Source: an uncultured virus (IMG/VR IMGVR_UViG_2061766007_000596)
Taxonomy: Duplodnaviria; Heunggongvirae; Uroviricota; Caudoviricetes
Length of the DNA: 21,678 bases
Strand: one strand, 5' to 3'
IMG/VR virus record: IMGVR_UViG_2061766007_000596
In this document: piece after piece, positions 1-21,678 of the stretch
How the letters are laid out: the number at the start of each line of letters is the position of its first letter
Numbering within the stretch: position 1 is the first letter of the stretch
Program-made: the position numbers and the translations under genes
Notes under the pieces: model-generated
Told to the model about the DNA's origin: nothing
Database searches by the model: none
Seen by the model: only the letters and a program-made list of their open reading frames with translations

Positions 1-905
1 ATATCCGTTGTAGATGCGGGAGCTGCTGATATGATGCTACCAGTGATATCGATACCGGTGCCTGCATAGTAGGTTGTTCCACCTCCACCGCCGCCATTAA
101 AAGGGGTCAGGGTTTGATCTGTTGAATTACCAGCATAGTAATCTCTAGTAATTTGTCTATAATAAAATGGACTATCATATGCAATTCCCTCATAGGTTGC
201 ATCTGCATATGTAATCATAAAACCATTAGGTGCGCCATTATCATACAATACTTGAGATACTTCTTTATATGTTGTTCCATTTGTGCTGACTTCAATTTCT
301 AAATCATCTGCAGGAGTGTAATAATATCCACCACCTGTTGTTTCTTTTTCAAACATTGGTTCAGAATCTAAGAAATTAGTCGTAACTGTAGTAGTTCTAG
401 ATATCTCTGTCACCATACCATATATTACATCTTGAATATCAGATGATGGTAAAGTTGTGACATATACGATTGAACCACTATTCTCTCTACCACCTATGAG
501 TACATATTCTGTATTTGTTGCATCATAACGATAAATATATTCTGTATTTAAATCAATATATATTTTATCTGCGGATGGTGTTATTTCTGTAATATAAGTT
601 GATTCTTCATAAAACTTTCCATCTAAAGAATTAAGATAACCAAATACTTCTCCGCCATTTGAACCAGAACCACTTCCACCTATCTGTATATATGCTGTTT
701 CATTTTCATCATAACGATATAAATAATTAGAATCAAGATCTATATATATTAAACTAACAACATCATCTAATGCAGTCGTTAAAGATTGGTCTTCATAAAA
801 ATGAGTATGAGCTTCATTAATATAACCACTAATACTGTTAGATATATAATAAACTGAATCTACATTATTATGTCTAATGACAAATTTATCTAATACATTA
901 GGCAT
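1..905 (-). CDS. Putative tail fibre/virion structural protein (runs off the window edge; absent from the ORF track)
   Basis: ATG at 905 with RBS AGAAAGGAGA. Reads MPNVLDKFVIRHNNVDSVYY..., with two tandem repeats GY.N...FYE...IYIDL...Y.YRYD...Y..IGG and Gly/Ser linkers. Confidence 0.75.
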   Translation of the reverse strand, partial: MPNVLDKFVIRHNNVDSVYYISNSISGYINEAHTHFYEDQSLTTALDDVVSLIYIDLDSNYLYRYDENETAYIQIGGSGSGSNGGEVFGYLNSLDGKFYEESTYITEITPSADKIYIDLNTEYIYRYDATNTEYVLIGGRENSGSIVYVTTLPSSDIQDVIYGMVTEISRTTTVTTNFLDSEPMFEKETTGGGYYYTPADDLEIEVSTNGTTYKEVSQVLYDNGAPNGFMITYADATYEGIAYDSPFYYRQITRDYYAGNSTDQTLTPFNGGGGGGTTYYAGTGIDITGSIISAAPASTTD

Positions 906-948
906 TTATATCTCCTTTCTATGAGAAAAATTTTTTCTCATAAAATAT

Positions 949-1347
949 TTATTTATCTCCATAACAATAGTCAAGACAAAAACTAAAATCAGCAGGTACT
1001 AAAACTCTACTAAGAGATACTTCTGCTGGTCCTGTATCTGAACTTGGGTCTCTAGGGTCATTTACATCATCCCAATCTTCTCTTTGAAATTCATACATTC
1101 CTGTCTTGCCTATGTAATAGTCTTTTTCAATTCCATTCAATGTTAAAAATATAGGAAAATCTTTCCCATAATTACTATTAGAACAATATCCCATTTTATG
1201 AATAGCTGTGCTTCCTAATATTGAATTATCAATAATTTTATATGGAACATCATTTAATATTTCTCCGCCTACTCGAATATTACCTTTTTCTATTGGTTCT
1301 ATGGAGGCTATGTCACGTTCTGTTACTTGTTTAAAATTAATAGCCAT
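949..1347 (-). CDS. Hypothetical phage protein, probably virion-associated
   Basis: ORF-track ORF; AAGGAGG RBS favours the ATG at 1347 (MAINFK...). Lies within the structural gene run. Confidence 0.7.
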   Translation of the reverse strand: MAINFKQVTERDIASIEPIEKGNIRVGGEILNDVPYKIIDNSILGSTAIHKMGYCSNSNYGKDFPIFLTLNGIEKDYYIGKTGMYEFQREDWDDVNDPRDPSSDTGPAEVSLSRVLVPADFSFCLDYCYGDK

Positions 1348-1365
1348 TATGACCTCCTTATACAC

Positions 1366-1421
1366 AAAAAAATAATGCGGGCGCGGGGCTAGATAAATCT
1401 GCCCGAACCGGCGCCCGCATA
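1366..1421 (-). terminator. Rho-independent terminator
   Basis: ATGCGGGCGC...GCGCCCGCAT GC-rich stem followed by TATTTTTTT on the minus strand. Confidence 0.7.
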
Positions 1422-1422
1422 C

Positions 1423-2052
1423 TTAATCCATAGTAAAAACTATTGCATTATCTTCAACTGATGGAAGAGTTCCATAGCTAAAGTATAGATAATTATCAAC
1501 TATCGTAGGACTGTATCCACTATAAGATTCCCATGTAGGAGCTGTATTCTCACCATTAGAAACTAACACTTGTCCTACGTTTCCAGAATTTGTAGGTGCA
1601 TAAAAATCAGCTACATCTCCTGTTTTATCTTGTCCATTAAGTATTACTGAAGTTCCACCTTTAGTAACCCAGGCGTTAACTGGAGTATCACCTGTGGAAT
1701 CTCTATCATAAGTTAAAGAATTAATGGTGACTTGATTATTTAAATCGTCAAATGCTTCAATAGTGTAACCACTATCTGTGCCTGATGTATCGCTATAAAC
1801 AATATCTCCAACTTCAGGCTCTTCCGCCTTTGTGTAATAAGTATTTGTTAAGTCTGTCCATTCATAATATGTCTCTATTGTTGTATATAAATAGATGCTC
1901 CCCTGCTGAAAGTTAGCAGAGGAAGCACCATTATATAATACAATATCATTTAATTCTGGAGAGGCGGGCATTGTAGTTACTGTTCTAAGTTTTTGATTAA
2001 CATATTCAGCAACTTCAGTAAGACCTTGGAGGTTTAAATATTTATCTGCCAT
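1423..2052 (-). CDS. Putative tail fibre/appendage protein
   Basis: GGAGGT RBS; N-terminal MADKYLNLQGL motif; 'GQVLVSNG...PTW' fibre-type motif; Thr/Asp-rich. Confidence 0.7.
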   Translation of the reverse strand: MADKYLNLQGLTEVAEYVNQKLRTVTTMPASPELNDIVLYNGASSANFQQGSIYLYTTIETYYEWTDLTNTYYTKAEEPEVGDIVYSDTSGTDSGYTIEAFDDLNNQVTINSLTYDRDSTGDTPVNAWVTKGGTSVILNGQDKTGDVADFYAPTNSGNVGQVLVSNGENTAPTWESYSGYSPTIVDNYLYFSYGTLPSVEDNAIVFTMD

Positions 2053-2079
2053 TTCGCACCTCCGTTGTAGCTTTAATTA

Positions 2080-3153
2080 TCAGATGAAAAGATCATCGAT
2101 TTCAGCATTAGTAATCGGAATGAAATCTCCGCTACTACCGGTTGACTGAGCTACCCAGTCAGCATTGGTTGCATCATAAGTATAAATAACAGCTTTCTTA
2201 TAAGCATCAGCTTCAGTATAATAAATTGTTGCAGGATTTACAGTTGTATCTGTAGAAGCTACAAATTCACATGCATAGTATGTTTTACTTGTAACATCAG
2301 TAATATCTGTACTACGTACATAGAATACTGCTGAAGGATCTGTTGAATCTTCTTCATAAAGAACTTGCTGTTTAGGGTTGTAGATAGTAGAACGATCTGT
2401 TATTGCTGTTGCACTATCAAGTTCGAAATAACCATTTTCATTAGGGCGTCCTTCAGGAGTAGCTACTTTAGTATAAACCTTCTTATCTTCGCCCATGTAG
2501 AGGAATGTTCTTCCTTCTACCATTCTAGAAGCAGGAGACTGAGGGAATACATCACCGAACTCAAGATATCTATCTTCAAGATCGAATACTCCACCCATGA
2601 GATCCCATTTCATTACTGTTTCAGCTTCATAATATGTCTTTCCTGATACAGGAAGTCTATCAGATGTAAGCTCATAAACAGTTTCAGTAGTCTTAGCATA
2701 GTAAGTTTTGAGAGGATCTACTGTTGAATCAGCTGAAAGTGTATAATTAGTACCATCAAATTCATACCAACCTTCTGTTGAAGGGTTTTCTGTACCAACT
2801 GGTGTTACTGCTGTATAAACATCAACTGTCTTTTGCTCATAAAGACCAAGAGCTTTAGGGTCATCATCTGCTGCAAGAACTTTAGCAGTATAAGTACCTG
2901 TTAAAAGCTCAACAGCTGCAATGTTTTCACCATCAGCTACAATATGTCCAGCGCCTTCTACGAAGTCTGTAGTTGTAAGACCGCCGGTTTTAATATTGTA
3001 CATATAACCAGCCTTCTGTGTGTTAAGTGCAGGAAGGTGATCAATGTCGTCTACTGAACTTTTAAATACGATTGCAGAGATAGGAGCATATTTTTTATCA
3101 ATATTCTCAACTAATCTTTGCAGACCAGCATAATCAAGATATTTGTTAGCCAT
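2080..3153 (-). CDS. Putative tail fibre/appendage protein with internal repeats
   Basis: MANKYLDYAGL N-terminus and ITNAEIDDLFI C-terminus; about 4 repeats of NP...G(W/L/Y)YE...(S/T).D.T....KTYY. Confidence 0.75.
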   Translation of the reverse strand: MANKYLDYAGLQRLVENIDKKYAPISAIVFKSSVDDIDHLPALNTQKAGYMYNIKTGGLTTTDFVEGAGHIVADGENIAAVELLTGTYTAKVLAADDDPKALGLYEQKTVDVYTAVTPVGTENPSTEGWYEFDGTNYTLSADSTVDPLKTYYAKTTETVYELTSDRLPVSGKTYYEAETVMKWDLMGGVFDLEDRYLEFGDVFPQSPASRMVEGRTFLYMGEDKKVYTKVATPEGRPNENGYFELDSATAITDRSTIYNPKQQVLYEEDSTDPSAVFYVRSTDITDVTSKTYYACEFVASTDTTVNPATIYYTEADAYKKAVIYTYDATNADWVAQSTGSSGDFIPITNAEIDDLFI

Positions 3154-3180
3154 TTTTTTGTTTCCTTTCTAAAGAGTATT

Positions 3181-3696
3181 TTAAAAGAATAATGCGTCGA
3201 TATCATCGTCGCTAATTGTAGGTGGATACTGAGGTACCCACATTGTACCATCCCATAAATAAAAATAACCTTCATCTATAACATAGTACATTTTTCTGTC
3301 AGCTGAAGTAAATCGAGGTGGGAGTAAAGCGGCTGATTGTACGATATCATAATTTCCATCTGGAGAACCTATTGCATTCCATTTAGTTTCATCGAATACT
3401 GTATCTGAATTAGGAGTGATACAACGATAAAACATTGATGTATAAATAACTAAATCTCCATATTCATATGAGTAACCTGACTCCCATGTATAAATAGGTG
3501 TACCATCTTCAACATAAAGTTTACTCTCACGAGTGTCTCCATCATCATTCTTCCATTCAAAAGTTATAATATTTTGACCATTTTCTTTTATAATAGATTT
3601 AATTTTACATGGAGCACCTTTAAGTCCGCCAAATTGAATGGCGGTCTCATCCGTGTACTTCTTGGACAGGACGTAAGTAACAGCACTTAAACCCAT
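3181..3696 (-). CDS. Virion protein with a CBM5/12-like carbohydrate-binding module
   Basis: WESGYSYEYGDLVIYTSMFYRC...KW fits the W.....Y..GD.V.Y....Y.C pattern; C-terminal ISDDDIDALFF. Confidence 0.65.
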   Translation of the reverse strand: MGLSAVTYVLSKKYTDETAIQFGGLKGAPCKIKSIIKENGQNIITFEWKNDDGDTRESKLYVEDGTPIYTWESGYSYEYGDLVIYTSMFYRCITPNSDTVFDETKWNAIGSPDGNYDIVQSAALLPPRFTSADRKMYYVIDEGYFYLWDGTMWVPQYPPTISDDDIDALFF

Positions 3697-3708
3697 ACTG
3701 CCACCTCC

Positions 3709-3891
3709 TTAAAGCTCATGCCAAATTTTATCTGGACCAAGCATATATACACTTGAATTCTCTGTTACAAGACATGTGCTTCCTGGATAATAAGAGGTGT
3801 CTAACGAGTCAATGTCTGTTACGAGATCAGCTACAAGTTCAACCAATGCTGATTGTGTAGTATCTCCATTTTTATAGATATAAACTGCCAT
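3709..3891 (-). CDS. Small hypothetical virion-region protein
   Basis: GAGGAGGT RBS, 60 aa, PGSTCLV....VYML....W.EL. Confidence 0.7.
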   Translation of the reverse strand: MAVYIYKNGDTTQSALVELVADLVTDIDSLDTSYYPGSTCLVTENSSVYMLGPDKIWHEL

Positions 3892-3952
3892 TGGCTTAAC
3901 CTCCTCTTAGAAATATATATTTGAAAGAGTAATCTCTTCCATTTCCTCTATA

Positions 3953-3993
3953 TATTTAACTTTTTATTTATAAGCTTGAATAAAGTTTGTCCC
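3953..3993 (-). promoter_or_regulatory. Candidate non-sigmaA (late-type) promoter GGACAA-N27-TTAAATA
   Basis: Upstream of the structural operon; same motif and spacing at 18823-18863. Confidence 0.4.
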
Positions 3994-4103
3994 AACTTTT
4001 TTAGAACAGGAAGAATCCAATTTTAAAAATTTCTAAACACCTAGCCGATCCCCGCATGACGCCCCTTAGCGCTCCAAGCAGCCTTTTCTTTCATTTAACC
4101 AAT

Positions 4104-4148
4104 AAAAAAGAGCTAGTACCCGCATATAGCTGTCAATACTAGCTCTTT
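4104..4148 (-). terminator. Terminator closing the tRNA/ncRNA cluster
   Basis: AAAGAGCTAGTA...TACTAGCTCTTT stem running into a T-tract, just 3' of tRNA-Ser(GCT). Confidence 0.7.
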
Positions 4149-4150
4149 AA

Positions 4151-4235
4151 CGCTGTGAGAAGGTGTCGGACCTTCCTTCCCGTAAAGGAATCCTCTGATT
4201 AGCAATCAGGAGCCTTGCCGCTCGGCCACCACAGC
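4151..4235 (-). tRNA. tRNA-Ser(GCT)
   Basis: Acceptor GCTGTGG/TCACAGC, G73, loop TT GCT AA, long variable arm; atypical T-loop TCCGACA. Confidence 0.8.
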
Positions 4236-4245
4236 AATTTTAAAA

Positions 4246-4330
4246 CAATGCCCCAGGGACTCGAACCCTGAAACCCTTTCGAGGTCTACGGGTTTTCAAG
4301 ACCCGCCCTTCGTCCAGCCAGTCGAGCATC
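4246..4330 (-). tRNA. tRNA-Ser(TGA), atypical D region
   Basis: Anticodon arm CGGGT CT TGA AA ACCCG, long variable arm, T arm CAGGG TTCGAGT CCCTG, acceptor GATGCTC/GGGCATT, G73. Confidence 0.75.
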
Positions 4331-4339
4331 AAATATATA

Positions 4340-4371
4340 AATCGAGGTCTGAAACGCTTCAGACCTCGATT
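4340..4371. repeat. Perfect 14-bp inverted repeat
   Basis: AATCGAGGTCTGAA acgc TTCAGACCTCGATT; overlaps the stop codon of the small ORF. Confidence 0.8.
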
Positions 4372-4493
4372 CCCGCATTTCTCAATTCTCTTTCAAGTTT
4401 TCTAAGTACACCAGGACATTTAATATTCTTCTGGCTTTGCTTTAATCTATTATACCTATCTTTTGTTATTGCAATCTTATCTTCCTTACTCAT
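4359..4493 (-). CDS. Small basic hypothetical protein (44 aa)
   Basis: MSKEDKIAITKDRYNRLKQSQKNIKCPGVLRKLERELRNAGIEV*; alternative upstream start at 4520; GAAAGGTAGG upstream. Confidence 0.55.
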   Translation of the reverse strand: MSKEDKIAITKDRYNRLKQSQKNIKCPGVLRKLERELRNAGIEV

Positions 4494-4529
4494 TCCCAAT
4501 GGAGTGTACCTACCTTTCATAAATTTTAA

Positions 4530-4648
4530 ATATATGGGTAGGGATTTGCACCCTACATAGTATTATGTGAGCACGCCCTTCGACGTTCAGAGTTAACCCA
4601 CTCCCTAATCATCTGACTATTAGCGTCTACCTATTCCGCCACCATATA
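4530..4648 (-). ncRNA. tRNA-like RNA with Leu-type D arm and a ~54-nt insert in place of the anticodon loop
   Basis: Acceptor TATATGG/CCATATA, D region TGGCGGAATAGGTAGACGC, stem ATAGT...ACTAT, T arm TAGGG TGCAAAT CCCTA. Confidence 0.7.
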
Positions 4649-4892
4649 TGCGATTTCTCGACTTATGATTAGATTAACCATAACTAATCTTGAATAGCTC
4701 GTCCGCGACCTCGCATAGTCCTTTCCACTATTCATTCTCTTGTTGCGATTTAAGAGATGGTTTTTACCCCGCTTCCTAAAAGCCCTAGTTTTCTGACTAC
4801 TTATAGTTCTAGTCTTAAAGGCGCGTTTTTCTTAGGGCGTGTATTCTTTTGGCATGAGTGAATAGTAACTCATTTTGCCTTGCCAAGGCGAA

Positions 4893-4975
4893 TGCACTCT
4901 GTGGGACTTGAACCCACAAGACTCTAGGTCAAGGGATTTTAAGTCCCTCGTGTTTACCGATTTCACCAAGAGTGC
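4893..4975 (-). tRNA. tRNA-Leu(TAA)
   Basis: Acceptor GCACTCT/AGAGTGC, A73, AGGGA CT TAA AA TCCCT, variable arm, GTGGG TTCAAGT CCCAC. Confidence 0.92.
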
Positions 4976-4982
4976 AAATTTC

Positions 4983-5083
4983 TAGACACATTTCTTGAGG
5001 TGGGAATCGAACCCACATTTTCGATTTTGCAGATCGATGTCTTAACCTTTTGACTACATAAGTTAATTTGCTGCATGTGTCTA
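4983..5083 (-). ncRNA. CAGCAA-stem RNA E1, enclosing a tRNA-Cys(GCA)-like body
   Basis: Terminal stem TAGACACAT/ATGTGTCTA plus GCAGCAA; inner D arm, TCGAT CT GCA AA ATCGA, GTGGG TTCGATT CCCAC; inner acceptor stem poorly paired. Confidence 0.7.
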
Positions 5084-5086
5084 TAG

Positions 5087-5170
5087 TCGGGGTAGAGGGT
5101 ATCGCGCCCACTCGAAGACTAAGCTAGTTGATTTACAGTCAACCCCACCTCTTTAATGGATTACACCCCG
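5087..5170 (-). tRNA. tRNA-Tyr(GTA), atypical
   Basis: GTTGA CT GTA AA TCAAC, variable arm, acceptor CGGGGTG/TACCCCG plus A73; T-loop CGCGATA. Confidence 0.7.
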
Positions 5171-5176
5171 ATATAC

Positions 5177-5284
5177 AAGGCTCTGCTCAGCTAATGCACT
5201 CCCAACTGTGCTACTCGTAAAAGCTTACAAGACAAGATTCGAACTTGCGACACCTAGCGGTATTTGGTTTGCTGTATGAGCCTT
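5177..5284 (-). ncRNA. CAGCAA-stem RNA E2: circularly permuted tRNA mimic (YrlA-like architecture)
   Basis: AAGGCTC ATACAGCAA..GCTAG GTGTC GCAAG TTCGAAT CTTGT CTTGTAA GCTT TTACGAG TA GCAC AGTTGGGA GTGC A TTAGC..GAGCCTT. Confidence 0.75.
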
Positions 5285-5287
5285 TAA

Positions 5288-5408
5288 GGCGGAAAGACGA
5301 GATTCGAACTCGCAACAACGTGCTCCCCAAGCATTAGAAAAGATTGCTGTTTCTGTCTACATCTAGACAATTTCTATAAACGCGCTCTACCATTGAGCTA
5401 CTTTCCGC
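5288..5408 (-). ncRNA. CAGCAA-stem RNA E3: tRNA body whose anticodon arm is replaced by the CAGCAA module
   Basis: GCGGAAAG TA GCTC AATGGTA GAGC ... TTGTCTA GATG TAGACAG AAACAGCAA ... GCGAG TTCGAAT CTCGT CTTTCCGC. Confidence 0.75.
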
Positions 5409-5558
5409 ATAAAACCAACCTTTAATCTACTTCGGAACATATTCAAGTTTCACCTAACTTAGAGTTCCTAACGTTCCAACTTGGTTGGGTGGTGAAGTTA
5501 TTTAAGATGTATCCGTTTCAAAGATACAAATGCATTCCTAGGTTTTTCAATGCTTTAA

Positions 5559-5629
5559 TAGCGGGTGCGAGATTCGAACTCGCGTCTCAAGGTTATGACC
5601 CTTGCAAGGCTCCGCTCCTCTAACCCGCG
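5559..5629 (-). tRNA. tRNA-Met(CAT), initiator-like
   Basis: CGCGGGT/ACCCGCT with unpaired C1, A11:T24, CAAGG GT CAT AA CCTTG, GCGAG TTCGAAT CTCGC; only two G:C pairs at the base of the anticodon stem. Confidence 0.8.
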
Positions 5630-5752
5630 TCATAGCCCCGTCACCACTCAGGGCGAATTTACTCACTCATTTACTATTGTTGAATGTTACACGCGCGGTA
5701 AATGTCTTTCAATTCTTTGCCAAACCATCTGCAGATAATTTGGCCTGGTGAA

Positions 5753-5825
5753 TCGAACCTAGGGGAGTTGAACCCACTGTTTCAAGAATGAAAATCTTGT
5801 GTACTAACCATTATACGAAGGTCCG
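5753..5825 (-). tRNA. tRNA-Glu(TTC)
   Basis: CGGACCT/AGGTTCG, D stem GTAT/GTAC, CAAGA TT TTC AT TCTTG, T-loop TTCAACT. Confidence 0.85.
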
Positions 5826-5997
5826 AGGGTGGCGGGAAGGGGGATCCCGCCGGAGAGGTAATTGCCTATGAACTTCACAGATATGCGTCGCACTTGAGGG
5901 GTAGTGTCTTCTTCCCTCTCCTCTCGTTAAGGTCAACCTTAGTTTCCTAGGCGAGTGAGCACTTGCTCTAAAGTGTAGACGTGTCACCATCTGCGAA

Positions 5998-6070
5998 TAT
6001 CCGCTGCAGGATTCGAACCTGCGTCACTTGGCTGAGAACCAAGTATCCTTAGCCTCTAGACGAAGCAGAC
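5998..6070 (-). tRNA. tRNA-Glu(CTC)
   Basis: GTCTGCT/AGCGGAT, CTTGG TT CTC AG CCAAG, GCAGG TTCGAAT CCTGC. Confidence 0.9.
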
Positions 6071-6219
6071 AAGTACTCGTCATTCCTCACGAGCGGGAGA
6101 GGTTTCGCTTGCTTTTAACGTCATCGAGCAGTTTGCACTCTACTTTTTGGACGAAAGACAGGAAGAGTTGCGGGTTATTGCCGGCCTCTTTCTTCAAGCC
6201 TTTTCAGCTAAAAAGCATG

Positions 6220-6792
6220 CTAACTGTCTTTTAAAACAATTTTTTCTCTATTAATTAATTTATATTTCCCAGTTGTTAATTTTTTATGACAAGTAGGGCA
6301 TAAAATAATTAAATTATCAATTTCATTATTTTGTCTATTTTCATCTATATGATGAACTTCTAATACATCATCATCTTCATTCCATTTACAAATAGCACAT
6401 TCATGAGGATAATTTTTAAAAGCATTTTTTCGATAATACCAAAAACTAGAAGTACCTGTTGTTATTTTAGCTAAATCTTGATGTTCTCTACAACAATAAT
6501 GATTTCCAGTTTTACTACGATTCATTTTTCTCGTTAATGTAAAAAACTTTTTATGACAATAAGCACATTCAACTTCTGTTCTAGCTTTTTCAAATTTACA
6601 AAAAGGACAAACATAATGAGCTTTATTATCTTTTCTTACATTTGCCCATTTAGTTTCAAATTCATAATTATGTTTTTTACATTTTATTTTTATAGTGGAT
6701 TCTTGATTTTCATAACCACCAATATATTCACAAGTTTTTAATGTATTTTTAAAAACTCTTTCTTTTATTTCTTTTTCAGTTAATTTTGGCAT
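6220..6792 (-). CDS. HNH homing endonuclease with N-terminal Zn-binding modules
   Basis: CAIC...LEVHHIDENRQNNEIDNLIILCPTCHK HNH motif; N-terminal CKKH/CPFC and CAYC/YCC. Confidence 0.9.
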   Translation of the reverse strand: MPKLTEKEIKERVFKNTLKTCEYIGGYENQESTIKIKCKKHNYEFETKWANVRKDNKAHYVCPFCKFEKARTEVECAYCHKKFFTLTRKMNRSKTGNHYCCREHQDLAKITTGTSSFWYYRKNAFKNYPHECAICKWNEDDDVLEVHHIDENRQNNEIDNLIILCPTCHKKLTTGKYKLINREKIVLKDS

Positions 6793-6855
6793 ATAAATTA
6801 CTCTCTTTTAATACCTATAAATTTCAAGGATACCAACCATCTTTAATATATAAAT

Positions 6856-6884
6856 ATTCTATCATATTTTTTTAAAATTGTCAA
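6856..6884 (-). promoter_or_regulatory. sigmaA-type promoter (repeat family)
   Basis: TTGACA-17-TAGAAT with extended -10 TG. Confidence 0.75.
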
Positions 6885-6900
6885 ATATAAATTATTTTCT

Positions 6901-6974
6901 AGACACATTTGAAGTTGTTCGCTCTTCCAAAATTAGTGTAAACAATATTATATAAATGATTGCTGTATGTGTCT
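6901..6974 (-). ncRNA. CAGCAA-stem RNA E4 (minimal form)
   Basis: AGACACAT ACAGCAA ... ATGTGTCT, directly 3' of tRNA-Asn. Confidence 0.65.
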
Positions 6975-6977
6975 GAG

Positions 6978-7051
6978 CGGGACTACTAGGATTTGAACCT
7001 AGGGCCTAATGATTAACAGTCATTCGCTACCACCAACTGAGCTATAGTCCC
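6978..7051 (-). tRNA. tRNA-Asn(GTT)
   Basis: GGGACTA/TAGTCCC, G73, AATGA CT GTT AA TCATT, CTAGG TTCAAAT CCTAG. Confidence 0.9.
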
Positions 7052-7449
7052 AATATATCCTAGCTTAGGTTATAAAGTCGGTGCTAGGGAACCGCCCACA
7101 TATTCTTACACCCTTATGGGGAAGGGGAGAGTCTTTTCGATAGAATGCTCAACCTCGGACTCGCGAGACCGCCTTATACACGTTAGCCGCTTTTCTATCT
7201 ATTTAGCTAAATGCACTTCATTCCTTGCTCTACGAAGCGAATTATAATGGTACAACCATAACTCCGGACAGTTCGGCTCTTTTTTAGACTTACGTACTAA
7301 GGTGAGACAAACATAACAAAACATCTCCTTAACGCCATTTTTTGCCATTCTTGGTAGGCACTAATGTGTTTTAAAGGAAACTCTAGTATCAAACTCTATA
7401 AGACATTGGAAATTACTCATGCATTCTCATTTCCTTATCTTATATAAAT

Positions 7450-7478
7450 ATTATATCATAATTTTTTAAAATTGTCAA
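7450..7478 (-). promoter_or_regulatory. sigmaA-type promoter (repeat family)
   Basis: TTGACA-17-TATAAT, TG extension. Confidence 0.85.
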
Positions 7479-7493
7479 TTATGATATAATTAC

Positions 7494-7639
7494 TAGGCAA
7501 ACTACGTTTCAAAAAACCATTGAGGAAAATCATATTGAACGTTTAGTAGAAGTTTTTGATTTTTTACAAGTTTTACAGACTTGACTTTTCAATTATAATA
7601 ATTATTCTATATTATATAAAAGTTTGCTGCATTTGCCTA
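7494..7639 (-). ncRNA. CAGCAA-stem RNA E5, carrying an isolated Tyr(GTA) anticodon stem-loop
   Basis: TAGGCAAA T GCAGCAA ... TTTGCCTA; internal CAAGT CTGTAAA ACTTG at 7567-7583. Confidence 0.65.
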
Positions 7640-7640
7640 A

Positions 7641-7713
7641 AGCCACCGGAGGGAATCGAACCCACAACCCTCTCATTACAAGTGAGATGCGCTGCCTGTT
7701 GCGCCACGGGGGC
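7641..7713 (-). tRNA. tRNA-Thr(TGT)
   Basis: GCCCCCG/CGGTGGC, D stem GCGC/GCGC, TCTCA CT TGT AA TGAGA, T-loop TTCGATT. Confidence 0.9.
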
Positions 7714-7754
7714 ATATTTGTTGAAAGGCTTTTTACCTTTCAACTTATATAAAT

Positions 7755-7783
7755 ATTATAACATAAATTTTTAAAAATGTCAA
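7755..7783 (-). promoter_or_regulatory. sigmaA-type promoter (repeat family)
   Basis: TTGACA-17-TATAAT, TG extension. Confidence 0.85.
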
Positions 7784-7786
7784 GTA

Positions 7787-8332
7787 TCATTTAAAATCGT
7801 GGTCTTGAATTGTAAGTCTAGCATTTTTCCAATGAGTAGCAAAATAAAGATATTCTGTCATATCAATTCTCTGCCCCTCATACACAACAATGGAATTACC
7901 ATTCATAGCATACCACGCTGCATCAATGCATTCTTGGGGGAGATCACCATCATCATACATTTTTAATGCTTTCTTCAATCTACCATCGGTTTTTGGACGA
8001 AATTGACCTGATTCATAAATAACTGTTTCTATTGTATCTTCAAAGTCTTCATCTTCAACCCTGTTCATAACTACAATTCCAACAGCCTGTTGTCCGGCTT
8101 CACACTGATTACCAGCTTCACACCAAATTAAAGCAGACAATAATCTTAATTCTTCTGATTGCTTTTGTTCTCCTAGTTCTTTAGCATAAGCCCATTTAGC
8201 TTTGTCTTCTGTTATATCTTGTACCATTTCTGTTATTCCTACACTTGGCATTATATCTACCGCTTGTGCTTTAATCGGGGTACTTAATAACAATAAAAAA
8301 GAACTAATAGTTATTACTTTCTTTAATTTCAT
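7787..8332 (-). CDS. Cell wall hydrolase, SleB/CwlJ (Hydrolase_2) family, with signal peptide
   Basis: LLSALIWCEAGNQ..GQQAVGIVVMNRV...F.DTIETVIYESGQF; N-terminal K-rich/hydrophobic/AQA signal. Confidence 0.85.
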   Translation of the reverse strand: MKLKKVITISSFLLLLSTPIKAQAVDIMPSVGITEMVQDITEDKAKWAYAKELGEQKQSEELRLLSALIWCEAGNQCEAGQQAVGIVVMNRVEDEDFEDTIETVIYESGQFRPKTDGRLKKALKMYDDGDLPQECIDAAWYAMNGNSIVVYEGQRIDMTEYLYFATHWKNARLTIQDHDFK

Positions 8333-8370
8333 TTTTCTCTCCTTAATGCATTAGCCTATACAAGAGGAAG

Positions 8371-8443
8371 TAGGAATGACAGGACTTGAACCTGCGATCT
8401 CCACATCCCAAATGTGGCGCCTTTCCAACTAGGCTACATCCCT
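8371..8443 (-). tRNA. tRNA-Pro(TGG)
   Basis: AGGGATG/CATTCCT, A73, CCACA TT TGG GA TGTGG, GCAGG TTCAAGT CCTGT. Confidence 0.92.
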
Positions 8444-8645
8444 AGAATTGGTGGGTGTCTTACCCACCGCCAAGTAAATCAAAATATATAGACACTATAG
8501 AAACGATTTACAATTTTCAACTTCGACATTGAAGGATGGCTAATCCGCACCTACGGTTTTACGACCTTAGTAGATATCGTCCACACACTATCGCGAATAT
8601 AAGTTATTAGATATGTTTTATATCTTTTCAATAACTTATATAAAT

Positions 8646-8674
8646 ATTATAACATAATTTTTTAAAATTGTCAA
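8646..8674 (-). promoter_or_regulatory. sigmaA-type promoter (repeat family)
   Basis: TTGACA-17-TATAAT, TG extension. Confidence 0.85.
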
Positions 8675-8694
8675 ATATATGTTATAATATTTAA

Positions 8695-8767
8695 TGGAAC
8701 TACAGGGGATTGAACCCTGAACCTCTGCCTTGCAAGGGCAGCGCTCTCCCAGTTGAGCTATAGCCCC
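8695..8767 (-). tRNA. tRNA-Ala(TGC)
   Basis: GGGGCTA/TAGTTCC with G3:U70, CTGCC CT TGC AA GGCAG. Confidence 0.95.
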
Positions 8768-8913
8768 AAAATGGCGGGATTTTTTCAACCNNNNNNNNNN
8801 NNNNNNNNNNNNNNNNNNNNNNNNNNNNNNNNNNNNNNNNNNNNNNNNNTCTACTTCTCATGTTGCCAATTTAAGATTGCGCATTAACCAATCACCTGAA
8901 TGAAAGGAGGGTT

Positions 8914-9204
8914 TTAAATCTGAAAATTATTTTTTCGTGCCTGAGCATTGATATAATTCTTATATCTTCTCATATCTACTTGAGAATCCCATGAAAAGGA
9001 TATAAAGCATTTGTCCTTGCTGTAATAAAAATCATCTGGATGAAAATCCTTAATTAGCATTTCAATATATGCGGCAGGGGAAAGATTGCATGCTCTAGCT
9101 GCATTCCACCAGTTGCCGGATCCGCCTGCTAAATTGCTAACATCATTGCAATACCATTGTCCACTTGCAGTTGATTGCCATTCAGTTAATTTATATACAG
9201 CCAT
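8914..9204 (-). CDS. Hypothetical phage protein
   Basis: AAGGAG RBS, 96 aa. Confidence 0.75.
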   Translation of the reverse strand: MAVYKLTEWQSTASGQWYCNDVSNLAGGSGNWWNAARACNLSPAAYIEMLIKDFHPDDFYYSKDKCFISFSWDSQVDMRRYKNYINAQARKNNFQI

Positions 9205-9213
9205 ATTTACTCC

Positions 9214-9492
9214 TTATAATCCTAATCTCTGAATCAATGCTCTTACTTCAGCTATTTCATCTTCGGTCATTTCCTTGTTCTGCGGCATAGGCTGGTTTAC
9301 TGTCGTAGTAGTGCTCGCGCTTCCGCCAACCAAATCCTTAGCACAGGTCATAGCCAATTTAATTTCAAGGGGCTCCCCCTCAATAGAAGTAGGAATACGA
9401 ATAGTTTTTCCATCACTATCAATAAAAGAGCCAGGAAATACCTGTAAAATAGCAGTTCCGATTAATGTTTTACTTACTGTTCCTTTAGCCAT
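9214..9492 (-). CDS. Hypothetical phage protein
   Basis: AAAGGA RBS favours the ATG at 9492 (MAKGTVSK...). Confidence 0.75.
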   Translation of the reverse strand: MAKGTVSKTLIGTAILQVFPGSFIDSDGKTIRIPTSIEGEPLEIKLAMTCAKDLVGGSASTTTTVNQPMPQNKEMTEDEIAEVRALIQRLGL

Positions 9493-9658
9493 AAATTCCT
9501 TTTTTCTCCATAAAATCCCATAAGTCATTAGCTACTTTATCATGGAAGCTTTGAAATTCATCACTAAACTCCCATTCTTCAAGAGCGTAATCATAAACAT
9601 TATTACATTTTTCTAAATCAATTTTTACTTTTACTTTGTACTCTTTTTCAAAAACCAT
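9485..9658 (-). CDS. Small hypothetical protein
   Basis: GAAAGGA RBS before MVFEKEY...; directly downstream of a promoter. Confidence 0.65.
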   Translation of the reverse strand: MVFEKEYKVKVKIDLEKCNNVYDYALEEWEFSDEFQSFHDKVANDLWDFMEKKGIYG

Positions 9659-9687
9659 AACATTTCCTTTCTTCATTTCATATATAT

Positions 9688-9716
9688 ATTATATCATAAT
9701 TTTTTTTAAAAGTCAA
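9688..9716 (-). promoter_or_regulatory. sigmaA-type promoter (repeat family)
   Basis: TTGACT-17-TATAAT, TG extension. Confidence 0.8.
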
Positions 9717-10632
9717 AGGGGAAAAATTCATTTGGCTCTTCGTTTTCTGTATCAACATAATATAAATTGAAACAAGAATTGCATACACAATAAGGAAATT
9801 CTTCATCATATATCCAGCATTTCTGTGCTGGAGCAAGTTTCTTCCCGCATATCAAACAAGAGTCATCTGAAATGAAAACATTTGATGATGTGGGGCATAT
9901 AGAATTTGTATTAAATCTATATGAAATTGTTGGTTTTTGTTTGTATTTAAACTTGGGCATATTTCTAGTTGAAGAGAACATTTTTTCTACTTTCTCTATT
10001 GTTGCATCTAACCAATCGCAATATAGTCTTTCATTGGGAGTATGTTCTTCCACATAACCCACCGAAAGATTTACGCCGGCGATTTTCCAAATTGGACATA
10101 GAATTGATATATCAGTAAATGTACCAATATCAGTTTCAAATCCAAATTTACCAATATATTTTTCAAACTCTTCTGAATCACACCCATAAAATACCATATC
10201 TTTTTCATTAGCTCTATCTAATTCAATTATGGCTTTACATTTTTTGAATGGGCATTTCATATACTGGGTTATTAATGCATGAGCCCCGATCCCGCCATGT
10301 TCTTCACCATGAGTGAAGATTATATGCGGGCGGTGGCCTCTTAACACCAGTTCAAGAATTGCATATACACCGGCACGGTCATCAAATCCCGCACCATGGG
10401 GCGCCCACAATATCTTCTGCTCTTGGTCATATATAAAATCATCAAGATCTGGTGTTGCATTAAAAACTGTATCTAAATGAGCTATAAGGCAAATAGGAGT
10501 AGTGCCTTCCGCTAATATATACTGGTCATTATCTATAACACGTTTGTATTTTTTCGACAGGACTTCAATAAGAATATTATGTATCTGTTTCTCGTCCAGG
10601 TGGCATAGGTACTTCATCATTTTCAAGTCCAT
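9706..10632 (-). CDS. M28/M20-family Zn-dependent peptidase-like protein with C-terminal Zn finger
   Basis: AHLDTV, GFDDRAG, GEEHGGIG, ELDR, TDIS, NLSVGYVEEHT motifs; CLIC...CNSC. Confidence 0.8.
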   Translation of the reverse strand: MDLKMMKYLCHLDEKQIHNILIEVLSKKYKRVIDNDQYILAEGTTPICLIAHLDTVFNATPDLDDFIYDQEQKILWAPHGAGFDDRAGVYAILELVLRGHRPHIIFTHGEEHGGIGAHALITQYMKCPFKKCKAIIELDRANEKDMVFYGCDSEEFEKYIGKFGFETDIGTFTDISILCPIWKIAGVNLSVGYVEEHTPNERLYCDWLDATIEKVEKMFSSTRNMPKFKYKQKPTISYRFNTNSICPTSSNVFISDDSCLICGKKLAPAQKCWIYDEEFPYCVCNSCFNLYYVDTENEEPNEFFPFDF

Positions 10633-11512
10633 CTTTAGCCCTCTCTAATACTTTTAATAATCTTTCTTTTTCTTCTTCTGTTCTTTCTGGCTTAAAGCGG
10701 GGTTTAATTATCTCGATTTCCGCATCATTAAAAGCCTTAGCTAAAGATTCAATTCTCTCACAGATATTGCACTTGCCTGTTAAACATTTCTTTTTGCAGT
10801 TTATTCTCATTTGTCCAAAATGAGGAGCTACACAAGTATTTGGAACTTCCATATTGAGATCAAGAATAAGAGTTCCTAAATCTCCCAGCCATTGTCTCTG
10901 CTGATATATTTCATAAATAACAGACAAGCGAGAATTATCAATTCCGCCCAAAATTTCAAATACATCTACATATTCTTCATATAATTCAGTATCTTCCGGT
11001 CTAATCCAGAACTTTGTTAATGGAGGTACTATTTTATTTCCGCCCTTCCCGCACTGAGCTATATTAGGGAATACTCTAATCTGAAGATTATAAATATCTT
11101 TAACTTCTTTAATATCTTTCATATTGAAACCTAATGATTCAACAACATATACATCTGTTGCACCCATTTCCGCAAAAATATATATGTCCTCTATTGTTTT
11201 AGCATGATTAACAAAGAAATATGGAATTTCATTCTCTTTAAGAATATCAGCTAATTCTTTAAATGCAAATGTCGCTACAGCGATATTCCAATTATCATGT
11301 CTTAACATCTGAATACTAGGAATAATCTTCTCTAACAGGTCAAGTAATTCATCTTCTTTTTCCTCAATCCTGACAATTATTCTTTGCTTTTGTTCAAAAT
11401 TCTCTTCAACAAAAGGAACTAGATTATCTCCAATTCCTCTATATAGTAAAATTACTTCGTCAACTTGCTTTAAATGGCGGAAGTTGCGATTATATTGTAC
11501 TGCATATTTCAT
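10577..11512 (-). CDS. Peptidase U32-like (TIM-barrel, Cys-rich C-terminus) protein
   Basis: FWIRPEDTELYEEYVDVFEI...IY......GDL and CKKKC...CNIC pattern; family assigned by recall, no profile search. Confidence 0.55.
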   Translation of the reverse strand: MKYAVQYNRNFRHLKQVDEVILLYRGIGDNLVPFVEENFEQKQRIIVRIEEKEDELLDLLEKIIPSIQMLRHDNWNIAVATFAFKELADILKENEIPYFFVNHAKTIEDIYIFAEMGATDVYVVESLGFNMKDIKEVKDIYNLQIRVFPNIAQCGKGGNKIVPPLTKFWIRPEDTELYEEYVDVFEILGGIDNSRLSVIYEIYQQRQWLGDLGTLILDLNMEVPNTCVAPHFGQMRINCKKKCLTGKCNICERIESLAKAFNDAEIEIIKPRFKPERTEEEKERLLKVLERAKDGLENDEVPMPPGRETDT

Positions 11513-11545
11513 TATGACCACCTCAAAATTTTATTTCTTACTTAT

Positions 11546-11574
11546 ATTATAACATAAATTTTTTGAAATGTCAA
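11546..11574 (-). promoter_or_regulatory. sigmaA-type promoter (repeat family)
   Basis: TTGACA-17-TATAAT, TG extension. Confidence 0.85.
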
Positions 11575-11622
11575 AGAGGAGCGGTTGAATCCCGCCCCTC
11601 TGTGTTTATTATCTGGCTGATA

Positions 11623-12066
11623 TTACTCTTCTGTTGCGTCTGCGTCAGGGTCTACGAGGTCATTTGCATCAACCTCAGGCTCCTCGAAAGGAACAGTGGC
11701 ATAAATCTTGAGGGTCCTGCCATCTACCTTTCTGTCGCTCTTGAATACCTCGCCTGCCTTACCAAGCTGTGTCAGTCTAGCGATAACCTTTGCGTTAGTA
11801 ACTTCCTCGTCGTCAAGAGCCTCAACGATTTCTGCTACAGTCATGGGGTCCTCGCTAAGAACCTCTCTGATTCTTGCCTTGAGGGCATCACCGGCAGCCT
11901 TCTTCTCTGCGGCCTTTTCCTTAGCCTTAGCTGTCCTAGCATCAAGCTGAGCAATAGACTTCTCAATGAAATCTACCATATCCTCAACAGTGATAGTCTC
12001 CTCACCAAATGTTACGTCTACAAGTTCCTGTGAATTAAGTGCTGTAAGAATGTCTCTCTTAGTCAT
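11623..12066 (-). CDS. Probable winged-helix DNA-binding protein
   Basis: PMTVAEIVEAL...VTNAKVIARLTQL...GEVFKS...KIY wHTH-like pattern; AAGGAG RBS. Confidence 0.6.
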   Translation of the reverse strand: MTKRDILTALNSQELVDVTFGEETITVEDMVDFIEKSIAQLDARTAKAKEKAAEKKAAGDALKARIREVLSEDPMTVAEIVEALDDEEVTNAKVIARLTQLGKAGEVFKSDRKVDGRTLKIYATVPFEEPEVDANDLVDPDADATEE

Positions 12067-12192
12067 TTCTTTTTTCTCCTTAAAATTTAAAATTTGTTTT
12101 TTGTTTTCTTATTTCTTATATATATATTATATCATAATTTTTTGAAAANNNNNNNNNNNNNNNNNNNNNNNNNNNNNNNNNNNNNNNNNNNN

Positions 12193-14001
12193 AATATCTT
12201 CCATTTTCACATCTTTAAGATGTGGATACCTAAACTTTTCTGCCTCTTCTGGATTAACGAGATATATAGTTTCTTTTCTATCTTTCCGCCAGGGCATTTC
12301 TCTGTCTATTGCGATAGCATTTTTCTTTAATCTGTTAATCACTGCTAATTCACAGAAAGGACAGCAATAAAGACTTTCAGTTGCTATATCTACAATTTTA
12401 TTGGCTTTTTCATCTAAATGATACTTTTTTAATTCTTTTTCGATTTTAAGCTGTTTTTCTCTATCCCAATCATAGCGATAATTTGTATAATACTGGAAAG
12501 ATACTTTCGGTCTCATCTGAGGATTTTCTTTTATATCCTTATATAAATGATGATTCCAAACTATTTTCCCAATAGTACTTTCAATGAAGAAAATATTGTC
12601 ACATTCAGGACAGTGTTTTATACTCTTTAAACAATATTTACATAATTTTCCAACGGGAGTTTCTGTTAATTGTCCTTTAGTATATTGTCCATTACAGTGT
12701 GCACAAGTAAAATACTTGTCCAAACAATCATTACATATTACTTCTGAAACATGATAATATCTTTCATTATAATCATCTGTTCCAGAATCATACTCTAAAC
12801 TACTTTCACCACAGCATAAGCATTTAGACTTCCCGCTTACAGAGATAATTTTAGTATGCTCTACCTTATTACGATAGCACCAATAGTAAGTCAAAGGATC
12901 ATTGAGCATATCATTATACATTCCTTTGGTATCCCAAAGTATATTATGCTTTTTAAAACTCTTAGCTCTTATCCAATCTCTTTGCTTGTCCATGCGATAT
13001 GCAGATCCCACGTATTTCATATCTTCATAGCGTTCGGGGCCGTAGGTATAATTCCAGCCTAAGTTTTCCTTAGCTAAATCCTTAGTATGCTCAAGAATTT
13101 TGAAACTTAAATCCTTGTTTGTATATGGATAGGGTTTACCTGTCATAATAATATCTTTAGTTACATATACCAATTGCCGCCATCTCTTATTATTCCAAAC
13201 ACCAATGACTTCGCCGGTCTCTTCGTCTATAGCTTCCCCATTAAAAACATAGGGTCTAGATGAATTCTTCAGATATGCACATATTACATTATTTGAGTTC
13301 ATCATCTCTACTGTTCCTACATGATAGCACCCATGAGTTTGCCATGACATACAAGAAGTCCAGTTAGAGCTATTATCACTCATAGTTAAATAATCCAAAG
13401 GGTGTATAGATAAAGCTACAGTACCTTTGATTGTTTTTTCACTAAGAATAATTGCGTGTCTTTTGCGATAATCCTCAAATGCAGGTATATTCCAATCCCA
13501 ATCATCTTTGAAGTATTCCATTATTCTAGTAATAGCTCTAAGGGGCTTAGCATTTTCCTGAATCTGGAGCATTTTATTCGCATTGGGCTTTTTAATTTTT
13601 AAACAACCATGATAATTTATCTTATTATCAATAAGATTATATGGTTCAAGAATATTTCTTATAAAATTTAAATCGTCCTGCGTTAGACCCCACTCTTCTC
13701 GCTTTTCTCTAATCACATTAAGATAGAACTTCCTATAATGTTCATAGAAAGAAAGAACATCATTATTTAATTCTTTAATTTCAAAAGTAAGTATCTGTTC
13801 ATCTTTTTCGTACTCAAAAGGGAACTCTTTAATAAAAGAGTTTCCAAGCAGTCTATAAAGTTTCTGATTTGCATGAGACCAATCTTCTAGCCATTCATCT
13901 AATCCAATAAAATGGTCTGAACAACCAAAAGACTGAATAAAAAGATTAAGTTTTTGTTTGTCCTGTTCAGACAATTTTTCAATTAGATTGATATACTTCA
14001 T
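12193..14001 (-). CDS. Large hypothetical phage protein with C-terminal Zn-ribbon cluster (3' end lost in gap)
   Basis: SIHPLDYLTMSDN...WTSCM..GCY..GTVEMMNS, NNKRWRQL; multiple CxxC; the stop probably lies in the N-run. Confidence 0.8.
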
Positions 14002-14002
14002 A

Positions 14003-14239
14003 TTAGTACCTCATTAAATAGTTTTTGATTTCGTTCTCAATACGTCTCTTGCTTTCAGGCATAAGGTCGCCATCAGATATATTCAAACCCATGCATATAG
14101 TCTGGAGCAAATCATTGGGGTCATCACCATCTTCAAAGTTACTTTTAAACGTGCGGATGATCTGATCTGCATACTCTTCTGACTGAAGTATCATTACCTC
14201 AATTCCGTTAATCTTACCATCTGAAAAATCAATCAACAT
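14003..14239 (-). CDS. Small acidic hypothetical protein
   Basis: GAGGTG RBS; directly downstream of a promoter. Confidence 0.7.
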   Translation of the reverse strand: MLIDFSDGKINGIEVMILQSEEYADQIIRTFKSNFEDGDDPNDLLQTICMGLNISDGDLMPESKRRIENEIKNYLMRY

Positions 14240-14270
14240 AAACAATCACCTCTTTTTCATTTATATAAAT

Positions 14271-14299
14271 ATTATAACATAAATTTTTTAAAAAGTCAA
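14271..14299 (-). promoter_or_regulatory. sigmaA-type promoter (repeat family)
   Basis: TTGACT-17-TATAAT, TG extension. Confidence 0.8.
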
Positions 14300-14335
14300 T
14301 AGCGAGCTTCCGCCCGCCATNNNNNNNNNNNNNNN

Positions 14336-15212
14336 AACGAGTAAGCTGTGTCTGAGCAACATCGTTATAAGTGTCAAGTTTCTTGATTGTGCCAGATGCG
14401 ATTACAAGATAATCACCCTGTTCGAAAGGCTGGAAAGTAGAAGTAAACCATGTAAATACTCTTTCCTTTTCATCAACAAAAGTGAACACTGTTGAGAAAC
14501 CATATTTAGTTTCAAAGCTGTACTTGCGGATGAGCTGAACCTTAATGTCTTTAACTTTCTCTCCTACCTCACCTGCCCAAACTGAAGCGTACTGAGGCTG
14601 AACCGCCGCAATCTTTCCTTCAACAATCTTCTGTGCATCTCTATTAAAGTTAGCCTTTCCCCATGCACTCCATTCGGCTATATCATCAAGTTTTACCTCG
14701 ATAAGATTATCAGCATACTTCTCATCTCTTGTAGCCTTATGCCACTTGAGAGTACTAGAGAAGCGGAATCCCGCGTCTTTAAGTTCATCTTTAATCTGAT
14801 AAGAATTAGCTCCGGCATAAATGTAGGTTACTTCATCTGCATTAAAGCCATTCTCGTCAAGCCACTTAATGCGGTTGCCGGCGAATTCTGCCTTCATTTT
14901 AGCTTCCCGCTCTTCTGCCTTTTTCTGACGGGCTCTCTCGTTCGCACGCTCCATAGACTCTAATTCTTTTTCAGTGTAAAGACGGACTTCCTTGATAAAG
15001 TATCCCTTACCCCAGCAGGAATAACATATTCCGCCATCTACGGGAATTGGAATAGGCTGTCCATTTTCTACTCTAGCTACAATAATGCCATGACCAGAGC
15101 AGCGATCACACTTCTCTTTGACTTTTGTATAAAGCTTGCCGTTCTTTTCAAAAGGCTCACCTACACGCTGGCAATTAGCATAACTTTTAGCAACCATTAA
15201 TTTGTTTTCCAT
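14336..15212 (-). CDS. Zn-finger plus C-terminal OB-fold nucleic-acid-binding protein (3' end in gap)
   Basis: CDRCSGHG...CYSCWGKG (CxxCxGxG) and GEVGEK...FETKYG....FTFVD....FTWFTS OB-like C-terminus. Confidence 0.65.
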
Positions 15213-15224
15213 ANNNNNNNNNNT

Positions 15225-15593
15225 AAGTATAGAAATTATTGCCTAGATAATAGCCTTTTAACTGCTAGTGCATTATATTTCAAAACAAGTGCGGAAACCT
15301 CTTTTCAGTACCTTATGAAAAATCACGACTTTATCGAAGACCATACTGCATTAAGTGACGCAGAAATCGAAGCACAGATTTTATTAAAAGCACTGAAAAA
15401 AGGCAAGGTTGAACCTATTGTTGGGGCTTTCCCCTTTAGGGAACTTGGCACGACCTATGATTATGTACTAGCCAAAAGAAAAAAGTCAATAGAAAAAGTC
15501 GCTGATGCTATTACGGAATACATGGAAACTATCAACGACACCACCGCCTATTATTCTAGGCTTGAGGGTATTTTAAATAGACTGAACGCTTAA
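15225..15593 (+). CDS. C-terminal part of a DEDDh 3'-5' exonuclease (5' end lost in gap)
   Basis: Frame open from the gap (KYRNYCLDN...KTSAETSFQYLM); ExoIII-like EDHTALSDA. Confidence 0.65.
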   Translation, partial: KYRNYCLDNSLLTASALYFKTSAETSFQYLMKNHDFIEDHTALSDAEIEAQILLKALKKGKVEPIVGAFPFRELGTTYDYVLAKRKKSIEKVADAITEYMETINDTTAYYSRLEGILNRLNA

Positions 15594-15625
15594 AGGTAAA
15601 GGGGCAACCCCTTTACCTTTTTTTA
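15592..15625 (+). terminator. Rho-independent terminator
   Basis: AAGGTAAAGGG GCAA CCCTTTACCTT followed by a T-tract. Confidence 0.85.
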
Positions 15626-15780
15626 TTGGGCGTTGCGTTTGTGGTCCAAACGCAACGTATTTTTGTCCATAGTAATAATTACCAATTTTTCAGTTGAAAT
15701 TTTGTGTAATTTGCATATTCCCTTTTATCCTATAATACAGTATAATTAGTTTATCAACAAGAAAGAAAGAGGTAAACAAA

Positions 15781-15930
15781 ATGGATATTGAAAATCTTAT
15801 CAAAGATTGCATTAGACTTGTATATGTTAATGAAGGTTCTACTGTTGAAAATGCAGATTGCGCTATGCAGTGGAATTGGGGTGAAATTAAAGAACTTATA
15901 GAAAAATATAAAGAGAGGTACTCAAAATGA
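15781..15930 (+). CDS. Small hypothetical protein (49 aa)
   Basis: GAGGT RBS; MDIENLIKDCIRLVYVNEG... Confidence 0.6.
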   Translation: MDIENLIKDCIRLVYVNEGSTVENADCAMQWNWGEIKELIEKYKERYSK

Positions 15931-16064
15931 AATTAACAAAATCTGATATTGAAGTTATAATGTGTATGTTAGAGGACATTGACTCTATGTGGGGCATGAA
16001 ACCCGAAGAGCGTGACCTGTATGAAAGATTGACATTAAAAAAGGAAAATAATAATAATGATTGA
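15927..16064 (+). CDS. Small hypothetical protein (45 aa)
   Basis: ATGA overlap with the previous ORF, GAGGT RBS; MKLTKSDIEVIMCMLEDI... Confidence 0.6.
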   Translation: MKLTKSDIEVIMCMLEDIDSMWGMKPEERDLYERLTLKKENNNND

Positions 16065-16236
16065 TTATTAAGCGGACGAACGAGCATTATGATTACATAA
16101 TGCTCGCTTTTTTGTTGTCTACTTGCCGGCGCGCGCACGGACGTGCCGCGCCGTTCTACCCCCCGCGATCCTATAGCGCAATTTTTCTTGTTTGTTTGAA
16201 GTTCCGGATCTTTCGCCCAGAATCCCGGAATCTCAC

Positions 16237-16561
16237 TTGACAATTTGAAAAATTTTTGTTATAATATTTAAAAAAACCTTTTTTAAAACCGCCGGACGAA
16301 TTTGTCGATTTTCCTTCCCGCCGGACTTTTACTCGTTTGATTAGTTTTCATTAAACTACAGCTAACAAGAGATCAACAAGAGAAGATAAAAAAGGACACT
16401 TGACATCTTTGAAAAAATATGATATAATATTTATATAGAAAGCAAGGAGTAGCGCTATAAATTGGGCTGCAAACATCTAAGCTACTTTTTTTTAAAAAGC
16501 GCAACAAAAGCCAAGCTAAAATACGCCACCGGTTGACAATTTGAAAAATTTTTGTTATAAT
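16237..16561 (+). promoter_or_regulatory. Three tandem sigmaA-type promoters (16237-16265, 16400-16428, 16533-16561)
   Basis: Each is TTGACA-17-TATAAT with TG; the first and third share TTGACAATTTGAAAAATTTTTGTTATAATAT. Confidence 0.8.
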
Positions 16562-16597
16562 ATATATAGAAAATAAAAGAAAAGGAAGTGAATTCAC

Positions 16598-16933
16598 GTG
16601 AACATTGACAACTTAATGGACCAGTTAATTGGTCAGGGTGTTGATTTCAAGACACTCTCAAAGGCATTCGATGATGCGGTTGATCGCAAGACCGCAAAGG
16701 ACACACAGGCGGTTGAGGCAGCTAGAGCAAATGTAATGCAGGCGCTCCGGAAGTATTGCACAATTCTGTATGGCGCGGTGGATGAGCAGATCATGGCTGA
16801 ATTTGAGCAGACTCTCAAGGGATTAGAGAAGTTCGGCAAGCCCAATACCTTTAAGGTAGAGATGAAAAAGGACGATGAATCAGTCGATGAAGAGAAATTG
16901 AGAAAGTTCTTGAGAGCGATGACGAAGTTTTAA
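16598..16933 (+). CDS. Hypothetical protein
   Basis: GTG start, AAAGGAAG RBS, 111 aa, helical. Confidence 0.75.
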   Translation: MNIDNLMDQLIGQGVDFKTLSKAFDDAVDRKTAKDTQAVEAARANVMQALRKYCTILYGAVDEQIMAEFEQTLKGLEKFGKPNTFKVEMKKDDESVDEEKLRKFLRAMTKF

Positions 16934-16945
16934 AGATTATATAAG

Positions 16946-16980
16946 GTAGGCGGGGCGCGCACAGCACTCCGCCTATTTTA
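16946..16980 (+). terminator. Terminator between convergent genes
   Basis: TAGGCGGGG...CTCCGCCTA followed by TTTT. Confidence 0.65.
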
Positions 16981-17050
16981 ATGTATTTCCCGCCTATTTT
17001 GTTATGTTTTGTTATATTTTATTATATTTTGCTTTACTCACTCTGATAAT

Positions 17051-17257
17051 TTATGTACCACTATACTTCACTCCATTATCCATCCACTTCCTAATACCAT
17101 CTTCTACTTTATCCTTAGCTGCCTTAGTAGCTAATTCCAATACAGTAAAATACTCTTCATCTACACCCTCATCTTCCAGCTTCCGCCTTAATAACTCAAT
17201 ATCAACTAATTCCCACGCATAGGTATTAATAATACCTTCTAACCTTTCCATATCCAT
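17051..17257 (-). CDS. Small hypothetical protein
   Basis: TAATG coupling with the upstream ORF, GGAGG RBS. Confidence 0.7.
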   Translation of the reverse strand: MDMERLEGIINTYAWELVDIELLRRKLEDEGVDEEYFTVLELATKAAKDKVEDGIRKWMDNGVKYSGT

Positions 17258-17565
17258 TACATTTCCTCCATCATTACACTATTATCAGCTTTATAATAAA
17301 TCTTTCCATCTCTATACTCAACTAATTCTGGATGTTTTTGTATCCAATCAAGAATATCCACCAATACTTTAGTTTTATCTTCACTAATTTCTGCTAAAAA
17401 TTTTTCCCATGCTATTTTTAAATTATCTTCAATCTTATCTTGTGCTAAATCTAGCACCTTTTCTAAATCAGCATTATGCTCAACTTTTTGATATACTCTT
17501 TCTAACAACATATAATCCTTAGCATAGCGATCTATTACCATTTTTATTTTCTGATAATCTATCAT
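17257..17565 (-). CDS. Hypothetical protein
   Basis: GAAAGGA RBS, 102 aa. Confidence 0.75.
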   Translation of the reverse strand: MIDYQKIKMVIDRYAKDYMLLERVYQKVEHNADLEKVLDLAQDKIEDNLKIAWEKFLAEISEDKTKVLVDILDWIQKHPELVEYRDGKIYYKADNSVMMEEM

Positions 17566-17663
17566 TTAATAATTCCTTTCCAATCATATTTTAGGGTCCC
17601 TTTCGCAAAAACCTACCCCCATTTTAAATCCCCTATACCCCCCAATCAAACACGCCCCCAATA

Positions 17664-17992
17664 AGAAATGTTCCCAACGAGCGAAGCGAGTGGGACATTT
17701 CTCAATATGTACTTATGTCCCGCAGGGACATAGGGACATTTTCTCTTCTCTCTTTAGCTTTTGTCCCTATGTCCCCGTTTTGTCCCTAGAGACATTTATT
17801 ATGTCCCCCTATTAAAAATTAAATACAAATGGGACAATATTTTTGTCCCCAGAGACATCATTAATGTCCCCATTTTGTCCTTGTGTCCCTGTTATGTCCC
17901 CAGAGACATTAGAGACATTTATTTTGTCCTCGTTTTGTCCCTGGGACATTTCTTGTCCCTTAGAGACATAAGTTTTGTCCCCTGTGTCCCTC
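17664..17992. repeat. Iteron-like TGTCCC/GGGACA array, candidate replication origin
   Basis: Roughly 18 exact copies by hand count plus near-copies, in both orientations, in and just beyond the 3' end of the initiator-like gene. Confidence 0.7.
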
Positions 17993-18429
17993 ATATAACT
18001 TACAGCTATTTCTTTCTTTCTATCATCATTACATCTACGAGAAACAGTTTTTGCATTAATTTCTATATCAAATAATATCTTTATCTGATCTACTACTTCT
18101 TGCCTAGTAGGTACCCCCATTTTAATCTTTGTAGCTTCTTTAATTGCTTGTTCAATTTGTTCATCAGTAACTTTCTGTTTTCTCCCTCCAACCGCTCCAG
18201 ATTCCGCAGCATTTTTATTAAAATTATGACTTTTATCAAGAGAAGGCATCATTGACTGAACAAAACTAATTAAAGTTTCTGCTTCTTCACTACCATCATC
18301 TTCAGGCCAAATTCCATATAATCCATATTCAGTTAAAGCATCATACATCTTATACTTTAAAACCTCATCTTTACGAGCTTCAATAGTTTCTTTCATATTA
18401 GCCCAAAAAGTAAATCCATTATCAGCCAT
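17812..18429 (-). CDS. Putative replication initiator, DUF6291-like N-terminus plus HTH
   Basis: Start MADNGFTFWANMKETI..KMYDALTEYGLYG with GAAAGGAGG RBS; G.GGR motif; HTH-like TRQEVV...TVSRR; low-complexity iteron-encoded tail. Confidence 0.6.
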   Translation of the reverse strand: MADNGFTFWANMKETIEARKDEVLKYKMYDALTEYGLYGIWPEDDGSEEAETLISFVQSMMPSLDKSHNFNKNAAESGAVGGRKQKVTDEQIEQAIKEATKIKMGVPTRQEVVDQIKILFDIEINAKTVSRRCNDDRKKEIAVSYMRDTGDKTYVSKGQEMSQGQNEDKINVSNVSGDITGTQGQNGDINDVSGDKNIVPFVFNF

Positions 18430-18613
18430 GATAACCCTCCTTTCCAGCAACTTCAACAAAAGCCTGCTCAAAGGCGGGAGATGCTTCAAATACCCAGCAT
18501 TTATACCCCTCAATTCGTGGATTATTAGTTTCTAATACAGGTTTAAAACCTCTTAATTCCAATAAATTCTTTATTCTAAAAGAATATATTGTTCTAGTAT
18601 TTGTTATTTGCAT
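18422..18613 (-). CDS. DUF5659-like small protein
   Basis: IYSFRI...L..RGF.....NP......WVFE.SP.F pattern; AAGGAG RBS. Confidence 0.6.
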   Translation of the reverse strand: MQITNTRTIYSFRIKNLLELRGFKPVLETNNPRIEGYKCWVFEASPAFEQAFVEVAGKEGYHG

Positions 18614-18624
18614 AATAAACTCCT

Positions 18625-18759
18625 TTACTTATCTTGTTTATCAAGATATTCTTGAATTGCTTTCCTAACTATATAAGATAAATTTCTTTCTTCATCCTGA
18701 GCGATCTGCTCTAATTTACCTTTCGTTTCGTCAGGAATAATAATAGTAATTCTCGCCAT
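18625..18759 (-). CDS. Ribbon-helix-helix (CopG-like) regulator, 44 aa (absent from the ORF track)
   Basis: MARITIIIPDETKGKLEQIAQDEERNLSYIVRKAIQEYLDKQDK*; GAAAGGA RBS. Confidence 0.8.
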   Translation of the reverse strand: MARITIIIPDETKGKLEQIAQDEERNLSYIVRKAIQEYLDKQDK

Positions 18760-18822
18760 TTTAATTCCTTTCTTGCGGACAGCATATCCAAACTGTCAAC
18801 ATCATATCTTATCTTACAATAT

Positions 18823-18863
18823 TATTTCAAAAATAAACAACGTTAATAGTCCAACGTTGTCCA
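18823..18863 (-). promoter_or_regulatory. Candidate GGACAA-N27-TGAAATA promoter with overlapping palindromic operator
   Basis: ACAACGTT-N8-AACGTTGT at 18837-18860, upstream of the RHH gene. Confidence 0.5.
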
Positions 18864-18903
18864 GACTTTTTTAAATACTTGCGGAAATCCATGCTCTAAG
18901 GCG

Positions 18904-19143
18904 TTATAAAGCTCGATCCCCCGCATTTTCTCCATAAAAATATTTTCTAGCTAATTCAGCATTAACACTATTACTATCTTTAATCATCTTTAAATACGAT
19001 AATTCAAGTAAATTTAAATCTCAACAAATACTCCAAGCTTTTTCAAGATCTTCATTCTCTATTAAACTAACCATTCGCTTAGCTTTACATAACATTTCAG
19101 GATAACTCATTCTAGGTTTCTTAAAAGGTTCAATAATTTCCAT
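18904..19143 (-). pseudogene. Small ORF interrupted by an in-frame TGA (19021-19023)
   Basis: GGAGG RBS; MEIIEPF...KAWSIC*DLNLLELSYLKMIKD...GDRAL*. Confidence 0.45.
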
Positions 19144-19264
19144 TATAATCCTCCAAAAGGCAATCTGCCAACATGTCTAATATTAATTTTACTCTATCCA
19201 TATCCCCTTCATCCGCGGCTTTACATAATTCCTTAAATAAATCAAACCTATCTTCGTTATTCAT
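19130..19264 (-). CDS. Small hypothetical protein (44 aa)
   Basis: MNNEDRFDLFKELCKAADEGD...; AAGGA RBS; overlaps both neighbours. Confidence 0.6.
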   Translation of the reverse strand: MNNEDRFDLFKELCKAADEGDMDRVKLILDMLADCLLEDYNGNY

Positions 19265-19448
19265 TCTTCCTTATCTCCTTCGCAATCCAATCAATCAACT
19301 CCAAAATTCCAATAAGATATATTACCGGCCAAGTAATGATCACCCATCTGGCACCTTCCGGCAACTCTCTATCACTTTGAAGTGTAAAATGAACAATAGC
19401 CAAATACATGGCACATCCAATCAATAAATACCCAAATACATACAGCAT
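19257..19448 (-). CDS. Small membrane protein
   Basis: Two hydrophobic segments (MLYVFGYLLIGCAMYLAIV; WVIITWPVIYLIGIL); start uncertain (GTG at 19472 possible). Confidence 0.65.
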   Translation of the reverse strand: MLYVFGYLLIGCAMYLAIVHFTLQSDRELPEGARWVIITWPVIYLIGILELIDWIAKEIRKNE

Positions 19449-19528
19449 ATGCGGGAACCCGATCCTTTCCACTTTAATCTAGATGCAGAAGCCGTACCGC
19501 CCCCGCATTTTATAATCTTTATAATAAT

Positions 19529-19557
19529 ATTATAACATAATTTTCTAAAATTTGCAA
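19529..19557 (-). promoter_or_regulatory. sigmaA-type promoter (repeat family)
   Basis: TTGCAA-17-TATAAT, TG extension. Confidence 0.7.
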
Positions 19558-19692
19558 GCACTGATCCAACACAAACATCGTTTTTATATTCCTCACTNNN
19601 NNNNNNNNNNNNNNNNNNNNNNNNNNNNNNNNNNNNNNNCTCATTAAGAAAACTCATAGTCATCACCTCTTCTTTTTTTATCTTACATATAT

Positions 19693-19721
19693 ATTATATC
19701 ATATTTTTTTAAAAAAGTCAA
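19693..19721 (-). promoter_or_regulatory. sigmaA-type promoter (repeat family)
   Basis: TTGACT-17-TATAAT, TG extension. Confidence 0.8.
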
Positions 19722-19731
19722 AGAGGAAGAA

Positions 19732-19971
19732 TTAATCTCCCTCTTTGTTAATAATGCTATAATATTCTTCAACTGTCATAATCTTTTTGTCTTTTGTTAA
19801 GATAGGTATTGATACTTCAAATGCACCAAGATCATGTACCTGAATATAAACGTAATTATCTTTTGCGTATATATCGTATTCCGCGGACTTGTATAGCACT
19901 TCCTTCTCCCTACTACAAGAGATGAGGATAGTGGAAAGAACTAGTAAAACGGCTGCTATTTTACTTTTCAT
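19732..19971 (-). CDS. Putative lipoprotein
   Basis: MKSKIAAVLLVLSTILISC lipobox-like signal. Confidence 0.7.
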   Translation of the reverse strand: MKSKIAAVLLVLSTILISCSREKEVLYKSAEYDIYAKDNYVYIQVHDLGAFEVSIPILTKDKKIMTVEEYYSIINKEGD

Positions 19972-20203
19972 ATTCTTTAGGAAGTAAATTTATAACCATG
20001 ATATTGTGTCTTTTATCTTCATCATAATAAATATAAATAGGCTCTTCATCATCTCCCGCAGGTCTGCCTATCTTATAGTCAAGATAATACCAAGGCATTT
20101 CAAGAAGGTATCCTTCCCATTCTGGCTCATCTCCATCATCGGGGGTAAATATCCTTATAGTGGTTAAAAAATCAACAAGTTTAATAAATTTCTTCATTTT
20201 CAT
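19961..20203 (-). CDS. Hypothetical protein
   Basis: AAGGAG RBS, 80 aa. Confidence 0.7.
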   Translation of the reverse strand: MKMKKFIKLVDFLTTIRIFTPDDGDEPEWEGYLLEMPWYYLDYKIGRPAGDDEEPIYIYYDEDKRHNIMVINLLPKEYEK

Positions 20204-20216
20204 AAACGTTTTCTCC

Positions 20217-20378
20217 TTATTTGTTTGATAATGATGCGCAAGTGATATTAAGCATAGCTATTGCTGACCACAAAAGACACATCTCAAAATTGTCTTTGCA
20301 GAGATAGCAAAAAGTAATTATAATACTAATAAAACCAGTTGCTATATGCCAATAAAATGGGTCTAAAAGTTTCTTCAT
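20217..20378 (-). CDS. Small membrane protein (53 aa)
   Basis: MKKLLDPFYWHIATGFISIIITFCYL...; GGAGG RBS; TAATG coupling. Confidence 0.6.
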   Translation of the reverse strand: MKKLLDPFYWHIATGFISIIITFCYLCKDNFEMCLLWSAIAMLNITCASLSNK

Positions 20379-20530
20379 TAATAGCCTCCGTATTCTACAA
20401 AATGTTCAAGAATATCTATTAAGTCTTCGATTTTAATACATTCAACATTATTATATCCTAATGCTTCATCAAGACAAAATGTTTTTTCTAAAATTTCGTC
20501 ATTAATACTTTCAAATTCTGATATAGTCAT
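20378..20530 (-). CDS. Small acidic protein (50 aa)
   Basis: MTISEFESINDEILEKTFCLDE...; AAGGAG RBS. Confidence 0.6.
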   Translation of the reverse strand: MTISEFESINDEILEKTFCLDEALGYNNVECIKIEDLIDILEHFVEYGGY

Positions 20531-20692
20531 CTGTCTTCTCCTTATTCTTACTTTTCTGTGCTCAACAATATAATATCCGCAATTATGGCATCCATGTTAC
20601 GCCTTTCATCATCTGGTATAGAAACCAAAAGAAAACAAACATAGCTATAAATGCTAATATGTTAAAAAGCTTGTCCTTTANNNNNNNNNNTT

Positions 20693-21364
20693 ATGAGTTT
20701 TCTTAATGAACTGATGAATTTATATGTACCTGATGATTTCGGTATTGATGATTATGATGGAAGTCTGACTTACTCTGCCTCAGAGTATGAGCGGGAAGTC
20801 TATCATATTGCTGAAAAGTGCGGAATTACAATTCAGACCAACTATGGATGTACACAGTTTGTAATCATCACCGAAACGAGAGACGTTTATAAGATACCTT
20901 TCGCTGGCACTCTTTACTGCGACTACATTGGTGATGGTAAGAGTGAAGATGTTTTTGAGATATTCAAAATTGACCATTCAAAGAGAGCAGTTGACCTGTA
21001 TAACGAAGCAGTTGATGCAAAAGTAGAAGATTTCTTTTCCGAGATCGCTCTTGTTGGCTGGTCTAAGAATAACTACCCTATTTATCAGCAGGCTTGGGCA
21101 TGTACGTACTTTGACAAGAAAGCAGAACCTTCCGCAGAGTCTACAACAAAAGCAGAGAAAATGGAAGCAAAGAAGTACATTCCTTTTGACCGTGACTGGC
21201 TTGCTCTTGCTATTGATTTCTTTGGTGAGGAAAAGGTATTTGCTCTTCTTCAGTTCATTGATGACAATGATATTGATGACCTACACAGAAACAATTATGG
21301 TTTTGATGACGCCGGACTCCCTGTCATCTTCGATTATTCATCATATATCGACAGTTATATGTAA
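20693..21364 (+). CDS. Protein-kinase-like (PKL fold) phosphotransferase
   Basis: G.T..V....DVYKIP (beta-3 Lys), DDLHRNNYG catalytic loop, PVIFDYS Mg-binding motif. Confidence 0.7.
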   Translation: MSFLNELMNLYVPDDFGIDDYDGSLTYSASEYEREVYHIAEKCGITIQTNYGCTQFVIITETRDVYKIPFAGTLYCDYIGDGKSEDVFEIFKIDHSKRAVDLYNEAVDAKVEDFFSEIALVGWSKNNYPIYQQAWACTYFDKKAEPSAESTTKAEKMEAKKYIPFDRDWLALAIDFFGEEKVFALLQFIDDNDIDDLHRNNYGFDDAGLPVIFDYSSYIDSYM

Positions 21365-21368
21365 TAAT

Positions 21369-21397
21369 TTGACTTTATTAAAATTTTATGTTATAAT
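21369..21397 (+). promoter_or_regulatory. sigmaA-type promoter (repeat family)
   Basis: TTGACT-17-TATAAT, TG extension. Confidence 0.8.
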
Positions 21398-21428
21398 ATT
21401 TATATAATAAAGAAAAGGGGACAAACGA

Positions 21429-21617
21429 ATGAAAGCAGACGTATTCACTTATTTTGTAAAAGAAGCATATAGCAACAAGGAATATCCTGAACACGAGATG
21501 TTTACCACTGATGGTTGGATCGGCGATGTAGGCGATGTTATAGAGTGGAAAGATAAGCTCTACGAAATAGTTGACTACGCCTGGGAATGGGTTGACCTCG
21601 CCGATGAGAATGAAGTT
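21429..21617 (+). CDS. Small hypothetical protein (3' end in gap)
   Basis: AAAAGGGG RBS after a promoter; interrupted by an N-run. Confidence 0.65.
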
Positions 21618-21678
21618 NNNNNNNNNNTTATATTGCTGGTTGGAAAATTACTTCTACTTCTTTAAAAAGTGATTCTAA

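Follow-up and report, generated by a model that had tools for sequence, protein, structure and literature searches.

A non-decoding, YrlA-like candidate RNA gene among rearranged tRNA genes of uncultured rumen phages

Circularly permuted tRNA genes, as in Cyanidioschyzon merolae and some archaea, carry the 3′ half of a tRNA upstream of its 5′ half, with a short linker between the two and a leader and trailer that pair with each other; the genes for two-piece tmRNA are permuted as well, the 3′ acceptor piece lying ahead of the 5′ acceptor piece. Another rearrangement of the tRNA body is that of the YrlA-type tRNA mimics, previously described as Ro60 partners in Chen et al. 2014 (PMC4201824). 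That paper gives the YrlA layout as V-T-AS-D, for a V hairpin, the T arm, a closed stem resembling the acceptor and the D arm; a motif GNCGAAN0-1G near the 5′ end is the presumed Ro60 contact. It places YrlA genes within 4 kb of Ro60 on the same strand, and reports that RNase P cleaves the M. smegmatis YrlA, the one whose acceptor stem is 7 bp long, and that this RNA is given CCA. That YrlA folds like tRNA is stated in the abstract of Wang et al. 2018 (10.1101/312249).

The element described here lies within a phage tRNA gene array, in a stretch of 21,678 nt (the window) from an uncultured virus. The window resembles part of a large tailed phage, with ORFs nearly all on the minus strand, a GC content of about 30-45% and recognisable genes for an HNH endonuclease, a SleB-type cell-wall hydrolase and an M28-like peptidase. 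The nearest cultured-phage matches of this peptidase are in Enterococcus phages, at 33.5% identity, and homologues of it at 45-57% identity are numerous, on contigs that reach about 150 kb. Sequencing runs containing the window's DNA are labelled bovine gut metagenome, and the two best-matching runs are possibly its source. On the minus strand, ARAGORN places 11 tRNA genes in the interval 4150-8768, in agreement with Rfam. Searches for close copies came back empty: blastn of the element region against cultured phages gave nothing useful, an exact 26-mer from it had no match in IMG/VR, and a locus search with a single protein found no near relatives. Two stretches of the array that lack ORFs, 7133-7592 and 4623-4865, are covered by RNA-library contigs (run X7), with 10 and 17 letters differing; these may represent non-coding RNAs, or DNA carried over into the library. 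One metatranscriptome run, seen as contigs only, had next to no RNA depth in the bins over the element, which counts neither for nor against its expression.

The first-pass annotation had described a circularly permuted tRNA with a closed acceptor stem, set on a non-canonical terminal stem. All the segments that it listed are present on the minus strand between 5284 and 5177, and they are given here in transcript order, with the flanking nucleotides to about 5174:

5278-5284, minus strand: 5′ strand of the clamp (terminal) stem, AAGGCUC; pairs 7/7 with 5177-5183, pair probabilities 0.79-1.0
5269-5277, minus strand: AUA and CAGCAA, just 3′ of the clamp 5′ strand; contains the lineage-wide ACAGCAA motif and is common to related loci
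Between CAGCAA and GCUAG, minus strand: ACCAAAUACC (read from the sequence, as is UA below)
5250-5263, minus strand: V hairpin AUACC-GCUA-GGUGU, in both the minimum-free-energy (MFE) and centroid structures; overlaps GCUAG and GUGUC
5258-5254, minus strand: GCUAG, originally read as the 3′ strand of an anticodon stem
5253-5249, minus strand: GUGUC, originally read as the variable loop
5232-5248, minus strand: T arm GCAAG-UUCGAAU-CUUGU; 5/5 pairs, canonical T loop
5214-5231, minus strand: closed acceptor hairpin CUUGUAA-GCUU-UUACGAG; 7/7 pairs, one of them G.U, probabilities 0.74-0.99
5213-5212, minus strand: UA, positions 8-9
5211-5196, minus strand: D arm GCAC-AGUUGGGA-GUGC; 4/4 pairs, loop with A14, G15 and G18G19
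5184-5195, minus strand: linker A-UUAGC-UGAGCA, with A at 5195, UUAGC at 5190-5194 and GCUG at 5188-5191
5174-5183, minus strand: 3′ strand of the clamp, GAGCCUU, then GUA; G or AG after this strand is usual among relatives

By inspection, all 28 of the 28 proposed pairs are standard or G.U, and U8, A14, G15/C48, G18G19 and U54-A58 are in place, which argues against decay. The acceptor helix has A3-U70 and a single G.U pair, at 5-68; the alanine-type G3.U70 is not present in it. The element is invisible to tRNA finders in its native order: neither ARAGORN, nor ARAGORN with introns and lowered thresholds, nor the Rfam tRNA model (E ≤ 10) made a call over it. Re-permutation in silico, which the first-pass annotation had put forward as a check, does lead ARAGORN to call the whole 108 nt as a tRNA with an ‘intron’; its tRNA-Met(cat) reading of that sequence was rejected, as it needs an artificial junction and an implausible 20-nt variable region. 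The MFE of the element is -34.1 kcal/mol, modestly better than that of shuffled sequences (z = -2.08). Short blastn comparison of the two halves with 727 canonical phage tRNAs gave only weak best matches, to various T arms on one side and most closely to tRNA-Ala for the D-arm region (20/22 nt), and because these matches are weak no single parent tRNA could be assigned.

How the ends of the tRNA-like core are folded depends on two competing pairings. The original assignment of GCUAG and UUAGC to an anticodon stem holds to the extent that the two can pair 5/5, and on the sequence this reading has the geometry of a textbook class-I tRNA, its variable loop being 5 nt long and G15/C48 and A26/G44 falling into place; the energy model, however, gives it about zero probability (-23.0 versus -34.1 kcal/mol for the MFE), and relatives do not favour it either. 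In the MFE structure, CAGC of the ACAGCAA motif pairs with GCUG (5188-5191) after the D arm, and the V hairpin forms before the T arm. Of nine permuted relatives that were folded, five (L136, L142, L153, L149 and L134; L133-L212 denote loci from related phages) have an MFE structure that combines the clamp, a hairpin of 4- or 5-nt loop at the position of the V hairpin, a T arm, a closed acceptor and a D arm. Comparison with relatives thus favours the V-hairpin reading over the pairing of GCUAG with UUAGC, within energy models that ignore tRNA tertiary contacts.

With the V hairpin, the predicted fold follows the YrlA module order, a V stem-loop upstream of the T arm and then the closed acceptor and D arm. 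The observation that T arm, closed acceptor stem and D arm succeed one another as in YrlA was borne out, YrlA being the only non-tRNA family in Rfam to match. Membership in that family, as distinct from its layout, is not supported by the tests run. The Rfam YrlA model (RF02553) aligns with the element over model positions 1-114 at 30.3 bits against a gathering score of 69, with an E value of 1e-4 when 411 nt were searched and 1.4e-3 over 5.6 kb, and it returned no match at the gathering threshold. The Ro60 motif GNCGAAN0-1G is absent near the 5′ end, where the aligned stretch reads GGCUCAUA. No TROVE/Ro60 domain (Pfam) was found in the 27 ORFs scanned among the window's 49 of at least 60 aa. 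The scan took in all minus-strand ORFs of 100 aa or more but one, 15896-16243; this one and 21051-21407 on the plus strand, the ORFs of that size outside the scan, encode 115-118 aa, far under the length of a Ro60 protein. Five records of related phages, three of them at least 90% complete, likewise contained no TROVE domain.

A positive control bears on how the YrlA score is to be read. We searched IMG/VR for T loops with a D arm 19-30 nt further on, which gave at least 121 stretches and 126 pattern matches. Among the matches listed, acceptor pairing was 7/7 in 11 of 126, against about 0.13 expected (p = 0.375 per pair), and the closed-acceptor elements scored 31.0-52.7 bits with the YrlA model, all below the gathering score. 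A TROVE gene adjoins the control elements in seven of the ten records tested (L026, L029, L044, L054, L058, L061 and L076); the other three records had none, and two of these are complete, at 401 kb and 139.5 kb. As the TROVE-adjacent elements all fall below the gathering score, the Rfam YrlA threshold misses genuine Ro60-linked phage YrlAs. A motif (G)UUACUUC lies upstream of the V hairpin in six of eight TROVE-adjacent elements, with variants in L026 and L044.

We then looked at the element's own lineage. An alignment of 30 homologues of the neighbouring peptidase led to 80 loci from related IMG/VR phages, and 81 sources were scanned; the nearest homologue is 57% identical, and conservation was judged on diverged relatives, not on close copies of the element. 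A strict scanner demanded, in order, a fully paired T stem (5/5, TTYRA loop), a fully paired hairpin (7/7, loop 3-16 nt), two nucleotides and a fully paired D stem (4/4, GG in the loop), and it made 27 matches on the gene strand. All but one of these fall outside ARAGORN tRNAs; among those 26, the match in L137 looks spurious on inspection. In an earlier form that allowed hairpin loops of 3-10 nt, the scanner made no match in shuffled copies of 1.5 Mb. In all we distinguished 30 clamp-linked elements, 23 permuted and 7 non-permuted. Their flanks share a 5′ strand (A/U)AG(A/G)CNN, 2-4 nt and CAGCAA, with the complementary 3′ strand after the D arm, usually followed by G. The clamp is paired 7/7, with ACAGCAA, in all 23 distinct permuted elements, through 17 different sequences, and such conservation of pairing amounts to covariation. 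Among five Gly-type orthologues paired cells make up 98.2%, with compensatory double changes at two acceptor pairs, and a comparison of L163 with L170a finds T arm, D arm and flanks alike around wholly different acceptor strands that still pair 7/7 and 6/7. We count the compensatory pairs and the acceptor replacement in favour of a structure that would be under selection. U33 has been lost in three of the five Gly-type orthologues. Clamped canonical tRNAs in these phages, as called by ARAGORN, often have odd anticodon loops, with AAA, ACC, UCA and four- or two-base ‘anticodons’ (for example L134 at 10872, L142 at 16603 and 20147, L144 at 6584 and L163 at 12974).

The terminal stem that the first-pass annotation called non-canonical is there and pairs 7/7, but it is a generic clamp of the phage lineage that also surrounds ordinary tRNAs. 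The window's array holds five copies of CAGCAA in like context, at 7629, 6965, 5349, 5274 and 5073, the last of which, with its partner at 4990-4984, encloses the window's tRNA-Cys. Besides the element, three clamp cassettes can be drawn:

7639-7495, minus strand: clamp 5′ strand, 2-3 nt, CAGCAA, AT-rich cargo, complementary 3′ strand then AG
6975-6901, minus strand: clamp cassette with AT-rich cargo only; complementary 3′ strand then AG
5082-4984, minus strand: clamp cassette enclosing tRNA-Cys; complementary 3′ strand then AG

Across the related phages the motif lies at most 45 nt upstream of 36 of 722 canonical tRNAs, and a closing stem is present in 32 of those 36; at random positions the corresponding counts are 8/729 for the motif and 3/729 for the closing stem. 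Gene-strand CAGCAA sites have a partner within 200 nt in 180 of 462 cases, compared with 93 for a control 7-mer and 48 of 430 for opposite-strand sites, and some clamps enclose just 25-60 nt and precede ORFs. Because it flanks ordinary tRNAs (32/722) and ORF leaders, the clamp would be a poor candidate for a dedicated Ro60 handle. In the window copies at 7639 and 6975 the clamp 5′ strand also reads as a -35-like hexamer, placed 17 nt ahead of TATAAT. The idea that the clamp is a plain promoter was rejected: it fails for the element's own copy and leaves the covariation with the 3′ strand unexplained.

Immediately on either side of the element lie two further unusual tRNA-like genes:

About 5289-5408, minus strand: interrupted tRNA-Pro(GGG)-like gene, upstream neighbour; Rfam tRNA 44.3 bits, 58-nt gap in the anticodon arm
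5086-5170, minus strand: low-scoring tRNA-Tyr(GUA)-like gene, downstream neighbour; called only by ARAGORN with lowered thresholds (-ps)

The tRNA-Pro-like gene has normal tRNA topology, but its anticodon stem is interrupted between nucleotides 29 and 30 by 47 extra nt, which include a hairpin (UGUCUA-GAUG-UAGACA), then GAA, then ACAGCAA. Its 5′ part gives CGU after position 26, and its 3′ part gives GC, the loop UUGGGGA and GCACG, so that closing the gap at 29/30 yields a perfect 5-bp stem and a proline-type loop; the rejoined sequence is called by ARAGORN at default settings as a 72-nt tRNA-Pro(ggg), with C1-G72 and a possible extra G-1/C73 pair. Three DNA runs and one RNA run, all as contigs, contained no joint at the insertion site of this gene (5289-5407). 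In one low-depth contig of a relative (DNA run X4) the insertion-bearing middle of the gene, at about 5318-5384, is replaced by 18 other letters, which by our reading would form an ordinary uninterrupted anticodon arm of another isotype on a similar tRNA body. In the tRNA-Tyr-like gene the D stem is 3 bp long, its loop lacks GG and the T loop, CGCGAUA, is non-canonical; Rfam made no call at 5086-5170.

The same operation can be applied to the whole family. When the 30 distinct clamp-linked elements were rejoined in silico, a canonical anticodon arm appeared in 15, compared with 87 of 870 mismatched pairs of halves, the junction falling mostly between nucleotides 29 and 30. ARAGORN at default settings called all 15 as full tRNAs (Pro 8, Gly 3, Val 2, Cys 1, Ile 1), and for 12 of them the DNA examined contains no canonical tRNA of the same anticodon. 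The 3′ half of one rejoinable element matches annotated tRNA-Pro genes of Bacillus phages at 83-85%, and a relative's element, compared with cultured phages, matched nothing but ordinary tRNA genes, in eight records: six at a tRNA-Pro, one at a tRNA-Met and one at no annotated feature. Rejoining the window's own element gave no 5-bp/7-nt arm with U33 and a purine at 37, every split of the flanks placing G or A at 33; on this ground the candidate reading of it as a decoding tRNA was rejected, and the earlier statement that it has neither an anticodon nor a free 3′ end was correct. No bulge-helix-bulge could be drawn by hand at the junctions. RtcB was found in none of five related records; four of the five have sub-threshold matches to PF09414 (RNA_ligase) in ORFs of about 465 aa, which could be DNA ligases.

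The reading that we prefer, and take to be probable though with appreciable doubt, is that we are dealing with a genuine RNA gene that arose from a tRNA through circular permutation: non-decoding, built of an elbow and a 7-bp acceptor closed by GCUU, laid out like YrlA but lacking a Ro60 partner, and belonging to a family of rearranged tRNA genes that is specific to this lineage of large, uncultured rumen phages. Having no anticodon loop, the element would not decode. It would presumably be co-transcribed with the tRNA array and excised when the tRNA-like gene ahead of it is processed at its 3′ end and the tRNA-Tyr-like gene behind it at its 5′ end, the latter step setting the element's 3′ end. 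Since its 7-bp acceptor stem would be stacked on the T arm, the GCUU cap might, by analogy with the M. smegmatis YrlA, be opened through cleavage by RNase P on the 5′ side of U1 and by RNase Z behind G73, with CCA then added. The product would be a tRNA-shaped mimic in one or two pieces, which may occupy some factor that reads the tRNA body rather than the decoding site of the ribosome.

The sequences of the caps offer some clues to such processing. None of the ten canonical tRNAs examined in the window encodes CCA, and their trailers are C/U-rich (A-CTT, G-CTC), like the cap, G-CUU. Among the related loci L133-L212, CCA is encoded in nearly all tRNA genes (17/17 in L153, 13/13 in L199) or in none (0/10 in the window, 0/20 in L155). 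Six caps among the relatives start with N-CCA (L134, L136, L142, L144, L149 and L188), and phages whose canonical tRNAs encode CCA have such caps in only 4 of roughly 14 listed; as most caps in these phages lack N-CCA, a free CCA end is not a general constraint.

Several other explanations have to be set against an RNA gene of this kind. The element could be a decaying relic, a permuted or duplicated tRNA gene that has lost its anticodon loop and has no function: half of the relatives (15/30) keep a complete anticodon arm across the junction that the window copy does without, U33 is already gone in three of the five Gly-type orthologues, and the element is barely covered in the one RNA run, seen as contigs. 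We consider this unlikely, given that the element's helices and clamp are intact and its tertiary-contact nucleotides canonical, that anticodon-less members with V hairpins recur in at least five diverged phages, and that the acceptor pairing of L163 and L170a survives complete sequence replacement. It would surprise us more if the element were a true YrlA Y RNA, whose terminal stem docks Ro60/Rsr supplied by the host or by an unseen part of the phage genome while the tRNA-like domain recruits an effector. The full-length match to the Rfam model speaks for that possibility, as do the TROVE-adjacent IMG/VR elements (TROVE in 7/10 tested) that have the same core and likewise score below threshold, at 31.0-52.7 bits. 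Against it stand the absence of GNCGAAN0-1G, the clamp that is also placed around ordinary tRNAs (32/722) and ORF leaders, and the lack of TROVE in the five related records, three of them at least 90% complete, and in the 27 window ORFs scanned, when YrlA genes are described in PMC4201824 as lying within 4 kb of Ro60 on the same strand.

Two further readings concern the element as a tRNA gene or as no gene at all. We give very little credence to a functional circularly permuted tRNA gene, in which the ends would be joined and the cap opened to give a decoding tRNA, as in Cyanidioschyzon merolae. Its gene order, its short linker between acceptor strands and its leader/trailer stem are those of permuted tRNA genes, and fifteen relatives rejoin in silico to canonical tRNAs; yet no split of the element gives U33 with purine 37, no bulge-helix-bulge was drawn by hand, RtcB is found in 0/5 related records and no splicing endonuclease is known in bacteria. 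That the element is a false positive, the T arm of one tRNA and the D arm of the next read together as in a dimeric tRNA, or plain chance, is scarcely credible. The element does lie inside a tRNA array, and Chen et al. 2014 (PMC4201824) caution against just this dimeric artefact in tandem tRNA genes. Its acceptor strands nonetheless pair with each other 7/7, with no outer 5′ or 3′ acceptor partner upstream or downstream, so that the sequence itself refutes a dimeric-tRNA artefact; neither half is covered by a tRNA caller, and among the 126 IMG/VR matches listed 7/7 pairing occurs 11 times where about 0.13 is expected.

The family around the element, with an interrupted tRNA-Pro next door and permuted relatives that amount to whole tRNAs, is the more interesting result. 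On a bolder interpretation, which we offer tentatively and regard as doubtful, this lineage of rumen phages would carry real permuted and interrupted tRNA genes, broken mostly at 29/30 and with their pieces held together by the clamp with its ACAGCAA bulge; an undescribed pathway would remove or tolerate the extra arm, and the window's element would be an offshoot between a tRNA gene and a YrlA-type mimic. If so, it would show how Y-RNA-like tRNA mimics arise. On our preferred reading of the element as a non-decoding RNA gene, the YrlA layout appears without Ro60, inside a phage tRNA array, and belongs to a recurrent class of phage RNA genes missed both by tRNA finders and by the Rfam YrlA threshold. 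The family also holds genes, some permuted and some of normal topology, in which closing the junction yields a complete tRNA, suggesting a concrete route from tRNA gene to mimic and raising the testable possibility of bacteriophages with permuted or interrupted tRNA genes. A literature search, supplements aside, turned up nothing on point about permuted or intron-containing phage tRNAs or orphan phage Y RNAs.

Set beside the permuted tRNA genes of C. merolae and archaea, the locus is alike in gene order, short linker and paired leader and trailer, and in having relatives that can be rejoined mostly at 29/30; the element differs in belonging to a bacterial virus and in having neither a bulge-helix-bulge that could be drawn nor an anticodon loop. 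It shares its permuted order with two-piece tmRNA but has a full D arm and no tag reading frame, and ARAGORN, with the tmRNA search included, reported no tmRNA in the window. The Ro60-adjacent YrlA-like RNAs of phages in IMG/VR resemble it in their T arm, 7-bp closed acceptor, D arm and sub-threshold YrlA score; unlike it they have TROVE next door, and six of eight carry (G)UUACUUC instead of ACAGCAA. From YrlA itself the element is set apart by a score of 30.3 rather than 69 bits, by the absence of GNCGAAN0-1G and of a Ro60/TROVE gene in the window ORFs scanned and the five related records, by its place within a tRNA array, and by a handle, the ACAGCAA clamp, that also flanks ordinary tRNAs. 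What it has in common with YrlA is a body that offers neither anticodon nor free CCA, the nucleotides of the tRNA tertiary contacts, and the succession of V hairpin, T arm, closed acceptor-like stem and D arm, enclosed by a stem of its 5′ and 3′ ends.

Follow-up and report, generated by a model that had tools for sequence, protein, structure and literature searches.

The E3 element on the minus strand of the studied viral DNA (21,678 nt, referred to below as the window) is, in our moderately confident interpretation, a functional gene whose non-coding product has the shape of a tRNA but belongs to a Y-RNA-like family, rather than a gene for an ordinary decoding tRNA. E3 and the family of modules to which its side arm belongs probably represent an undescribed branch of the Ro60/Y RNA systems and not ordinary tRNAs, since hundreds of phages carry this conserved arm beside a Ro60-like ring protein. 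The modules share a conserved structure, exist in normal and permuted forms, co-occur with the ring protein and adjoin its gene. Co-occurrence and analogy suggest that the module docks the Ro60-like protein, and under the best reading E3 and its neighbor E2 would be tRNA mimics that act like the Y RNAs of a sister branch.

Genomic Context and Structure of E3

The window looks like part of a phage genome: some of its ORFs are tail-fiber-like, and others code for a peptidase, an HNH endonuclease, and a cell-wall hydrolase of the endolysin type. A tRNA array occupies positions 4150–8768 of the minus strand, where ARAGORN recognized 11 tRNAs, E3 not being among them. The Rfam search of the window returned the tRNA genes of ARAGORN and one extra hit (5289–5407), which is E3; its score against the tRNA model (RF00005) is 44.3 bits, with the gathering score being 29 and the E-value on the whole window 1.3e-6. 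Neither an RNA-processing enzyme (Pfam and PHROGs) nor a Ro60-like or DUF2828-type homolog was found among the ORFs of this 21.7-kb window, which is only a fragment of the phage. GenBank phages gave zero BLAST matches to the array and elements E1–E3 used as queries, and a search for relatives of two window proteins led to a single 6-kb contig and no more. Two minus-strand ORFs (12127–14001 and 14229–15212) contain runs of X that correspond to masked N in the DNA; the 624-aa ORF with such runs is cysteine-rich and has no match in PHROGs.

The acceptor stem, D arm, and T arm of E3, as well as the UAGAAA/UUUCUA helix, the P2 hairpin, and the CAGCAA strand that follows it, had been pointed out in the first-pass annotation, and all of them are present in the minus-strand sequence (Table 1). 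The Rfam match covers model positions 1–71, with 58 nt in place of 11 inner anticodon-arm positions. E3 as encoded contains no continuous 5-bp anticodon stem with a 7-nt loop, this arm being split by an insert of approximately 47 nt, which is composed of helix P1, hairpin P2, and the strand ACAGCAA. Since this module sits in the 5′ strand of the anticodon stem (positions 28–30), the arm is split and not, as had been proposed, replaced: a canonical arm with the anticodon GGG can be read as CG(U)-insert-(U)GC-UUGGGGA-GCACG, and the small hairpin previously described as a separate structure is the top of the split stem. With the insert removed in silico, E3 acquires a 5-bp stem, U33, anticodon GGG, G37, a 5-nt variable loop, and the T arm. 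This solution was obtained by eye and with a strict-rule script (GGG, x = 3, junction after the third nucleotide), which replaced an ARAGORN deletion scan that was too permissive (514 calls from 1000 variants). The corresponding loops in E3 relatives are UUGAGGA and AUGAGGA. The relatives L010 and L011 lack the G-1:C73 pair that could be read as His-like, and its resemblance to tRNA-His is probably due to chance.

The fold of the whole E3 element has a z-score of −2.43 (2/200 shuffles equally good). The insert folded alone does no better than shuffled sequences (z −0.20, not significant), and the support for it is therefore comparative. E3 is also present in a 416-nt contig from another study (X4), where it is approximately 88% identical and has G-C in place of U-A in P2, a compensatory change; in the closest relative of E3, the colinear locus L011, P2 likewise shows compensation, A-U being replaced by U-A. 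The region 4850–5700 is covered without a single difference by a 12,651-nt contig (X2), possibly from the source sample; there is thus no sign of a chimera at E3, a concern that had been raised earlier. An insert-free ortholog of E3 was searched for, and the sole match was a chance one in a coding sequence. Pairing of CAGCAA with the variable loop, as in the minimum-energy fold of E3 (AACCG/CGGUU in L010), was rejected because it fails in L006, L015, and L003.

Table 1. Features of E3, E2, and other module-bearing elements of the window.
Feature	Positions	Strand	Evidence and remarks
E3, tRNA-shaped RNA gene with closed module	5289..5408	-	Rfam tRNA; colinear with L011 (IMG/VR)
E3 acceptor GCGGAAAG/CUUUCCGC	5408-5401 / 5296-5289	-	Read in sequence; stems covary among relatives
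E3 acceptor 5′ strand CGGAAAG, pairs with CUUUCCG	5401..5407 with 5290-5296	-	5289, discriminator C; 5408, extra G
E3 D arm GCUC-AAUGGUA-GAGC	5384..5398	-	Sequence and Rfam alignment
E3 anticodon stem, 5′ strand, first 2-3 nt (C27 G28 U29) ahead of insert	5380..5382	-	Pairs with 5319-5321; junction x = 3 or 4
P1, 5′ strand UAGAAA, pairs with UUUCUA	5371..5376 with 5335-5340	-	A/U-rich; weak in relatives
P2 hairpin UGUCUA-GAUG-UAGACA	5354..5369	-	Covariation (n = 48); compensatory changes in X4 and L011
Invariant strand ACAGCAA, directly 3′ of P2; AAACAGCAA follows the hairpin	5344..5350 (motif)	-	Alignment of relatives
Rest of E3 anticodon arm: GC, loop UUGGGGA, GCACG	5319..5332	-	In silico join; includes GCUUGGGGAGC (5331-5321)
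E3 T arm GCGAG-UUCGAAU-CUCGU	5297..5313	-	Sequence and Rfam alignment
E2, permuted anticodon-less tRNA-like RNA with open module	5174..5284	-	Weak YrlA match; no anticodon solution
E2 P2 strands; ACAGCAA	5278-5284 / 5177-5183; 5269-5275	-	Read in sequence
E2 T arm; closed acceptor hairpin; D arm	5232-5248; 5214-5231; 5196-5211	-	
tRNA-Cys-like gene (4992-5063) between module halves	4983..5083	-	Halves UAGACAC-AU-GCAGCAA (5083-5068) and GUGUCUA (4989-4983)
Fourth module, AGACACAU-ACAGCAA, ~51 nt of cargo, then AUGUGUCU	6901..6974	-	Directly after tRNA-Asn

The neighboring element E2 begins only 3–4 nt downstream of E3, at 5284; a distance of 4 nt had been stated in the first-pass annotation. 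P2 of E2 is formed by its two ends (AAGGCUC/GAGCCUU), and its acceptor stem is closed by a GCUU loop; E3 is the reverse, with P2 closed by a loop and the acceptor stem open. The module of E2 is carried on a 5-bp stem (UUAGC/GCUAG), and in silico joining under the strict rule revealed no recognizable anticodon loop in this element. E2 is the sole stretch of the window that matches the YrlA family of Rfam (30.3 bits, below the gathering score of 69), no such match being obtained for E3. The idea that the two elements are circular permutants sharing one module was borne out topologically, and it holds for the whole family, since both forms recur in other phages with the same signature. Under the best reading, E2 is the same particle as E3, opened at P2 and closed at the acceptor.

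Several other features of this part of the array were noted. The X4 contig joins tRNA-Leu directly to E3 and is devoid of the 307-nt block that contains the tRNA-Cys-like gene, E1, and E2; position 4975 is joined to 5283, with exactly 4976–5282 missing, and these three elements thus make up one indel unit. The acceptor stem of the tRNA-Cys-like gene has only 4/7 pairs in the alignment. E1 (5090–5170, minus strand) is tRNA-Tyr(GUA)-like, with a good acceptor stem and anticodon arm, a non-canonical T arm (loop CGCGAUA, U-U mismatch), and a D loop lacking GG; it is called neither by ARAGORN nor by Rfam. Another uncalled tRNA-like element (4540–4650, minus strand) has the acceptor UAUAUGG/CCAUAUA and the T arm GUAGGG-UGCAAAU-CCCUAC; a 5-bp stem bears a loop of 9 nt (CUAAU AGUCAGAUG AUUAG), the extra region is long, and the ACnGCAA motif is absent. 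The number of ACAGCAA occurrences in the window (8, with 2.9 expected) is equaled in 3/100 shuffles, and the count alone is not significant.

Conservation and Topology of the Module Family

A first pattern scan (E3 D arm, long gap, T loop) retrieved 16 IMG/VR loci, 6 of which (L001, L002, L006, L010, L011, and L015) show the build of E3 by eye, with L003 being doubtful; two or three tandem copies were observed in several loci. A second scan (ACAGCAA, gap, T loop) retrieved at least 123 loci, not all of them members of the family, and its pattern biases the set toward ACAGCAA. When 48 closed modules were aligned with MAFFT, A-C-n-G-C-A-A proved invariant and P2 85.9% paired, with 99 double-change cells versus 40 in shuffles. 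The covariation score of P2 is reached by none of 500 shuffles, and slid registers are only 31–48% paired. Two pairs of this hairpin (U-A and C-G) are conserved, and many others are G-U pairs, from which it follows that the structure is strand-specific, i.e., formed by RNA. The signature shared by closed and open modules also comprises GA(Y) in the 3′ strand of P2, located at −7 to −5 relative to the motif, and G-U following the opposite P2 strand. P1 is a helix of 4–6 bp within a three-way junction, and both insert junctions lie at its base; the distance between the motif and the 3′ junction varies between 9 and 24 nt across the elements. No other Rfam family or ribozyme matches the module at E-values up to 10.

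Open modules by far outnumber closed ones in the retrieved loci, with 281 and 31 instances, respectively, as counted by script (7/7-bp P2 with at least 6 Watson–Crick pairs), the open count including chance pairs. The order of parts in the permuted elements is P2 strand, ACAGCAA, anticodon arm, T arm, 3′ strand of the acceptor, linker, 5′ strand of the acceptor, D arm, and P2; a clear permuted tRNA-Phe is found in L094. A total of 69 module-bearing tRNA-like elements were identified by the detector, 29 in normal order and 40 permuted. In silico removal of the module yields a canonical anticodon arm in 41 of the 69 (a raw count with no shuffle baseline), and in 35 of those 41 the junction falls at tRNA positions 26–30, 1–5 nt after the D stem. 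The loops obey the U33 and R37 rules, with G37 accompanying the anticodons GGG and GAG. An anticodon could be assigned to 14 module-bearing tRNAs, and for one-half of them (7/14) a canonical isoacceptor is also encoded in the same 20-kb region.

Open modules enclosing 20–70 nt contain a canonical 5-bp/7-nt hairpin in 41/136 cases versus 5.35 in shuffles, 7 of the 41 hairpins being T-loop sequences. Some open modules wrap lone anticodon hairpins and others unrelated cargo; the units with an anticodon hairpin only favor Lys, Asn, and Pro anticodons, which are typical nuclease targets. An NCCA sequence is encoded in 5/40 permuted acceptor linkers (two of the five are near-identical), compared with approximately 0.6 expected from a 1-in-64 estimate, and in some permuted elements a stable tetraloop, GAAA or UUCG, closes the acceptor. 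Closed modules on four different contigs (L030, L101, L125, and L139) share a common acceptor GCGUGG.../...CCACGC and carry the anticodons GGA, GGU, GGA, and GAU, respectively, an anticodon switch on a common body.

The Putative Ro60-like Partner Protein

The module is not tracked by RtcB (5/30 records), by TROVE proteins as defined by Pfam (0/31), or by the tRNA splicing endonuclease (PF01974, 0/31; among the controls it was found in archaea only). Unbiased clustering of ORFs from 22 regions of 20 kb around modules revealed one family present in 13/22 regions, with the runner-up present in 5; its members combine DUF2828 with DUF7788/vWA. PF25043 was detected in 27/31 module-bearing records (17/18 of those at least 90% complete), always as a single copy, and in none of the 14 control genomes. 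The protein is missing from four module-bearing records, three of which are 29–66% complete and one of which (G008) is a 99%-complete provirus. Among the matches listed, comparison of coordinates shows a distance to the module locus of no more than 8 kb for 16 of the 27 genes and of no more than 1 kb for about nine; in L011 the Ro60-like gene is approximately 3 kb away. In a second set, the protein was found in 4/5 module-bearing contigs, the exception being a 10.7-kb fragment, and in 0/16 contigs lacking the module, which were picked by eye and only 6 of which are at least 90% complete. These co-occurrence counts are not independent events, since related phages share genes. The base rate of the protein among GenBank phage records is 707/50,697 (tblastn), and it is labeled there as hypothetical, DUF2828, vWFA, RNA-binding, or "Ro-like RNA binding protein".

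The DUF2828+DUF7788 protein is predicted to have the Ro60 fold. The AlphaFold model built from 12 family members (pLDDT 80.8, pTM 0.75) has Ro60/TROVE structures as all of its top 11 Foldseek matches in PDB, over the full length and with TM-scores of 0.45–0.59 (1yvr, E 1.6e-7). Further matches to Ro60 structures are 9kop, 9l5y, and 2nvo, the Thermus phage protein and Deinococcus Rsr being among them. The best PDB matches by sequence are likewise TROVE proteins, although weak (E 0.0036). The combination characteristic of Ro60, a helical-repeat ring with a vWA domain carrying MIDAS, is found in the predicted fold of the partner protein, and the MIDAS motif DxSGS is invariant in the family.

Modules Beside the Gene in Cultured Phages

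In the reverse direction, seven cultured phages of different hosts were chosen by the presence of the protein alone. All seven contain between 1 and 6 unannotated modules on the strand of the gene and within 5 kb of it, compared with 0.4–1.1 modules per strand in shuffled sequence; a few extra matches fall in coding sequence. In LeBron, LP-125, F357, 6ec, and MrDarsey, modules occupy the non-coding gap adjoining the gene: two in the 360-nt gap after gp53 of Mycobacterium phage LeBron, three in the gap before the gene in Listeria phage LP-125, two likewise before the gene in Campylobacter phage F357, three in the gap after the gene in Staphylococcus phage 6ec, and six in the tRNA array and the gap before the gene in Bacillus phage MrDarsey. 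Four modules of Salmonella phage FelixO1 are located between annotated tRNAs, 0.3–1.1 kb downstream of ORF86. The only module of Aeromonas phage Aeh1 is of the closed, E3 type, lies approximately 2.8 kb downstream, and is labeled in GenBank as a 122-nt tRNA-Val.

The Aeh1 "tRNA-Val CAC" (L168, 9181–9302) carries the variant ACCGCAA, and its module is located 3′, not 5′, of the putative anticodon loop. In LP-125 (L166, 7846–11494), an RtcB-like ligase and a second putative RNA ligase are encoded 1–4 kb downstream of the DUF2828 gene and the modules, a neighborhood that recalls the rsr-yrlBA-rtcBA operon of Salmonella. Enterococcus phage EFDG1, which was found via RNA similarity, has three units directly upstream of the DUF2828 gene with promoter-like and terminator-like sequences of their own, and one of the units is a permuted tRNA-Phe(GAA) that duplicates a canonical tRNA-Phe encoded elsewhere in the genome. 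Ahead of each unit of EFDG1 (L140, 2440–2870) stands a second hairpin, also conserved (GUUCC...GGAAC or GCUCU...AGAGC), in which a covarying outer stem is accompanied by an inner stem, a GCC bulge, and then AUAAAG; this hairpin is absent from the window.

Comparison with Known Systems

Permuted and non-canonically interrupted tRNA genes are known in Cyanidioschyzon, green algae, and Archaea, where their maturation requires a bulge-helix-bulge motif and a splicing endonuclease. Like the permuted genes of this kind, E2-type elements have the 3′ half upstream of the 5′ half, and like the interrupted ones, E3-type elements have an insertion in the anticodon stem and not at position 37/38. Unlike them, the module-bearing genes have no bulge-helix-bulge, the phage records contain no splicing endonuclease, and the hosts are bacterial. 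Another parallel is the engineered "tRNA scaffold", in which an RNA aptamer is grafted on the anticodon stem of a tRNA and thereby obtains tRNA processing and stability. E3 similarly bears a functional RNA module on the anticodon stem, but it is natural and keeps the anticodon loop beside the module.

The closest parallel is provided by Y RNAs, which are reported to be small RNAs encoded beside Ro60 and consist of a stem with a conserved single-stranded motif and a tRNA-like domain (PMC4201824; PMC12135203). YrlA carries the motif GNCGAAN0-1G in its terminal stem, on the 5′ side (Chen et al., 2014, PMC4201824), and Thermus phage phiLo has Yrl1/Yrl2 together with phiRo60 (PMC12135203). YrlA and other Y RNAs (RF02553) are encoded within a few kb of a Ro60 ortholog and on its strand; the module RNAs of the cultured phages likewise adjoin the gene of a Ro60-type ring protein, whereas the window contains no such gene near E3 and E2. 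The stem of the module RNAs resembles that of Y RNAs in carrying a short single-stranded motif on the outgoing strand, GCAA instead of CGAA. The order of parts in E2 (T arm, closed acceptor, D arm; 5248–5196) is that of YrlA, whereas E3 has the normal tRNA order. Two defining features of YrlA are lacking, for which reason E2 and E3 are not classed with it: the scores are below the Rfam threshold of 69 (30.3 bits for E2 and up to 43.2 bits for EFDG1), and GNCGAAN0-1G is absent, E2 having GGCUCAUAC at the motif site and the family as a whole ACnGCAA. Also unlike YrlA, the module RNAs are present in several copies per phage, many of them keep a true anticodon hairpin, and a closed stem may be embedded in a tRNA of normal order, as in E3. 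The partner protein, in turn, is missed by the Pfam TROVE model, in contrast to Ro60 of the Y RNA systems.

A Ro60-like structure was reported for gp130 of the Felixounavirus Bas63, which is encoded directly upstream of tRNA genes; according to this PhageMaP preprint, gp130 counters the ppl defense system, and the authors guess that some of the tRNA genes are Y RNAs (PMC11482910). The passage on gp130 names no RNA, motif, or structure (PMC11482910), whereas here the RNAs are located in FelixO1. The literature search, which covered main texts outside subscription journals, revealed no report that describes the motif, permuted tRNA genes of phages, or RNA binding by DUF2828.

Proposed Role and Alternative Explanations

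For the processing and biological role of E3-type RNAs, we infer the following scheme. E3 would be transcribed with the phage tRNA array, and its free acceptor ends would probably undergo tRNA-like trimming. The transcript would fold as a tRNA body with an anticodon stem bearing the side arm between nucleotides 28 and 30. The arm, with its weak P1, P2 with the U-A and C-G pairs, and the ACnGCAA strand, would be the conserved functional part and a putative docking site for the ring protein (DUF2828 helical domain plus vWA/MIDAS); such docking would mirror the way in which the stem and CGAA motif of a Y RNA sit on Ro60. The tRNA body with the anticodon hairpin may then serve as a second module, bringing the protein to tRNA-binding partners or presenting the anticodon loop, and the role of the particle may lie in the direction of tRNA damage, repair, or counter-defense.

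Canonical loops with U33, R37, and G37 next to anticodons ending in G fit a decoding tRNA equally well. E3 might be an interrupted tRNA-Pro(GGG) gene, from which the intron-like module is excised and the halves are ligated into an ordinary decoding tRNA; E2-type permuted genes would mature via a circular intermediate, as in Cyanidioschyzon, possibly with the Ro60-like protein aiding the processing. The 41/69 canonical arms obtained by joining, with 35 junctions at positions 26–30, the adherence to the U33/R37 rules (G37 for GGG and GAG), NCCA in 5/40 permuted linkers, and the tRNA-Val annotation of the 122-nt Aeh1 copy in GenBank agree with such splicing. Judging by established ribosome structures, the 30S P site should leave no room for an arm at position 28/29, so that decoding would require its removal. 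However, the endonuclease is found in 0/31 and RtcB in only 5/30 phage records, a bulge-helix-bulge is absent with both junctions at the base of P1, the 3′ junction lies at variable distances (9–24 nt) from the motif, tetraloops (GAAA/UUCG) cap some permuted acceptors, many modules enclose an anticodon hairpin alone or non-tRNA cargo, and the joining count is raw, with no shuffle baseline. The existence of anticodon-less forms, such as E2, and of forms with an anticodon hairpin only, as well as the duplication of a canonical isoacceptor by one-half of the assignable module tRNAs, argue against plain decoding in general. We consider splicing unlikely. A phage RNA cut-and-join or capture system built around the Ro60-like ring is quite unlikely, its two versions taken jointly. 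In one of them, E3- and E2-type genes would be true interrupted and permuted tRNA genes that mature with neither a bulge-helix-bulge nor the endonuclease, which, if true, would give the bacterial world its first system of this kind; in the other, the particle would display authentic anticodon loops as bait, and damage by host anticodon nucleases would thereby be trapped or repaired.

The module may also act alone or via a host factor, e.g., as a small ribozyme, an array-processing stem, or a nuclease decoy; the association with the Ro60-like gene would then reflect nothing more than common descent of tRNA-rich phages. The flanks of each unit form a covarying P2 of its own, similar to rRNA processing stems; a whole tRNA-Cys-like gene is bracketed by module halves in the window; approximately 10 conserved nucleotides would suffice for a small catalytic core; and Lys, Asn, and Pro anticodons are preferred by the hairpin-only units. 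Nonetheless, modules adjoin the gene in phages of Mycobacterium, Listeria, Campylobacter, Staphylococcus, Bacillus, and Enterococcus, and such adjacency in a gap across six host genera makes ancestry alone hard to accept as the cause; moreover, no ribozyme or other Rfam family was matched at E-values up to 10. This explanation is likewise unlikely. By comparison, a tRNA pseudogene in decay that received an insertion by chance, or an artifact of assembly, is a highly improbable explanation of E3. The absence of an ARAGORN call for E3 and its degenerate neighbors (the tRNA-Cys-like gene with 4/7 acceptor pairs and E1 with an odd T arm) would fit decay, but the motif is invariant and the helix covaries across 48 copies, the X4 relative keeps E3 with compensatory changes, and the X2 contig spans the region with zero differences.

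Implications

If E3 and its relatives are indeed the Y-RNA-like partners of the ring protein, an RNA partner with a defined motif and structure would become available for the Ro60-like family of 707 GenBank phages, whose carriers include laboratory-studied or laboratory-used phages (FelixO1 and phages of Listeria, Staphylococcus, Campylobacter, and Enterococcus). The module RNAs of GenBank phages are unannotated or, in one case, annotated as a 122-nt tRNA. Module-bearing genes are overlooked or mislabeled by tRNA finders. The family also provides a natural circular permutation of a tRNA-like RNA, which occurred many times over. Under the same reading, Ro60/Y RNA biology would gain a branch that the TROVE model misses, and the role of Ro60-type particles with tRNA-shaped RNAs during infection becomes open to testing.
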